A stretch of 63,358 nucleotides of DNA, counting the filler, from Thermodesulfobacteriota bacterium (GTDB taxonomy: Bacteria > DASVDK01): the NCBI GenBank assembly GCA_036381125.1. It is 7 parts of 7 records of this genome, joined end to end, with 100 filler letters (N's around TTAATTAATTAA, not from the genome) between each part and the next. Parts side by side here need not be neighbours in the genome. Positions count along the whole stretch, not along the records: positions 23,704 to 53,498 come from DASVDK010000036.1; 6 more parts are not named here. One strand, 5' to 3'. Made by a program: the position numbers and the translations under genes. The notes under the pieces were generated by a model that was not told the DNA's origin, did not search any database, and worked only from the letters and a program-made list of their open reading frames with translations. Positions 1 through 63,358 of this stretch are shown one piece after another (position 1 is the stretch's first letter; each line of letters starts with the position of its first letter).

Positions 1-1217
1 ACCGTCCCGCCGGTGCCGTCCACGTCGCCGAACTCGAAGAGCCCTTGGCCGACCAGCGTGCGGACGGGACCGGCACCGTCGAGGTCGACGGCGCGCACGG
101 CCGACGCCTCGCTATCGGCGACGTAGAGGACGCGGCCGTCGGCGGCGAGGCCGGACGGCTGGTTGAAGCCGGCCTGCTCGCGCGGGCCGTCGACGAGCCG
201 CTCGTGGCCCGTGCCGGCGAAGTGGTCGAGGCGGTCGGTCCCGTCGAGGGCGAGCCGCCAGATCTGGTGGCACCCGGCCATCGCAAGGTAGAGCCAGCCG
301 CCCGCGGCCAGGCAGTCCCAGGGGGAGTTGAGCGCGGTCTGCCGCGCAGGGCCGGACGGCCGCACCGGACCGATCTGCTGCCGGCCGGTGCCGGCCAGGG
401 TCTCCACGACGCGGCTGCCGAGGTGCAGGCGGCGGACCGCGTGGTTGCCGGTCTCGACCACGTAGAGGTGCGGGCCGACCAGGGCGAGCCCCTGCGGCTC
501 GCGGAAGCGGGCCCGCTCGAAGGGACCGTCCTCGAATCCCGGCTCGTCGGCGCGTCCGGCCTCGTCGAGGAGTGTGCCCGACTGGTCCGCCACGACGATC
601 CGGTGGCGCCCGGTGTCGCTCACGAAGAGCCGATTGCCGCCCGGCTCGGCGAGGAGCTTGCCGGGGAAGCGCAGGGCGGTCCGGGGCAGCGCCGTCCCAC
701 CCGACCGGGGGGTGATCGTGAGCGAGAACGGCTTCGGGCCGGCCGCGAGCCGCCCGGCCGCCCGCGCCTCGTCGGCGAGCCGGCCGATGTACTGTCGCAG
801 CAGCGGCCCGTGGCCCTCGCCGCTCACGCCGCCCACGACGTAGCCCTGCGGGTCGACGAGGACGAGGGTCGGCCAGGCCCGCACCCCGTAGCGCTGCCAG
901 ATCTCGAAGTCGGCGTCGTTGACGACCGGGTGGGTGACGCCGTGACGAGCGACCGCTTCGACGAGGCTCGACGACTCGCGCTCGTTGGGGAACTTCGCCG
1001 AGTGGACGCCCACGACCACCAGCGCGTCGCCGAACTCGGCCTCGAGCGCCTCCAGCTCCGGGAGGACGTGCAGGCAGTTGATTCAGCCGGACGTCCAGAA
1101 GTCCAGGAGCACCACCCGGCCGCGCAGCGCCGCCATCGTGAGCGGCCGGTCGACGTTCACCCACTCGCGCCCGGCAGGGAACTCCGGGGCCCGCACGCGC
1201 GGCTCCGGCAGGGACAT
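1..1217 (-). CDS. Thioredoxin-like + NHL-repeat protein (NHLRC2/SOQ1-like), probable selenoprotein; 3' end runs off window
   Basis: Manual translation from ATG 1217 (RBS GAGGAGG): MSLPEPRVRAPEFP...VVLLDFWTSG-UGA-INCLHVLPEL...VVGVHSAKFPNER...WPTLVLVDPQG...LRFPGK...SDTGRHRI...GLFEFGDVDG. In-frame TGA at codon 45 (1083-1085). Absent from the ORF track. Confidence 0.9.
1045..1067 (-). promoter_or_regulatory. Candidate bacterial SECIS hairpin
   Basis: mRNA after UGA reads AUCAACUGCCUGCA-CGUCCUCC-CGGAGCU-GGAGGCG; CCUCC/GGAGG stem with a G-rich loop starting ~22 nt after UGA. Coordinates approximate. Confidence 0.6.
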
Positions 1218-1278
1218 CGGTGCCTCCTCGCGCTCCGTTCCCTCCCTCCAGGGCATCCTAGCTCGCGCACGGGTCGGC

Positions 1279-1374
1279 GGGGTCAGGCCTTTCCATTTTC
1301 CATGGGGTCAGGTCTTTCCATTTTCCAGTCCGGAGAAAGTAGAGACCTGACCCCGTTGGTCGAGACCTGACCCC
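1279..1374. repeat. Nested REP/REPIN-like palindromic element (GGGGTCAGGTCT ... AGACCTGACCCC)
   Basis: Two GGGGTCAGG(T/C)CTTTCCATTTTCCA left arms (1279, 1304) and two AGACCTGACCCC right arms (1343, 1363); related copies at 19847 and 61151. Confidence 0.85.
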
Positions 1375-1475
1375 GAGGCGTGACGAGGATCGCCTTGACG
1401 GTCGGGCGAGCGATCGCTACGTTTCCGGACGACCGCGGCGCGGGAGCGCGCCGCGTCCTACCGGGAGGATCACGC

Positions 1476-2177
1476 GTGCCCGACCGTTCCCTGCAGCAGC
1501 GCAGAGGCGCCCGGCTCGCGGTCGCGCTCGCCGCAGCGGCCGCCCTCCTCGCCGCGCCGCAACCCGCCGCGGCCGGCTTCATCGGGGACCCCACGTTCAC
1601 CAACGGCGCCGGCCGGGTCAGCATTACCGGCGAATTGGACTTCGTCACCGACAGGGACCTCGACTTCGACCCGGGCCACGGCGACCTCGAGACGATGCGC
1701 GTCTTCGCCAACGCCGGCTACGGCTTCGGCTCGAACGTGGACGGCTTCGTGAAGCTCGGCCTCTTCAACGGCGAGTTCGATCCGGGCGGCAACGACATCG
1801 ACACCAGCCTCGCCGTCGGCTTCGGCGTGAAGGGCGCGTTCGTCGACCGGGGCGAGATCCGCCTCGGCGCCCTGGGCCAGGTCCTTTACTCCCAGTCGGA
1901 GCTCGAGAACAGCGGCGCCGACGTCGACTGGTTCGAGATCGACCTCGCCCTGGCGGCGAGCTTCCGCGGCCTGGGCCAGATCGTGCCCTACGCCGGCGTC
2001 AAGGTAAGCCTGGTGGACGGCGAGATCGACGCCCCCGGCGGCGACTTCGAGCAGGACGACGCGCTCGGCCTCTTCGGCGGGCTCACGTTCGCCGTGTCGC
2101 CGCAGGTGGCCCTCGGCGCGGAGCTGCGCGTCCTCGACGAGACGGCGCTCGGCGGCTTCGTCCGGCTCCTCTTCTGA
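1476..2177 (+). CDS. Outer-membrane beta-barrel protein, paralog 1
   Basis: GTG after GGAGG; signal peptide ending AAA, alternating hydrophobic beta strands, C-terminal Phe (GGFVRLLF); clearly homologous to 2346-3053. Confidence 0.75.
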   Translation: MPDRSLQQRRGARLAVALAAAAALLAAPQPAAAGFIGDPTFTNGAGRVSITGELDFVTDRDLDFDPGHGDLETMRVFANAGYGFGSNVDGFVKLGLFNGEFDPGGNDIDTSLAVGFGVKGAFVDRGEIRLGALGQVLYSQSELENSGADVDWFEIDLALAASFRGLGQIVPYAGVKVSLVDGEIDAPGGDFEQDDALGLFGGLTFAVSPQVALGAELRVLDETALGGFVRLLF

Positions 2178-2345
2178 CGACCCGCGACGACCAGCGGGTC
2201 CCGGAAGAAGCAAAGGAAGCGCCAGGTCATCGGGTCGTTCCCCACGGCAGGATCGACTCTTGCTAGGCTGGCGGTTGGTTCACGCGGCGCGTCATCCCGG
2301 CGCGCGCGTTTCCCACCCGCTGCCTCGTGACCTGAGGAGGTACAG

Positions 2346-3053
2346 ATGAGGCACAGCGTACGCGTTCTCTCCCGCCTGTCCGCGGTCCTCCTGGCGTCGT
2401 GCCTGGCGGTCCCGGCAGGCCTCACGCCGACTACGCCCGCGGAGGCGAGTCTCATCGGCGACCCGACGCTCACGACCGGGGCCGGTCGCTTCGCCGTCGG
2501 CGGCGAGATCGACATCGTCTTCGACCGCGACATCGACTTCGATCGGGGCGACGGCGACCTCAACACGAACCGGTTCCTGGCGACAGGCTCCTACGGCTTC
2601 CTCCAGAACTGGGACGGCTTCGTGAAGCTGGGTCTCTTCAACGGCGAGCTCGACCCGGGCGGCGCCGACATCGATCCCGGCTTCGCCATCGGCGTCGGCG
2701 CCAGGGGGAGCTTCGTCGACCGGGGCGACTTCCGGTTCGGCGCCCTCGCGCAGTTCCTCTACTTCACGTCGGACGTCGACACGGCGGGCAGCCCCGACAT
2801 CGACTGGTTCGAGATCGACCTCGCCCCGGCCGTGAGCTACCGGGGTCTCGGCCAGATCGTCCCCTACGGCGGCCTCAAGCTGAGCTTCGTGGACGGCGAG
2901 GTGGACAGCCCCGGCGGCGACTTCGACGCGGACGACATCATCGGCATCTTCGGCGGCGCGTCGTTCGCGGTGACGCCGCAGTTCAACCTGGGCGCCGAGC
3001 TCCGCCTCCTCGACGAGACCGCCCTCGGGTTCTACGCCCGGTACGCCTTCTAG
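2346..3053 (+). CDS. Outer-membrane beta-barrel protein, paralog 2
   Basis: RBS GAGGAGG; signal peptide ending AEA; C-terminal FYARYAF (BAM beta-signal-like). Confidence 0.8.
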   Translation: MRHSVRVLSRLSAVLLASCLAVPAGLTPTTPAEASLIGDPTLTTGAGRFAVGGEIDIVFDRDIDFDRGDGDLNTNRFLATGSYGFLQNWDGFVKLGLFNGELDPGGADIDPGFAIGVGARGSFVDRGDFRFGALAQFLYFTSDVDTAGSPDIDWFEIDLAPAVSYRGLGQIVPYGGLKLSFVDGEVDSPGGDFDADDIIGIFGGASFAVTPQFNLGAELRLLDETALGFYARYAF

Positions 3054-3137
3054 ACGCCGGCCGCCCCACTTGCGCGGCGGGCGGCGGGGTGCGAGCCTCT
3101 TCTCGGGGACGGCGACGTCCCCGGGAGGAGGCCGGCC

Positions 3138-3794
3138 GTGGCCTACGTTTTCGACCTCTACGGGACGCTCCTCGACGTGCGCTCCCTCACGGGGCTCGTG
3201 GCGGCCGCGCTCGGCCCCGGCGCCGACGCGGGCCGCCTCCTCGACCTCTGGCGCCGCACCCAGCTCGAGTACGCCTGGCAACGGGCGCTCATGGGCCGCT
3301 ACGCCGACTTCGAGGCGATCACCGCCGACGCCCTGGACCATGCCGCCGAGGCCGAAGGGGTGGCACTCGACGCGGGGGCGCGGGCGGCCCTGCTCGGCGC
3401 CTGGGACCGGCTCACCCCCTACCCGGAGGTGGCCGGGGTGCTCGACCGCCTGGCGCCCGCGCCCCGGGTAGTGCTCTCGAACGGCAGCCCCGCCATGCTG
3501 GCGCGCGCGGTCGAGGGGAGCGGGCTTTCACCCCGCCTGACCGCCGTGCTGTCGGTCGACGCCGTCCGGACCTACAAGCCCGATCCCGCCGTGTACCGGC
3601 TCGCATGCGAGGCGCTCGGCCTTCCGCCCGGGGCCATCACGTTCGTCTCGTCGAACGCATGGGATGCCGCCGGCGCGCGGGCCTTCGGCCTGCGCACCGT
3701 GTGGGTCAACCGCACCGGCGCGCCGCGCGCGCGCCTCGGGGTCGCACCCGACGTCGAGGCGCGGGACCTCGGAGCCCTGATCGAGGAGAGGTGA
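3138..3794 (+). CDS. Haloacid dehalogenase type II (HAD family)
   Basis: FDLYGTLLD, WRRTQLEY, LSNG, YKPDPAVY, FVSSNAWD motifs. Confidence 0.9.
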   Translation: MAYVFDLYGTLLDVRSLTGLVAAALGPGADAGRLLDLWRRTQLEYAWQRALMGRYADFEAITADALDHAAEAEGVALDAGARAALLGAWDRLTPYPEVAGVLDRLAPAPRVVLSNGSPAMLARAVEGSGLSPRLTAVLSVDAVRTYKPDPAVYRLACEALGLPPGAITFVSSNAWDAAGARAFGLRTVWVNRTGAPRARLGVAPDVEARDLGALIEER

Positions 3795-3801
3795 CGACGC
3801 C

Positions 3802-3916
3802 ATGTCCGACACGCGACTGTCCACCCGGCTGCGCCAGGCGGCCGAGCCGATCTGGGCGGCCCAGCACGCCCACCCGTTCGTCCGCGGGATCGGCGACGGG
3901 ACGTTGCCGATCGACC
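3802..3916 (+). CDS. tenA: Thiaminase II TenA, N-terminal fragment (contig end)
   Basis: MSDTRLSTRLRQAAEPIWAAQHAHPFVRGIGDGTLPID; the HPFV..I.DGTL motif is typical of TenA. Confidence 0.8.
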
Positions 3917-4016
3917 NNNNNNNNNNNNNNNNNNNNNNNNNNNNNNNNNNNNNNNNNNNNTTAATTAATTAANNNNNNNNNNNNNNNNNNNNNNNNNNNN
4001 NNNNNNNNNNNNNNNN
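3917..4016. other. Assembly gap / artificial contig linker
   Basis: N-run + TTAATTAATTAA + N-run; same linker at 13820-13919, 19892-19991, 23604-23703, 53499-53598, 60644-60743. Confidence 0.98.
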
Positions 4017-5088
4017 GCAGCCCGTCTGGCGTGCAGGGCCTGAGTCCGACCCACGGCTCGGCCGCGAGCGGCGCGCCGGGGTCGCGCAGGTAGGTCCGGG
4101 CGGCGCGCCGGATCGCGTCGACCCGGCGAGCGGAGATGGACAGGTCGATCCCGGCCAGCTCGAGCGTCCCCGCGTAGCGCAGCCGGTCGCCCATCGGCGT
4201 GACGGCGACCCTCGCCTCGGCCAGCATGAGCGGTCTCGACGGCCCGCCCGGCGGCATGGGGCCGGTGAGGCTGTACCCCTTGGCCGCCTCCACCGGGACG
4301 CGCACGCCGAGGTCGCGCTCGAAGGCGGGCGCCCAGGCTCCGGTCGCCACGACGGCGGCGTCGCACGGCACGTCCCCCTCGGCGGTGCGGACGGCGGTCA
4401 CGCGGCGCCCGTTGCGGCGCAGCCCGATCGCCGCGACGCCGGTCCGGACCCGGACGCCGTGCGACCCGGCGGCGAGCCGGGCGAGGCCGGTCACGAAGCG
4501 ATCGGGGACGATCTGCGCGTCGGCGGCCACGTGGAGGCTTCCCGCGACGCCCGGCGCGAGCGCCGGCTCGAACGCCATCGTCTCCTCCGCCCCGAGCACG
4601 CGCGCCTCGATGCCGGCCTCGCCGAGCCGGGCCGCCTCGCGCCTCCCCTCCTCGAGGCCGCTCGCCGTCCGGTAGACCTCGAGGATCCCCCGCTCCTCGA
4701 ACCCGAAGTCGAGCCCGGGGGTCAGGGCGAGCTCCCGGTAGAGGTCGAGGCTCGCCACGTGGAGCGCCTTGAGGATCGGCGCGGCGCGCCGCACGTGCGC
4801 CTCGGTGCACGACGCCGCGAAGGCGAGGAGCCACCGCGCGAGCGCAAGGCTCGCCCTCGGCCGCACGTAGAAGGGGCTCTCCGGGTCGAGCATCCACCTG
4901 AGCCCCCGCGAGAGCGCGCCGGGAGCGGCGAGCGGCACGCTGTGGCTCGGCACCAGGAGCCCGGCGTTGCCCGCGGAGGCGCCCGACGCGACTTCCGCCC
5001 GCTCGAGGAGCGTGACCGGCAGACCTCGCTTCGCGAGATAGTAGGCCGATGCCACGCCGACGACCCCGCCGCCGACCACCACGACCAT
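4017..5088 (-). CDS. FAD-dependent D-amino acid dehydrogenase (DadA-like), 3'-truncated
   Basis: VVVVGGGVVG Rossmann motif, GASAGNAG, AKGYS, WVGLRPCTPDG. Confidence 0.9.
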
Positions 5089-5155
5089 GGTTCCCTCCCC
5101 TGCGGACGCGCGCGACCCTTGCTTGACCCGTCAAGGATGTTCTATTCTGCCCGAC

Positions 5156-6175
5156 ATGGGACTCAAGGACACGCCGCAGTACTACCACGAAGTTCTGAAA
5201 CGCATTCCCCCTCGCGCCGTGCCGGCCTTCGAGGAGCCGGAGATGCAGGAGCGGGTCTGGGGCCGCCGCTGGGGCGTCTACGACGACGTCGGGCCGCTCA
5301 AGGTCTGCGCCGTGCACCGGCCGGGCGACGAGATCCGGGTCATGACGCAGGACAAGTACGACCCGACGATCGAGGCCCTGATCGACGACGACGCGCAGTG
5401 GTATTTCCGATCCGACCGCGCGCCCGACCTCGAGAAGATGCAGGCCGAGCACGACCAGATGACCCGCGTGCTGCGCGAGGAGGGGGTCGAGGTCGTCGAG
5501 ATCGGCGGGTCGCCGACCGACCCGAAGGCGATGTACACGCGGGACAACGCCGTGGCGGTCCAGGGCGGCGCCATCATCGGCCGCATGGGGCCGGTCGGCC
5601 GCGACTTCGGCTGCGGGCGGCGCGGCGAGGAGGCCTACGCGGCGCGCGCGATCGCCGCGCTCGGCATGCCGATCCTCCGCACCATCCACGGCACCGGGCT
5701 CTTCGAGGGCGGCAGCTTCTGCTTCCTCGACGAGCGCAACGCCGCCATCGGCCTCTCGTTCCGCCAGAACGAGGAGGCGGCCCGCCAGATCGAGGAGGTG
5801 CTGGCGGTGCAGGGGGTGAAGCTCCACCGGGTGCCGCTCACCGGCCACAGCCTCCACATCGACAGCTCCATCGTCATGGTGGCCAGGGACCTCGCCCTCG
5901 TGAACGTGTCGCGGCTCCCCTACTGGTTCCTCGACACGTTGAAGGACCTCAAGATCCACACGGTGGAGGCCCACTGGGCCGACAACCCGCGCGTCGTCAA
6001 CTGCCTCGCCGTGCGTCCGGGGCGCGTACTGCTCGCCATGAACAACGGCGACGCGACCGCCGAACGGCTCGTCAAGCACGGCGTCCAGGTGATCCCCATC
6101 GACTACGCCGAATGTCAGATGAACGGCGGCGGGATCCATTGCTCCACGCTGCCGCTCCTGCGCGAACGCGCCTGA
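5156..6175 (+). CDS. Amidinotransferase / DDAH / arginine deiminase-like (pentein) enzyme
   Basis: VHRPGDE, YTRD, FEGG, HID, GGGIHCSTLPL (catalytic Cys). Confidence 0.88.
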   Translation: MGLKDTPQYYHEVLKRIPPRAVPAFEEPEMQERVWGRRWGVYDDVGPLKVCAVHRPGDEIRVMTQDKYDPTIEALIDDDAQWYFRSDRAPDLEKMQAEHDQMTRVLREEGVEVVEIGGSPTDPKAMYTRDNAVAVQGGAIIGRMGPVGRDFGCGRRGEEAYAARAIAALGMPILRTIHGTGLFEGGSFCFLDERNAAIGLSFRQNEEAARQIEEVLAVQGVKLHRVPLTGHSLHIDSSIVMVARDLALVNVSRLPYWFLDTLKDLKIHTVEAHWADNPRVVNCLAVRPGRVLLAMNNGDATAERLVKHGVQVIPIDYAECQMNGGGIHCSTLPLLRERA

Positions 6176-6192
6176 ACCCGGGAGGAAGGACC

Positions 6193-7770
6193 ATGCTGTC
6201 TCGCGTCGCGACGTTCACCGCCGCGCTGCTGCTGGCCGTCGCCAGCGCGTCCCACGCGGCCACGCCGCCCGACACGCTCGTCATCGGGTACAACCGGGCG
6301 ACCAACAACCTGCTGCCCGGCCAGAACCCGGGGCTGCCCAACATCTGGGCCAACATGCTGATCTACGACTGCCTCGTCATCCACGACGGGCAGGGCAAGA
6401 TCCACCCGGGTCTCGCGGAGCGGTGGGAGCTGGCGAAGGACGGCGTCACCTGGACCTTCCACCTCCGCAAGGACGTGACCTTCCACTCGGGGCGCAAGTT
6501 CACGGCGAAGGACGTGAAGGCCCACTTCGACATGTGGAAGACGCTCCCCACGGGGAGCAAGATCGCGGCGCTCGACCGGACGGAGATCGTCGACGACTAC
6601 ACGGTCCGCTTCGTCCTCAAGTACCCCACGCTCGTCTTCCTGAACATGATCAGCCAGACGGAGTGGTCGTACTGCGGCATCCCCGACTCCGAGCAGGTGG
6701 CCAGGTACGGCAAGGACTACGGCGTGGTGCCGGAGTCGGTCTCCGGGACCGGCCCGTTCAAGCTCGTCCGGTGGATCCGCGAGGACCGGATGGAGTTCGA
6801 GCGCAACCCGGCCTACACGTGGGGCCCGGCGTTCTACAAGAACCGCGGGCCGGCCCACATCGAGAAGATCGTGATCCGCTCGATCGCCGACGCGGCCGCG
6901 CGCACGGCCGCGCTCGAGCGGGGCGAGATCGACATGGACATCAGCCTCTCGGAGTTCGACGCCAAGCGGCTGTCGGCCATGAAGGGGCTCTCGGTCATCG
7001 TCAAGCCGAAGAACACGACCCACAACCTCGGCTTCAACCACGACAAGCCGCTCTGGAAGGACGTGCGCGTCCGCCAGGCCCTGATGTACGCCATCGACCA
7101 GAAGCCGATCGTCGAGGCGGTCTTCGCGGGCTACGCCGAGCCGGCCGTCGGGCTCTTCTCGCCGTCGGTCGAGGGGGCCGCCCCCGACGCCGAGGTGCGC
7201 GCGGTCTTCCCCGGCTACGACCCCGAGAAGGCGAAGGCGCTCCTCGACGAGGCCGGCTGGAAGCCGGGCCCCGACGGCATCCGCGTGAAGGACGGGCAGC
7301 GGCTCGCGTTCACCGTCTACCTCTACAGCGAGCCGCAGGCGAACACGCTCACCGTGATCCAGGAGCAGTGGCGCGCGATCGGCGCCGAGGCGACGATCCG
7401 GCAGATGGAGTACGCCGCCTGGATCGACGCGACGAAGAAGGGCGAGCACGACATCCGCTACGTCGACGGCACGCACAGCACGGCCGACATCGCCTACTGG
7501 TACACCTGCGCGGCCCGCCCGCACCCGAACAACATCTTCTGGTGCGACCCGACGACGGAGAAGCTCTACGAGATCACGCAGAAGACCACCGACCCGGCCG
7601 CGCGGGTCAAGGCCTTCCAGGACCTCGAACTCGACCTCATCAAGCGAGCGGTCCTGATCCCGATGCCCCACACCGCCTGGGTCGTGGGCGTCTGGGACAG
7701 CGTGAAGGACCTCGAGCTGCACCCGATCCACGGGTACTACAAGCTCCTGGACGCGAGGAAGGTGCGCTGA
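6193..7770 (+). CDS. Opp/Dpp-family ABC substrate-binding protein
   Basis: RBS GGAGGAAGGA, signal peptide, PGLAERWE, TFHLRKDVTFHSG, GTGPFKL, DVRVRQAL, YDPEKAKALLDEAGW. Confidence 0.93.
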   Translation: MLSRVATFTAALLLAVASASHAATPPDTLVIGYNRATNNLLPGQNPGLPNIWANMLIYDCLVIHDGQGKIHPGLAERWELAKDGVTWTFHLRKDVTFHSGRKFTAKDVKAHFDMWKTLPTGSKIAALDRTEIVDDYTVRFVLKYPTLVFLNMISQTEWSYCGIPDSEQVARYGKDYGVVPESVSGTGPFKLVRWIREDRMEFERNPAYTWGPAFYKNRGPAHIEKIVIRSIADAAARTAALERGEIDMDISLSEFDAKRLSAMKGLSVIVKPKNTTHNLGFNHDKPLWKDVRVRQALMYAIDQKPIVEAVFAGYAEPAVGLFSPSVEGAAPDAEVRAVFPGYDPEKAKALLDEAGWKPGPDGIRVKDGQRLAFTVYLYSEPQANTLTVIQEQWRAIGAEATIRQMEYAAWIDATKKGEHDIRYVDGTHSTADIAYWYTCAARPHPNNIFWCDPTTEKLYEITQKTTDPAARVKAFQDLELDLIKRAVLIPMPHTAWVVGVWDSVKDLELHPIHGYYKLLDARKVR

Positions 7771-8711
7771 TCCCGTACGTCCTGCGGCGGCTCGCCGCCG
7801 CGTGCCTCATCCTGGTCGGGGTCTCCCTGCTGGTGTTCGTCGCCGTGCGGCTCATCCCGGGAGACCCCGCCGCCGTCCTGGCCGGCGCCGACACCACATC
7901 CGAGCAGATCGAGCAGATCCGGCGGGATCTGGGCCTCGACCGGCCGATCTGGGTCCAGTACGCCAGGTACGTGCGCCGGGCGCTCGAGGGCGACCTCGGG
8001 CGGTCGATCCACAGCCGGCAGCCGGTCGCCGAGGAGATCCTCGGCCGCTTTCCGGCCACGCTCGAGCTGACCCTGGCGAGCCTCGTCATCGCGTCGATCG
8101 TCGGCATCGGCGTCGGGGTGCTCTCCGCCGTGCGCCAGTACAGCCTCCTCGACCACGTCACGATGGTCGGCGCGCTCGCCGGCATCTCGATGCCGGTCTT
8201 CCTGATCGGCATCCTCCTGGTCTGGTTCTTCTCGCTCTACCTGGGCTGGCTGCCGACCGGCGGGCGGCCCGAGTGCTGGGCCTGCGCCGATCGCGTGATC
8301 CACCTGATCCTCCCCACCCTGACGCTGGCCGGGATCTCGGTCGGCATGATCGCGCGCCTCACGCGCGCCACCATGCTCGAGGTCATCCGCGAGGACTTCA
8401 ACCGGACCGCCCGCGCGAAGGGGCTCGGCGAGTGGTCGGTGATCTGGCGGCACGCCCTCCGCAACGCGCTCATCCCGGTCGTGACCTTCCTCGGGCTCCA
8501 GTTCGGCGTCCTCCTCGGCGGCGCCGTGGTGACCGAGACGATCTTCTCCTGGCCCGGGATGGGCCGGCTCGTCGTCGACGCGATCGGCTCGCGCGACTAC
8601 CCGGTCATCCAGGGGACGGTCCTCTTCATGGCGGTCCTGTTCGTCCTCATCAACCTCGCCGTCGACCTCCTCTACGGGGTCCTCGACCCCCGCGTCAGGG
8701 CCGCCCGATGA
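7767..8711 (+). CDS. Opp/Dpp ABC permease (DppB-like), probable CTG start
   Basis: IPYVLRRL..PGDPA, GDLGRS, RFPATLEL, TARAKGL, HALRNA, ETIFSWPGMG, RDYPVIQG. Confidence 0.9.
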   Translation: MIPYVLRRLAAACLILVGVSLLVFVAVRLIPGDPAAVLAGADTTSEQIEQIRRDLGLDRPIWVQYARYVRRALEGDLGRSIHSRQPVAEEILGRFPATLELTLASLVIASIVGIGVGVLSAVRQYSLLDHVTMVGALAGISMPVFLIGILLVWFFSLYLGWLPTGGRPECWACADRVIHLILPTLTLAGISVGMIARLTRATMLEVIREDFNRTARAKGLGEWSVIWRHALRNALIPVVTFLGLQFGVLLGGAVVTETIFSWPGMGRLVVDAIGSRDYPVIQGTVLFMAVLFVLINLAVDLLYGVLDPRVRAAR

Positions 8712-9547
8712 GCCCCGCCCTGCGCCGATTCGGCCGCCACCGCCTCGCCGTCGTGGGCCTCGTCTGCCTCGTGCTCGTCGTGGCCGCATCGGCGGCGGCG
8801 CCGCTCCTCACCCGCTACACGCCGACGCAGCAGTCCTTCACCCGGCGCCTGCAGGGCCCGTCCGCCGAGCACGTCCTCGGGACCGATCAGTTCGGCCGCG
8901 ACATCTACACGCGCGTCCTCTACGGCGGTCGGCTCTCGGTCCTCTTCGGCGTGGCGGCGGTCGCCATCGGGCTCGCCGCCGGCGGCAGCCTGGGCCTCGC
9001 GGCCGGATACTTCCCGCGGGTGGACGGGCCGGCCATGCGGGCGATGGACGTCCTGCTGTCGTTCCCGGCCGTGCTGCTGGCGATCATCGTCGTGGCGATC
9101 CTCGGGCCGGGCCTCGGCACGGTCATGCTCGCGGTCGGCGTCCGGCAGATCCCCGCGTACGCCCGCATGGTCCGGGGCGCGGTCCTCGTCGTGAAGGCGC
9201 TCCCCTATGCCGAGGCCGCGGTCGCCCTCGGCTCGACCCACTGGCGGACGATCCGCTCGACCATCGTCCCGAACTGCGTCGCGCCGGTCCTGGTCTTCTC
9301 GACGCTGCAGGTCGCCAACGCGATCCTGCTCGCATCCATCCTCTCCTTCCTCGGCCTCGGGGTGCAGCCGCCCGCGGCCGAGTGGGGGATCATGGTGAAC
9401 CAGGGCCGCGCCTTCCTGCGCGACGCCCCGCACGTCGCCATCGTGCCCGGCCTCGCGATCTTCCTCGTCGTCATGAGCTTCAACATGATCGGCGACGGGC
9501 TGCGCGACAGCCTCGACGTGCGGCTCAGGGACGGGAGCCACTCGTGA
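8708..9547 (+). CDS. Opp/Dpp ABC permease (DppC-like)
   Basis: ATGA overlap; LGTDQFGRD, EAAVALG, LSFLGLG..PP..EWG, GDGLRD. Confidence 0.92.
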   Translation: MSPALRRFGRHRLAVVGLVCLVLVVAASAAAPLLTRYTPTQQSFTRRLQGPSAEHVLGTDQFGRDIYTRVLYGGRLSVLFGVAAVAIGLAAGGSLGLAAGYFPRVDGPAMRAMDVLLSFPAVLLAIIVVAILGPGLGTVMLAVGVRQIPAYARMVRGAVLVVKALPYAEAAVALGSTHWRTIRSTIVPNCVAPVLVFSTLQVANAILLASILSFLGLGVQPPAAEWGIMVNQGRAFLRDAPHVAIVPGLAIFLVVMSFNMIGDGLRDSLDVRLRDGSHS

Positions 9548-10827
9548 AGCGACGCATCGTGGAAGAGGTGGACCGGCGGCGGGACGAGTTCGTCGCGCTC
9601 CTGTCCCGAGTGGTCCAGTTCGACACCGACAACCCGCCGTCGGACACGCGAGCGCTCGCCGCCTTCATGGCGGACTGGCTCGGGGCGCGCGGCATCGCCG
9701 CCGAGGTGATCATGCCGTACGAGCCCTACGCGAACGTCGTCGCGGCGCTCGGGCCGGTGGGCGCGACGCCCCACCTCACGCTGAACGGACACCTCGACCA
9801 GTTCCCGGCCGACGACCCGGCCCTCTGGCGCGACGGTCCATACTCCGGGGTCGTCCGCGACGGCAGGGTCTACGGCCGCGGCGTCTCCGACATGAAGGGC
9901 GGCACCACCGCCTCGCTCGTCGCCTTCGCGCTCGTGAAGGAGCTGGAGATCCCGCTGAGGGGCCGCCTGAGCTTCACCGGCGTCTCCGACGAGGAGACCG
10001 GCGGCGAGTACGGCACGCGCTGGATCCTCGCACACCACAAGGAGTACGTCGGCCAGGCGTGCCTCAACGGCGAGCCCTACGCGCCCGACGTGGTCGGCAT
10101 CGGCGAGCGCGGCACGTACCGGGTCATCCTCCGCACCGAGGGCGAGCCGATGCACGGCTCCCTCTCGTCGGGCGACAACTGCATCATGCGGATGGCCGAG
10201 GCCCTCCTCGCCCTTCGCCCGCTCGTCCGGGAGGAGTCCGACGTCCCGCGGGAGCTCGAGGCGATCGTCGAGCGGCAGAAGTCCTACACGCGCAGCCCCC
10301 AGGACGCCGGCAAGGGGTACCTCCTCGACCACCCCTCCTACAACGTCGGCGTCATCCGCGGCGGCACGAAGCTGAACGTCGTGCCCCGCGTCTGCGAGGC
10401 GGAGGTCGACATCCGGCTGCCGGTCGGGTTCACCGTCGCCCGCATGGACACCCTGGTCAGGCGGCTCCTGCGCGAGGCCGGCCGGTCGGACGTCACCGTG
10501 ACGCCGGCGCGCGAGACGACCGGCCGCGCGCCGGGTCGCCCCTCCGCGGAGCGCACCGGGGAGCCGACCTGGACGAGCCCCGACGAGCGGCTCGTCCGGA
10601 TCGTCAGGGCCAACGCCGCGGCGCTGATCGGCAAGGAGCCGCTCTACTACCTCGGCCTCGGCGCCACCGACGGGCGGCTCTTCCGCGCCCACGGGGTGCC
10701 GACCGTCATCTACGGGCCCCGCCCCTTCAACATGGGCGGCATCGACGAGCACATCGCCGTCGACGACTTCCTCACCGTCATCAAGGTTCACGCCCTGACC
10801 ATCGTGGACTACCTCGGACTCGCGTAA
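9544..10827 (+). CDS. M20 family metallopeptidase/deacylase (ArgE/DapE-like)
   Basis: NGHLD, YGRGVSDMKGG, DEETGG, NGEP motifs; GTGA overlap start. Confidence 0.88.
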   Translation: MKRRIVEEVDRRRDEFVALLSRVVQFDTDNPPSDTRALAAFMADWLGARGIAAEVIMPYEPYANVVAALGPVGATPHLTLNGHLDQFPADDPALWRDGPYSGVVRDGRVYGRGVSDMKGGTTASLVAFALVKELEIPLRGRLSFTGVSDEETGGEYGTRWILAHHKEYVGQACLNGEPYAPDVVGIGERGTYRVILRTEGEPMHGSLSSGDNCIMRMAEALLALRPLVREESDVPRELEAIVERQKSYTRSPQDAGKGYLLDHPSYNVGVIRGGTKLNVVPRVCEAEVDIRLPVGFTVARMDTLVRRLLREAGRSDVTVTPARETTGRAPGRPSAERTGEPTWTSPDERLVRIVRANAAALIGKEPLYYLGLGATDGRLFRAHGVPTVIYGPRPFNMGGIDEHIAVDDFLTVIKVHALTIVDYLGLA

Positions 10828-10838
10828 CGGAGACCCTC

Positions 10839-12086
10839 ATGGCCATCAAGGACCAGATCCTCGCCCGCGTCGACCCCGACGAGGTCATCCAGCTCGCCAG
10901 GGACCTCGTCAAGATCCCGAGCTTCACCACCGAGGAGACCGAGTGCGCCCGGTTCCTCCACGACCTCTTCCGCAAGGAGGGTCTCGAGTCCGAGCTCCAG
11001 GAGGTGGACCCCGGCCGCTTCCAGACCGTGGCGCGGCTCAGGGGCACCGGCGGCGGCAAGAGCCTCATGCTGAACGGCCACATCGACATCGACCCGATGG
11101 GCGCCGGCTGGCGGCGGGACCCCTTCACCGCCACCATCGAGGGCGACCGGATGTACGGCGCGGGGATCTTCAACATGAAGGGGGGCGTGACGTCGATGGT
11201 CATCGCCGCGCTCGCCGCGAAGCGGAGCGGCGTCCCGCTCCGGGGCGACGTCGTGGTCGCCTGCGTGGCCGGCGAGCTGCAGGGCGGCGTCGGGACGGTG
11301 CACCTGCTCGAGCGGGGGATCCGCACCGACTACGCCATCGTCCCCGAGCCCTACGACACGAAGAACATCATCACGAAGCACACCGGCGTGATGCAGATCC
11401 TCGTCCACGTGATCGGCCGCTCGGCTCACATCTCGCGCAAGGAGCAGGGGATCAACGCCATCGTCAAGATGGCGAAGGTCGTCGAGGCGCTCGAGAACGC
11501 CACGCTCCGCCACACGCACGACCCCGACCTCCCGGGCCTCCCGCGCCACCAGGTCGGCACCATCATCGGCGGCCGCGGCTACACGCCGGGGGGGCATTCG
11601 TACCGCGGCGTCGAGACGCGGGGCGCCAACATCGTGCCCGACGTCTGCACGATCTGGATCGACGTCCGCTTCAACCAGAGCATGACGCCCGAGAGCATCC
11701 TCGAGGACATCACCGCGGTGCTCGAGCAGACGAAGCGGGACGACCCCGACTTCCGCTACGAGATCGAGTTCCCGCCGGTCCCCGAGCGCAAGGCGAACCG
11801 CATCGTCATGCCGCCCATGTCGGTGCCGGTCACGGCGCACATCGTCCAGACCCTGAAGAAGAACGTCACCGCCGTCATCGGCGAGGAGCCGAACGTCGGG
11901 GCGGTCGCGCCCTTCAGCTACGCCGGCAACGACACCGCGCACCTCTACAACGCCGGCATCGAGTGCTGCCTCTACGGGCCGGTGGCCGGCTACACCACGG
12001 AGTTCCCCGACCGCTGGACCTCGGTGAAGCAGATGCAGGACTGCGCGAAGGCGCTCGCCGCCACCATCGCGGACATCTGCGCATGA
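10839..12086 (+). CDS. M20 family protein with divergent metal-site motifs
   Basis: GGGKSLMLNGHID, YGAGIFNMKGG, VAGELQGG, PEP, GRSAH. Confidence 0.85.
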   Translation: MAIKDQILARVDPDEVIQLARDLVKIPSFTTEETECARFLHDLFRKEGLESELQEVDPGRFQTVARLRGTGGGKSLMLNGHIDIDPMGAGWRRDPFTATIEGDRMYGAGIFNMKGGVTSMVIAALAAKRSGVPLRGDVVVACVAGELQGGVGTVHLLERGIRTDYAIVPEPYDTKNIITKHTGVMQILVHVIGRSAHISRKEQGINAIVKMAKVVEALENATLRHTHDPDLPGLPRHQVGTIIGGRGYTPGGHSYRGVETRGANIVPDVCTIWIDVRFNQSMTPESILEDITAVLEQTKRDDPDFRYEIEFPPVPERKANRIVMPPMSVPVTAHIVQTLKKNVTAVIGEEPNVGAVAPFSYAGNDTAHLYNAGIECCLYGPVAGYTTEFPDRWTSVKQMQDCAKALAATIADICA

Positions 12087-12114
12087 CGGGCAGAGCCGGC
12101 CTGCCGCCGCGACC

Positions 12115-13314
12115 ATGCCGGCCGCCGGCGCGGGTCCGCCCGCCGCGTCGTGGCCGGCGATGGTGATCCGCTGCGGCACGCTGATCGACGGCGTCTCCGC
12201 CGCGCCGCGGCGGGACGCGACGATCGGCGTGAGGGACGGCAGGATCGCGGAGGCGGAGGGCCGGGTCGACCTCGACCTGTCGGCCTACACGGTCCTCCCC
12301 GGCTTCGTCGATGCCCACGACCACCTCGGCTTCGGGGTGGGCGAGCCCAAGGCGGCGCTCGCGGCCGAGTCGCCGGTCTGGGTGATGGCCAAGGCCGCCG
12401 CCGTCGCGCGCGGCGCCCTCGAGGCCGGCATCACGACGCTCAGGACCCTCGGCGACCGCGACCAGGTCGACCTGTTCGCGCGAAAGGCGATCGACCAGGG
12501 CCTCCTGGCCGGCCCCCGGCTGCTCGTGGCCGGCGTGCCGATGACCCGACCGTCCGGGGGGATGTTCTGGCACCCGCCGGCGCTCGCGGACGGGCCCGAC
12601 GGCGTGCGGGCGCACGTCCGCCGCGAGGTCGCGGCCGGTGTGGACTGGCTCAAGATGTTCGCCACCGGCCCGGCCGGCACGCCCACCTCGGCCACCGCGA
12701 CGCCGCTCTTCACCCGCGAGGCCATCCTCGCCGCCGGCGACGAGGTGCGCCGCGCCGGCAAGCGGCTCGCCGTGCACGCCCACGACCCGACCGCCGTCCG
12801 CTGGGCCGTCGAGGCGGGCGCGCACACGATCGAGCACGGCGTCCACCTCGACGCCGAGACCCTCGCCCTCATGGCCGAGCGCGGCGTGAGCCTCGTCGTG
12901 ACCGCCAGCTACTACGAGGCGGCGGCTCGCCACCCCGCCTTCCCCCCCGACGTGCAGGCGCGCTTCCGGACCGCCCTCGAGGTCGCCCGGCAGGGCCTCG
13001 CCCTCGCGCGGCGTGCCGGGGTGAACGTGGCCGTCGGCACCGACGAGAACCACGGCCGCATCGACATGGAGGTGGCCATCCTCCGCTCGGGCGGCTACAC
13101 GCCCATGGAGTCGCTGCGCGCCGCCACCCTCGGCGGCGCCATCGCCTGCGGCGTCGACCGGGACGTGGGGAGCCTGGAGCCCGGCAAGGCGGCCGACCTC
13201 GTCGCGGTCGAGGGCGACCCGCTCGCCGACGTCTCGGCCATCCGGCGCGTCGTCCTCGTCATGAAGGGGGGCGAGGTCGTCGTCGACCGGCGGGGCGCGC
13301 CCCTTCCTCCTTGA
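12115..13314 (+). CDS. Metal-dependent amidohydrolase (prolidase-like TIM barrel)
   Basis: LPGFVDAHDH, LKMFATG, AVHAH, IEHG, GTD, GSLEPGKAADL; start may be 12160. Confidence 0.88.
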   Translation: MPAAGAGPPAASWPAMVIRCGTLIDGVSAAPRRDATIGVRDGRIAEAEGRVDLDLSAYTVLPGFVDAHDHLGFGVGEPKAALAAESPVWVMAKAAAVARGALEAGITTLRTLGDRDQVDLFARKAIDQGLLAGPRLLVAGVPMTRPSGGMFWHPPALADGPDGVRAHVRREVAAGVDWLKMFATGPAGTPTSATATPLFTREAILAAGDEVRRAGKRLAVHAHDPTAVRWAVEAGAHTIEHGVHLDAETLALMAERGVSLVVTASYYEAAARHPAFPPDVQARFRTALEVARQGLALARRAGVNVAVGTDENHGRIDMEVAILRSGGYTPMESLRAATLGGAIACGVDRDVGSLEPGKAADLVAVEGDPLADVSAIRRVVLVMKGGEVVVDRRGAPLPP

Positions 13315-13345
13315 CGGCGCCCTACCCTTCCGGGATCATCGAACC

Positions 13346-13684
13346 ATGTCTCCCGAGACCGACGTCGCCCGCTACGCGGCCATGTTCGCGGCCCTGGGTC
13401 ACGAGGCGCGGCTCGCGATCGTCCGCCTCCTGCTCGCGGCCCATCCGGTCGGGATGGTGGCCGGCGAGATCCAGCAGGAGCTCGGCATCCCCGCCTCCAC
13501 CCTGTCGCACCACCTCGACGCGCTGAGGCAGGTCGGCCTGGTCGAGCAGCGGCGCGAGGGGAAGTACCAGCGCTACCTCGCGGCGGCGGACGGGCTCGAG
13601 GCGCTGCTGCGGTTCCTCTACGCCGAGTGCTGCACCCGCAGCCAGGTGGTGCCGCTCTCGGCGCTGCGCCGCAAGCCGTCGTGA
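13346..13684 (+). CDS. arsR: ArsR/SmtB repressor with C-terminal ECC motif
   Basis: FAALGHEARLAI..L, PASTLSHHL, C-terminal FLYAECC. Confidence 0.85.
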   Translation: MSPETDVARYAAMFAALGHEARLAIVRLLLAAHPVGMVAGEIQQELGIPASTLSHHLDALRQVGLVEQRREGKYQRYLAAADGLEALLRFLYAECCTRSQVVPLSALRRKPS

Positions 13685-13819
13685 GGACCTACTACGGCTG
13701 GCGTCTGGTCCTGACGCTCGGCGCCACCGAGACGATCTCCTGGGGGATCCTCTACTACAGCTTCACGGTCTTCCTCGCGCCGATGGAGGCCGATCTCGGC
13801 TGGTCGCGGGCCGCCACGT
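13681..13819 (+). CDS. MFS transporter N-terminus (ArsK-like), truncated
   Basis: YYGWRLV..LGATETISWGILYYSFTVFLAPMEADLGWSR; GTGA overlap with arsR. Confidence 0.7.
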
Positions 13820-13919
13820 NNNNNNNNNNNNNNNNNNNNNNNNNNNNNNNNNNNNNNNNNNNNTTAATTAATTAANNNNNNNNNNNNNNNNNNNNNNNNN
13901 NNNNNNNNNNNNNNNNNNN

Positions 13920-14820
<901 letters not shown>

Positions 14821-14823
14821 CCG

Positions 14824-17463
<2,640 letters not shown>

Positions 17464-17538
17464 GAAGGCTCCGATAAGAGGCCGAGAATGCTCAAGTTTA
17501 CCGCCCTGCTCCGCCCGGCGCCAGCCGGCGGCGAGGTC

Positions 17539-17566
17539 TCTCATCCGGTTCTAATCGGTTTCTCAT
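17539..17566 (+). promoter_or_regulatory. Three 11-bp-period direct repeats (TCTCAT/TCTAAT/TCTCAT), candidate OmpR-family operator
   Basis: Hexamers at 17539, 17550 and 17561 upstream of the degP-response regulator pair. Confidence 0.55.
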
Positions 17567-17633
17567 GAGAGCCCAACGCCCCTGCCCTATCCTTGACGCT
17601 CGGGCTACCATCCCGGCTCGGAGGACGAGGATC

Positions 17634-19154
17634 ATGAGTCGCAAGGGAGCGTTCGCCAGCATTCTGGCCGCGCTCGTCGTGGGCGCCTTCGGAGGGGCCG
17701 CAGCCACGAGCGCCATCGGGGGCCGGGGAGGCCAGCAGCCAGGCGCCGGGGAACCGGTTGCCGCCGATCAGGTCCAGGTTGCCGAGGCGCAGTCGGGCGC
17801 GCCGGGCTCGGGCGAGCCGCGCGGCACGATCGCGCCGACGCCGCCTCCGCCGTCGGCCCCCTCCTCGTTCGCCGACCTGGTCGAGCGGCTCGAGCCGGCC
17901 GTCGTGAACATCCAGGTCACGAAGGTCGCCGGGGCGCAGAACCCGTTCGCGGGGACGCCGTTCGAGGACTTCTTCCGCGGCCGGCCGGGCCCGCGCGTCC
18001 AGGGGGCCGGCTCGGGGTTCGTCATCTCGCCCGAGGGGTACATCGTCACGAACAACCACGTGGTCGAGGACGCCCGCGACGTGAAGGTCACCTTCGCCAC
18101 GGGCGACGAGTACCAGGCCAAGGTGATCGGCCGCGACCCCAAGACCGATCTCGCGCTCATCAAGATCGAGCCCAGGGCGCCCCTCCCCTCGGTCACCCTC
18201 GGCGACTCCGACTCGCTCAGGGTCGGCGACTGGGTCCTCGCCATCGGCAACCCGTTCGGCCTCGAGGGGACCGTCACGATCGGCATCGTCAGCGCCAAGA
18301 GCCGCCAGATCGGCGCCGGGCCCTACGACGACTTCCTGCAGACCGACGCGGCCATCAACCCGGGCAACTCCGGCGGCCCGCTCTTCAACCTCAAGGGCGA
18401 GGTGGTCGGCATCAACACCGCCATCGTCGCGCGGGGCCAGGGGGTCGGCTTCGCCATCCCCATCAACCTCGCCAAGGCGCTCATCCCCCAGCTCAGGGAA
18501 GAGGGGCGCGTCACGCGGGCGTGGCTCGGCGTGGTGGTCCAGCCGGTCACCCCGGCGCTGGCCCGCTCGCTCAAGCTCCCCGAAGCGAAGGGGGCGCTCG
18601 TCGCGGACCTCGTGAACGACGGCCCGGCCGCCAGGGCCGGGATGCGCCAGGGGGACGTGATCGTCGGCTTCCAGGGGAAGCCGGTGGAGGACTCGTCGCA
18701 ACTGCCGAGCATCGTGGCCGGCGTCAAGCCCGGCACCCGCGCCGAGGTGCGCGTGATCCGCAACGGCCGTCCGGAGACGCTCACCGTGACGCTCGGCCGG
18801 ATGCCGGACGAGGAGGCGCAGGCCTCCCTCGGTGACGACGACACCAGCCCGGCGCGCGCCGGCCTGGCGCTGGCCGACGTGCCGCGGCCGCTCGCCCGCC
18901 AGCTCAACCTGCCGCCCGGCCGCGGCGCTCTGGTGACCGCGATCCAGGCCGGCAGCCCGGCCGAGCGGGCTGGCCTGCAGCCGGGCGACGTGATCCTCGA
19001 GGTGAACCGCAAGCCGGTGTCCGGCGCCCAGGCGGCCATCGACGAGATGAAGCGCGCCGCCGACGGCGACCCGATCCTCCTGCGGGTCGCCAGGGAGGGG
19101 GGCCAGATCTACGCCGCGCTCGAGCCGCGGCCCGAGTCCGGCCAGGCGCGGTAG
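17634..19154 (+). CDS. DegP/DegQ (Do) serine endopeptidase with two PDZ domains
   Basis: GSGFVI, TNNHV, DLALIKI, QTDAAINPGNSGGPL, two PDZ-like repeats. Confidence 0.95.
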   Translation: MSRKGAFASILAALVVGAFGGAAATSAIGGRGGQQPGAGEPVAADQVQVAEAQSGAPGSGEPRGTIAPTPPPPSAPSSFADLVERLEPAVVNIQVTKVAGAQNPFAGTPFEDFFRGRPGPRVQGAGSGFVISPEGYIVTNNHVVEDARDVKVTFATGDEYQAKVIGRDPKTDLALIKIEPRAPLPSVTLGDSDSLRVGDWVLAIGNPFGLEGTVTIGIVSAKSRQIGAGPYDDFLQTDAAINPGNSGGPLFNLKGEVVGINTAIVARGQGVGFAIPINLAKALIPQLREEGRVTRAWLGVVVQPVTPALARSLKLPEAKGALVADLVNDGPAARAGMRQGDVIVGFQGKPVEDSSQLPSIVAGVKPGTRAEVRVIRNGRPETLTVTLGRMPDEEAQASLGDDDTSPARAGLALADVPRPLARQLNLPPGRGALVTAIQAGSPAERAGLQPGDVILEVNRKPVSGAQAAIDEMKRAADGDPILLRVAREGGQIYAALEPRPESGQAR

Positions 19155-19165
19155 GCGGACCGCCG

Positions 19166-19840
19166 ATGCGCGTGCTCGTGGTCGAGGACGAGCGGAAGGT
19201 GGCGAGCTTCGTCCAGCGGAGCCTCGAGGAGGAGGGCTTCGCCGTGGACGTGGCGTACGACGGCCGCGAGGGGCTCGAGCGCGCCCTCGCCACCGACTAC
19301 GACGCCGTCGTCCTCGACGTGATGCTCCCGGAGAAGGACGGCCTCGGCGTCGTCTCCGCCATGCGCGAGGAGGGTCGCCGCACCCCGGTGCTCCTCCTCA
19401 CGGCGCGCCAGGCGGTGGGCGATCGCGTCAAGGGGCTCGACGCCGGCGCCGACGACTACCTCGTCAAGCCCTTCGCCGTCGAGGAGCTGCTCGCGCGGGT
19501 CAGGGCCCTCATCCGCCGCAAGGACGGCACCCGCCCCGGGCCGCTCACGGTGGGCGACCTCGTGCTCGACCCCGACACGCGCCGCGCCCGCCGCGGCGAC
19601 CGCGAGATCGAGCTGACCGCCAAGGAGTACGCGCTCCTCGACTACTTCATGCGCAACCCCGGGCGCGTCCTCACGCGCGCGATGATCGCCGAGCACGTCT
19701 GGAACGTCGACTTCGACACCTTCAGCAACGTCATCGACGTCTACGTCAACTACCTGCGCAACAAGATCGACGCCCCCTTCGACACGAAGCTCCTCAAGAC
19801 CGTGCGCGGCATGGGCTACATGATCGAGGCGCCCAGATAA
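19166..19840 (+). CDS. OmpR-family response regulator
   Basis: VLVVEDE, LDVMLP, GADDYLVKPF, winged-helix C-terminus TVRGMGY. Confidence 0.95.
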   Translation: MRVLVVEDERKVASFVQRSLEEEGFAVDVAYDGREGLERALATDYDAVVLDVMLPEKDGLGVVSAMREEGRRTPVLLLTARQAVGDRVKGLDAGADDYLVKPFAVEELLARVRALIRRKDGTRPGPLTVGDLVLDPDTRRARRGDREIELTAKEYALLDYFMRNPGRVLTRAMIAEHVWNVDFDTFSNVIDVYVNYLRNKIDAPFDTKLLKTVRGMGYMIEAPR

Positions 19841-19846
19841 TCGTCT

Positions 19847-19891
19847 GGGGTCAGGTCTTGAGTTTTTCCGCGCCAGCCTGGAACACCGGGA
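19847..19891. repeat. Partial copy of the GGGGTCAGGTCT repeat at contig end
   Basis: GGGGTCAGGTCTTGAGTTTTTCC starting 7 nt after the stop codon; contig breaks soon after. Confidence 0.7.
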
Positions 19892-19993
19892 NNNNNNNNN
19901 NNNNNNNNNNNNNNNNNNNNNNNNNNNNNNNNNNNTTAATTAATTAANNNNNNNNNNNNNNNNNNNNNNNNNNNNNNNNNNNNNNNNNNNNCC

Positions 19994-21037
19994 TGCGACG
20001 CCCTCGTCCGGCTCGCCGAGGCGGCCGAGGTCCCGGTGCAGGTGGCCTGGCGGCGGCACGACGCCTTCCCCAACGACCACCGGCTCTTCCTCGGCATGGC
20101 CGGCCTCGGCGCCGCCCCCGTCGTCTTCGAGCGCCTCGGGGCCGCCGACGTGGTGCTCGCGGTGGGCACGCGCTTCCAGGAGATCACGACGCGCGGGTAC
20201 TCCCTGCCGGGGCGCGCCGCCTGCGTCTACCAGGTGGACATCGAGCCCGCGGTCCTCGGGGCTGCCATGCCGGTCACGCTCGGGATCGTGGCCGACGCCG
20301 GCGCCGCCCTGCGCGCGCTCGCGGGGCGCCTCCCCGCGCCCGTCCCCGGCCTCGCCGCCCGGCGAGCCCGCAACGAGGCCGATCGAGGCGCGTTCGTGGA
20401 GGCGACCACGCGCCGCCCCGCGGCGGTGCCGAAGGGCTGCGTCGACCCCGGCGCCGTCGTGGCCGCCATGCAGCGCCTCCTGCCGCCCGAGGCCATCGTC
20501 GCCACCGACGCCGGGAACTTCTACGGCTGGCTCTCGCGCTACTACCGCTTCCGCCGGCCGCGAACGTTCGTCGGCCCCACGTCGGGGGCGATGGGCTACG
20601 GCCTCCCCGCCGCCATCGGCGCCAAGCTCGCCCGGCCCGACGTCCCGGTCGTCGCCTGGGCGGGCGACGGCGGCTTCCTGATGACGATGACCGAGCTCGA
20701 GACCGCCGTGCGGACCGGGGCGAACGTCGTCGCGATCGTCTTCGACAACGCCCGCTACGGGACGATCCGGATGCACCAGGAGCGGGCCTACCCCGGGCGG
20801 GTCGTCGCGACCGACCTCACGACCCCCGACCTCGCGAAGGCCGCCGAGGCGTTCGGCGCGGCAGGGTTCCGGGTGTCGGGCGACGCGGAGGTCGAGGACG
20901 CGCTCGCCGCGGCGCTCGCGGCCGGCCGGCCGGCCGTGATCCACGTGCCGGTCGACCCGGAGTGGCTCAGCGTCGCGCAGGCTCGGTGGCCGCCACCTCC
21001 TGGTGGAGGCAGAGGATGTTGCCGTCCGGGTCGCTGA
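19994..21037 (+). CDS. Thiamine pyrophosphate-dependent enzyme (acetolactate synthase-like), 5'-truncated
   Basis: ADVVLAVGTR, DAGNF, SGAMGYGLPAAIGAK, GDGGFLM...N..YGTIRMHQE. Confidence 0.9.
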   Translation, partial: CDALVRLAEAAEVPVQVAWRRHDAFPNDHRLFLGMAGLGAAPVVFERLGAADVVLAVGTRFQEITTRGYSLPGRAACVYQVDIEPAVLGAAMPVTLGIVADAGAALRALAGRLPAPVPGLAARRARNEADRGAFVEATTRRPAAVPKGCVDPGAVVAAMQRLLPPEAIVATDAGNFYGWLSRYYRFRRPRTFVGPTSGAMGYGLPAAIGAKLARPDVPVVAWAGDGGFLMTMTELETAVRTGANVVAIVFDNARYGTIRMHQERAYPGRVVATDLTTPDLAKAAEAFGAAGFRVSGDAEVEDALAAALAAGRPAVIHVPVDPEWLSVAQARWPPPPGGGRGCCRPGR

Positions 21038-21371
21038 ACCAGGCCGCCATCTCCGCCCCGAGGACGCAGACGTGGTCGACGGTCCTGAGGCCCGGCAGGT
21101 CGTAGTCGTGGAAGACGACGCCGCGCGCCTCGAGCGCGCGGATCGTCGACTCGATGTCGTCCACCAGAAAGCTGACCGCCGTGTGGTCGGCCTTCGTCCG
21201 GCTCCCGCGCGGGAAGAGGGCGAGGCGCCCCCCTCCCCCGCAGGCGTAGACGAACTTCCCGTCGGGCCGCGCCCCCACCGGGGTGAGCCCGAGCTTCGCC
21301 TCGTAGAACTCCCTCGCGCGGTCGAGGTCGACGACCGGCAGGATCGTGGTGACCGGAGCCTGGGCGAGCAT
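20967..21371 (-). CDS. VOC/glyoxalase family protein
   Basis: RBS GAGGAGG; LPVVDLDRAREFYEAKLGL, AAWFSDPDGNIL. Confidence 0.9.
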   Translation of the reverse strand: MLAQAPVTTILPVVDLDRAREFYEAKLGLTPVGARPDGKFVYACGGGGRLALFPRGSRTKADHTAVSFLVDDIESTIRALEARGVVFHDYDLPGLRTVDHVCVLGAEMAAWFSDPDGNILCLHQEVAATEPARR

Positions 21372-21494
21372 GGCGAGCACCTCCTCGTCGCCGTGACGCC
21401 CCCGTGATGGTCCCGCGCGCCGGCCTCGGTGTCCACCGGCGCGCGCGGCCGCTCATCGGCAGGGCAGCCGCTCGCCGGCAGGGCCGGCGCCCGG

Positions 21495-21911
21495 TCACGC
21501 GCGGTGGAGCATCAGGTAGATCGTGACGCCGGTCACCGAGACGTAGAAGCACATCGGCACCGTCCAGCGCGCCAGCCTCGCGTGGCGCTCGAAGCGCGAC
21601 GTGAAGGCGGACCAGAGGGTGGCCGGGATCAGCGGGACGAGCAGCGCCGCGAGGACGGTGTGCGAGGTCAGCACGGCGAAGTAGAGGGTCCGCACCGGGC
21701 CCTCCCCGGTGAAGCGGGTCGAGCCGTGCACCGCGTGGTAGAGGCCGTAGCCGGCGAGGAACAGGATCGAGGCGCCGACCGCGCCGAGCATGCACGCCCG
21801 GTGGCCCGCGACGTCCCGCCTCCGGATGAGGACCCAGCCGACCAGGATCAACGCGGCGCTGACCGCGTTGAGGGCGGCGTTCAGCGTCGGCAGCGCCGAG
21901 AGCGGCATCAC
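21495..21911 (-). CDS. DUF420 membrane protein (oxidase-operon associated)
   Basis: LPTLNAALN, HRACM, YFAVLTSH, YVSVTG. Confidence 0.85.
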   Translation of the reverse strand: MMPLSALPTLNAALNAVSAALILVGWVLIRRRDVAGHRACMLGAVGASILFLAGYGLYHAVHGSTRFTGEGPVRTLYFAVLTSHTVLAALLVPLIPATLWSAFTSRFERHARLARWTVPMCFYVSVTGVTIYLMLHRA

Positions 21912-21945
21912 GGCCGGCTTCCGCGCGGCACCACCGGACCTCGCC

Positions 21946-22224
21946 TCAGTGGTGCGCGGCGAAGTCCGGCAGGAGCGCCAGGATCAGGACCAGCACGATC
22001 GCCACCGGGACGAGGGCGATCGCGTAGATCACGCGGGGCTCCACCCTGAGGTGCATGAAGTAGGCGGCCACGAGCAACGCCTTGACCACCGCCACGGCGA
22101 AGATCGCCGCCACCGCCACTCCCCGCGTCCCGGGCAGGAAGCTCGCCGCGAACCCGGCGGCCATCAGGACGAGCAGCCAGGCCCAGACCGCCACGTAGTT
22201 GGTGCTTCCCGTGTGTGCCGACAT
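21946..22224 (-). CDS. Cytochrome c oxidase subunit IV (prokaryotic)
   Basis: YVAVWAWLLVL, KALLVAAYFMHL; three TM helices. Confidence 0.85.
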   Translation of the reverse strand: MSAHTGSTNYVAVWAWLLVLMAAGFAASFLPGTRGVAVAAIFAVAVVKALLVAAYFMHLRVEPRVIYAIALVPVAIVLVLILALLPDFAAHH

Positions 22225-22236
22225 CGCCGCCTCCCG

Positions 22237-22809
22237 TCAGGCCAGGTAGAGGAGCGGAAAGAGGAAGATCCAGACGACGTCCACGAAGTGCCAGTAGAGC
22301 CCCGCCAGCTCCAGGCGATGCGGGCTCCTGGCACGCCACCCGGTGGTCGCCCAGAGCAGCGCGTTCGCCACGATCCCGCCGAGGACGTGGAGGCCGTGGA
22401 GGCCGGTCATCGTGTAGTAGTAGGACCAGAAGGTCCCGCTCCACGGCACGTACCCGGCGCGGATCTCCCCCGTGTACTCGACCCCCTTCATCCCGAGGAA
22501 GGCGAGCCCGAGGAGGATCGTCAGCCCGAGGTGACGGCGCATGCCGGCCTGGTCGCCCCGCTCGAGCGCCGCGATCGCCAGGGCGACCGTGAGACTGCTC
22601 GTGAGCAGGATGACGGTGTTGGTCATGGCGATGGCCAGGTTCAGGTGCTCGGCGGCCTCGCCCCACTCGGGGCGGCCGAGGCGAAAGGCGACGAAGCTGG
22701 CGAGGAGCCCGCCGAAGATCATGATCTCCGAGGCGAGGAACCACCAGATGCCGACCTTGCCGGGCGTGAGCCCGTGGAACGACTCCTGCTTGACGGTGGC
22801 GACGGTCAC
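22237..22809 (-). CDS. Heme-copper oxidase subunit III
   Basis: GIWWFLASE, NTVILLTSS, TGLHGLHV, LYWHFVDVVWIFLF. Confidence 0.93.
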   Translation of the reverse strand: MTVATVKQESFHGLTPGKVGIWWFLASEIMIFGGLLASFVAFRLGRPEWGEAAEHLNLAIAMTNTVILLTSSLTVALAIAALERGDQAGMRRHLGLTILLGLAFLGMKGVEYTGEIRAGYVPWSGTFWSYYYTMTGLHGLHVLGGIVANALLWATTGWRARSPHRLELAGLYWHFVDVVWIFLFPLLYLA

Positions 22810-22822
22810 GTCCGGCCTCCGC

Positions 22823-23603
22823 TCACGTGCGCGCGTCCGCGGCCCGGCCCTGCGGGAGCCAGTCGCGCGCCTCGCCGGGGACGCTGTACTCGTACGGCCC
22901 GCGCTGCACCACCGGCAGCGCCGGACCCCAGTTGAGGTGCGGCGGCGGGGAGGCGAGCGTCCATTCGAGCGTCGCCGCCTCCCACGGGTTCGCCGGCGCC
23001 GGCTTGCCGACGAGGAGACTCCGCACGACGTTGATCACGAAGGGGACCTGAGCCGCCAGGAGGAGGAGCGACGAGACGGTGGCCAGCTCGTTGATCCACT
23101 GGTGCGGCTCGAGCATCGGGAAGAACCGCGGATCGGAGGTCCGGCGCGGCATGCCGGCGAGCCCGATGTTGTGCAGCAGGAAGAAGGTCAGGTTGAAGAA
23201 GACGGCCGTGAGCCAGAAGTGCATCCGGCCGAGGCGCTCCGAGAGCATCCGGCCGAACATCTTCGGGAACCAGTAGTAGAAGCCGGCGAACGCGCCGAAC
23301 ACCACGGAGCTGAAGAGCGTGTAGTGGAAGTGCGCCACGACGAAGTACGTGCCGCGCAGGTAGATGTCGACCGGCGCCGAGCCGTTGAAGATCCCGGTGA
23401 GCCCGCCGAAGATGAACATCGCGATGAAGCCGAGGGCGAAGAGCATCGGCGTCTCGAAGCTGATCGAGCCGCGCCAGAGCGTCGCGATCATGGCGAAGAC
23501 GATCCAGGCGACCGGGACCGAGATCAGGATCGTGGTCACGCTGAAGGGCATCGCCAGGTTCGGGTCCATGCCGCTCACGAACATGTGGTGCGCCCAGACG
23601 AGC
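22823..23603 (-). CDS. Heme-copper oxidase subunit I (A-type-like), C-terminal part
   Basis: VWAHHMF (CuB), VVAHFHY (heme ligands), YYWFPKMFGR, GMPRR, NPW...TLEW...SPPP. Confidence 0.93.
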
Positions 23604-23862
23604 NNNNNNNNNNNNNNNNNNNNNNNNNNNNNNNNNNNNNNNNNNNNTTAATTAATTAANNNNNNNNNNNNNNNNNNNNNNNNNNNNNNNNNNNNNNNNN
23701 NNNGCGTGGCGCGGAGGCCGCGTGGACAGGCTCCGTACGGCCGGCCATCGCCCGCCGGGCGCGACTTCGAGGCTCGAGGGCCGCGTCGAGGTGGTCGGAG
23801 ACTCGCGCGTCGCACGGGGGCGCACCGGGAGCCTGCCGAAACCCCCGTGATAGAAACGAAGC

Positions 23863-25122
23863 ATGACGTCTACGCGTGTGCGTTCGTCTCTGACGGAACT
23901 CTCCGATGCCGACCTCCTCGCCCGGGTCGCCCGGCTCGCCGCGCAGGAGCGCGAGGCGACGGTCGCGCTGATTGCGCACCTCGCCGAGCTCGACGCCCGG
24001 CGCCTCTACCTGGCCGAGGGGTACCCGTCGCTCTTCACCTACTGCACCCAGGTCCTCCACCTCTCCGAGCACGCCGCCTACGGGCGGATCGAGGCGGCGC
24101 GCGCGGCGCGGCGGTTCCCGGTCCTGCTCGACCACCTTGCCGACGGCTCGATCACGCTCACGACCGTGACGCTCCTCGCGCCGCACCTCACGGTGGAGAA
24201 TCATCGGGACCTGCTCGAACAGGCCCGGCACAGGAGCCGGCGGGAGGTCGAGGCGCTGGTGGCGGCGCTCCGCCCCCAGCCGCCCGTGCCGGCCTCGGTG
24301 CGCCGGCTGCCGGCGCCGCGGACGGCGCCGGCCGCGCGCCCGTCACTGGCCGAGGCGGCGCGTGCCAGCGCACCCGGACCGGCCCCGGTCCTCTCCGCGG
24401 CGCCGCCGCCTCCGGCCGAGGCGCCGCCGGTCAGCCCGCCCGCCCCGTACCCGGAGCTCTCGACGGCCGCGTCGGCGCCGGCGTCGACGTCACCCGTGCC
24501 GGCCGTCGCCCCAACCCCGCCGGCGCCGGCCCCCGCTCCGACGCCCCCTCCACGGCCGCCGGTCGTGGCGCCGCTGGCGCCCGAACGCTACCGGGTCCAG
24601 TTCACCGCGAGCGCCGAGACGTACGCGAAGCTGCGGCAGGCGCAGGACCTCCTGCGCCACCAGATCCCCGACGGCGACGTGGGCCAGGTCCTCGACCGCG
24701 CCCTCACGGTGCTCGTCGATGCGCTCCTGAAGCAGAAGGTCGCCGTCACCAACCGGCCACGCCCGGGCCGGGGGCCCACGCCGGGCTCGCGGCACATCCC
24801 GGCGGCGGTGAGGCGAGCGGTGTGGGCGCGCGACGGCGGGCGGTGCGCCTTCGTGAGCCGGCAGGGGCGGCGGTGCGCCGAGCGGGGCTTTCTCGAGTTC
24901 CACCACGTGCGGCCGTACGCCGACGGCGGCCCGGCGACGGTGGAGAACATCGAGCTGCGCTGCCGGGCGCACAACGGGTACGAGGCGGAGCGGGTCTTCG
25001 GCCCCCGAGGCTCGTCGCTCGTGCGGGAGCCCGTGGCCGTCTACGCCACGGCGTACCGGGCCCCGAGGCCCGTGCGAACTCGGTTCGAACCGAGTTGGAC
25101 CTCGGCCGGGCAGCCGCCGTAG
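23863..25122 (+). CDS. DUF222-like / HNH endonuclease with Pro-Ala linker
   Basis: N-terminal LIAHLAELDARRLY..GYPSLFTYC; C-terminal RHIPAAVRRAVWARDGGRC..C..EFHHV.P...GG....NIELRCRAHN. Confidence 0.85.
   Translation: MTSTRVRSSLTELSDADLLARVARLAAQEREATVALIAHLAELDARRLYLAEGYPSLFTYCTQVLHLSEHAAYGRIEAARAARRFPVLLDHLADGSITLTTVTLLAPHLTVENHRDLLEQARHRSRREVEALVAALRPQPPVPASVRRLPAPRTAPAARPSLAEAARASAPGPAPVLSAAPPPPAEAPPVSPPAPYPELSTAASAPASTSPVPAVAPTPPAPAPAPTPPPRPPVVAPLAPERYRVQFTASAETYAKLRQAQDLLRHQIPDGDVGQVLDRALTVLVDALLKQKVAVTNRPRPGRGPTPGSRHIPAAVRRAVWARDGGRCAFVSRQGRRCAERGFLEFHHVRPYADGGPATVENIELRCRAHNGYEAERVFGPRGSSLVREPVAVYATAYRAPRPVRTRFEPSWTSAGQPP
25077..25096. repeat. Perfect 20-bp palindrome AACTCGGTTCGAACCGAGTT
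   Basis: Read directly; lies in the 3' end of the HNH gene. Confidence 0.9.
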
Positions 25123-25359
25123 ACCGCAGCCTGCCAACCGTTGGCGCGCGTCCGCTCAGCGGCCCGCCATCCGGGAAGTGGCTCCCCATGGCCGACCCTG
25201 GAGCCGCCGACCGGCTGGCGGCAGCGACAACTGCTCCGGCCGCCCCAGCGGACGGCAGCAGGGTCGTAGCACTGAGGCTCTGGACGCATCCAAGAGGCCC
25301 TGCGGGGGCGCGTCCGGCCACGCGAGTGCCCGTTTCCACGTCGGTGCTCGCGGCTGCCG

Positions 25360-26118
25360 CTACCCCCGTCCCACAAATGGCATCTTCGTCGCCATCACGG
25401 TCATGAACTGCACGTTCGCGTCGAGCGGGAGGCTCGCCATGTAGAGGACCGCGCGGGCGACGTGGCCCACGTCCATGGTCGGCTCGACCGCCAGCTCGCC
25501 GTTGGCCTGCGGCACCCCGCTGGCCATCCGCGCCGTCATCTCGGTCGCCGCGTTGCCGATGTCGATCTGGCCGCTGGCGATGTCGTACTTGCGCCCGTCG
25601 AGCGAGGTGGACTTGGTGAGGCCGGTGATGGCGTGCTTGGTGGCGGTGTAGGGCGCGGAGTTGGGGCGGGGCGCATGCGCGGAGATGGAGCCGTTGTTGA
25701 TGATGCGGCCGCCGCGCGGGACCTGGCTCTTCATGATGCGGAACGCCTCCTGCGTGCAGAGGAAGGCGCCGGTCAGGTTGGTGTCGACGACCGCCTTCCA
25801 CTGCTCGACGGTGAGGTCCTCGAGCGGGACCGGCGGCGCGCCGATGCCGGCGTTGTTGAAGAGCAGGTCGAGCCGGCCGAAGGCCTCGCGGGTCCGGTCG
25901 AAGAGCGCGCGGACCGATGCCGGATCGCTCACGTCCGTCGGCACGACCAGGGCGCGGGCGCCGGCCGGTCCGGCGTCCCGCACGGCCTGCTGGAGCGGCT
26001 CCACGCGGCGCCCGGCGAGCACGACCCGGTACCCGGCGTCGAGCAGGGCGAGCGCCACGGCCTTGCCGATGCCGGTCCCGGCGCCGGTCACGACGGCGAT
26101 CCTGTCGGCTGGGCTCAT
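25360..26118 (-). CDS. Short-chain dehydrogenase/reductase
   Basis: [22 protein letters not shown]. Confidence 0.93.
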
Positions 26119-26127
26119 GCCCCGATC

Positions 26128-26613
26128 TTACACGAGGGCCGCGGCATCGGGCCAGCGCGCGCAGAGGCGCGCCCGGCTCTCGGGGTCGTCCGCGAGGAGG
26201 GCGAAGTCGGCGAACTCGAAGCCGGGCCCGACGGTGCAGCCGGCAAGCGCGTAGTCGCCGAGCGGCCGGGCCGCCTGCCAGACGCCGGCCGGCACGACCT
26301 GGACGGGCGCCTCGCCCGGCGACGCGCGCCCGAGACGGACGCGCGTGAGCGCGCTGCCGTCGGGCGCCGCGAGCCAGAGTTCCAGGCCGTCGCCCTCGTA
26401 GAGGTGCCAGACCTCGTCCGACGCGACGCGATGCCAGCGGCTCCGCTCGCCTGCGCGCAGCAGGTAGTAGATGGTCGTGAGGGCCGACCGCGCACCGCGG
26501 CCGTCCCCGTGCTCGACCAGGCCGGCCGAGCGGAAGACCTCCCGGTAGTGCCCGCCCTCGGGATGCGGCACGAGGCGGAGCGCCTCGATCAGCTCGGCTG
26601 CCCGATCCGGCAC
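26128..26613 (-). CDS. Cupin_5 (DUF985) protein
   Basis: PHPEGGHYRE, TTIYYLL, WHRV.SDEVWH, GCTVGPGFEF. Confidence 0.9.
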   Translation of the reverse strand: MPDRAAELIEALRLVPHPEGGHYREVFRSAGLVEHGDGRGARSALTTIYYLLRAGERSRWHRVASDEVWHLYEGDGLELWLAAPDGSALTRVRLGRASPGEAPVQVVPAGVWQAARPLGDYALAGCTVGPGFEFADFALLADDPESRARLCARWPDAAALV

Positions 26614-26693
26614 GGTCCCCCTCCCCTCCGGACGCCAGGGACGTCAGCGTAGTCGAGGCGCGCGGGCCGGGCAACGGGACCGGGAGGCCGGCG

Positions 26694-28139
26694 TCAGCGC
26701 ATCGACGCGGCCATCACCGGCTCGGCCCTGGGCGGCCCGAAGGCGCCGGTCGCGATCAGCGCCTCGAGGAGCCCCTCCGCCTCCTCGTAGCCGTCCGCCT
26801 CGACGTTCCAGAAGACGAGGTGCGCGTCGCGGCCCGCCCGGTCGAGGACGAAGTAGCGGAGCGAGATCGCCTCGACGCCGTCCCCGGTGGTGAAGCGGGT
26901 GTGGGCCCGGAGCGCGTCGAGCTGGCCGAGCCGCACCGGCTCGGGCGGCGGCTGCCCCTCGGCGCGGCGCTCGGCGTCGAGGTTCCGCGCGAAGGTCTCG
27001 AAGCTGGCCCCGCGCGCCAGCGGCTCGGCGAGGACGCTGACGGCCCAGTCCTCCTCGCTCACCCACTCCGACCGCGCGAGCGGCTCGTCCGCGAAGCGGT
27101 GCCAGGTCGCCCGCTCGAACCGCCCCTGCCACCCGTCGTGGGCGAACACGAGGTCGTGGTCGATCGGGTTCGTCGCGAGGCCCTGCACGGCCGGCAGGGC
27201 GAGGACGGCCGCGAGCGAGGCCACCGCGCCCGCGATGCCGAAGCGGCGCCAGGAGGTCGCGGCGGCCTCGCCGACCGGCTTGGTCCGGTGGACCAGGACG
27301 CGCGCGAGGTGGACGCTCTCGCTCTTGGTCAGCACGAAGAAGACGACGCCGAGCCCGAGCGCCGAGAGCATCTCGGCCGGCGTCGACGCCTCGGCCACGG
27401 CGTTGACGACGAGGCCGAAGAGGAAGAGTTCGCCCAGGAGGTCGAGCGTGCCGAGCACCGGGTGGCCGGCGTAGTAGAGGCCGGCCCCCGGGAAGGCGAG
27501 CGAGAGCCAGGTCGCCGTCGCCCTGGACCTGAACGCGGTCCCGCAGCCGTCGCAGCCGCGCGCCTTCGCGTCGATCGGCGCGCGGCACTCGGGGCAGTGC
27601 CAGGTCGGCCAGGCCGTGGGCGAAAGGGCCGGCACGCCGAGGAGCCGCTCGGCGATGCGCGGCGCGAGGAGCGCCAGGACCTTCCGGTCGCCCCGGACCG
27701 GCAGCTTCCAGCGGTGCGTCCGGCCGGCGTGAGACTTGACGACGAGGCCGCGCCAACCGACGCTGACCGACTTCGCCTCGCCCCACGCGAAGCTGCGCGT
27801 CCGCGTGGAGAGCCGCTTGCCGTTGTGGTCGAGCATCAGCTCGAGGATCCGCCGATCGGTGAGGACGAGCGCGACGGTGTGGTAGGCGTAGACGAGGTAC
27901 CCGAAGCCGAGCTGGTCGATGACGGGCGGGATCTGGTGGGCGCGCGCCAGGTAGAGGACCTGCTCGCCCGGCTCGAGCAGCGCGTCGACGCGCCGGGCGA
28001 CCACGTCGCGCAGCGCCGCCGTGCGGGCCATCTGGCGCCTCGAGAGGTAGCGGCGCGCGCCGGGGAACAGCTCGTCCGGGCCGGCGGGGATCGCGTCCTC
28101 GGCCGCGAGCGGCCCGAGGCGATGTGGATCGATCTGCAT
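26694..28139 (-). CDS. Hypothetical membrane protein (PH-like N-terminus, Zn-ribbon, TM helices)
   Basis: RBS GGAGGG; LVLTDRRIL, CPEC..CDGC, SLAFPGAGLYYAG, several TM segments. Confidence 0.7.
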   Translation of the reverse strand: MQIDPHRLGPLAAEDAIPAGPDELFPGARRYLSRRQMARTAALRDVVARRVDALLEPGEQVLYLARAHQIPPVIDQLGFGYLVYAYHTVALVLTDRRILELMLDHNGKRLSTRTRSFAWGEAKSVSVGWRGLVVKSHAGRTHRWKLPVRGDRKVLALLAPRIAERLLGVPALSPTAWPTWHCPECRAPIDAKARGCDGCGTAFRSRATATWLSLAFPGAGLYYAGHPVLGTLDLLGELFLFGLVVNAVAEASTPAEMLSALGLGVVFFVLTKSESVHLARVLVHRTKPVGEAAATSWRRFGIAGAVASLAAVLALPAVQGLATNPIDHDLVFAHDGWQGRFERATWHRFADEPLARSEWVSEEDWAVSVLAEPLARGASFETFARNLDAERRAEGQPPPEPVRLGQLDALRAHTRFTTGDGVEAISLRYFVLDRAGRDAHLVFWNVEADGYEEAEGLLEALIATGAFGPPRAEPVMAASMR

Positions 28140-28161
28140 GGGCCCCTCCCTCACGCCGCCG

Positions 28162-28476
28162 CTAGCGGCCGGCGTGGACGACGACCGCGGCCGCCTCCCG
28201 CACGTACGGGATGCCGGCGGCGGCAAGCAGCGACTCGACCTCGGCGGAGCGGTCGCGTACCCGCCCCTCGCGCCGGTCGACGACGAAGAGCGGTACGCGC
28301 ACCCACTCGACCGACTCGAGGGGGGCCGTCTCGTCGCCGACGGCCAGGTCGCCCCCCCGGACGACGACGCGGACCCGCGGGGCGAGCGGCCGCGCCTCGG
28401 CACGCAGCTTGACCTCGGGCGCGAGACCGAGCCGCCGGGTGAAGGCGAAGAGCTCCCGCCAGCGCGACTCGCTCAC
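28162..28476 (-). CDS. Small hypothetical protein (104 aa)
   Basis: GTG with GAGGG RBS; MSESRWRELF...VEWV...GIPY; fills the gap between two same-strand genes. Confidence 0.6.
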   Translation of the reverse strand: MSESRWRELFAFTRRLGLAPEVKLRAEARPLAPRVRVVVRGGDLAVGDETAPLESVEWVRVPLFVVDRREGRVRDRSAEVESLLAAAGIPYVREAAAVVVHAGR

Positions 28477-28487
28477 CGCGCGTCCCC

Positions 28488-30344
28488 TCACGCCACCGCG
28501 GCGTGGACGGCACCGCCGGCGGCGACGAGGCCGGCCTCCACGCGCTCGTCGAACTCCTTCTCCAGCTCCTCGACGTGGAAGCGGTCGAGACCCGAGTTCT
28601 GGATGAAGTCCTCCCGGAGCCGGGCGTCGCCCGTCCTGCGGATCTCGGGGAGGAGGCTGTTCACGTAGAACGCCTCCTTCTGGATGTTGAGCACCACCTG
28701 CCGGAAGAGCCCCTCCGGGATCTCGCAGGCGATGAGCCCCTTCGACGACAGCTCCTCGGAGAGGATCCGGCGGAGCGCGTCCTGCTCGACCTTGTTGGTC
28801 AGCTCCGAGTAGAAGGTCTTGATGCGGTCCTTGAGGTGGGTGTGGACGAGCCGGTAGAGGGCCGCCTCGTCCTGGATGGCGAGGAGGTCGGCGGCGATGT
28901 CGCGCACCGAGGCGTTGCCGTCCTCGATGGCGACGAGCCCCGCGGCGATCGTCTCCACCTTGCGCCGGCCGAACGCCGTGAGGTAGGTGTTGCGGCGGAC
29001 CGGCTCGATGAACAGCTCCTCGAAGAGCCCCTTCTTGACCTCGTCGAAGACCTTCTTGTTGTGCAGGAGGCTGCGGAGCTTCTCCTCGGGGTGGTCCCAC
29101 GCCTCCATGAAGGCGAGCTGGTTGACGGTGGAGGCGGTCGTGTCGTAGCGGTCGAAGTAGGTGATGATCGAGGAGAAGTTCTCGAGGATCACCGAGGCGT
29201 CGGCCTGGACCGCGTGCTCGTCGCACACCCGGCCGATCTCGAGGAGGATCGCCTCGAACGCGAGGTCGCGGTGCGCCACGCTCTTGGCCTTCGCCCGCAG
29301 GAGCTTGACCAGGTCCTCCTTGGTGATCGCGTCGAGCAGCTCGGGCTGCGCGAGGAAGAGCCCCTCGAAGATCGCGCGGGTCTCCCGGATGTACTCCGGC
29401 TCGTCGGTCTCGACGAGCTTCTTGTCCTTGAGGAGCCGCTCGTCGAGGGTGTCGAAGAGGGTCGTCGGGATGTTGTTCCGGACCGACAGCGTCCGAAGCC
29501 GCGTCAGGCGCGCGATCTCCGAGAGGTTGATCTCGTTGTTGCGCCCGGCGGCGATCAGGATCTCCTTGTACTCGTCGATGATCCGCTTGTTGTCCGGGTG
29601 CTTGTGCATGACGTCGATCTTCACGCGCTCCTGGGCGTACTGCCCGATCCCGAAGCGCGCGGCGAGCGCGGCGAGCTGCTCGCGGTCGGCGTCGCTGATC
29701 GACTTCTCGGCCTCGTAGGCGCGGCGGAAGGCCTCGTAGTACTCCTCGTGCTGGCGGTTCACGAGCCTGAAGAGGAAGAGGGCCGAGCCGGGCTCGCGCA
29801 GCGCCTCGAGGAGTTCCTTCACGAGGAGGTCGTCGTCGGCGCGGCCGGTGCTCACGTGGGCCACGTTCCGGGAGCGCTTGAGCGTCTTGCCGAGCCGGCG
29901 GACCAGGTCCTCCTGCCGTGCGCGCACGCTCCCCTTGTGGTCGGACTGGACGAAGAAGTAGTAGTTCGTGACGGCGTGGCCGTCGAGGAAGATCCGCTCG
30001 TAGCGGTCGAAGCCGTCGGTGTTGTCGGTGAACTTGACCGAGCCGTCGGCCTCGATGGCGCCGTACATGACGAGCCGGTTGACGACGTCGGGCTTGACGA
30101 GGTCCTCGATCGGCTGGTCGACGCCGAACATGTACTCGCAGAAGCTCCCGCCGACGCCGCGGTGCACGATGCCCCTGGGCGTGAGCCGGAACTCGTTGCC
30201 GGCCGAGAAGAAGCGATCGACCGGCTCGCCGTCCTCCTCGGTCGACTCGTAGTAGTAGCGCTGGTTGATCTTCGCGCCGGCGATGGTGGCGAAGAACTCG
30301 ACGGTCGGCGAGACCTTTCCGTGGAGCCGGATGCTCTCGATCAT
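28488..30344 (-). CDS. Conserved hypothetical protein, resembles TIGR04442 family
   Basis: MIESIRLHG...RFFSAGNEF...GGSFCEYMFGVDQP..DL....V.NRLVMYG; C-terminal REDFIQNSGLDRF.VEELE. Family recognised from memory, not by search. Confidence 0.75.
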   Translation of the reverse strand: MIESIRLHGKVSPTVEFFATIAGAKINQRYYYESTEEDGEPVDRFFSAGNEFRLTPRGIVHRGVGGSFCEYMFGVDQPIEDLVKPDVVNRLVMYGAIEADGSVKFTDNTDGFDRYERIFLDGHAVTNYYFFVQSDHKGSVRARQEDLVRRLGKTLKRSRNVAHVSTGRADDDLLVKELLEALREPGSALFLFRLVNRQHEEYYEAFRRAYEAEKSISDADREQLAALAARFGIGQYAQERVKIDVMHKHPDNKRIIDEYKEILIAAGRNNEINLSEIARLTRLRTLSVRNNIPTTLFDTLDERLLKDKKLVETDEPEYIRETRAIFEGLFLAQPELLDAITKEDLVKLLRAKAKSVAHRDLAFEAILLEIGRVCDEHAVQADASVILENFSSIITYFDRYDTTASTVNQLAFMEAWDHPEEKLRSLLHNKKVFDEVKKGLFEELFIEPVRRNTYLTAFGRRKVETIAAGLVAIEDGNASVRDIAADLLAIQDEAALYRLVHTHLKDRIKTFYSELTNKVEQDALRRILSEELSSKGLIACEIPEGLFRQVVLNIQKEAFYVNSLLPEIRRTGDARLREDFIQNSGLDRFHVEELEKEFDERVEAGLVAAGGAVHAAVA

Positions 30345-30392
30345 CGCTCGGCGATGTCTCCCCTTCCGGACAGGACGCGTCACGCGGGGGCG

Positions 30393-30408
30393 TGCAGGAT
30401 CCGTGCCC
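30393..30408 (-). promoter_or_regulatory. Sigma-54 (-24/-12) promoter candidate
   Basis: Minus strand GGGCAC-GGATC-CTGCA (GG-N10-GC) about 50 nt upstream of ATG 30344. Confidence 0.6.
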
Positions 30409-30497
30409 CCAGCGCTCACCCGGATTCGAAGGCAACCCCGCGGCGCTGCGGCACAATCCGGCGCCGGACCCGCGTCCCGCCGGCACTCCGGGCGGCG

Positions 30498-30518
30498 CGG
30501 TGACGATCTTCGTCACCG
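30498..30518. promoter_or_regulatory. Inverted repeat CGGTGACGA-TCT-TCGTCACCG, candidate enhancer (UAS) or terminator stem
   Basis: Perfect 9-bp arms ~90-110 bp upstream of the sigma-54 motif and downstream of ggt. Confidence 0.45.
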
Positions 30519-30650
30519 GGGTGACCGAATGCGCGCGCGCCTCGGCGAGGCGGTAGATCGCGTCGCGCAGCCAGCAACGGGCCGGGTCGCGATCGGAGAA
30601 GGGCTGTCGTCGGGGGACGAGCTGGAGGCCGTGATGGACGTCGCTGGCCG

Positions 30651-32321
30651 CTAGAAGCCGAGCGCGGCGCCGTCGCTCCTCGGGTCGGCCGCCGCGAGGC
30701 GGACCCCCGCGGGGTCGAGGCGGATCACGCCGGCATGCCCCATCTGGTCGAGGCGGGAGCCGACGACCTGGACCGGGTGGCCGCGCTCCCGGAGGTCGCG
30801 CGCCGTCCGGGACAGCTCCGCCTCGAGCGCGAGCGTCAGTGTCGCCGCGCCCCACGTGCGGCCGTAGAGCCAGCGCGGTGCCTCGACGGCGGCCCTGGGG
30901 TCGAGGCCGTCGACGAAGAGGCGCAGCGCGAGCATGGCGCACGTCTGCGGTTGGCCATCCCCGCCCATCGTGCCGATGACCGCGTGCGGCGCGCCGCTCC
31001 TGGTGACGAGGAGGGGGCAGAGCGTGTGGAAGGGGCGCTTGCGCGGCGCGAGGGCGTTGGGGTGGTCCGGGTCGAGGCGAAAGCCGGCGCCGCGGTTCTG
31101 GAGGAGGACGCCGGTCCCCCGCGGCACGATCCCCGAGCCGAAGTCGAAGTAGAGGCTCTGGATGACGGACACCATGCGGCCGGCCGGATCGATCACGCCG
31201 AACCAGACGGTGTCGCCGTCGGCCGGCCCCGCGGCAGCGTCCCCGGCGGCGGCGAGGCCGGGTCTCACGGCCACCATGGCGCGGCGGCGGTCGATGAGCC
31301 CCGCGCGCGCGGCGAGGTAGGCCGGCTCGAGCAGGCGCTCCACGGCCACCGGCGTGTGATCGCGGTCGGCCACGAAGCGGTCGCGGTCGGCGAAGGCGAG
31401 CCGGGTGGCCTCGGCCACGAGGTGGATCCGGTCGGCCGAGCCGTCGGCCGTGTCGGCCACCCCGGCGGCGTCGAGGATGCCGAGGATCTGCAGCGCCGCC
31501 ACGCCCTGCGTGGACGGCGGCATGGCGAAGACCTCGAGCCCCCGCCACGCGAGCCGGATCGGCTCGACCCACTCGGCACGGTGCGCGGCGAAGTCCTCGG
31601 CCGCGAGCGGGCTGCCGACCTCGGCAAGGCCGGCGCAGAGCTCGGCCGCCACCCGCCCCCGATAGAACGTCTCGCGGCCGTCGGCGGCGATCTCGCCGAG
31701 CGTCCGCCCGAGCGCCCGGTTCGTGAGGACCTCGCCGACCTCCGGCGGGCGGCCGTTCACGAGGTAGGTTGACGCCCACTCGTCGAAGCGCTGCAGCGCC
31801 TTGCGCGCCCGGTCCTCCGTATCGAGGTTCTCGACGGTCCAGCGCGCCTGGCTCGCCGAGCACGGGTAGCCGCTCACGGCGTACCGGATGGCCGGCTCGA
31901 GCAGGTCGGCCCACGCGAGGGTCGAGCCCCACCGATCGACCGAGTGCCGGTAGGCCTCCCACCAGCCGTCCACCGCGCCCGGGACGGTCAGGGCCGCGGC
32001 CGGCCCGCGCCACGGGATGGTGGCGCTGCGGGCGCCGTAGGCCTCGCGTGCGGCGGCGGCGGCGGCCCGGCCGCTCGCGTCGAGCGCGCGTACGCGCACG
32101 GCGCCGTCGGGACCGCGGTCGGCCGGGTCGGCGATGAGCCAGAACCCGTCGCCGCCGATGCCCGTCATGTGCGGGTAGACCACGGACAGGACGGCCGCCA
32201 CGGCGATGGCCGCGTCGATGGCGGTCCCGCCGCGGACGAGGATGGCGTGCCCGGCCGAGGCGGCGAGCTCGTGCGGCGCCGTGACGGCCGCCAGTGGGGC
32301 GCGGAGCGGACGGTCGGCCAT
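30651..32321 (-). CDS. Gamma-glutamyltransferase family protein
   Basis: GGTAIDAAIA, PHMTGIGGDGF, TVPGAVDGW, GDT (nucleophile Thr), QSLYFDFGSG, KRPFHTL, ADPRSDG. Confidence 0.92.
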   Translation of the reverse strand: MADRPLRAPLAAVTAPHELAASAGHAILVRGGTAIDAAIAVAAVLSVVYPHMTGIGGDGFWLIADPADRGPDGAVRVRALDASGRAAAAAAREAYGARSATIPWRGPAAALTVPGAVDGWWEAYRHSVDRWGSTLAWADLLEPAIRYAVSGYPCSASQARWTVENLDTEDRARKALQRFDEWASTYLVNGRPPEVGEVLTNRALGRTLGEIAADGRETFYRGRVAAELCAGLAEVGSPLAAEDFAAHRAEWVEPIRLAWRGLEVFAMPPSTQGVAALQILGILDAAGVADTADGSADRIHLVAEATRLAFADRDRFVADRDHTPVAVERLLEPAYLAARAGLIDRRRAMVAVRPGLAAAGDAAAGPADGDTVWFGVIDPAGRMVSVIQSLYFDFGSGIVPRGTGVLLQNRGAGFRLDPDHPNALAPRKRPFHTLCPLLVTRSGAPHAVIGTMGGDGQPQTCAMLALRLFVDGLDPRAAVEAPRWLYGRTWGAATLTLALEAELSRTARDLRERGHPVQVVGSRLDQMGHAGVIRLDPAGVRLAAADPRSDGAALGF

Positions 32322-32989
32322 CAGGCGCCTGCCTGCCGGCGGGTCGTGCCCCAGGCCTTGGGGTCCGCGAGGAAGCGCCGCGTCTCGGCGATCTCGGCCG
32401 GAGAGAAGTAGCCCTTCGACTCGGCCACGTCGAGCAGCGTCGCCCAGGTCGTGAGGGAGTGGAGCGAGACCCCCTCGGCCGCGAGCGCGGGCCGGGTCTC
32501 GGGAATGGTGCCGTACTCGAACACGACGACCAGGTGGCCGACCGTCGCGCCGGCCTGGCGGATGCCCCGCAGGAAGTTGAACTTGCTGCCGCCGTCGGTG
32601 ATCAGGTCCTCGACGAGCAGCACGCGCTGCCCCTCCTCGAGGCGCCCTTCGATCTGCGCGCCGCGGCCGAAGGTCTTCGCCTGCTTGCGCACGTAGATCA
32701 TCGGCCGGTCGAGCCGCTCCGCCAGCCAGGCGGCGTACGGGATGCCGGCCGTCTCGCCGCCGGCGACCACGTCGAACGCCCCGGTGCCGATCTCGCGCTC
32801 GACCATGCGCGCCATGAGGTCCATGACCTCCCGCCGCTCGGCCGGGAAGCCGATCAGCCGCCGGATGTCGACGTAGACCGGCGAGAGGGCGCCAGAGGTG
32901 AAGACGAACGGCTTCTCGATGTTGCAGTGCACCGCGCGAATGCGGATGAGGTGCTCGGCGACCCGCCTGGCGCGATCGATGTCGGTCAT
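32321..32989 (-). CDS. pyrE: Orotate phosphoribosyltransferase
   Basis: TSG..SPVYVD.R, GGETAGIP, YVRK..K.FG, LLVEDLITDGGS. Confidence 0.92.
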   Translation of the reverse strand: MTDIDRARRVAEHLIRIRAVHCNIEKPFVFTSGALSPVYVDIRRLIGFPAERREVMDLMARMVEREIGTGAFDVVAGGETAGIPYAAWLAERLDRPMIYVRKQAKTFGRGAQIEGRLEEGQRVLLVEDLITDGGSKFNFLRGIRQAGATVGHLVVVFEYGTIPETRPALAAEGVSLHSLTTWATLLDVAESKGYFSPAEIAETRRFLADPKAWGTTRRQAGA

Positions 32990-33223
32990 CGCTGGTCTCC
33001 GCCCGGGTGCGGTCGGCCGGCCTCTCCGAACCGGCCGGCTCCCCGTCGGCCACCAAGCATACCACCCTGCCGATGCGCCCCTTCGGCGCGCCGTCTCGCC
33101 GACGTGGATCCGGCTCCCGGCGCCGCGACGCGGAAGCGGCGCAGGGGTGTCGCGTGATCGGAGCCCGGGTGTCGACGGGAACGTCCGGGACGGGACCGGG
33201 CGCGCAGGCCCTGACGGATCTGG

Positions 33224-34087
33224 TCAGCGGGCGACCCCCGAGCGCTCGCGCCCGGCCTCGAGGACGTGCGTGTACCGGTAGAGGAAGCCGACGAAGACGG
33301 CGCCGCCGATGACGTTGCCGAGCGTCGTCGGCGCCAGGTTCCAGGCGAGGAACTCGCCGTAGCCGACCGGGACGCCCGAGAGGATCCCGGTGTGGAAGAA
33401 GGCCATGCTCGAGGTGAGGTGCTGGAAGCCGAGCGCCTCGAACGTGGCGACGGGGAAGACGACCCCGATGACCTTCCCCGCAGTCGTCGGCGACGACTCC
33501 GCGATGAAGGCCGCCAGCCCGACGAGCCAGTTCCCCGCGATGCCGTGGAGGACGCAGGCGTACCAGCCGTAGGGCCCCAGCTCTTCGTACCGGAGGCCCT
33601 CCATCACCTTGGCCGTCAGCCGTGCCATCGGCTCGCCGTGGAAGGTCTGGCTCGCGCTGAGCAGATAGGCGACGAAGAGGGTCCCGACGGCGTTGCCGAC
33701 GTAGACGAGGGCCCAGAAGCCGACGTCCCTGGCGACCTGCCGCGCGGTCGCCCGGTTGCGGAAGACGACGAAGGGCATGGAGACGTGCAGCTCGGTCGCG
33801 AGGAGCCCCTCGCCGATGAAGACCATGATGAAGCCGGCCGCGAAGGCGACGCCGAAGAGCAGGCGCTGGATGCCGTCCCAGGGGATGCCGTTCGAGACCG
33901 CGACGGCGAAGGCGACGCCGAAGGCGACGTAGGCGCCCCCCGCGAACGCGAGCAGGAGCTGCTTCGGCCGGCCGGCGAGCCGGGACGCCTCGGTCTTCTC
34001 CGCGAGCCGTTCGGCCACCGCCTCGCCGATCGACGGGGCCGGCGCCTCCGGCGCACCAGCGCCGGGACGCTTGTGCGCGCGCGCCAT
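33224..34087 (-). CDS. Formate/nitrite transporter family channel
   Basis: AGGAYVAFG, GEGLLATE, VYVGNAVG, GIAGNWLVGLA, GFQH, TLGNVIGGAVFVG. Confidence 0.88.
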   Translation of the reverse strand: MARAHKRPGAGAPEAPAPSIGEAVAERLAEKTEASRLAGRPKQLLLAFAGGAYVAFGVAFAVAVSNGIPWDGIQRLLFGVAFAAGFIMVFIGEGLLATELHVSMPFVVFRNRATARQVARDVGFWALVYVGNAVGTLFVAYLLSASQTFHGEPMARLTAKVMEGLRYEELGPYGWYACVLHGIAGNWLVGLAAFIAESSPTTAGKVIGVVFPVATFEALGFQHLTSSMAFFHTGILSGVPVGYGEFLAWNLAPTTLGNVIGGAVFVGFLYRYTHVLEAGRERSGVAR

Positions 34088-34153
34088 GGCGGCGCGGCGC
34101 TGCAAGGGGCGGACCGGCGGTGCGTGCTCGGATGCTACCCTTACGGCGGCCCG

Positions 34154-35116
34154 ATGGCGATCGCGATCCCCGACGTCCCCAGGCGGCTGCGCCGCACCCT
34201 CCTCTACCCGTTCGTCGCGAGCGGCCGCGCGGCGCTCTCGGCGCTGCCCGCGCCGGCGGCGAGCCGGCTCGCCGACCTGGCCGCCGGCCTCGCGTTCCGG
34301 CTGCTGCCGCGCGAGCGGCAGCGGATGGCCGAGCATCTCGCCCTGGCCTTTCCGGAGAAGTCGGCAGCCGACCGGACGGCCATCGCCGAGGCCGCCTTCC
34401 GCCACTTCGCGCAGGTGTTCGTCGAGACCGCGCGGCTCACGCGGCTGTCGGACGGGGCGCTGGCCGACCTCGTCCGGGTGGAGGACCCGGGGGGCGTCCT
34501 CGACCGCCTCACGCGCGAGCGCAGCGGCGGCCTTGCCGTCACCGCGCACCTCGGCAACTGGGAGCTGCTCGCCGCGGTCTGCGCCCGCCGCGGCGTGCCG
34601 GTCCAGGTGGTGGCCACGCGGTTCCGGGACCCGCGGGTGAACGACCTGCTCGTCGAGCTGCGCGCCGCCTCCGGGATCCGCACGATCCAGCGCGACGAGG
34701 GCCCGCGTCCGATCCTGCGGGCGCTCAGGGAGGGCCACGTCCTCGGCATCCTGATCGACCAGGACACGGACGTCGACGGCTGCTTCGTCCCCTTCTTCGG
34801 CCGGCCGGCCTACACGACGAGGGGGCCGGGCGTCCTCCACCTCGCGACCGGCGCCACGGTCTTCACGCTCTTCTGCACGCGGCAGCCGGACGGCCGCTAC
34901 CTGCTCGAGGTCGAGCCGCCGCTGCCGCCGGCGCCGCCGGGCCTCACGGGACCGGCCCGGGCCGCGGCGGCCGAGGCGATCGTGGCGGAGTGCACGCGGC
35001 GGATCGAGGCCGCCGTGCGCCGTCACCCCGAGCAGTGGGTCTGGTGGCACCAGCGCTGGAAGACGACCCCCGAAGGGCACAGGAGTCGACCCGACCCCGG
35101 CAGGGTTTCGACCTGA
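34154..35116 (+). CDS. Lipid A lauroyl/lysophospholipid acyltransferase (LpxL/HtrB family)
   Basis: TAHLGNWE, LIDQD, VPFFGRPA, PEQWVWWHQRWK. Confidence 0.92.
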   Translation: MAIAIPDVPRRLRRTLLYPFVASGRAALSALPAPAASRLADLAAGLAFRLLPRERQRMAEHLALAFPEKSAADRTAIAEAAFRHFAQVFVETARLTRLSDGALADLVRVEDPGGVLDRLTRERSGGLAVTAHLGNWELLAAVCARRGVPVQVVATRFRDPRVNDLLVELRAASGIRTIQRDEGPRPILRALREGHVLGILIDQDTDVDGCFVPFFGRPAYTTRGPGVLHLATGATVFTLFCTRQPDGRYLLEVEPPLPPAPPGLTGPARAAAAEAIVAECTRRIEAAVRRHPEQWVWWHQRWKTTPEGHRSRPDPGRVST

Positions 35117-35392
35117 CCCCGCTTCGCGGGGGCGACCGGCACGGCTCCCGTGCCCGCGTGCCGCCCACGGACCGGCGTCACAGCGCTCGGGCCTGCGGCC
35201 CGGCCCCCGCGTCGCGCGACGTGGATCGGCTCCTGTGCCCGCGTGCCGCCCACGGACCGGTGTCGCAGCGCTCGGGCCTGCGGCCCGGGGCCGCTGGCGC
35301 GCCGTGTGAGCCGGCTCCCGTGCCCGCGTGCCGCCCACGGACCGGCGTCACAGCGCTCGGGCCTTCGGCCCGGCCCCCGCTTCGCGGGGGCG
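35117..35392. repeat. 85-bp-period array: three 61-bp conserved units with variable 24-nt segments
   Basis: Units at 35143-35203, 35228-35288, 35313-35373 (GGCTCCYGTGCCCGCGTGCCGCCCACGGACCGGYGTCRCAGCGCTCGGGCCTKCGGCCCGG); CCCCGCTTCGCGGGGGCG flanks both ends. Confidence 0.92.
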
Positions 35393-35395
35393 GCT

Positions 35396-36043
35396 TCACG
35401 CTACGGTGCCTGCGGTCTCGAGCTTGCCGGATTGCGGGAGGCGGTAGAAGCGGCGCAGTTCGCTCATCATGGCGCCGATCTGCCGATCGCGGCCGAGGTA
35501 GCGGCGCGCGAGCGAGCGGCAGTAGCGGCCGCCGAGGGCGTTGGCCGTGCGGTAGCGCTCGAGGCTCTCGGCGTCGAGACCGGCCTTGAGCTGGAACCGC
35601 TCGAAGAGCCGCTCGGCGAGCGCCTCGGGCGCGCCGCCGGCGCCCTGGGCCTCGAGGCAGAGCGCCGCCGTCACGAACTTGTCCACCTCGGCCTGCAGCT
35701 CCAGCTCGAGGCGCGTGACGCGGCGCGCGTGGATCGCGCTCCAGACGAGGTAGGTGAAGTGGCTCACCTCCTCGGTCGCGGCGCAGAAGTCCGAGAGGTT
35801 CTCGCCGTCGAGGCGCGTGAACGGATCGCGGCGCGAGAGGCGTTCGAGCGAGGGGGGCGACAGGTAGACGCCCACGTCGAGCGTCCCCTCCTCGCCCTGC
35901 ACGACGAGGACGGCGTCGTCCGAGACCTGGAGCGCCGCGGCCGCCTCGCCGTCGAGCAGGTAGTCCTGGACCTCGACCGGGAGCGCGACGTCGTACGTCC
36001 GCTCGAGGCTGGCCTGGATCTCCCGGAGGACGCCGCGGGTCAC
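35396..36043 (-). CDS. Conserved hypothetical protein (EEVSHF / ELELQAEVDKF motifs)
   Basis: GTGA overlap with upstream gene; host-like codon usage; motif resembles a degenerate zincin HExxH...E. Confidence 0.75.
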   Translation of the reverse strand: MTRGVLREIQASLERTYDVALPVEVQDYLLDGEAAAALQVSDDAVLVVQGEEGTLDVGVYLSPPSLERLSRRDPFTRLDGENLSDFCAATEEVSHFTYLVWSAIHARRVTRLELELQAEVDKFVTAALCLEAQGAGGAPEALAERLFERFQLKAGLDAESLERYRTANALGGRYCRSLARRYLGRDRQIGAMMSELRRFYRLPQSGKLETAGTVA

Positions 36044-36672
36044 TGCACGTACCTCGTCGGCACCGGCGTCGGCACGATCCCCTCCCTCGAGAGCTTCCGG
36101 GCGACCCGGCGGCTGCCGGTGCGCAGCCACCGTTCGTAGAGCCGCAGGAGCCCCGAGTTGCTCGTGAGCGAGAGCCCCTCGCTCACCTCGTTGAGCACCT
36201 CGACGAAGACCGGGAAGCGCGACGCCAGCTCGTCGTAGAGCTCCGCGTAGGCCGAGGGCCGGCGGCCGCCCTTCATGACGCCCGCGAGCTTGCCGTACGC
36301 CATCTCCCCCATCGAGACGTAGTAGTCCACGTCCACGACGTGGCGGGCGAGGCTGTCGGAGAAGACGCCCGAGACGTAAAGGGCGCGGTCGCCGAGCGCC
36401 TTGAGGAGGGCGACCTGCTCGCCGAGGCTCGCCCGGAGCGCACGGGCGAGCACGAGGGCGAGCGGCTCGTCCTCGAGGTCCTGGCCGGCGCCGGGGCCGG
36501 AGCGGTTCACGTTGAGGCGGTCGTTGAGCAGGGCGACGAGGTAGAACCGGGCGTCGTCGGTGGCGTCCACGCGCTGGTTCGCGAGCGCGCTGGTCACGCG
36601 CTCGTTGAAGAACTCGAGCGCCGAGCGTTCGGGCACGATGGGGGGCACCTCGGGCGGCCTGGATCTCGTCAT
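36040..36672 (-). CDS. Conserved hypothetical protein (LGD.ALY.SG.F.DSL...VD.DYY..MG..AY)
   Basis: RBS GGAGG before ATG 36672; helical protein ending LLRLYERWLRTGS. Confidence 0.78.
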   Translation of the reverse strand: MTRSRPPEVPPIVPERSALEFFNERVTSALANQRVDATDDARFYLVALLNDRLNVNRSGPGAGQDLEDEPLALVLARALRASLGEQVALLKALGDRALYVSGVFSDSLARHVVDVDYYVSMGEMAYGKLAGVMKGGRRPSAYAELYDELASRFPVFVEVLNEVSEGLSLTSNSGLLRLYERWLRTGSRRVARKLSREGIVPTPVPTRYVQ

Positions 36673-36706
36673 CCGCACCTCCGTCGAGCAGCCTGGGCCA
36701 CGGTTC

Positions 36707-36722
36707 TGCAAAGCCCGGGCCA
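36707..36722 (-). promoter_or_regulatory. Sigma-54 (-24/-12) promoter
   Basis: Minus strand TGGCCC-GGGCT-TTGCA, near-consensus, 35 nt upstream of ATG 36672. Confidence 0.75.
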
Positions 36723-36853
36723 CGAGGCCGCGCCAGCGGTTTCGCAGGCTTGGACGATTCGGGTGTGCAAGCTGTTCAAAGGGGTGCGCAGGGGTGCCCT
36801 CCGGCGGCACGTCCCGCCGCGACCCCGCTCACGGGCGCTACACTCTGCGGCGT

Positions 36854-38173
36854 ATGGACCTCTTCGAGACGGCGCGCGCGAAGGCGCGCGAGGGGCGCGC
36901 GCCGCTCGCCGACCGCATGCGCCCCAGGACGCTCGCCGAGTACGTCGGCCAGGCGCACCTCGTCGGGGAGGGGCAACCGCTCCGGCTCGCCATCGAGGCC
37001 GGCGTCGCGCCGTCGATGATCCTCTGGGGCCCGCCCGGCACCGGCAAGACCACCCTGGCCCGCCTGATCGCTCGGGAGATCGGCGCCCGGTTCGAGGAAG
37101 TGTCGGCCGTCACCGCGGGCGTGGCCGACCTCCGCCGTGTGGTCGAGGGGGCCCGCCGGGCCGCGGCGCCGACGCTCCTCTTCATCGACGAGATCCACCG
37201 GTTCAACAAGGCCCAGCAGGACGCCGTCCTCCCGTACGTCGAGGACGGTACGGTGACGCTGATCGGCTCGACGACGGAGAACCCCTCCTTCCAGGTGATC
37301 CCCGCGCTCCGGTCGCGGACCACGGTCTACCGGCTCGAGCCGCTCTCGCGCGAGGAGATCGGCGCCATCCTCGACCGCGCCATGGCCGACCGCGACCACG
37401 GCCTCGGCCGGACCGGCCTCGCGCTCGCGCCCGATGCCCGCGAGCACCTCGTGCTGTCGGCCAACGGCGACGCGCGCTACGCGCTGAACGCGCTCGAGGC
37501 GGCGGCCCGCGCGGCGCGCGGCACGATCGACCGTCCGCTCGTCGAGCGCGTGCTCCAGCGCGCCGCGCTCAGGTACGACCGGATGGGGGACGAGCACTAC
37601 GACCACGCCTCGGCGTTCCAGAAGAGCCTGCGCGGCTCCGACCCCGACGCGGCGCTCTACTGGCTGGCCAAGATGATCGCCGGCGGCGAGGACCCGCGCT
37701 TCATCGCCCGGCGGCTGCTCGTGACCGCCTCGGAGGACGTGGGCAACGCCGACCCGCTGGCGCTCGTCGTCGCCGAGGCGGCCGCACGCGCCGCGGAGAC
37801 GCTCGGGTGGCCGGAGGCGCGGCTGCCGCTCGCGCAGGCCGTCGTGTACGTGGCGACCGCCCCGAAGTCGAACGCCGTGATCGCCGCCATCGACGAGGCG
37901 CTGGCCGACGTGGAGCAACGCGGCCGCGCCTACCCGGTGCCGCCGGAACTCCGCGACACGCACTACCGCGATGCCGAACGCTACGGGCACGGGGCCGGCT
38001 ACCACTACAGCCACGAGGACCCCGACCGGCCGCAGGCGTTCCTGCCGGCGCCGCTGCGCGGGCGGCGCTACTACGAGCCGAGGAGCGAGGCGGAGCGGCG
38101 GCGCCTCGAGCGCCTGCCGAGGGGGAGCGCAGCACGGCGCGGCGAGCGGAAGGGGCCGGACGGCGAGCAGTAG
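36854..38173 (+). CDS. rarA: Replication-associated recombination protein A
   Basis: [60 protein letters not shown]. Confidence 0.96.
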
Positions 38174-38308
38174 CGCTCCGCGCCCGCGACTGCCAGACGT
38201 CGAACGCCCCGGAAGCCGCGATACCGGGCGGCCGGGGCGTTGTGGTCTCACACGGGTGCGCACAGCCGGGCCGAATGTACCAGGCTGCCGGTCGGGGGGT
38301 CAAGCCGC

Positions 38309-39214
38309 GTGAGCGTCGGGTCGGCTGCGCTGGTCCTCGTCGGCGCCAACCTCGCCTGGTCCGCGTCGGCCGCCGTCGCGAAGGTCGCGCTCGAGGACCT
38401 CACGCCGCCGCAACTCGCCTTTCTCCGGATGGCCCTTGCCTCGCTCGTGCTCCTCCCCGTCTCATGGCGGCTCGCGCCGGCCGGCATCGCTCGCGGCGAC
38501 CGGACGCGGGCCGCCGTGCTCGGCGTCCTCGGGTTCGCGCTGTCGTACGGCCTCGAGTACGGCGGCATCCGGCTCGCCCGCGCCTCGAACGCGGCGGTCT
38601 TCATCGCGCTCGAGCCGCTCGGGATCGTGCTCGCGGCGGCCGTGCTCCTGCGCGAGCGGGTGTCCGGCCTGCGGGTCCTCGCGACCGCCGTCGCCCTGGC
38701 CGGCGTGGCGCTCGTCTCGAGCGGCAACGACCCGGCGGCCGGCGGCCCCGCGACGCTCCCGGTCGTGGCCGGCAACCTCCTGCTGCTCGGCGCGGTCGCC
38801 TGCAACGTCTTCTACACGATCGGCGCCAAGCCGCTCCTCGACCGCTATCCCCCCCTCGCGTTCACCGCGTTCAGCGTTGCCGCCGGCGCCGCCGCCCTCG
38901 CCCCGGCGGCCGCGATCGACTGGCTCCGGGGCGCCGGCACGCTCGCCCCTTCCCGGCCGGCGCTCGCCGCCGTGCTCTACCTCGCCTTCGTGTCGACCGT
39001 GCTCGGCTACCTCCTGTGGAACAGCGTCCTGGTCCGCTTCGACGCCTCGTTCCTCGCGCTCTTCCTCTACGTCCAGCCGGTGAGCGGCGTCCTCGTCGCC
39101 TGGGCGCTCGTCGACGAGCGGCCGACCGGGACGTTCGTGGCAGGTGCCGCGCTGATCCTCGCCGCCGTGTGGCTCGCGACGCGGGGGGAGCGGAAGGCGG
39201 GGGGCGGCGGCTAG
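38309..39214 (+). CDS. EamA/DMT transporter
   Basis: ~10 TM helices, duplicated EamA repeat (LLRERV; LVDER). Confidence 0.85.
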
Positions 39215-39239
39215 GGTCTGCGGGAAGGGAGGGAGCTCC

Positions 39240-39569
39240 ATGGATCGGGTCCTGAGGTCGATCGGGCTCTTCCTGGTGGCCGGGCTCTGCGAGATCGGCG
39301 GCGGCTACCTCGTCTGGCAGTGGTGGCGAAACGGCGCCTCCGCGGTCGTCGGCGCGCTGGGGGCCGTGGTGCTCGTGCTCTACGGCATCGTGCCGACCTA
39401 CCAGCCGGCCGGCTTCGGCCGCGTCTACGCGGCGTACGGCGGGTGGTTCGTCGTGCTCTCGGTCCTCTGGGGCGCCGTGGTCGACGGGGTTCGGCCGGAC
39501 CGCTACGACCTCCTCGGGGCGGCGGTCTGCCTCGCCGGGGTCGCGATCATCATGTACGCGCCCCGTTGA
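39240..39569 (+). CDS. YnfA/UPF0060 small membrane protein
   Basis: [28 protein letters not shown]. Confidence 0.92.
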
Positions 39570-39630
39570 GGCACCCGTCACGCCTCCCCCTCACCGCGCC
39601 GGATCGGACGGCGCGGGGCGGCGCCCGGAG

Positions 39631-40413
39631 TCAGTACGGGACGTTCACGGTGAGGCGGAAGGCCTGGGCCCCGTCGCCGGTCTGCCAGGTGTGGACGAGG
39701 TCGACCCTGACGCGGTCGTGCAGCGGCAGCCCGAGGCTCGACTCGAGGCGGTCGCGCGTGACGCTGTAGGCGACGCGCGTGCGGAGCGGCTCGCGCACGA
39801 CCTGCACGGCCGGCTCGAGCCGCGTGACGCCGATGCGGACGCCGACGCGGACCGACACGCCGCCCGGGAGGGTTCGAGGCACGACCTTGCGCGGGACCGG
39901 CGGCGGCGCGGGGGCCTCGGGCGTCAGGTCCCCGGGCTCCTCGGCGTCGACCGGCCGGCCGAAGAACTCCTCGAGGCGGCGCGCCTCCTCGAAGCGCGCG
40001 ATCTCCACGAAGAGGGGCGAGGCGCGAAGGACCTGGTCGAGCGCCGCGTCGGCCAGCTCGCGCCCCTGCTCGTACGCGAGCTCCTCCTTGAGGGCGGCGA
40101 GCCGCTCGCGCCCGAGCCGATCGGCGACCGGCTCGTCCTCGAAGAAGGCGTCCGGGCTCAGGTACTGCTGCCGGTACCGGAGGGCGAGGTCGGCGTCGAC
40201 GGGGGGCGGCCGGCGGAGCAGGGCGAAGAGGCCGCCCGGCTCGGGCGGCGCAAGGCGCCAGGTGTCGGCCAGCTCCGAGTCCGCGGCCGCGGGCGCGGCG
40301 ACGAGCGCCGCGACGATCAGGGCCGCGGCGAGAGCCGCCGCGGAGGCGAGCGGCCACGTCGCCAGCCGGCACCGCCGGCCGGGGCGGGCCGCAGGCTCGC
40401 AGCCGACGCGCAT
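39631..40413 (-). CDS. Hypothetical exported protein with C-terminal beta-strand region
   Basis: Hydrophobic signal-like segment, C-terminal FRLTVNVPY; start uncertain. Confidence 0.55.
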   Translation of the reverse strand: MRVGCEPAARPGRRCRLATWPLASAAALAAALIVAALVAAPAAADSELADTWRLAPPEPGGLFALLRRPPPVDADLALRYRQQYLSPDAFFEDEPVADRLGRERLAALKEELAYEQGRELADAALDQVLRASPLFVEIARFEEARRLEEFFGRPVDAEEPGDLTPEAPAPPPVPRKVVPRTLPGGVSVRVGVRIGVTRLEPAVQVVREPLRTRVAYSVTRDRLESSLGLPLHDRVRVDLVHTWQTGDGAQAFRLTVNVPY

Positions 40414-40494
40414 GCGCCCAGGTACGCCAGGGCTCGGACCGGAGTCAAGCACAAAGGGGACGTTGCGGACGTCGGCTGCGCCGCGGGACCCGGT

Positions 40495-40902
40495 TCAGAG
40501 GGCCGGCCGGCTTCCGCGGCGATGCCGCTCCGTCATCGCGCAGCCGCTCACCACCGTGGCGCCGACGGCCCGGGCCCGCTCGAGGGTCTCCGGCGTCGCC
40601 GACCCGGGCTGGAACCAGAGGCGGGTGATGCCGAGCGCGAGCGCCTCCTCGACCACGCGCGCGGTCACCTCCGGGGGGGTGACGAAGTCGACCACGTCCG
40701 GACGCTCCGGGAGGCTCGCGAGGGTCGGCCAGGCGGGGTCCCCCTCGACCTGCGTCGCGTTCGGGTTGACGGCCATGACCCGGTAGCCCCCCGCGCGCAG
40801 GTCGAAGTAGACCATGTTGCCGAACTTGCTCCGGTCCTTGCTGGCGCCGACGATCGCCCAGGTGGGGCGGGCGAGGCAGTCGGCCACGGCGTCGTCGCTC
40901 AC
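40495..40902 (-). CDS. CoA-binding protein (YccU-like)
   Basis: WAIVGAS, AVNP, PDVVDFVTPP, LWFQPG. Confidence 0.9.
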   Translation of the reverse strand: MSDDAVADCLARPTWAIVGASKDRSKFGNMVYFDLRAGGYRVMAVNPNATQVEGDPAWPTLASLPERPDVVDFVTPPEVTARVVEEALALGITRLWFQPGSATPETLERARAVGATVVSGCAMTERHRRGSRPAL

Positions 40903-41429
40903 GGCTGCCCGACGACCTCGACCCTCTGCATGACGTCGCCGACCCTGATCTGCCGGACGACGTCCATCCCCTCGACGACCTGGCCGAAGACGGTGTACTT
41001 GCCGTCGAGGAAGGGCTGCGGCCCGAGGCAGATGTAGAACTGGCTGCCGGCCGAATCGGGGTGCTGCGCCCGCGCCATCGCCACGGTGCCGTCGAGGTGC
41101 TTGCGGCTGTTGAACTCCGCCTTGAGCGTGTAGCCCGGGCCGCCGGTGCCGTCCCCCTTCGGGTCGCCGCCCTGGACGACGAAGCCGGGGACCACGCGGT
41201 GGAACTTGAGGCCGTTGTAGAAGCCCTTCCTGGTGAGCGAGAGAAAGCTCTCGACGGTCTTTGGCGCGTCGCCGGGGTAGAGCTCGATCACGAACGCGCC
41301 CCCCTTGGCCATGGTGATCTTCACCCTGGGGTTCGCCTGGGCCGCATCGGCCATGTCGGCGCCTCCGAAGACGAGGGTTGAGAGGGCGAGGAGGGCCAGC
41401 GCGGCCCGCCTCGTCGTGCGTGCGGTCAT
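40899..41429 (-). CDS. Cyclophilin-type peptidyl-prolyl isomerase
   Basis: APKTV, FHRVVPGFVVQGGDP, AMAR...DSAGSQFYI, YTVFGQV. Confidence 0.95.
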   Translation of the reverse strand: MTARTTRRAALALLALSTLVFGGADMADAAQANPRVKITMAKGGAFVIELYPGDAPKTVESFLSLTRKGFYNGLKFHRVVPGFVVQGGDPKGDGTGGPGYTLKAEFNSRKHLDGTVAMARAQHPDSAGSQFYICLGPQPFLDGKYTVFGQVVEGMDVVRQIRVGDVMQRVEVVGQP

Positions 41430-41439
41430 ACGGTCCTCC

Positions 41440-42198
41440 CTAGAACAGCTCGAGCCGCTTGAACGCCTCGGCGTACCCCGACGCCACCCGCCCCTGCCTC
41501 GCCGCATCGACCGCGCGCTGGCGGATCCGCTCGGGCCAGTTCGGCAGCCGCTGCACCTGGCTCTCGTGACGGGCGATGGCCGCGATCTTGCGCTCGATCG
41601 TCTCGGCCACGTCGACGAACAGGTCGGGCTCGTCGGCCGACCAGAGGTAGACCAGCGTCGTCTCGTGCGGCTCGTGGCCGGCGACGAGCTGCTCGGGCTG
41701 GAAGAGGTGGTCGCGGGCCGCCACCAGGCCGTCGAGCGTGGCCTGCCCGATGGCGCGGTGGTCCGGGTGGATCATGTACCGCTTCCAGGGGTCGTGCGTG
41801 AGGATCACGTCCGGCCGGAACCGCCGGATGAGGAGCGAGCACTCGGCGCGCAGGGCCAGCGTCGGCTCGAGCGTGCCGTCGCCGTGCCGCAGGAAGTGCA
41901 CCTCGCGCACGCCGAGCGTCTCGGCCGCGCTCCGCTGCTCCCGCTCGCGCCGCTCGGCGAGCCCGTACGGCGACACGGTCCGGTCCTTCGAGCCGCGGCT
42001 TCCGTCGGTGGCCACCACGTAGATCACCTCGGCCCCGCGGGCCGCGAAGCGGGCGATGGTGCCGCCGGCGCCGAACTCGGCGTCGTCGGGGTGGGCCGCG
42101 ACGACGAGCGCCCGCCTCGGCACGAAGTCGGCCGGGGTGGTCGCCGGCTCGTCCCCGATGGGGATCCCCTTGGTCGTCATGCCGGCCGCCGCCTCCAC
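41440..42198 (-). CDS. PIG-L family deacetylase (MshB/BshB-like)
   Basis: AHPDDAE, ATDG..G, RxxE, HPDH, HESQ; start may be 42180. Confidence 0.9.
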   Translation of the reverse strand: MEAAAGMTTKGIPIGDEPATTPADFVPRRALVVAAHPDDAEFGAGGTIARFAARGAEVIYVVATDGSRGSKDRTVSPYGLAERREREQRSAAETLGVREVHFLRHGDGTLEPTLALRAECSLLIRRFRPDVILTHDPWKRYMIHPDHRAIGQATLDGLVAARDHLFQPEQLVAGHEPHETTLVYLWSADEPDLFVDVAETIERKIAAIARHESQVQRLPNWPERIRQRAVDAARQGRVASGYAEAFKRLELF

Positions 42199-43439
42199 CG
42201 GCTCTCGCCGACCGCCGTCGACCCGAGCGCGACCAGGCCCTCGTACAGCGTCCGGATGCGCGCCGCCACCGACGACCAGCCGTAGCCGATCACGGCCGAC
42301 CGGGCCCGCGAGCGAATCCGCGCCGTGAGGTCCGCGTCGGCGAAGAGCCGCGCGAGCGCGCGCGCGAGGGCGCCCGCGTCGCCCGGCGGCACGATCAGCC
42401 CGTTCACACCGTCCTCGACCAGGTCGGGCACGACGCCGACCGGCGTCGCGACCAGCGCCGCTCCCGAGGCGAGCGCCTCGAGCGCCACCAGGTTGAACGA
42501 CTCGTAGGCCGAGGGGACGACCACCGCGGCGGCGGCGGCGTAGTAGTCGGCCAGCACCGCCCGCGGCTCGGGCCCCCGGAACTCGACGCGGCCGGCGATG
42601 CCGAGGTCGGCGGCCAGCCGGCCGAGCCGCGCCGCCTCGCCCCCCGCGTCCCCCTCGGCCCCGTCGCCCCCCACGACGACGAGCCGGATCCGCGGGTCGT
42701 CGAGCCGCGCCACCGCCTCGACGAGCCGGTCGACCCCCTTCAACGGCTCGAGACGGCCCACGTAGACGACCGGCCTCACCCCCTCGAGGCCGAGCCGGCG
42801 GCGCGCCGCCTCGGGCTCGCGCGGCGCGAACGCCGCCAGGTCGACGCCGCAGGGGACGACCGCCACGCGGTCCTCCCTCGCGCGGAGCGTCCCGACCAGC
42901 TCGCGCGCCTCGGCGGCGGTGGCGGCCACGAGGCGGCAGGCGACGCGGGCCAGCAGGGACTCGCTCCGCAGGCGGGCCGGCTCGGCCCGCTCGGCCGCGG
43001 CGGCCGCCCAGCGGGTCTTGAGGTGTCCCAGGGTGTGGAACATCTGGACGAGCGGGACCCCGAACCGGCGAGCGAGGTCGATGCCGGCCCGCCCCGCGAG
43101 CCAGTAGTGCGCGTGCACGAGGTCGTAGGGCCCCGCGTCGCGGGCGAAGGCGTCGACGCGCGCCGCGAACTCCCCCGTGTACGCCTCGAGCTGGCCCTTG
43201 GGGAGCGCCGCCCGCGGCCCGGCCTTGACGTGGACGAGCCTCGCGAGCGGCCCGATCGGCCTGATCGCCGGCAGCGCGCAGCCGTGGTCGCGGGTGAACA
43301 CGTCCACCCCCACCCCCTGCCGCCCGAGAGCCGCCGCCAGCTCGCGCACGTACACGTTCATCCCGCCCGCCGAGCCGGCCCCGGGGGGCACGAGCGGACA
43401 GGTGTGGTAGGCCAGCATCGCGACCCGCGTCGAAGTCAC
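42177..43439 (-). CDS. MshA-like GT4 glycosyltransferase
   Basis: RVAMLAYHTCPL..PG.GSAGGMNVYV, DLVHAHYWLAG, FHTLG..K, GRLEPLKG, ESFNLVALEA. Confidence 0.88.
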   Translation of the reverse strand: MTSTRVAMLAYHTCPLVPPGAGSAGGMNVYVRELAAALGRQGVGVDVFTRDHGCALPAIRPIGPLARLVHVKAGPRAALPKGQLEAYTGEFAARVDAFARDAGPYDLVHAHYWLAGRAGIDLARRFGVPLVQMFHTLGHLKTRWAAAAAERAEPARLRSESLLARVACRLVAATAAEARELVGTLRAREDRVAVVPCGVDLAAFAPREPEAARRRLGLEGVRPVVYVGRLEPLKGVDRLVEAVARLDDPRIRLVVVGGDGAEGDAGGEAARLGRLAADLGIAGRVEFRGPEPRAVLADYYAAAAAVVVPSAYESFNLVALEALASGAALVATPVGVVPDLVEDGVNGLIVPPGDAGALARALARLFADADLTARIRSRARSAVIGYGWSSVAARIRTLYEGLVALGSTAVGESRWRRRPA

Positions 43440-44491
43440 CGCCCTCCCCTCTCGATCGTCAAGCGACGGACCACCCGATCGCGTCCGCCGAGGTCGTACT
43501 TGTAGCGTTCGGTGCCCCGGAGGAAGTCGAAGACCCGCACGCCTCGCCGGCAGGCCGCCTCGATGCAGCGCGCGAGGAGCACCAGGCCGGGCGAGAGCCG
43601 CGCCGTCGACGGGTCGTACCCCGAGTTGTAGAGGTACCAGCCCCCCCGGTAGTCGAACAGGCACATCGCGGCGAGCGGCCGGTCGTCCGCGTCCGCCAGC
43701 CGCGCGATCACCAGCTCGTCGCGCTCGGCGATCCCGGCCGCCATGTCGCGGAAGAACGCCTCCATGGCCGGCGTCATGAACCGCGCCTTCTCGGCGCCCG
43801 AGCGTCGGTGGAGCGCGATGAACTCCGGCAGGGCCGCCACCGCCTCGTCCCGCCTCAGCAGGCGCACCGAGGCCCCCGGCGCCTCCCGCTCGAACCGGCG
43901 CACCTTCCGGCGCAGCTCGTGCCGCGCCTCCCGACCGAGCCCCGCGAGGTAGGCGTCGTAGTCGGCCGGCAGCGCGATCACCGGGCTGCGCGCCTGCTCC
44001 TCGACCGACAGCGCGAGGCCGGCCCGCGCGAGGGCGGCCCCGGCCACGGCGAGCGTCGGCGAGTCGTCGGGGACGTTGTCGAGGACCGCCCGGGCCACGT
44101 CCGCCTGCTCGGCGAGCCACGCCGAGAGCCGCTCCCACGCCTCGGCCTCCCGCCCGGCGAGCGCCAGGATATCGAGGTAATCGGCCACGTCGACCGGCCC
44201 GTCCGGCGCGCCCACGAGGCGGAGCACGCCCCGGTCCTCGAAGAAGGGGGCAAGGGCGACCGGCGGTTCCCCCTCGCCGTGCGCCGTCGCCGACGGCGGT
44301 GGGAGGACGGCCACCCGGAGAGGACGGCCCCCGCCGAAGTGCCGCCACCAGGCGCGTTGCCAGGGAGGAGCGAGAAAAATCGAGGAGTTGCCGCTACCGG
44401 CCTCGACGGCTCGCCAGATGGCGTCGAGCGCCGCGAGCGCGTCGACACCCGGCCGGCCCGCCGGACAGCCGGCCGCGAGGTCGATCGGCAT
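43436..44491 (-). CDS. CelD/BcsL-like GNAT (Acetyltransf_6) protein
   Basis: FL.P.W..AWW.HF, DYLDIL, R.ELRRK.RR, YNSGYDP, SPG.VL, FDFLRG.ERYKY. Confidence 0.88.
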   Translation of the reverse strand: MPIDLAAGCPAGRPGVDALAALDAIWRAVEAGSGNSSIFLAPPWQRAWWRHFGGGRPLRVAVLPPPSATAHGEGEPPVALAPFFEDRGVLRLVGAPDGPVDVADYLDILALAGREAEAWERLSAWLAEQADVARAVLDNVPDDSPTLAVAGAALARAGLALSVEEQARSPVIALPADYDAYLAGLGREARHELRRKVRRFEREAPGASVRLLRRDEAVAALPEFIALHRRSGAEKARFMTPAMEAFFRDMAAGIAERDELVIARLADADDRPLAAMCLFDYRGGWYLYNSGYDPSTARLSPGLVLLARCIEAACRRGVRVFDFLRGTERYKYDLGGRDRVVRRLTIERGGR

Positions 44492-44548
44492 GTCGCGATT
44501 GTAGCAAGAGGGGTCTCGCGCGCCCCGCGAGGCGGCCGCGGACGCCGC

Positions 44549-44800
44549 CTATCGGACCCGCGTATCGAGCGCCGCGAGCAGCAGGGCGGCAAAGCCGAGG
44601 AGGAGGAACGCGACGCCGCGCATCCCGGCCGGCTCGACGGCGACGGCCGCCCGCACCGGGACCGGGCGCGGGGCGCGATGGTGGACGACGACGTGGACGG
44701 CCGCCGGCGTGCGCCGCTGCGGCTCGAAGCGGACATCGGTCGGGCAGGCGCCTGCCGGACAGGTGCAACGACTGAAGACGACGGGGTTCCAACGGGCCAT
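44549..44800 (-). CDS. Possible small protein with Cys cluster and C-terminal TM segment
   Basis: GGAGG RBS before ATG; CTCPAGAC; hydrophobic VAFLLLGFAALLLAAL. No family recognised. Confidence 0.35.
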   Translation of the reverse strand: MARWNPVVFSRCTCPAGACPTDVRFEPQRRTPAAVHVVVHHRAPRPVPVRAAVAVEPAGMRGVAFLLLGFAALLLAALDTRVR

Positions 44801-44895
44801 TCGGCGGCCTCCGGGTCCGGGCGGGCAGCCGCCCGGATCGAGGCTCTACTTACCCCAGAGGCCGCCGACGAGGCAAGGGCTTTCTGTGAGTGACG

Positions 44896-45519
44896 CTACA
44901 CCCGCTTGAGCCGTTCCACGAGCCGCCACCCGGATGCCAGCAGGCCGGCCGCCAGGACGAGCTTCAGCACGTCGCCCGGCAGGAACGGCCAGAGCCCCTT
45001 GGCGAGGAGCGTCCCGAGCGGCATCGGCTGCCAGAGCCAGAGGCCGATCAGGCCGAGCGCGTAGATCGGCAGGCTCGCCAGCAGCATGGCGGCGATGCCG
45101 CGGCCGAAGCGGCGGTCCCACCCGGCCTCCGCGAGCCGGCCCATGAGCCAGGCGGAGACCGCGAAGCCGACGAGGTAGCCGGCGGTCGGTCCGAGGAACC
45201 GCTCGGCGCCCGCCGCCCCGCCCGGCTGGAACACCGGCAGGCCGACGGCGCCGGCCACGAGGTAGCCGAGGAGGGCGATGAGCCCCAGGCGCGCGCCGAG
45301 GATGCCCCCGGTGAGCCGTACCGCGAACGTCTGCCCGGTGATCGGCACCGGCGTGAAGGGGAGCGGGATGGCCACCTGGGCGAAGAGCGCGTTGACGCCG
45401 ATGAAGCCGGCGACGAGGAGCGCGTCGCGCAAGGCCCCCGCCTTCGGGCAGGCCACGTCGGCGAGCGTGAGCGGTGGACGCGTACCGAGGAGATCGACCG
45501 GGCTGGTCGCCATGTGCAT
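44896..45519 (-). CDS. bioY: Biotin ECF transporter substrate component
   Basis: PFTPVPITGQTFAV, GLPVF, GPTAGYLVGF, PFLPGD.LK. Confidence 0.92.
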   Translation of the reverse strand: MHMATSPVDLLGTRPPLTLADVACPKAGALRDALLVAGFIGVNALFAQVAIPLPFTPVPITGQTFAVRLTGGILGARLGLIALLGYLVAGAVGLPVFQPGGAAGAERFLGPTAGYLVGFAVSAWLMGRLAEAGWDRRFGRGIAAMLLASLPIYALGLIGLWLWQPMPLGTLLAKGLWPFLPGDVLKLVLAAGLLASGWRLVERLKRV

Positions 45520-45641
45520 GCCTCCGAATGGATGACGATCGTGGGACGCGAACGGACGCCGGAAGGATAGCTCGACAGAGTTTGGGCCCGTGTTTTAATA
45601 TTCTGATCACGGCTCCCCTGACGACTTCCGAGGAGGATCCC

Positions 45642-46886
45642 ATGCGACGTCTCCCGCTGCTCCTGGCCACCGCGCTCTTCGCCTGGGCGAGCCTGCCCGG
45701 CGCGGCGTCGGCCCAGGTGAAGATCGGCTTCCTCGCACCCCTCACCGGCCCCCAGGCCGAGGCCGGCATCGCGCTGCGACAGGGCGCGCTGCTCGCCGTG
45801 GAGGAGATCAACGCCGCGGGCGGCGTCGCGATCGGCGGCAAGAAGCAGAAGCTCGAGCTCCTCGTCGAGGACACGACCTCGAAGCCCGACGTCGGCGTGG
45901 CGCTCGGCGAGAAGCTCATCACGAGCGACAAGGTCCACATCCTCGTGGGCGACTCCTACGCCAGCTCGGTCACCATGGCGGTCATGGAGCTGGCCCCGAA
46001 GTACGGCATCCCCATCTACTCCATCGAGCCGGTCTCCGGGGCGATCGCCGACAAGGTGGCCGCGAACCCCGAGCGGTACGCCACCTACTGGAAGGGGGAC
46101 TTCAACTCCGACGCGTACGCCAGGACCGTCTTCCAGACGGCGATGGACCTCGTGAAGGAGGGCAAGTTCACGCCGCGGACGAAGACGGTCGCCTTCGTCG
46201 TCGAGGACACCGACTACGGCCGCTCGAACGCGAGCGACGCCGGCCGGCTCTTCACCGAGGTCGGCTGGAAGGTCGTGGCGACCGAGACGGTGCCGCTCGG
46301 CTACACCGACTTCTACCCGCAGTTCGGCAAGGTGCGCGGGCTTGCGCCCGACGTCGTCGTGAGCTGCTTCACGAGCAACTCGTCCGGCATCGCGTTCGCC
46401 AAGCAGTACGTCGAGCAGGGCGTCTCGGCGCTGCACCTCGCCATCTACTACCCGACGCGGTCGGAGTTCATCCCGCAGGCCGGCAAGGCGGCGGAGGGGA
46501 TCCTCTGGACGCCGCTCCTCTTCGACCCGGAGAACATCAAGGCGCAGGTCGCCTTCGCGAAGGCGATCCAGGAGAGGTTCCTCAAGGGCACCACGTCGAA
46601 GCCGAACAGCGACAACGCGTACGGCTACGACGGCATCATGAACATCGCCGACGTGCTCACGCGGGCCGGCTCGCTCGACCCGAAGAAGATCTCCGACGCC
46701 TTCGCGACGCTCGACCGCCGGGGGCTCCTCGGCCGCTACAAGTTCGACCCGAAGAACCACACCGTCATGGCGGGGCCGGAGTACATCCCGGTGCCGACCG
46801 CGCAGATCCAGAACGGCAGGAACGTCATCGTCTGGCCGGCGACGGTCAAGGCTGGCGAGTACCAGACGCAGCCCTGGACGCGGTAG
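45642..46886 (+). CDS. Branched-chain (Liv-type) ABC substrate-binding protein
   Basis: RBS GAGGAGG, signal peptide, KIGFLAPLTG, AVEEINAAGG, EDTDYG, YGYDG. Confidence 0.92.
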   Translation: MRRLPLLLATALFAWASLPGAASAQVKIGFLAPLTGPQAEAGIALRQGALLAVEEINAAGGVAIGGKKQKLELLVEDTTSKPDVGVALGEKLITSDKVHILVGDSYASSVTMAVMELAPKYGIPIYSIEPVSGAIADKVAANPERYATYWKGDFNSDAYARTVFQTAMDLVKEGKFTPRTKTVAFVVEDTDYGRSNASDAGRLFTEVGWKVVATETVPLGYTDFYPQFGKVRGLAPDVVVSCFTSNSSGIAFAKQYVEQGVSALHLAIYYPTRSEFIPQAGKAAEGILWTPLLFDPENIKAQVAFAKAIQERFLKGTTSKPNSDNAYGYDGIMNIADVLTRAGSLDPKKISDAFATLDRRGLLGRYKFDPKNHTVMAGPEYIPVPTAQIQNGRNVIVWPATVKAGEYQTQPWTR

Positions 46887-46890
46887 GCCG

Positions 46891-47634
46891 GTGGCGGCCG
46901 AGCCGCTCCTCGAGGTACGGGGCGTCTCGAAGAGCTTCGGAGGCCTCAAGGCCCTCTCGGACGTGAGCCTCGCGCTCGCACCGGGGGAGGTTCTCGGCCT
47001 CATCGGGCCGAACGGCGCCGGCAAGACGACGCTCTTCAACGTCGTGGCCGGCGTTTATCGGCCCGATCGGGGGGAGGTCCGCTTCAAGGGGGCGCCGATC
47101 GACCGGCTTGCGCCGCACGCGCGCTGCCGCCTCGGGCTGGCCCGCACCTTCCAGATCACGAAGCCCTTCCCCGGCCTCACGGTGCTCGAGAACGCCATGG
47201 TCGGCGGCGTCTTCGGGCACCACGGCCGCTCGACGCTCGCCGAGGGACGGGCCCGCGCCGAGGCCGCGCTCGCGCGGGTGGGGCTCGCCGGGCGGGCCGG
47301 GGCGCTGGCCTCGAGCCTCACCATCGGCGAGCGCAAGCGGCTCGAGATGGCGCGCGCGCTGGCCACCGACCCCGAGGTCCTCCTCCTCGACGAGGTGGTG
47401 GCCGGCCTGTCGCCGCCCGAGGTGGACGAGATGATGGCGGCCATTCGCGCCCTCAACGCCTCGGGGCTCGCCATCCTGATGATCGAGCACGTCATGCGCG
47501 CGGTCATGGGCGTGTCGGGCCGGATCGTGGTGCTCCATTACGGGCAGAAGCTCGCCGAGGGGAGCCCGGCCGAGGTCGCGGCGAACGAGCAGGTCGTGGC
47601 CGCGTATCTGGGTGGACGGCGTGCTCGCGCTTGA
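46891..47634 (+). CDS. Liv-type ABC ATP-binding protein (LivG-like)
   Basis: GPNGAGKTT, ARTFQ, LLLDE, IEH, AAYLG. Confidence 0.93.
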   Translation: MAAEPLLEVRGVSKSFGGLKALSDVSLALAPGEVLGLIGPNGAGKTTLFNVVAGVYRPDRGEVRFKGAPIDRLAPHARCRLGLARTFQITKPFPGLTVLENAMVGGVFGHHGRSTLAEGRARAEAALARVGLAGRAGALASSLTIGERKRLEMARALATDPEVLLLDEVVAGLSPPEVDEMMAAIRALNASGLAILMIEHVMRAVMGVSGRIVVLHYGQKLAEGSPAEVAANEQVVAAYLGGRRARA

Positions 47635-48325
47635 GTCGGTCGACGCCGCCTACGGCGACGCGCAGGCGCTCTGGGACGTCTCCCTCACCGTCGGTCGCGG
47701 GGAGATCGTGACGCTGCTCGGCGCCAACGGCGCCGGCAAGACGACCACGCTCAGGACCATCTCGGGCCTGCTCCGGCCCCGGCGCGGCCGGGTGCTCCTC
47801 GACGGCAAGCGGCTCGACACGCGCCCCGCCCACGAGGTGGCGGCCGCCGGCATCGGCCACGTGCCCGAGGCGCGGCGGCTCTTCGCCAACATGACGGTTC
47901 GCGAGAACCTTCTCATGGGGGCCTTCCGCGCCGAGCGCTGGGCCGACCGGGAGGCGACGCTCGAGCGGGTCTTCGAGACCTTCCCCCGGCTCGCCGAGCG
48001 GCGCCACCAGCTCGCCGGCACCCTCTCCGGCGGCGAGCAGCAGATGTGCGCCATCGGGCGCGCCCTGATGGGCCGGCCGTCGCTCCTCATGCTCGACGAG
48101 CCGTCGCTGGGGCTCGCGCCGAACGTCGTGGACCTGATCTTCGACATCATCCGCCAGGTGGCGCAGGGCGGCGTGACGATCCTCCTGGTCGAGCAGAACG
48201 CCCACCTCGCCCTGGAGATCGCCGACCGCGGCTACGTGATGGAGACCGGGCGGATCGTCCTCGAAGGCGCGGGGCGCGACCTCCTGGAGGACGCCCACGT
48301 GCGTCGTGCCTACCTCGGCCTGTAG
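47612..48325 (+). CDS. Liv-type ABC ATP-binding protein (LivF-like)
   Basis: GANGAGKTT, LSGGEQQM, LDEPSLGLAP, VEQN. Confidence 0.93.
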   Translation: MDGVLALESVDAAYGDAQALWDVSLTVGRGEIVTLLGANGAGKTTTLRTISGLLRPRRGRVLLDGKRLDTRPAHEVAAAGIGHVPEARRLFANMTVRENLLMGAFRAERWADREATLERVFETFPRLAERRHQLAGTLSGGEQQMCAIGRALMGRPSLLMLDEPSLGLAPNVVDLIFDIIRQVAQGGVTILLVEQNAHLALEIADRGYVMETGRIVLEGAGRDLLEDAHVRRAYLGL

Positions 48326-48338
48326 GAGTCGGTCCGCC

Positions 48339-49214
48339 GTGCCCTGGTTCATCGTCGTCGAGCAGATCCTGAACGGCCTCGTCCTCGGGGCGATCTACGC
48401 CATCATGGCGAGCGGGCTCTCCCTCATCTGGGGCTCGCTCAAGATGCTCAACTTCGCCCACGGCGAGTTCTACATGCTCGGGGGCTACGGGCTCTACCTC
48501 CTCCTCCTCTACACCGGCCTGCCGCTCGGCGTCGCCGTGCCGATCTGCGTCGCCGCCGTGTACCTCGCCGGCTGGCTCGTCGAGCGGGCCTTCGTGCAGC
48601 CGCTCCTCGACAAGCCGGGCTGGGACGTGTCGCCGCTCATCGCGACGCTCGGCATCTCGATCGTCCTGCAGAACCTCGCCCTGCGCCTCCTCGGCGAGCG
48701 GATCCAGAGCCTCCCCTACTTCGTCGAGGGGACCCTCGCCCTCGGCAGCGTCCGGATCGCCTGGCACCGGGTCCTCATCCTCCTCGTCTCGGGCCTGGTC
48801 ATCGCCGCCTTCGTGTCGATCCTCAAGACGACCCGGCTCGGCATGGCGCTCCGGGCGACCGCGCAGGACCGCGACGCTGCCACGCTCCAGGGGATCAACG
48901 TGCGGGGGGTCTACGCGATGACCTTCGGCCTGAGCGCCGCGCTCGCCGCCCTCGCCGGCACCATGCTCGCCCCCATCTTCTCCGTGAGCCCCTGGATGGG
49001 GGCCGCGCTCCTCGGCAAGGCCTTCGTGGTCTGCGTCCTCGGCGGGCTCGGCAGCCTCGAGGGCGCGATCCTCGGCGGGGTCATCCTCGGCACGGTCGAG
49101 AGCCTCGCCGTCGTCCTCTGGTCGTCGGAGTGGAAGGACGTCGTCTCCTTCATCGTGCTGATCGGCGTGCTCTGGGTGCGCCCGGCCGGGCTCTTCGGGA
49201 CGCGGGAATGGTGA
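48339..49214 (+). CDS. Liv-type ABC permease (LivH-like)
   Basis: NGLVLGAIYA, NFAHGEFYM, GMALRA, LGGLGS, RPAGLFG. Confidence 0.92.
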   Translation: MPWFIVVEQILNGLVLGAIYAIMASGLSLIWGSLKMLNFAHGEFYMLGGYGLYLLLLYTGLPLGVAVPICVAAVYLAGWLVERAFVQPLLDKPGWDVSPLIATLGISIVLQNLALRLLGERIQSLPYFVEGTLALGSVRIAWHRVLILLVSGLVIAAFVSILKTTRLGMALRATAQDRDAATLQGINVRGVYAMTFGLSAALAALAGTMLAPIFSVSPWMGAALLGKAFVVCVLGGLGSLEGAILGGVILGTVESLAVVLWSSEWKDVVSFIVLIGVLWVRPAGLFGTREW

Positions 49215-50164
49215 AGCCCGATCGGACGCCGCAGGTCATCTGGCTGGCCGGCCTCCTGGTGCTGGTCGTCCTGCCGGCCGTCCTGCCGAACGACTACGTG
49301 GTCACGGTGCTCATCCTCTGCATGCTCCACGCCGTGCTCGCCTCGTCGTGGAACTTCCTCATGGGCTTCGCCGGGATCTTCAGCTTCGGCCACCAGGCCT
49401 TCTACGGCCTCGGCGCCTACGTCTCGGCCCTGCTCGCCATGCGCGCCGGCCTCGACCCCTGGCTCGGCCTCGTCGTCGGCGGCCTCGCCGCGGCGGCCCT
49501 CGGCGCGTTCATCGCCGTGCCGACCCTCAGGCTGCGCGCCGCGCCCTACATCGCCATCGCCACCCTCGGCTTCGCCGAGATCGCCAGGATCACCGCCTCG
49601 AACCTGGTCGGCCTCACGCGCGGGGAGCTGGGCCTGGTCGGCATCCCGCCCCTCACCGACGTCGGCCCGCTGCGGTTCGGCGCCGGCAGCCGGATCGGGT
49701 CGTACTACGCGATGCTCGGCATCCTCGCGCTCACCGTCGTGACGCTGGGGTGGCTCGTGCGGTCGCGGGTGGGGCTCGCGCTCCTCGCCATCCGCGAGTC
49801 CCAGGACGCGGCCGACTCGCTCGGCGTCGCGGTCACCCGGTACAAGGTGCTCGCCTTCGCGGTGTCCTCCTTCTTCGCCGGCGCCGTCGGGGCCTTCTAC
49901 GCCCATACCTTCCTCGTCCTCACGCCGTCGACGGTGCTCTCGATAGCGATCATGATCGAGCTGATCGCCATGACGCTGGTCGGCGGCGCCGGGACGCTCC
50001 TCGGCCCGGTCGTCGGCGCCTTCGCCCTGACCCTCTCGCTCGAGCAGCTCCGGGTGCTCGGCGACTGGCGTCTGCTGATCTACGGCGCCGCCCTCGTCGC
50101 CCTGATCCTCTTCATGCCCGAGGGGGTGATGCGCCGGCTCTTGCCCGGGCGGAGGCACCTGTGA
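49208..50164 (+). CDS. Liv-type ABC permease (LivM-like)
   Basis: SFGHQAFYGLGAY, AIRE...AA.SLG, YKVLAF, GG.GT..GP. Confidence 0.92.
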   Translation: MVKPDRTPQVIWLAGLLVLVVLPAVLPNDYVVTVLILCMLHAVLASSWNFLMGFAGIFSFGHQAFYGLGAYVSALLAMRAGLDPWLGLVVGGLAAAALGAFIAVPTLRLRAAPYIAIATLGFAEIARITASNLVGLTRGELGLVGIPPLTDVGPLRFGAGSRIGSYYAMLGILALTVVTLGWLVRSRVGLALLAIRESQDAADSLGVAVTRYKVLAFAVSSFFAGAVGAFYAHTFLVLTPSTVLSIAIMIELIAMTLVGGAGTLLGPVVGAFALTLSLEQLRVLGDWRLLIYGAALVALILFMPEGVMRRLLPGRRHL

Positions 50165-51693
50165 GGGGGATGGTCGCCGCGGCCTCGCCGCCCGCCGCGC
50201 GGGCGGGGGCCGAGGTGCTCGCCGCGGGCGGCCACGCCGTGGACGCCGCGATCGCGGCCGCGCTCGTCATGGGCGTGGTCGAGCCGATCGACTGCGGGCT
50301 CGCGGCCGGCGGCTTCCTCGTCGTCCACGACGGGGAGAGCGGCGCCGCGCACGCGCTCGACTTCATGGGCGCCGCCCCGCGGGCCGCCCGCTACGAGTTC
50401 GTGCCGGAGTTCGGCGATTTCCTCAAGGACTTCCGGCTCCGGGTGAAGGACCGCGCCAACGAGCTCGGGGCGCGCGCGGTGGCGGTGCCGGGGGCGCTGC
50501 GCGGCTTCGAGGCGGCCCACCGCCGCTTCGGCCGCCTCCCCTGGGCCGACCTCGTGGCGCCGGCCGCCCGGGTGGCGCGCGAGGGGTTCCGCGTCGATCG
50601 CTACCTGGCCGAGCGGATCGCGGAGAACGGCGACTACCTCGCCCGCTTCCCCGAGTCGCGCCGCCTCCTCCACGGCGAGGGCGGCCCGCGGCGGCCCGGC
50701 GAGCCGATGGCGAGCCCGGACCTCGCCCGGAGCCTCGACGCGGTCGGCCGCGAGGGGGCCGACGCGCTCTACACCGGCAGCCTCGCCGGCCCGCTGCTCG
50801 ACGAGATCCGCCGCGGCAACGGCTTCCTCGATGCGGAGGACCTGCGCGCCTATCGGGTCCGCTGGCGGCCGCCCGCCGAGGGGGTCTTCGCCGGCTGCCG
50901 GGTCTCGTCGATGTCCCCCCCGTCGGCGGGTGCGCTCGTCGTCGCGGCGCTCCAGGCGCTCGACGGCCGGCTCGACGGCAACGCCCTCGCACGCCAGGAC
51001 CCGGCGGCGCTCGATCGGGTGCTCCGCGTGATGCGGGCGGCCCAGGCGGCGCGGGCGGCGCACCTCGGCGACCCGCTCTTCACGCCGGTTCCGGTCGAGC
51101 GCTGGACCGGCGCCGAGTTCGCCGCGACCCTCGCGGCCGAGGGCCCCGAGACGACCTCCCTCTCGGTCGTCGACCGCGACGGCAACGCCGTGAGCCTCAC
51201 CTACTCGAACATGAACTTCTCCGGCATCACCGTGCCGGGGACCGGCATCGTCCTGAACAACCAGATGCTGCTCTTCACCCCCGTCCCCGGCACGGCCAAC
51301 TCGATCGAGCCGGGCCGGCGCCCCGCGAGCAGCATGTGCCCGACCGTCCTCGTCCGGGACGGGCGGGTGCGCCTCGCCCTCGGCGCCTCGGGCGGTCCGC
51401 GCATCCCGACGGCGATCGTCTGGGTGGTCCTGAACCACCTCGTGGCCGGTCTGCCGATCGACCGCGCCGTCGCGCAGTGGCGGGCCCACCACGAGGGGGG
51501 CGTGGTGGACGTCGAGCGCTCGCTCGCGGCCGCGGCCGGCCCCGCGCTCGAGGCTCGCGGGTGGCGCCTGAACCCCCTCGACGATCACCACCGCCTCCTC
51601 GCCCTCTGCCAGGCGGTCGCCGTCCACGCGGACGGCCGGGTCGAGGGGGCGGGCGACCCGCGGGGCGACGGTCTCGCCGTCGCCGAGGCGTAA
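50161..51693 (+). CDS. Gamma-glutamyltransferase family protein
   Basis: GGHAVDAAIA, AVPG, ETTSLSVVD.DGN, LNNQM, PGRRP.SSM.P, GDPRGDG. Confidence 0.9.
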   Translation: MRGMVAAASPPAARAGAEVLAAGGHAVDAAIAAALVMGVVEPIDCGLAAGGFLVVHDGESGAAHALDFMGAAPRAARYEFVPEFGDFLKDFRLRVKDRANELGARAVAVPGALRGFEAAHRRFGRLPWADLVAPAARVAREGFRVDRYLAERIAENGDYLARFPESRRLLHGEGGPRRPGEPMASPDLARSLDAVGREGADALYTGSLAGPLLDEIRRGNGFLDAEDLRAYRVRWRPPAEGVFAGCRVSSMSPPSAGALVVAALQALDGRLDGNALARQDPAALDRVLRVMRAAQAARAAHLGDPLFTPVPVERWTGAEFAATLAAEGPETTSLSVVDRDGNAVSLTYSNMNFSGITVPGTGIVLNNQMLLFTPVPGTANSIEPGRRPASSMCPTVLVRDGRVRLALGASGGPRIPTAIVWVVLNHLVAGLPIDRAVAQWRAHHEGGVVDVERSLAAAAGPALEARGWRLNPLDDHHRLLALCQAVAVHADGRVEGAGDPRGDGLAVAEA

Positions 51694-51707
51694 CGAGGAG
51701 GTAGCCC

Positions 51708-52967
51708 ATGCACGACGCAACGGCGCGCGTCTTCGCCCGCATCGACGAGAACTGGCCGGCCGAGGTGGCCTTCTTGCGGGAGATCGTGTCGCACCGCAGC
51801 GAGCTCTTCGCCGAGCGGTCGGTCCAGCTCGCCATGCGGCAGAAGCTCGCCGCGATCGGCCTCGAGGTGGACACGTTCGACGCCGACGTGGCCGAGATCG
51901 CGAGGCGCCCCGGCTTCTCCCCGATCGAGTGGGGCTTCCAGGGCCGGCCCCAGGTCGTCGGCATCTGGAAGGGCCGGGGGGGCGGCAAGACGCTCGTCCT
52001 CAACGGCCACGCCGACATCGTGCCGATCGAGCCGGTCCACCACTGGACGGTCGACCCGCTGGCCGGCATCGTGCGCGACGGCCGCATGTACGGCCGCGGC
52101 ACGCAGGACATGAAGGGCGGCGTCGCGGCCATGACCTTCGCCGTGCAGGCGATCCGGGAGGCCGGCATACGGCTCAAGGGGGACCTCCTCGTCCAGTCGG
52201 TGATCGAGGAGGAGGCGACCGGCAACGGCACCCTCGCCTGCATCGCCCGCGGATACGCCGGCGACGCGGCGCTCATCCCCGAGCCGTTCGACCAGAAGAT
52301 CCTGATCGGCCACGTCGGCGTCCTCTGGGTGCGGGCCGTCATCCGCGGCCGGGCCGGGCACGCCATGGGGGCGTCGAAGCAGGTGAACGCCATCGACCAG
52401 ATGGTCAAGTACCACGGGTGGCTGCGCGCCCTCGAGCGGGAGTGGAACGCGCGCAGGCACCCCGCGTTCGCCGAGCACGACCACCCGCTCAACTTCAACC
52501 CGGGCGTGGTCCAGGGGGGCGTCTGGCCCTCGTCCGTCCCCTCGGAGGTCACGCTCGTCACCCGCTTCGCCTGCTACCCCGACGTGACGCCCGACGAGGC
52601 GAAGCGGGAGTTCCTCGCCTTCATGGCCGCGAGGCAGCGCGAGGACGAGTGGTTCCGGACGAACCCGATCGAGTTCACCTGGTACGGGCACCACGACCAC
52701 GGCTACGTCGTGCCGAAGGAGGACCCGTTCATCCAGCAGGTGGCGCGCGCGCACACGCAGGTGACCGGCCGGCCGGCCGAGTACACCACCGTGACCGGCG
52801 TGACCGACACCCGCTTCTGGGCCGTCCACCTCGGCAAGCCGGCGACCTGCTACGGCCCGATCGGCGGCAACCTCCACGCGGCCGACGAGTGGGTGGACCT
52901 CGAGAGCGTCCGCGAGGTGACCAGGGTGATCGCGAGCGTCGTGCTCGACTTCTGCGGGGTCGCCTGA
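51708..52967 (+). CDS. ArgE/DapE-family deacylase (M20)
   Basis: LNGHADIVP, YGRGTQDMKGG, IEEE.TGNG, PEP, H..DE. Confidence 0.92.
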   Translation: MHDATARVFARIDENWPAEVAFLREIVSHRSELFAERSVQLAMRQKLAAIGLEVDTFDADVAEIARRPGFSPIEWGFQGRPQVVGIWKGRGGGKTLVLNGHADIVPIEPVHHWTVDPLAGIVRDGRMYGRGTQDMKGGVAAMTFAVQAIREAGIRLKGDLLVQSVIEEEATGNGTLACIARGYAGDAALIPEPFDQKILIGHVGVLWVRAVIRGRAGHAMGASKQVNAIDQMVKYHGWLRALEREWNARRHPAFAEHDHPLNFNPGVVQGGVWPSSVPSEVTLVTRFACYPDVTPDEAKREFLAFMAARQREDEWFRTNPIEFTWYGHHDHGYVVPKEDPFIQQVARAHTQVTGRPAEYTTVTGVTDTRFWAVHLGKPATCYGPIGGNLHAADEWVDLESVREVTRVIASVVLDFCGVA

Positions 52968-53498
52968 TGCGCACGCTGATCGAGGGGGGCCACGTCGTCG
53001 CCTGGGCCGAGGGGAGCCATCGCCTCGTCCCGCGCGGCGCGCTGGTGCTCGAGGACGACCGGGTCGCCTTCGTCGGGCGGCGCTACGACGGGCCGGTCGA
53101 CCGCCGCATCGACGCCGAGGGCCGCCTCGTCATCCCGGGCTTCGTGAACCTCCACTGCCACGCGGAGGTGGAGGCGGGCGGCCGCCTCATCGCCGACGCC
53201 GGCCGGCGCGACGTCTTCCACGCCGGCTTCCTCAACTACTACGTCGCCCGTCCCGGCACGGCGTCCATGTTCCCCCGCGAGGACCGCCGCATCGGCGCCA
53301 CCCTCACCTTCGTCGAGCTGCTCCGGTCGGGCTGCACGACCGCGGTGGAGATCGGGGCGGCCGACGAGTCGGTCGTCGAGGTCGCGGGCCGGCTCGGCAT
53401 CCGCGCGTACCTGACGCCCGGCTTCAAGTCGGCGACCTACCGCGGCCGGCCCGACGGGACGATCTTCTACGAGTGGGACGAGGCGGCCGGTCGTTCCT
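52967..53498 (+). CDS. Amidohydrolase (AtzA/chlorohydrolase-like), 3'-truncated
   Basis: TGATG overlap; VIPGFVNLHCH, ELLRSGCTT. Confidence 0.85.
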
Positions 53499-53598
53499 NN
53501 NNNNNNNNNNNNNNNNNNNNNNNNNNNNNNNNNNNNNNNNNNTTAATTAATTAANNNNNNNNNNNNNNNNNNNNNNNNNNNNNNNNNNNNNNNNNNNN

Positions 53599-55020
<1,422 letters not shown>

Positions 55021-55074
55021 CGAGTAGCGGCAGCCTACGCGGCCCGGGGGGGCACTGTCAATCGGGAGGCGCCC

Positions 55075-56733
55075 ATGACCGGTTTCCTGGGCGAGACGAT
55101 CTACGACCTGGGGCTCGACCGCAACGGGGCCAACTACGAGCCGCTCTCCCCGCTGACGTTCCTCGACCGCACGGCGGCGGTCCATCCCGAGCGCCTGGCG
55201 GTGGTCCACGGCGACCGGCGCTTCACGTACGCGGAGCTGGCGGCCCGGTCCCGGCGGCTCGGCAGCGCCCTGGCCGCCGCGGGCGTCGGCAAGGGCGACA
55301 CCGTGGCGGTCATGCTGCCCAACTCGCCGGCCATGCTCGAGGCCCACTTCGGCGTCCCGATGACCGGCGCGGTCCTCAACAGCCTCAACGTCCGCCTCGA
55401 CCCCGCGACCATCGCCTTCATCCTCGAGCACGGCGAGGCGAAGGTCCTCCTTACCGACCGGGAGTTCTCGGCCACGATCGCGGCCGCGCTCGGCTCGACC
55501 AGGCGGAAGGTCCTGGTCGTGGACGTGGACGACCCGGCGGCTCGCGGGGGGGAGCGGATCGGCGAGGTCGAGTACGAGGCGTTCCTCGCCGGCGGCGATC
55601 CCCACTACCGCGGCCGGCGGCCGGACGACGAGTGGGACGCCATCGCCCTCAACTACACCTCCGGCACCACCGGGAACCCCAAGGGGGTCGTCTACCACCA
55701 CCGGGGCGCCTACCTCAACGCCATCGGCAACATGCTGGCCTGGCAGATGACCCACCACCCGGTCTACCTCTGGACGCTCCCCATGTTCCACTGCAACGGG
55801 TGGTGCTTCCCCTGGACGATCACGGCGCTCGCCGGCACGCACGTCTGCCTGCGCCGCGTCGAGGCGCCGGCCATCTTCGAGGCGATCCGCCGCGAGGGGA
55901 TCACGCACCTCTGCGGCGCGCCGGTCGTCATGAACATGCTCCTCAACGCCCCGGCCGAGCACCGGGGGCCCCTGCCGCGGCCGGTCAGGGTGATGACCGC
56001 CGCCGCGCCGCCGCCGCCGGCCGTGATCCAGCGGATGGAGCAGGCGGGGTTCGAGGTGACGCACGTGTACGGCCTCACCGAGTCCTACGGCCCGGCCACC
56101 GTCTGCGAGTGGAAGGCCGAGTGGGACGCCCTGGCGCTCGAGCCGCGCGCCGCGCAGAAGGCGCGCCAGGGGGTGGCGTACCACGTGCTCGACGGGCTCA
56201 CCGTCATGGACCCGGCCACCATGACCGAGACGCCGCGCGACGGTCGGACGATGGGCGAGGTGATGATGCGCGGCAACATCATCATGCGCGGCTACCTCAA
56301 GAACCCGACCGCCACCGACGAGGCCTTCAAGGGGGGCTGGTTCCACACCGGCGACCTCGGCGTCATGCACCCCGACGGCTACATCCAGCTCAAGGACCGC
56401 TCGAAGGACATCATCATCTCGGGCGGCGAGAACATCTCGACGATCGAGGTGGAGGGGGTCCTCTACCGCCACCACGCGGTGCTCGAGGCGGCGGTCGTGG
56501 CGAGGCCCGACGAGCACTGGGGCGAGACGCCCTGCGCCTTCGTCACGCTCCGCGACGGCGCCGAGGCGACGGCCGAGGAGATCATCGCCTTCTGCCGCGA
56601 GAACCTCGCCCACTTCAAGGTGCCGAGGACGGTCCTCTTCGGACCCTTGCCGAAGACCTCCACCGGCAAGGTGCAGAAGTTCGTGCTCCGGGAGCGGGCG
56701 CGAGCGCTCGAGCCCGGTCGGGGCGACGTCTGA
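55075..56733 (+). CDS. Acyl-CoA synthetase (AMP-forming)
   Basis: NYTSGTTGNPKG, PMFHCNGW, YGLTE, FHTGD, DRSKD..ISGGENI, PKTSTGK. Confidence 0.95.
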   Translation: MTGFLGETIYDLGLDRNGANYEPLSPLTFLDRTAAVHPERLAVVHGDRRFTYAELAARSRRLGSALAAAGVGKGDTVAVMLPNSPAMLEAHFGVPMTGAVLNSLNVRLDPATIAFILEHGEAKVLLTDREFSATIAAALGSTRRKVLVVDVDDPAARGGERIGEVEYEAFLAGGDPHYRGRRPDDEWDAIALNYTSGTTGNPKGVVYHHRGAYLNAIGNMLAWQMTHHPVYLWTLPMFHCNGWCFPWTITALAGTHVCLRRVEAPAIFEAIRREGITHLCGAPVVMNMLLNAPAEHRGPLPRPVRVMTAAAPPPPAVIQRMEQAGFEVTHVYGLTESYGPATVCEWKAEWDALALEPRAAQKARQGVAYHVLDGLTVMDPATMTETPRDGRTMGEVMMRGNIIMRGYLKNPTATDEAFKGGWFHTGDLGVMHPDGYIQLKDRSKDIIISGGENISTIEVEGVLYRHHAVLEAAVVARPDEHWGETPCAFVTLRDGAEATAEEIIAFCRENLAHFKVPRTVLFGPLPKTSTGKVQKFVLRERARALEPGRGDV

Positions 56734-56814
56734 TCCCGCGGCGCCGGGCGCGCATGCGCGGCGCCGCCGGCTCCGCGGCGCCGCCGGCTCCGAGGGGGCG
56801 CGACCCATCCGCAG

Positions 56815-56848
56815 GGTCCGGTATCGGGGATTTCCCCGATAGCGGACC
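56815..56848. promoter_or_regulatory. Long inverted repeat, core TATCGGGGA-TT-TCCCCGATA
   Basis: 9-bp perfect core plus GGTCCG/CGGACC outer arms, ~80 bp upstream of the gene at 56927. Confidence 0.55.
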
Positions 56849-56926
56849 GAAGGGGCCGGACGGCAAGCTGAGCCGTCTCGACCCGATCTTCGCTGGCCGC
56901 GCCGGGGCGGTGCCGGGAGGTGGTCC

Positions 56927-57481
56927 ATGTCCACAGGCCGCGGTCGCGCGTGGGCCTTGCTGTCGATCCTGTTCCTCTTCGCCGGGCCCGGCGAGGCGGG
57001 CGTCGCGGCCGCCCAGGAGTCGGTGCTGACGAGCCGCCTCTTCTGGGGCGGCAACCTCGGCGTGTCCACGGGCGACGTCGACTACGTCGAGATCGCGCCG
57101 TTCGTCGGGCTCAACGTGACGCCTCGGCTCTCGGCCGGGGTGAGCGTCCTCTACCGCTACCGCAGCGACGACCGCTTCGAGCACGACATCGACACCAGCG
57201 ATTACGGCGGGAGCGTCTTCGCCCGCCACGTGCTCGTGCGGCCGCTCTTCCTGCACGCCGAGTACGAGGTCGTCAACTTCGAGTACGTCCGCGCCGACCT
57301 CTCCACGACCCGCGACGTGAACCAGGCCCTGCTGCTCGGAGGTGGTGTGTCCCTGCCCGTCGCGCGCCGCGTGTCGGCGAACCTGACCGCCCTGTACAAC
57401 GTCCTCTACGACAGCGACGCACGCAACGACCCCTACGACAGCCCCTGGGTGGTTCGGGTGGGCGTCAGCGTCGGGTTCTGA
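56927..57481 (+). CDS. Small outer-membrane beta-barrel-like protein
   Basis: RBS GGAGG, signal peptide, FWGGNLG, alternating strands, C-terminal GVSVGF. Confidence 0.7.
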   Translation: MSTGRGRAWALLSILFLFAGPGEAGVAAAQESVLTSRLFWGGNLGVSTGDVDYVEIAPFVGLNVTPRLSAGVSVLYRYRSDDRFEHDIDTSDYGGSVFARHVLVRPLFLHAEYEVVNFEYVRADLSTTRDVNQALLLGGGVSLPVARRVSANLTALYNVLYDSDARNDPYDSPWVVRVGVSVGF

Positions 57482-57565
57482 CGACCGCACGGCCGGCGAG
57501 GGGGCCGGGGCTTGCCTGCAGCCTCCCGCCAGGGCGAGGCGCTCGGGCCGCCGTCCGAGGCGCCA

Positions 57566-57780
57566 CATCGCGCGCGCCCTCGCCATGCGCCCGCAGCTCC
57601 TCCTCTTCGACGAGCCGACCAGCGCCCTCGACCCCGAACTCGTCGGCGAGGTCCTCGCCGTCATGCGGGAGGTCGCCCGCGAGGGGATGACCAGGGGGCG
57701 CGTCGTCGAGGTCACCGGGACCGCGGAGTTCTTCATCCGGCCGGCGACCGGGCGTGCCCGGGAATTCCTCGCTCGCTACG
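57566..57780 (+). pseudogene. Polar amino-acid ABC ATPase (GlnQ-like) remnant
   Basis: IARALAMRPQLLLFDEPTSALDPELVGEVL.VM....EGMT then directly RGRVVE...FF..P...RAREFL; Walker A and the H-loop segment are missing. Confidence 0.8.
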
Positions 57781-57850
57781 CTTGGCGCCGCAGGTCCCGA
57801 AGCGTCCGAAGGCGGCCCTCCCCGAAGGCGGGCCGCGAAGGAGCGATGCC

Positions 57851-58258
57851 ATGCTCGAGTACATCACGCTGCCCGGCGGCGTCCTGCCCCCCGTGGGGCC
57901 CTATTCGCACGCCGTCCGCGCCGGCGACTTCCTCTTCGTCACCGGCCAGCTCGCCGAGGACCCCGCCACCGGCGAGGTCGGCCGCGGCCCCATCGTCGAC
58001 CAGGCCCGCCGCGTCATGGAGAACCTCAAGATGGTCCTCGAGCACGCGGGGAGCGGCTTCGACCGCATCGTCATGGGGCGGATCTTCCTCACCGACTTCC
58101 GCGACTACGCCGCCGTCAACGAGGTCTACGCGTCGTACTTCCCCAAGGGGCGCCTGCCGGGCCGGACCACCGTCGGCGTGCTCGCCCTCGCCGGACTCGG
58201 CGACGTGGAGATCGACCTCATCGCCTACTGCGGTCCCGTCGGAGCCGGGCGGCGCTGA
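57851..58258 (+). CDS. RidA/YjgF family protein
   Basis: GPYSHAV, FVTGQ, NEVYASYF, PGRTTV, VEID. Confidence 0.92.
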   Translation: MLEYITLPGGVLPPVGPYSHAVRAGDFLFVTGQLAEDPATGEVGRGPIVDQARRVMENLKMVLEHAGSGFDRIVMGRIFLTDFRDYAAVNEVYASYFPKGRLPGRTTVGVLALAGLGDVEIDLIAYCGPVGAGRR

Positions 58259-58341
58259 CGCTCGGGCCGGCGGGGAGGGACTGCTCCAGGGGGCCGCCCG
58301 CCGGCGGCCCCGACCGCGCCCCCGGCCGGCGGTGCCCGGGC

Positions 58342-60072
58342 TCAGAAGATGTCCGGCTCGCCGCAGGCCGGGCCGAAGCCGGTCTCGAGGAAGTCGAAGT
58401 CGCACCCCTCGTCCGCCTGCCGGATGTGGCGCGCGAAGATCCAGCCGTAGCCGCGGCCGAACCGGGGTGCCGGCGGGCGCCACCCGGCGCGCCGGCGCGC
58501 CAGCTCGGCCTCCGGGACCTGGAGGGTGATCGTGCGGGCCGGCACGTCGAGGGCGATGACGTCGCCCGTGCGCACGAGCGCCAGCGGGCCGCCGACGTAG
58601 GCCTCGGGCGCCACGTGGAGCACGCAGGCGCCGTAGCTCGTCCCGCTCATCCGCGCGTCCGACACGCGCACCATGTCGCGCACCCCCTGCCGCACGAGCC
58701 TCCTCGGGATCGGCAGCATCCCCCACTCGGGCATCCCCGGGCCCCCCTGCGGGCCGGCATTGCGCAGCACGAGCACGTGGTCGGGCGTGACGTCGAGGTC
58801 CTCGCGGTCGATCGCCGCCTTCATCGCCGGGTAGTCGTCGAAGACCAGCGCCGGCCCCGCGTGCCGCAGGAACCGCGGGTCGCAGGCGCTCGGCTTCATC
58901 ACGCAGCCGCCCGGCGCGAGGTTGCCGCGGAGGACGGCGAGCGCGCCCTCCGGGTAGACCGGCCGGTCGGCCGGACGGATGACGTCGTCGTCGTAGACCG
59001 CCGCTGCGGCGAGGTCCTCGCCGAGCGTCCGCCCCGTGACCGTCAGCGCGTCCAGGTGCAGATGCTCCGACAGCCGGCTCATCAGGCCGGGGAGGCCGCC
59101 GGCGTAGAAGAAGTCCTCCATCAGGTACCGGTCGCCGTTCGGCCGGATGTTGGCGAGGACCGGGACGCGGCGGCTCAGCCGCTCGAAGTCGTCGAGCCCG
59201 ACGTCGGCGCCCGCCCGGCGCGCCATGGCGATCAGGTGGATGATCGCGTTCGTCGAGCCGCCGATCGCCATCGCCACCGCGATCCCGTTCTCGAACGCCG
59301 CCCGCGTCAGGATGCGCCCGGGCCGGAGGTCCTCCCAGACCAGCTCCACCGCGCGCCTCCCCGCCGCCGCCATCCGGGCGTGGCCCGAGTCCGCCGCCGG
59401 GATCGAGGAGGCGCCCGGCAGCGACATGCCGATCGCCTCCGCGACCGCCGTCATGGTGCTCGCCGTGCCCATCGTCATGCAGGTGCCGTAGCTGCGGGCG
59501 ATGCCGGCCTCCATCGCCTGCCAGTCGGCGTCGCAAAGACGGCCCGCCCGCCGCTCGTCCCAGAACTTCCACGCGTCCGACCCCGAGCCGAGGACCTTGC
59601 CCTGCCAGTTGCCCCGCAGCATCGGGCCGGCCGGGACGAAGACCGCCGGCAGCCCCGCGCTCGTCGCCCCCATCAGGAGCCCCGGCGTCGTCTTGTCGCA
59701 GCCCCCCATGAGGACCGCCCCGTCGACCGGGTGGGAGCGGATCAGCTCCTCCACCTCCATCGCGAGCAGGTTCCGGTAGAGCATCGTCGTCGGCTTCACG
59801 AAGCTCTCCGAGAGCGACAGCGCCGGCAGCTCCACCGGAAAGCCCCCCGCCTGGAGGACCCCGCGCTTCACGTCCTCCACGCGCTGCTTGAAGTGCGCGT
59901 GGCACGGGTTCGCGTCGGACCAGGTGTTGACGATGGCGATGAACGGCCGCCCCACCCAGTCGGCCGGCGCGTACCCCATCTGCATGATCCGCGAGCGGTG
60001 CCCGAAGGACCGGAGGTCGTCCGGCGCGAACCACCGCGCGCTCCTGAGGTCGCCTGGCTGCTTGCGCGTCAT
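58342..60072 (-). CDS. IlvD/Edd-family sugar-acid dehydratase (L-arabinonate dehydratase-like)
   Basis: NTWSD.NPCH, PTTMLYRNL, GGCDKTTP, CMTMGTASTM, GGSTNA, SDARMSGT, EPDI. Confidence 0.93.
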   Translation of the reverse strand: MTRKQPGDLRSARWFAPDDLRSFGHRSRIMQMGYAPADWVGRPFIAIVNTWSDANPCHAHFKQRVEDVKRGVLQAGGFPVELPALSLSESFVKPTTMLYRNLLAMEVEELIRSHPVDGAVLMGGCDKTTPGLLMGATSAGLPAVFVPAGPMLRGNWQGKVLGSGSDAWKFWDERRAGRLCDADWQAMEAGIARSYGTCMTMGTASTMTAVAEAIGMSLPGASSIPAADSGHARMAAAGRRAVELVWEDLRPGRILTRAAFENGIAVAMAIGGSTNAIIHLIAMARRAGADVGLDDFERLSRRVPVLANIRPNGDRYLMEDFFYAGGLPGLMSRLSEHLHLDALTVTGRTLGEDLAAAAVYDDDVIRPADRPVYPEGALAVLRGNLAPGGCVMKPSACDPRFLRHAGPALVFDDYPAMKAAIDREDLDVTPDHVLVLRNAGPQGGPGMPEWGMLPIPRRLVRQGVRDMVRVSDARMSGTSYGACVLHVAPEAYVGGPLALVRTGDVIALDVPARTITLQVPEAELARRRAGWRPPAPRFGRGYGWIFARHIRQADEGCDFDFLETGFGPACGEPDIF

Positions 60073-60150
60073 GTCGAGGCCCCCGCGTGAAGCGGCCTGC
60101 CTGCCGGCCGGTTGCCTGCGACAGTCTATCTCGCGCTACCATTGACCCCC

Positions 60151-60238
60151 GGAGGGATGGCCGAGCGGTTGAAGGCGGCGGTCTTGAAAACCGCTAGGGT
60201 GCAAGCCCTCGTGGGTTCGAATCCCACTCCCTCCGCCA
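60151..60238 (+). tRNA. tRNA-Ser (anticodon TGA)
   Basis: GGAGGGA/TCCCTCC acceptor stem, GCGGT-CTTGAAA-ACCGC anticodon arm, long variable arm, GGTTCGAATCC, discriminator G + CCA. Confidence 0.97.
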
Positions 60239-60421
60239 CCTCTCGCCCGCGTCTGACGCGGGTTCCCGCATATGCCCCCTCCCTGGGTGTGGCCTGAAAG
60301 GTGGTCTCCGAGGACCTCTCTGCCCTCAAGTTGCCCTCAACGAGATACGACGACCGGAGTGCCGGTGCGGTGGGGTGGTGACCCGCCCCTCAGGGCGGCC
60401 GTTCCGTGACCGTCCGTGCAT

Positions 60422-60643
60422 GGCAATCAGCGCTACGTGATCGCGAACGACGAGGGGCAGGCGGCCGACGACTTCTTCCGAGTTCCAGGCCGAACACGTC
60501 ACCCCGGAGCAGCGTGCCAACCCGTCGATAGGCGGCTGGCCGGAACCGTCGTGTCTTGAGCAGCCGCGTCGTCGGCTGCCCGCGCACAAGTACCGCCGTC
60601 TGCACCTGAACCTTCCGGGCTCGCCCGAGGGCGCTGCCCTCCG
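60422..60643 (+). pseudogene. Probable phage terminase large-subunit remnant
   Basis: GNQRYVIANDEGQAADD in one frame, then TPEQRANPS..W....LEQ.RRRLPAHKYRRLHLNLPG in another; no start codon context. Confidence 0.5.
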
Positions 60644-60743
60644 NNNNNNNNNNNNNNNNNNNNNNNNNNNNNNNNNNNNNNNNNNNNTTAATTAATTAAN
60701 NNNNNNNNNNNNNNNNNNNNNNNNNNNNNNNNNNNNNNNNNNN

Positions 60744-61090
60744 GGCCCGGCAACGTGCGCGAGCTGGAGCACGCCATCGAGCATGCCGTCATCATGGCCG
60801 CCGGGCCGGAACTCACCGAGATCCCGGTCATGCGCCGGCCCGACGGGCCGGCGCTCGCCGGCAACGGCGGTTTCGCGGTGGACCTGACGCTCCCCTTCGA
60901 CCACGTGCGCAAGCTCGCGCTCGAGCAGGTCGAGTCCACCTACCTGCGCGGCCTGCTCACCATCCACCGCGGCCGTCTCGCCGCCGTCGCCCGCGCGGCT
61001 CGCATCAACGACCGCACCCTCTACGAGAAGATGCGCCAGTACGGCCTCCGGAAGGAAGACTTCCGAGGCGCCGCCGACGGGGACGCATAG
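60744..61090 (+). CDS. Sigma-54-dependent Fis-family activator, C-terminal fragment
   Basis: PGNVRELEHAIE; HTH AARINDRTLYEKMRQYGL. Confidence 0.88.
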
Positions 61091-61144
61091 GCGACGACCG
61101 CCTCCCCCGGGGGCCATCCCCCGGTGAGACCCCAACCAACGCGA

Positions 61145-61201
61145 ACCAACGGGGTCAGGTCTCCACGCTTTCCGGAGTGGAAAATGGAAAGACCTGACCC
61201 C
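61145..61201. repeat. REP/REPIN-like palindromic element (inverted copy of 1304-1360)
   Basis: GGGGTCAGGTCT-CCACGCTTTCCGGAGTGGAAAATGGAA-AGACCTGACCCC; its reverse complement aligns with the 1304 copy including flanking GTTGGT. Confidence 0.88.
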
Positions 61202-61257
61202 ACCCTGGTGTCGATCGTTGTGGACGCCCGAGGGGGCGGGCGGTATGCTCGCTCGCC

Positions 61258-62100
61258 ATGATCAGAACCGAGGACCTCAACGACCCGGTGGTCATCCGGC
61301 ACCCGGTGACCCTGCCGTCGGGCGAACGGTTCGAGGAGGTCCTCGTGGAGGGGGCCGTCCTCGACAGCTACGAGTGCTCCTTCCGCTTCATGCTCGACGA
61401 AGGGTGCCTCCCCGACAAGAGCATGACGGCGGCCTGCTGCTACCGGGGCTGCGTCATCACGCCGGCCGAGATCGCCCGCTACGAGCGCGACCTCGACCGG
61501 ATCCTCGCCTCGGGCGTGCTCGACGAGACGGCCGATCGCGCGGTGCGCGAGGCGCGGCGTACCGGCACCCTCTCCCACCCGGTCTCCGCCTGCGGCCCGG
61601 CCTGCGCCTGCGACCCTGCGGAGATGACCTTCCTCGAAGAGACGCTCGCCCTCAAGGGCGACGACTCGGCGCGCCGGGAGGGCTACCGGTGTACCTTCGT
61701 CCGGCGGCCCGACGGCGACGGCTGCGTCTTCCGCACCCGCCTCACGGTCGACTTCCGCGGCCGCAGGGTGCCGATCAACCTCTGCGGCGTCCACGCCTTC
61801 GCCCTGAGCGCCGGCCTCGACCCCTATCAGTACAAGCCGACCGACTGCGAACTCTGGCCGCTCTACCTCGTGCGGACCGACCGCGGCCAGATGGCGCTCG
61901 TCTCGCAGCCGGCCCACCTGCGGTACGCGGACATGCACCTCCACTGCGTGACGAACCCGTTGCCGCGCAAGCCTCTCGCCGGGCGCGAGGCGGGCATTCC
62001 CATGTTCGAGGGGATGCCGCACATCCGCCGCTACTTCGGGGACAGCTTCATCGACGCGCTCCGCGCGGCGAGCATGGAGCGGGCGGCGCGGGCGGCCTGA
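61258..62100 (+). CDS. Cys-rich protein, DUF3109/YkgJ-like metal-cluster family
   Basis: C...C..ACCYRG, GCVF, CGVH..AL..G......KP..C.LWPL. Confidence 0.7.
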   Translation: MIRTEDLNDPVVIRHPVTLPSGERFEEVLVEGAVLDSYECSFRFMLDEGCLPDKSMTAACCYRGCVITPAEIARYERDLDRILASGVLDETADRAVREARRTGTLSHPVSACGPACACDPAEMTFLEETLALKGDDSARREGYRCTFVRRPDGDGCVFRTRLTVDFRGRRVPINLCGVHAFALSAGLDPYQYKPTDCELWPLYLVRTDRGQMALVSQPAHLRYADMHLHCVTNPLPRKPLAGREAGIPMFEGMPHIRRYFGDSFIDALRAASMERAARAA

Positions 62101-62167
62101 GCCGCGGCGGCGCCTGTCGGCGCCGCCGATCCCCTTGTCCTCGCCGTTCCCCGAGGCCTGGTCGCGA

Positions 62168-63358
62168 TCAGGACCGACGGCGCCGCCGATCGGAAGCGAG
62201 CACGGCACGGGCGGCGTTGTACCCGCACATGCCGTGAACGCCCGGGCCGGGCGGCGTGGAGGCGGAGCAGAGGTACCAGCCCGCGACCGGCATCGCCCAG
62301 GGGGTCGGGCCGAAGACCGGCCGGCGCGCGAGCTGCCAGAGGTCGGTGGCCCCACCGGCGATGTCGCCCCCGACGAGATTCGGGTTGTCCCGCTCGAGGT
62401 CGGCCGGACCGCGGGCGCGGCGGGCGAGCACGAGGTCGCCGAACCCCGGGGCGAACCGTTCCACCTGTGCCTCGATCCGCCGGGTCATGTCGACCGACGA
62501 GCCGTTCGGGACGTGGCAGTAGCCCCAGGCGACGTGCCGACCCGCCGGCGCGCGGGTCGGATCGGCCACCGACGGCTGCACGACGAGCACGAACGGGCGC
62601 TCGGCGTGCTCGCCCCGCCAGGGCGCGGCCTCGGACGCGGCGATCTCCTCGAGCGTCCCGCCGACGTGCACCGTCCCGGCCGTCGCGCACTCGCGGGCCT
62701 GCCACGGGATCGGCCCGGCCAGCGCCCAGTCGACCTTGAACACGCCGGGACCGTACCGGAAGGCCTCGAGCCGGCGGCGGTAGGCCGGCGGCAGCCGGTC
62801 GCCTGCGATGGCGAGGAGTTGCCGCGGCGTGACGTCGAAGAGCACGGCTCGCGCCGGCGGCAGGTCGCGCGGCGCCGCGACCGGCCGGGCCGTCTCGATC
62901 GTCCCTCCGAGGTCGCGCAGGCAGGCGGCAAGCGCGTCGACCAGCCGCTGCGAGCCGCCGCGCACCACCGGCCAGCCGCCCGCGTGGCCGGCCGCCAGGA
63001 GGACGAGACCGACGGCGGCCGATGCCGCCCGGTCGAACGGCAGCGCGGCGTGCGCCGCGATGCCGGCGTACAGGGCGCGGGCCGCCTCGCCGCGGAAGGC
63101 GGCGCGGGCGAGCCCTCGCGCGGATCGAAGGGCGCCGAGCCCGAAGCGGGCGAGGCGCAGGGGGTGGCGCGGCGGACGGGGCGCGCGCAGGAGGTCGGGG
63201 AGCAGGCGCGGCCAGGCGGCGACGAGCGGCCCGGCGAAGCGGCGGTAGGCGGCGGCGTCCGGGCCGAGCCGGCCGGCCGTCGCCTCGACGTCGCGCTCGA
63301 GCACCGCCGCGCCGCCGCCGTCGAGCGGGTGCGCGAGCGGCGCCTCCGGGTGCACCCA
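62168..63358 (-). CDS. Phytoene dehydrogenase-like NAD(P)/FAD oxidoreductase, 5' end off window
   Basis: AHPLDGG, GWP..RGGSQ, GVFKVD.AL..PIPW, NPNLVGGDI.GG, YLCSASTPPG.GVHGMCG. Confidence 0.9.
   Translation of the reverse strand, partial: WVHPEAPLAHPLDGGGAAVLERDVEATAGRLGPDAAAYRRFAGPLVAAWPRLLPDLLRAPRPPRHPLRLARFGLGALRSARGLARAAFRGEAARALYAGIAAHAALPFDRAASAAVGLVLLAAGHAGGWPVVRGGSQRLVDALAACLRDLGGTIETARPVAAPRDLPPARAVLFDVTPRQLLAIAGDRLPPAYRRRLEAFRYGPGVFKVDWALAGPIPWQARECATAGTVHVGGTLEEIAASEAAPWRGEHAERPFVLVVQPSVADPTRAPAGRHVAWGYCHVPNGSSVDMTRRIEAQVERFAPGFGDLVLARRARGPADLERDNPNLVGGDIAGGATDLWQLARRPVFGPTPWAMPVAGWYLCSASTPPGPGVHGMCGYNAARAVLASDRRRRRS

Follow-up and report, generated by a model that had tools for sequence, protein, structure and literature searches.

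A predicted selenocysteine-containing thioredoxin-like/NHL-propeller protein with a UxxC active site in a Thermodesulfobacteriota genome

An interrupted gene at the beginning of the analysed DNA of a Thermodesulfobacteriota bacterium is, with a high degree of confidence, a genuine selenoprotein gene of the thioredoxin-like/NHL-propeller (Trx-NHL) family, in which codon 45, a TGA, specifies selenocysteine (Sec). The term window designates the whole stretch that was analysed (63,358 nucleotides, filler included). Over bases 1-1300 it corresponds to the start of contig C31 (3916 nt) of a MAG of 4.33 Mb, which comprises 382 contigs and is 96% complete and is referred to here as the source genome.

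Gene structure, family membership and genomic surroundings

The partial coding sequence lies on the minus strand (3..1217), comprises 405 of about 499 codons and is cut off by the start of contig C31. Its ATG (1217-1215) is preceded at a spacing of 5 nt by the Shine-Dalgarno sequence GAGGAGG (1223..1229, minus strand). Translation might alternatively start at a further in-frame ATG (1256), but the N-termini of the homologues and the Shine-Dalgarno sequence favour the one at 1217. Forty-four sense codons precede the TGA (1083..1085, minus strand), which is found in the context DFWTSG-U-INC and is aligned with the first cysteine of the CxxC motif; TGC at 1074..1076 encodes Cys48, designated by sequence and alignment as the resolving partner of the predicted U-x-x-C centre. 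Behind the TGA the frame is open up to base 3, which is the contig edge, and the read-through product has the sequence MSLPEP...LLDFWTSG-U-INCLHVLPELEALE...VGVHSAKFPNE...AWPTLVLVDP..., followed by NHL repeats. The initial annotation had described an ORF with a strong ribosome-binding site and TGA as codon 45, which can be read directly on the minus strand, and its continuation through VHSAKFPNE, WPTLVL and NHL motifs to the edge, which is borne out by translation and Pfam.

The remainder of the gene, ~92 codons followed by a TGA stop codon, is located on contig C267 (C267:3-281), outside the window; about four codons are missing between the two contigs. No further stop is present in the 405 codons of the window or in the orthologue of a sister species of the same genus (genome G001), which comprises 499 codons. 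Elsewhere in the source genome TGA is an ordinary stop codon and terminates 2742 of 4617 long frames, the end of this gene on C267 included. The ORF track had been said to miss the gene entirely. No intact gene is listed, but the ORF list obtained with translation table 11 contains two pieces of it, one of 57 aa up to the TGA and one of 339 aa starting from a GTG at 1019, and the gene is therefore split rather than wholly missed.

In the read-through product, Pfam detects a Thioredoxin_8 domain (residues 33-127, E 2.4e-15) and NHL repeats (E 3.1e-13), the former region also matching PF00578, PF08534 and PF13098; no NCBIfam model is passed. The thioredoxin-like domain, supported by Pfam, alignment and a structural model, is encoded at 837..1121 (minus strand) and includes the cis-Pro motif WPT (867-875). 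The NHL β-propeller follows at 3..677 (minus strand), the window covering blades 1 to ~4.5, and in the full orthologue it consists of six four-stranded blades. An AlphaFold model of the G001 orthologue (pLDDT 89.7, pTM 0.88) displays a thioredoxin fold and these six blades, with residue 45 positioned directly before helix 46-50. The top Foldseek matches of the model are headed by 6gc1 (E 1.4e-53, TM 0.78) and 7djk (E 7.6e-53) and include 6g7w, and a phmmer search against solved structures returned SOQ1 (7djj, E 1.6e-96) and NHLRC2 (6gc1, E 2e-88) for residues 8-404.

NHLRC2 is an essential human gene, which is mutated in FINCA disease, and its product is cytosolic; SOQ1 controls a photoprotective quenching pathway. 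The active sites in 7djj and 6gc1 read DFWTYCCINC and DFFTYCCINC, respectively, in agreement with the CCINC motif that had been attributed to both proteins, and correspond to DFWTSG-U-INC in the window protein; 7djk has SSINS at this site, i.e. all three cysteines are replaced by serine. The Arabidopsis protein SOQ1 (7DJJ, 7DJK) has in common with the window protein a six-bladed NHL propeller immediately behind a thioredoxin-like domain and the pattern DFWT-x-x-[C/U]-INC. It differs in the C-C-INC motif, for which the window protein has G-U-INC with Sec in place of the first CxxC cysteine and glycine in place of the extra one, and in its C-terminal domain (CTD), HAD domain and membrane anchor, all of which are lacking in the window protein, as is a signal peptide. 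Human NHLRC2 (6GC1, 6G7W) likewise has the two-domain core, with CCINC versus UINC, and the window protein, having no recognizable signal peptide, is presumably cytosolic like NHLRC2; the latter differs by a cysteine at the Sec site and by a C-terminal β-stranded domain with a conserved cysteine pair. The G001 orthologue ends 18-21 residues past the last blade, and this C-terminal domain is absent from it in the alignment. The designation as NHLRC2/SOQ1-like therefore holds for the Trx-NHL module, and the protein is a short-form relative of this module rather than a full counterpart of NHLRC2 or SOQ1.

No neighbouring gene is shared throughout the family, the neighbours being clade-specific (75 downstream loci and 17 of 78 upstream loci considered). 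NC10 genes are accompanied by a DAC or an aldo-keto reductase gene, and in two genomes by an upstream DsbA-like gene. In most of the Dehalococcoidia loci (L062-L111) the convergent downstream gene encodes the release-factor methyltransferase PrmC, a curious adjacency, as the UGA in the neighbouring gene must escape release factor 2; it is probably plain synteny. In G001 (locus L030) a small ORF that by eye resembles pterin-4a-carbinolamine dehydratase (PCD) and a citrate synthase gene (Pfam) are located downstream on the same strand. In the window, two tandem paralogous genes (1380-2177 and 2346-3053, plus strand) are transcribed divergently from the selenoprotein gene. Their products have N-terminal signal-like segments and a C-terminal Phe, the first one matches OMP_b-brl (E 5.4e-07) and the second one has no Pfam match; judged from these features, they are probably small outer-membrane β-barrel proteins. 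The intergenic region upstream of the selenoprotein gene (1278-1375) contains palindromic repeats, with two copies of GGGGTCAGG(C/T)CTTTCCATTTTCC facing two copies of GAGACCTGACCCCG. A 23-mer of the repeat occurs exactly on seven contigs, and 26 contigs contain a total of 29 copies of a 14-nt core; the metagenome contig depth rises abruptly to ~116 at the cluster, and a similar repeat adjoins selC in G001. The cluster resembles dispersed elements of the REP or MITE type and is a likely cause of the fragmented assembly.

Conservation of codon 45 and distribution of the Sec and Cys forms

In an alignment with 15 database relatives, codon 45 occupies the column of the invariant first cysteine of the CxxC motif, where the homologues read DFWTY(C/G/A)-C-INC; the pairing of Cys and UGA in one column, postulated in the initial annotation, is thus present. 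In a protein search, 116 of the best 120 matches contained a Trx-type Pfam domain, and 11 of these, when aligned, had cysteine at the site. Related loci were collected from contigs of one genome per species with search patterns derived from Sec-type sequences, and the best 80 of 299 confirmed stretches were analysed. Within these best 80 of 299, TGA was present at this column in 59 loci from several phyla and cysteine in the remaining 21, proportions which do not represent a family-wide frequency because of the Sec-type-derived patterns and the restriction to the best 80. The contexts of the 59 TGA codons among the best 80 of 299 were TYC-U-INC (52), TYC-U-VNC (3), and one each of TSG-U-INC, TYA-U-INC, TSC-U-INC and TFG-U-VNC. 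As the TGA falls on the catalytic cysteine column and the same codon recurs in 59 of the best 80 of 299 loci, its position is not due to chance.

The G001 orthologue, which is 95% identical and otherwise uninterrupted, has the same TGA. All six substitutions between the two species within codons 1-44 are synonymous, and the region between 20 nt 5' and 71 nt 3' of the TGA is free of substitutions, compared to one per 10-40 nt elsewhere. Codons 1-44 are also kept in all TGA-type relatives among the best 80 of 299, a pattern indicative of purifying selection on this segment. One of the Sec-type Dehalococcoidia genes (L069:1501-2961) has an extra stop codon other than TGA at residue 84 and is otherwise intact; this stop either marks the gene as a pseudogene or results from faulty assembly.

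A quick maximum-likelihood tree of 80 proteins, from which L069 was left out, requires at least three changes between Sec and Cys, two of which are forced by well-supported branches. The window protein belongs to a clade of seven rows (support 97), its sister is a clade of nine rows (support 100), and a third clade comprises 42 rows. Of the 40 relatives searched, G001 is the sole genome of the same genus and none of the others is closer than "same domain", so that the lineage of the source genome appears to be phylogenetically very isolated. Despite this isolation, the window protein groups with proteins from Methylomirabilota-labelled genomes, for which horizontal transfer could be responsible.

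The two forms also differ in their architecture. Before the DFW motif, the Sec-type proteins have about 40 residues and no signal peptide and the Cys-type proteins mostly 61-129 residues; the Cys-type N-termini printed in the alignment include a hydrophobic anchor. Among the best 80 of 299 loci, 55 of 57 measured Sec-type proteins end at most 30 residues after the last blade and the other two at 74 residues. A CTD of ~160 residues occurs in none of the 57 Sec-type proteins, while tails of 119-176 residues are present in 15 of 21 Cys-type proteins, and the cysteine-pair motif of the CTD was found in 12 of 21 Cys-type genes and in no Sec-type gene (best 80 of 299 in each case); because only two or three clades and a biased sample are involved, this association of Sec with the absence of the CTD is a lead rather than a result. 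The source genome contains no separate CTD gene detectable by tblastn with six CTD queries (E <= 0.01).

Candidate SECIS element, Sec machinery and alternative readings

Bacterial SECIS elements of the E. coli fdhF type are hairpins within the coding region, located at a short fixed distance after the UGA and carrying a G in the apical loop. A candidate for such an element is found in the window at 1047..1068 (minus strand), with the arms CG(U)CCUCC (1068-1061) and GGAGGCG (1053-1047), the loop CGGAGCU (1060-1054) and a predicted energy of -9.0 kcal/mol; the stem begins 14 nt after the UGA. Position and apical-loop G agree with the fdhF type (loop CGGAGCU here; UGGAC, AGUU and CGCG in relatives), the difference being that at least four hairpin designs occur at one site, clade by clade. 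Sec-type genes have a predicted hairpin 14-22 nt 3' of the TGA, which is absent from the Cys-type genes. Folding of 39 nt beginning 12 nt after the codon start yielded mean energies of -11.9 kcal/mol for 60 Sec-type sequences versus -5.7 kcal/mol for 21 Cys-type sequences at a GC content of 0.55 versus 0.53 (Mann-Whitney p 1.2e-8, a value that is overstated because the sequences are kin). On the strength of these sequence comparisons, the hairpin accompanies the UGA over the relatives as a family feature.

At this single site, the predicted hairpins of the gene family fall into at least four designs, and each design goes with a particular clade of proteins. Type A1, CG(U)CCUCC [CGGAGCU] GGAGGCG, is that of the window and of L032-L035, L041 and L064, i.e. 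of the seven-row clade. Type A2, CCAGAGC [UGGAC] GCUCUGG, is found in nine NC10/Methylomirabilota loci, which form the sister clade, and type B, UUUCCGC [AGUU] GCGGAAA, in 43 Chloroflexota, Armatimonadota and Fervidibacter loci, namely L069 and all members of the 42-row clade. Type C, with a longer interrupted stem and the loop CGCG, is present in one Planctomycetales locus. In type B, 99.6% of the stem positions are paired in 38 distinct sequences, with two compensatory pairs (UA to CG and UA to GC), compared to 31-74% pairing in slid controls. The stems of A1 and A2 overlap, and columns 24 (C/G) and 42 (G/U) set which of the two forms. Relative to their own shuffles, the hairpins have z values of -2.65 (A2), -2.04 (B) and -2.55 (C); the A1 hairpin of the window has a z of 0.08, with 100 of 200 shuffles folding at least as well. 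No covariation was seen in the window clade (six distinct sequences): its stems are invariant in six of six distinct sequences, the proteins being 58-66% identical to the query, and columns 19-44 vary in the loop only and columns 45-60 freely. Support for the window hairpin is therefore indirect and comes from its position, the G in its loop and the invariant stems. The stem of the NC10 type (columns 28-34 with 40-46) has two mismatches in both the window and G001 and was discarded as an alternative for the window.

Of the genes for Sec incorporation expected in the source genome, selD (351 bits), selA (577 bits) and selB (339 bits) were found above the cut-offs in a profile search of the contigs, and selC was not found. 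The selD gene (contig C156:487-1425, locus L017) itself has one in-frame TGA at the active-site position (AG-U-ASK), and the source genome therefore encodes at least one other candidate selenoprotein. Presence of selA was rejected as a discriminator between the two types, since it is found in 29 of 29 Sec-type genomes tested versus 18 of 21 Cys-type genomes and is thus necessary but not telling. Searches of the source genome for tRNA-Sec with RF01852, with ARAGORN over the whole genome, by motif and stem-geometry scans and by blastn with the selC gene of G001 yielded no tRNA-Sec gene; the top RF01852 match (46.4 bits, cut-off 47) is a tRNA-Ser(UGA), and two odd "tRNA-???" calls by ARAGORN are false positives. 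In G001, tRNA-Sec is found with 71.7 bits and the anticodon TCA (ARAGORN). A 760-nt flank located ~750 nt from selC in G001 matches contig C236 of the source genome to 9 nt from the contig end, and a dispersed repeat lies in the stretch between this flank and selC. Judged from this comparison, the absence of selC from the source genome is likely due to an assembly break at the repeat.

Three other readings of the interrupted gene have to be weighed against Sec insertion. Termination at the TGA would yield a 44-residue peptide and a separate propeller protein starting from GTG 1019, as expected from the two pieces in the ORF list and from public gene calls, in which the four nearest proteins in the database (P0002-P0005, 72-94% identical) all begin at the position corresponding to GTG 1019. 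However, this GTG has no Shine-Dalgarno sequence, and the thioredoxin fold of the separate protein would be incomplete, with strand 1 and the active-site helix missing. Together with the purifying selection on codons 1-44, their conservation in TGA-type relatives and the location of the TGA exactly on the catalytic cysteine column, this makes such a split very improbable. A pseudogene or sequencing error, i.e. a nonsense change of a TGC or TGT cysteine codon, would require a single base exchange, and an additional stop is indeed present in one relative, L069. Moreover, some metagenome contigs have a G at 1083 (T>G), resulting in TGC; these show many further differences and originate from Cys-type relatives in other organisms. 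On the other hand, contigs of two other studies show no difference from the window over the codon (X2 record 12, 990-1185; X5 record 21, 1043-1193), which confirms the TGA at 1083-1085 and argues against an assembly error. The same TGA is present in 60 sequences forming at least two well-supported clades, and neither the window gene nor the G001 orthologue has another stop or a frameshift, so that this explanation is given hardly any credence. RNA-library runs X18 and X19 contributed only short contigs of relatives on the window, and because of this origin contigs over codon 45 cannot prove transcription.

The UGA might also be read through without selenium, either as Cys or Trp by near-cognate decoding or as Cys by a Cys-charged tRNA(Sec), resulting in an ordinary CxxC or WxxC protein. 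The selC gene not found in the source assembly fits this view, which is nevertheless extremely unlikely in the light of the retained selA, selB and selD genes, the in-frame TGA in selD, the hairpin accompanying the UGA in relatives, the use of TGA as the commonest stop codon of the genome and the tRNA-Sec of G001. The decoding of the UGA as Sec, as put forward in the initial annotation, is supported by the cysteine column, by the 59 TGA loci among the best 80 of 299, by selA, selB and selD and by the synonymous changes upstream of the codon.

Proposed function and implications

With Sec at position 45, the product would be a cytoplasmic two-domain selenoprotein composed of a thioredoxin-like domain with the centre U45-I-N-C48 and a six-bladed NHL propeller, the location being deduced from the apparent lack of a signal peptide. 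During translation, the mRNA hairpin just 3' of UGA-45 may recruit SelB with Sec-tRNA(Sec), and Sec would be inserted instead of termination; at the TGA at the gene end, which has no such hairpin, translation would stop. Located at the N-terminus of helix α-1, Sec45 would act as the attacking nucleophile and form a selenenylsulfide with Cys48, to be recycled by an upstream reductant, and the propeller presumably holds the substrate. A 2024 preprint on SOQ1 (bioRxiv 10.1101/2024.11.01.621559) describes the thioredoxin domain as a disulfide reductase which passes electrons to the CTD, reports methionine-sulfoxide reductase activity of the cysteine pair of the CTD on LCNP, and notes a conserved cysteine pair in the C-terminal β-stranded domain of NHLRC2. 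If a substrate is to be guessed, oxidised protein sulfur, i.e. a disulfide, a sulfenate or methionine sulfoxide, seems the best candidate by analogy to SOQ1.

As the Sec forms lack the CTD as acceptor, the target of their U-x-x-C centre must be a different one. A tentative and rather doubtful extension of this argument is that they constitute a distinct cytoplasmic two-domain architecture without a C-terminal acceptor, in which U-x-x-C would be the terminal catalyst acting on the propeller-held substrate; selenium may then enable the thioredoxin domain to carry out reactions, such as the reduction of sulfoxides, sulfenates or disulfides, for which the Cys forms rely on the CTD. In the same tentative scheme, the SECIS would have been rebuilt at least three times at one site, once apparently by two point changes between overlapping hairpins.

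Selenoproteins with a thioredoxin fold and a UxxC motif are a long-established kind. Table 1 of a 2026 review (PMC13188914) includes the Prx-like thiol:disulfide oxidoreductase (PF00578), thiol:disulfide interchange (PF13098) and Redoxin (PF08534) families, which, as catalogued there, resemble the window protein in the UGA at the first CxxC cysteine, the existence of Cys homologues and a SECIS in the coding region, for which the window gene has a candidate. They differ from it as generic redoxin families, a comparison made by listing, and an NHL fusion is possible among their representatives. The words "NHL" and "propeller" do not occur in the main texts of PMC13188914, PMC13326102 (BSepDB) and PMC12013277 (deep-Sep), and full-text literature searches did not retrieve any paper dealing with a Sec form of NHLRC2/SOQ1; supplements may still list the family. 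New in the present analysis are the switch between the A1 and A2 hairpins, the link between Sec and the absence of the CTD, and the explanation of the missing selC by an assembly gap. Because gene callers truncate the genes, databases contain the Sec form as fragments labelled "NHL repeat" or "YncE-like", in which it goes unnoticed.

The natural series of predicted SECIS hairpins at one position could serve to study what SelB requires. The role of the CCINC site in NHLRC2 and SOQ1 is still being worked out. The widespread natural substitution by Sec singles out the second cysteine of CCINC as the residue that attacks and speaks for genuine redox catalysis at this site, and the link between Sec and the absence of the CTD provides a testable hypothesis on why selenium is used in Trx-NHL proteins.

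Follow-up and report, generated by a model that had tools for sequence, protein, structure and literature searches.

What does a bacterium make with a double-GNAT transferase, a glycosyltransferase and a deacetylase encoded side by side? The question is raised by a 63,358-nucleotide stretch of DNA, here called the window, in which several contigs of a Thermodesulfobacteriota genome (GCA_036381125.1) are joined by N's. A sequence-only reading had seen in it a cluster for a new amino-sugar conjugate, possibly a low-molecular-weight thiol. The host is a rare soil bacterium represented by a MAG that is 96% complete, and the operon maps to a single contig (C36). Our preferred answer, put forward tentatively, is that the operon would encode a mycothiol-type pathway, soluble and cytoplasmic, with the GNAT in the place of MshC.

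The operon consists of five coupled genes on the minus strand between 40495 and 44491 (Table 1), and coordinates and domain searches bear out the overlapping genes that had been described. From the coordinates, the GNAT and GT4 genes share the letters GTGA, as do the cyclophilin and CoA-binding genes, and the GT4 and PIG-L genes overlap by 22 nt, or by ATGA if PIG-L starts at 42180. The cyclophilin has a signal-like N-terminus and its likely start is at 41429. The extended -10 element that had been claimed is there in the sequence, ending 6 nt upstream of the GNAT ATG at 44491; a scan for the sigma-70 consensus that also required a -35 found 0 sites. Given this distance between the putative -10 and the start codon, the mRNA would be leaderless. 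The genes are translationally coupled, and the transcript is probably leaderless.

Table 1. Features of the operon, with positions along the window.
Feature	Position	Strand	Basis
Extended -10-like element TGCTACAAT	44498..44506	-	read from sequence
Double-GNAT transferase, Acetyltransf_6, 351 aa	43436..44491	-	PF13480 E 3.6e-32
MshA-type GT4, GTG start, 420 aa	42177..43439	-	GT4 domains E 1e-35, 4e-26
PIG-L/LmbE deacetylase, 252 aa, alternative ATG 42180	41440..42198	-	PF02585 E 1e-34
Cyclophilin-type peptidyl-prolyl isomerase	40899..41507	-	PF00160 E 2e-47
CoA_binding_2 protein, 135 aa	40495..40902	-	PF13380 E 3e-33

We assigned the GT4 by family models, alignment and phylogeny. It matches the MshA model TIGR03449 over its full length with 323 bits, below the cut-off of 462.5, and its next-best family lies about 210 bits lower. 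MshA likewise comes first for the host's own unlinked GT4 paralogue and for five further GT4s linked to a GNAT. The signature motifs quoted earlier, YHTCPLVPPGAGSAGGMNVYV and HAHYWLAG, are present and align with their counterparts in the MshA of Corynebacterium glutamicum (CgMshA), as do K81, Y112, T136, R156, R229 and E321 (K78, Y110, T134, R154, R231 and E324 in CgMshA). All 103 relatives compared keep Y112, T136 and R156. These phosphate-binding residues are common to the sucrose-phosphate synthase family and indicate a phosphorylated acceptor only. In the tree, the GT4 falls within a 51-row MshA clade (SH-aLRT 99) that includes actinobacterial MshAs above the curated cut-off. By these comparisons it counts as an MshA orthologue, broadly defined, and we propose that it acts as a UDP-GlcNAc:inositol-phosphate GlcNAc transferase.

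A role as sucrose-phosphate synthase or LPS transferase, which had been named as an outcome against the cluster, was rejected: these models score 84 and 64 bits, and the tree favours MshA. A point against our reading comes from a sequence search of the PDB, where CgMshA (3C48, 224 bits) is followed closely by the sucrose-phosphate synthase TeSPS (6KIH, 213 bits), which shares the GT4 fold and the phosphate-binding site for a phosphorylated acceptor. Unlike that enzyme, a GT4 partnered with an N-deacetylase makes sense only with an N-acetyl-hexosamine donor. The bacillithiol enzyme BshA is more distant (85 bits with a cut-off of 274; solved structures of BshA give 50 bits).

The conserved part of the operon is smaller than the operon itself. 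Of 80 related loci, which span five or more phyla, 79 have the GNAT and GT4 genes side by side; the groups represented include Chloroflexota, Methylomirabilota/Rokubacteria, Deferrimicrobiaceae and Actinomycetota. A PIG-L gene lies within 7 kb of the pair in 26 of the 80, with orthologues at 37-50% identity, and PIG-L orthologues also stand by the pair in loci L115 and L118. The order is ino1-GNAT-GT4-PIG-L in an NC10 locus and CoA-binding-GNAT-GT4-PIG-L in a Chloroflexota locus. The survey upholds co-conservation for GNAT and GT4; the cyclophilin and CoA-binding genes were each found in 0 of 80 loci. Both are linked in the sister species (G006; 95% and 94% identity, respectively), and a CoA-binding gene stands directly upstream of the GNAT in Chloroflexota locus L118 (45% identity). 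The cyclophilin is a co-transcribed passenger and both genes lie outside the conserved module; in the proposed pathway, the CoA-binding protein too would be a passenger.

The diderm setting had been presented as a feature of the cluster. Its one piece of evidence is a fragment of LpxC at the edge of a contig, with 42 bits against a cut-off of 27; on this basis the host probably makes LPS. As a special feature the setting did not hold. The module is found in lineages with and without LpxC, which argues against the very improbable reading that the genes modify a cell-envelope polysaccharide. Such a role is suggested by the automatic JGI name of GNAT homologues ('CelD/BcsL, cellulose biosynthesis') and by weak matches to PEP-CTERM FemAB and EPS glycosyltransferase models. 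However, the EPS models score at least about 200 bits under MshA for the GT4, and neither the operon nor the conserved neighbourhoods contain polysaccharide export, polymerase or lipid-carrier genes. Nothing suggests that the GNAT acts on polysaccharide, the other outcome that had been set against the cluster.

If the GT4 is of the MshA type, is its acceptor inositol phosphate? The host carries ino1, as do all 5 other pair-bearing genomes examined, and the gene adjoins the pair in the NC10 locus. We consider it improbable that the GT4 instead uses some other polyol phosphate or sugar phosphate, or phosphatidylinositol. With phosphatidylinositol the trio would build a GPI-like GlcN-lipid, or a different conjugate for later acylation; GPI anchor synthesis likewise begins with a GT4 step and a PIG-L step. 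The GT4 score below the MshA cut-off fits such an acceptor, and so does position K81, where 18 of 83 GT4 orthologues carry L or M instead of a basic residue. So do the DUF502 membrane proteins that neighbour the pair in Dehalococcoidia and 11 GNAT-positive Chloroflexota genomes where ino1 was not matched. Yet at least 4 of these 11 have a paralogous GNAT without an adjacent GT4, or are fragmented MAGs. The GT4 nests among bona fide MshAs, and the translations of GNAT, GT4 and PIG-L have no membrane segments, all three being soluble. Against our preferred reading, ino1 and the GNAT are not associated among 201 Chloroflexota genomes (ino1 in 71 of 82 GNAT-positive and 112 of 119 GNAT-negative genomes).

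The PIG-L protein has BshB1 as best NCBIfam match, with 107 bits (cut-off 182.5). We propose that it is an MshB-like de-N-acetylase freeing the amine of GlcN.

The role of the GNAT is the central point. By sequence it has no significant match among solved structures, its best NCBIfam match is the crotonyl transferase BspF with just 28 bits, and the Pfam FemAB model matches 2 of 18 family members, weakly. Its AF2 model has a pLDDT of 91.4. In the 23 highest VIA-align rows (Z 16.9-22.0, rmsd 3.3-4.0 A), every protein is an aminoacyl-tRNA transferase except 2hqy, whose function is not known. Over the whole double-GNAT fold, the best matches are FemX, FemA and Sbb17 (Z 20-22), with MprF at Z 17-18; Foldseek also supports this likeness. 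Two family-invariant features, a basic helix at the start of domain 2 (R190-R199) and a Y330-K331 dyad near the C-terminus, resemble the tRNA-binding helix and Lys305 of FemX. K331 is a putative counterpart of Lys305. FemX and FemA act on peptidoglycan and MprF makes aminoacyl-phosphatidylglycerol, whereas the context of the GNAT suggests a soluble amino-sugar acceptor.

Here a close parallel is Orf11/Sbb17 of the BD-12 streptothricin-type pathway (9wqw, 9wqx and 9wqy; Z 20.3-20.5, rmsd 3.3-3.4 A). This Fem-like double-GNAT enzyme performs the Gly-tRNA-dependent aminoacylation of the amino sugar of streptothrisamine (PMC12945691), forming an amide on its amine as is predicted for the host enzyme. 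It differs in its identity to the GNAT (14-15%), in its use of glycine and in belonging to Streptomyces secondary metabolism, while the GNAT sits in a widely conserved module resembling primary metabolism.

A GNAT could also use acyl-CoA and re-acylate GlcN-inositol with a non-acetyl group to N-acyl-GlcN-inositol, following the deacetylate-then-reacylate logic of LpxC/LpxD. We regard this as distinctly unlikely. The Pfam acetyltransferase family and the BspF match are in its favour, and tandem acyl-CoA GNATs do match the model (Z 14-16; range including MshD, Z 14-15), but at clearly higher rmsd (5-8 A) than the 23 best matches. The basic helix and the aromatic-Lys dyad suit tRNA-dependent enzymes. 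The CoA-binding gene, linked in two lineages (the host with its sister species, and Chloroflexota), hints at an acyl-CoA donor and against the tRNA reading; it is missing from 80 of 80 other loci. An acyl-CoA enzyme would also leave the distribution of MshC, described below, unexplained.

We searched the genomes for thiol-pathway genes. The stated lack of MshC and BshC holds for the entire host MAG, where BshC is absent and the one CysS-family gene (264 bits) is truncated by a contig end. Among the pair-bearing genomes, MshC, BshC and GshB gave no match above curated cut-offs (GshB in all except G002). MshD gave none at E <= 1e-10 in the host and the same set without G002, and the sole Mca match in the host is the operon's own PIG-L. 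With MshD and Mca missing, no host feature specifically indicates a thiol.

The Actinomycetota are more informative. We took 41 genomes, with thresholds of at least 316 bits for MshA-type genes and at least 369 bits for the MshC-like paralogue. Twenty-three have an MshA-type gene: 16 with the GNAT, 7 with the MshC-like gene, none with both and none with neither (Fisher p 4e-6, a value that overstates independence, as the counted genomes are related). In 13 of 24 loci the MshA gene has the GNAT immediately upstream; two of these exceed the MshA cut-off. Mycothiol-specific enzymes above curated cut-offs persist in GNAT-type genomes: Mca (mycothiol amidase) in 9, MshD in 4 and mycothiol-dependent formaldehyde dehydrogenase in 1. 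A single CysS-family gene was found in 11 of 17 GNAT-type genomes, with Mca in 6 of these 11; the other 6 carry a further CysS-family gene of 197-255 bits, which could be a divergent ligase. Together with the Fem-like fold, this complementarity backs the suggested (amino)acylation role. The GNAT most likely replaces MshC, probably with Cys-tRNA as donor; we infer donor, amino acid and acceptor alike.

The same data bear on an unlikely alternative, in which the enzyme transfers Gly, Ala, Ser or another amino acid from aminoacyl-tRNA to give a non-thiol aminoacyl-GlcN-inositol, e.g., a compatible solute or the precursor of a larger compound. The fold matches enzymes using Gly-, Ala- and Lys-tRNA, the host lacks MshD and Mca, and in Chloroflexota Mca-like genes are not associated with the GNAT (12 of 40 genomes with an orthologue-grade GNAT versus 46 of 161 others). 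On the other hand, the GNAT is exactly complementary to a cysteine ligase in Actinomycetota, mycothiol-specific enzymes are retained there, and the glutathione and bacillithiol routes are missing from the tested pair-bearing genomes.

The mycothiol-type pathway that we prefer would run as follows. With UDP-GlcNAc as donor, the GT4 would likely attach GlcNAc to a phosphorylated acceptor, foremost 1L-myo-inositol-1-phosphate from the host Ino1. A phosphatase encoded elsewhere would remove the phosphate, and PIG-L would very likely strip the N-acetyl group. The double-GNAT would then, with good likelihood, acylate the freed glucosamine amine, doing the job of the ATP-dependent MshC. An aminoacyl-tRNA is a reasonably probable donor for this step; that the amino acid in the host is cysteine, from Cys-tRNA(Cys), is nearly a toss-up. 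Because no MshD was found in the host, the pathway would end in Cys-GlcN-Ins (desacetyl-mycothiol) or a closely related compound, acting as the cell's low-molecular-weight thiol. The glycosylate-deacetylate-acylate reading is supported, and the conjugate is probably of the mycothiol type rather than wholly new.

Compared with the mycothiol pathway of Actinomycetes (Ino1, MshA, MshA2 phosphatase, MshB, MshC, MshD), the host shares the MshA-type GT4 clade, the PIG-L/LmbE-type deacetylase, Ino1 and the order of glycosylation, deacetylation and amine acylation. It differs in having a Fem-type double-GNAT in the slot of MshC, in lacking MshD and Mca, in the scores of GT4 and PIG-L under equivalog cut-offs, and in being non-actinobacterial and probably LPS-making. 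Its genes are clustered and overlapping, whereas the msh genes of actinomycetes are scattered. The three-step logic is also that of bacillithiol (BshA, BshB, BshC), and a product whose cysteine amine is free would be similar to it. In the literature we found no paper on a Fem-type GNAT standing in for MshC. If our reading is true, the operon would represent an apparently undescribed and testable route to a mycothiol-type thiol, in which the cysteine ligase is swapped for an enzyme using aminoacyl-tRNA.

The three core genes of the operon, which encode a double-GNAT protein of the Acetyltransf_6 family (hereafter GNAT), a GT4 glycosyltransferase and a PIG-L deacetylase, most likely constitute a module of the mycothiol type, with a Fem-type transferase in the role of MshC. 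The operon lies on contig C36 of a metagenome-assembled genome (MAG) of 4.33 Mb in 382 contigs that is 96% complete, and the window itself is made of several contigs with runs of N between them. Stop and start codons overlap as GTGA at the GNAT/GT4 and cyclophilin/CoA-binding junctions, and between GT4 and PIG-L the overlap is 22 nt, or ATGA should PIG-L begin at the ATG at 42180. While the internal genes use such overlapping codons, the GNAT start has no Shine-Dalgarno sequence. Since an extended -10 element lies only 6 nt 5' of the GNAT ATG (44491), the operon mRNA may be leaderless. A scan of 40300-45000 for consensus terminators and for promoters that also have a -35 box gave no sites, and a search of Rfam over 39500-46000 gave no matches.

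Features of the operon and its immediate surroundings (positions in the window)
Feature	Description	Position	Strand
Extended -10	TGCTACAAT	44506-44498	
GNAT	Acetyltransf_6 double-GNAT, 351 aa	43436-44491	minus
GT4	420 aa, GTG start preceded by purine-rich stretch	42177-43439	minus
GT4 codon 316	Asn	42492-42494	
PIG-L	deacetylase, 252 aa	41440-42198	minus
Cyclophilin	signal-like N-terminus	40899-41507	minus
CoA-binding protein	CoA_binding_2	40495-40902	minus
ORF in bioY-GNAT gap	83-99 aa	44549-44845	minus
Protein 3' of operon	273 aa, signal-like N-terminus	39631-40452	minus

The flanks are unrelated to the operon, with bioY upstream and, downstream, a 273-aa protein followed by YnfA, EamA and MgsA (opposite strand). 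The 273-aa protein is encoded directly 3' of the operon, also on the minus strand, and belongs to no Pfam family. The 400-nt gap between bioY and GNAT holds a small ORF whose GC3 is coding-like and whose C-terminal segment is hydrophobic; it too has no Pfam family. Among sequencing runs, a mangrove DNA contig of 6306 nt spans the entire operon at about 95% identity, and one compost RNA library has short contigs at GNAT, at the GT4/PIG-L junction and at the cyclophilin/CoA-binding junction (90-97% identity); these matches are contigs and are silent on transcription, strand and start. In the sister species (G006) the order GT4-PIG-L-cyclophilin-CoA-binding is kept at 75-97% identity. Its apparent lack of GNAT was rejected as evidence, the contig of 1813 nt stopping inside the GT4 gene.

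The GT4 matches the MshA model TIGR03449 at 323.2 bits over model positions 1-402 of 406, below the equivalog cut-off of 462.5. MshA is nonetheless its best family by about 210 bits, the next families scoring at most 111. Sucrose-phosphate synthase (TIGR02472, only 84 bits against a cut-off of 576), the BshA type (85 bits) and GlcN-phosphatidylglycerol synthase (83 bits) were rejected, as was an EPS/LPS transferase, on family-model scores. The sequence search against solved structures separates the families less, with 224 bits for the MshA of Corynebacterium glutamicum (CgMshA) and 213 bits for the sucrose-phosphate synthase of Thermosynechococcus. We built a tree from 54 of 103 usable sequences, 8 loci being left out for short or interrupted matches. 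In it, the window GT4 shares a 51-row clade (SH-aLRT 99) with actinobacterial MshAs that score 475-667 bits, above the cut-off; three paralogues, one on contig C285 of the same genome and two others, fall outside. The MshA-like assignment of the sequence-only reading is thus borne out: the GT4 lies inside the MshA clade, with MshA as best model, and not among sucrose-phosphate or LPS transferases.

The gene on C285 (locus L002, 1399-2730, minus strand) is a second MshA-like GT4, with 264 bits for MshA and 125 bits for sucrose-phosphate synthase. It forms its own clade with paralogues of two Actinomycetota genomes, and has Phe and Ala at the positions of Y112 and T136.

Residues K81, Y112, T136 and R156 of the operon GT4 align with K78, Y110, T134 and R154 of CgMshA, which we take to bind the phosphate of inositol phosphate. 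R229 and E321 align with R231 and E324, for which PMC2628429 describes UDP-binding roles. The positions of Y112, T136, R156, R229 and E321 are invariant in 103/103 GT4 relatives. Because sucrose-phosphate synthase holds its phosphate by equivalent arginines (PMC7264703), the conserved site points to a phosphorylated acceptor without saying which. Position 316 departs from the family: the EX7E motif has ESFN in place of the usual ESFG, and the position is Gly in 102/102 other loci and 111/121 database relatives. In Mycobacterium tuberculosis MshA, mutation of the counterpart, G356, inactivates the enzyme (PMC2628429). The Asn otherwise occurs only in the six closest relatives (70-92% identity); it is therefore a trait of the lineage and not an error, and it counts against the mycothiol-type reading.

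GNAT matches PF13480 at 111.9 bits (gathering score 22) over residues 188-331, as do 18/18 family members, and the family has weaker Pfam links to FemAB_like (11/18 members), FemAB (2/18) and LPG_synthase_C (1/18). A sequence profile of the family found nothing better than E 0.38 among PDB sequences. The AlphaFold model of GNAT is confident (pLDDT 91.4), and in Foldseek its best matches of known function are all aminoacyl-tRNA-dependent enzymes. With VIA-align, FemX and FemA gave Z 20.9-22.0 and rmsd 3.8-4.0 A, led by FemX 6snr (Z 22.0, rmsd 3.8 A, 291 aligned); Sbb17 and Sba18 gave Z 20.3-20.5 and rmsd 3.3-3.4 A; MprF-type domains gave Z 16.9-18.4 and rmsd of about 3.5 A, a group that includes 2hqy (Z 18.3), a protein without known function. 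Tandem GNATs that use acyl-CoA, including MshD, gave Z 14-16 and rmsd 5-8 A. The predicted double-GNAT fold thus matches solved Fem/MprF-type members over its whole length. The counterpart of Sbb17, Orf11, is described in PMC12945691 as carrying out Gly-tRNA-dependent aminoacylation of the amino-sugar amine of streptothrisamine. According to the same review, tRNA-dependent Fem-type enzymes bind tRNA with a basic helix of domain 2 and have an aromatic residue before the catalytic Lys, which is Lys305 in FemX and forms Phe328-Lys329 in DhpH-C. In GNAT, R190, H191, R195, K196, R198, R199 and the pair Y330-K331 are invariant in 18/18 aligned members; by position, they would be equivalent to the helix and the Lys of FemX.

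The deacetylase belongs to PF02585 (120 bits, cut-off 28) and passes none of the equivalog models, with 107 bits for BshB1 (cut-off 182.5), 49 for MshB (224) and 53 for Mca (277).

The sequence-only reading saw neither MshC nor BshC in this stretch, and the same holds genome-wide. The best match to the MshC model TIGR03447, at 264 bits, is the sole CysS-family gene, which is cut by a contig end, and the BshC model TIGR03998 had no match. Both ligases are likely absent, if not provably so, because the genome is 96% complete. There is an ino1 gene; MshD gave nothing at E <= 1e-10, GshB nothing over its cut-off, and the sole Mca match is the PIG-L of the operon. Within this genome, nothing directly supports the thiol reading. 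We examined five further genomes with the GNAT and GT4 pair, of which two are Actinomycetota MAGs and the others belong to Dehalococcoidia, Rokubacteria and NC10 (one each). Every one of them has ino1, neither MshC nor BshC exceeds its cut-off in any, and MshD and GshB were found in 0/4 of those searched for them; in each of the five, the best MshA match is the GT4 linked to GNAT. The Rokubacteria and NC10 genomes have a complete LpxC, the window genome a contig-end fragment, and the Actinomycetota and Dehalococcoidia genomes no match. Hence, LpxC-bearing lineages and lineages without LpxC both have the module. The phylum of the window is represented by only two species in the genome library searched.

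GNAT has more than 1200 relatives. We surveyed the conservation of the cluster proposed from the sequence in 80 loci from Dehalococcoidia/SAR202, Chloroflexia, Rokubacteria/Methylomirabilota/NC10, Deferrimicrobiaceae, Actinomycetota and one Patescibacteria MAG. A GT4 directly follows GNAT in 79/80, 26/80 have a PIG-L orthologue at most 7 kb away, and the cyclophilin and CoA-binding protein were found in 0/80. Clustering of the ORFs across the loci shows no universal genes but GNAT (in 79 loci) and GT4 (in 78); folE, DUF502, thrC and SHMT neighbours reflect synteny within Dehalococcoidia. Individual loci show the order ino1-GNAT-GT4-PIG-L (L026, NC10), CoA-binding-GNAT-GT4-PIG-L (L118, Chloroflexota) and GNAT-PIG-L without GT4 (L115). 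The ino1 beside the pair in L026 is the sole indirect sign that the GT4 may act on UDP-GlcNAc and 1L-myo-inositol-1-phosphate. In L083, a two-domain GNAT with 79 bits for MshD (under the cut-off of 163) lies between the GT4 and PIG-L genes.

Some neighbours recur within groups. Four Dehalococcoidia loci (L016, L027, L035 and L083, around 9200-12100) have a DUF502 membrane protein after GT4 and a CpsB/CapC-type PHP phosphoesterase after PIG-L, the latter being a candidate for the phosphatase of the MshA2 step. In Rokubacteria/Methylomirabilota, a small Zn_ribbon_8 (FmdB-type) gene lies just 5' of GNAT in L020 and L041 and was not found in L039, and all three loci have genes of an Opp/Dpp-type peptide ABC importer 3' of GT4. 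The GT4 is only about 30% identical in about 10 of the 79 loci, mostly of the Deferrimicrobiaceae group. In L012, L014, L018, L024 and L030 of this group, the GNAT-linked GT4 is very divergent (about 30% identity, 149 bits for MshA, branch length 1.5), and its acceptor or donor may be different.

We also searched a sample of 41 Actinomycetota genomes with a completeness of 90% or more (G208 and G225, both GNAT-type, are unpublished). An MshA-type gene is present in 25 of them at E <= 1e-60, with at least 316 bits in 23 of those; GNAT reaches at least 165 bits in 17/41, two more having weak paralogue-like matches; and 8/41 have an MshC-like gene of at least 369 bits beside a lower-scoring CysS. 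GNAT and the MshC-like gene never occur together (0/41). The 23 MshA-type genomes divide into 16 with GNAT only and 7 with the MshC-like gene only, with none lacking both (Fisher p 4e-6, or 0.013 over all 41 genomes, relatedness ignored). GNAT lies directly upstream in 13/24 Actinomycetota MshA-type loci (1.5-kb flanks); among these 13, two of the adjoining GT4s exceed the MshA cut-off (at 509 and 489.5 bits) and two loci have the order GNAT-GT4-PIG-L. Within the Actinomycetota clade of the GT4 tree, MshC-type rows are scattered among GNAT-type rows, in two to four separate positions. Genes of enzymes with specificity for mycothiol itself are found over curated cut-offs in GNAT-type genomes: Mca in nine, MshD in four, and the mycothiol-dependent formaldehyde dehydrogenase in one, G215, which also has Mca and MshD.

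A single CysS-family gene is present in 11 of the 17 GNAT-type genomes, of which 6 have Mca. The other six (G210, G215, G217, G230, G232 and G247) have a second one, at 197-255 bits, which is the range of CysS. This may be a dedicated CysRS feeding the Fem-type enzyme, an arrangement seen for other Fem/MprF systems, or a divergent ligase, and the claim is weaker for these six genomes.

The results from 201 Chloroflexota genomes (G187, G044 and G168 unpublished) go against the reading. We found no enrichment of ino1 with GNAT (71/82 GNAT-positive against 112/119 GNAT-negative genomes), a test without power as ino1 is near-universal (183/201). Mca-like genes at E <= 1e-55 occur in 58/201, without association with orthologue-grade GNAT (12/40 against 46/161 others). 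The raw count of 82 GNAT-positive genomes mixes two kinds, because the lower-scoring ones (G093, G075, G170 and G048; 29-33% identity) have no adjoining MshA-type GT4 and are treated as a paralogous subfamily. Mca is over the curated cut-off in two Chloroflexota, G019 and G044, both without Fem-type GNAT, and 56 others have full-length matches under the threshold. This suggests that mycothiol-like conjugate amidases are common in Chloroflexota regardless of the ligase.

The steps of the proposed module differ in their support. Glycosylation, deacetylation and N-acylation of GlcN are well supported as predictions by family, context and distribution. The modelled fold supports aminoacyl-tRNA as the donor of GNAT, and the Actinomycetota pattern supports cysteine as the amino acid, which is unproven here. 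We propose tentatively, at somewhat less than even odds, that GNAT is a Cys-tRNA(Cys):GlcN-inositol cysteinyl transferase, that tRNA-dependent synthesis of a mycothiol-type thiol occurs in at least five phyla (deep Actinomycetota, Chloroflexota, Methylomirabilota/Rokubacteria, relatives of Deferrimicrobiaceae and the rare LPS-bearing phylum of the window), and that MshC came in later, as a substitute restricted to some actinomycete lineages.

The usual teaching is that mycothiol occurs in Actinobacteria only and is made by MshA-D; MshC is a paralogue of CysRS. PMC4255298 considers the pathway absent from most non-actinomycete actinobacteria, with Acidimicrobium as the exception, and PMC2922099 regards MshC as independent of tRNA and keeps Fem-type ligases in a separate list. 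The main text of the Binatota paper does not mention mycothiol. The literature searched, with subscription journals and supplements outside its scope, gave no description of mycothiol-like synthesis with a Fem-type or tRNA-dependent step. If a Fem-type enzyme replaces MshC, this would add a new role for aminoacyl-tRNA to primary metabolism, and MshC could be read as a later substitute for an older tRNA-dependent step. The thiol family would then reach very abundant soil, groundwater and marine lineages, for which we know of no redox buffer. Mycothiol would be no actinobacterial speciality, and the thiol of many abundant uncultured bacteria would get a name.
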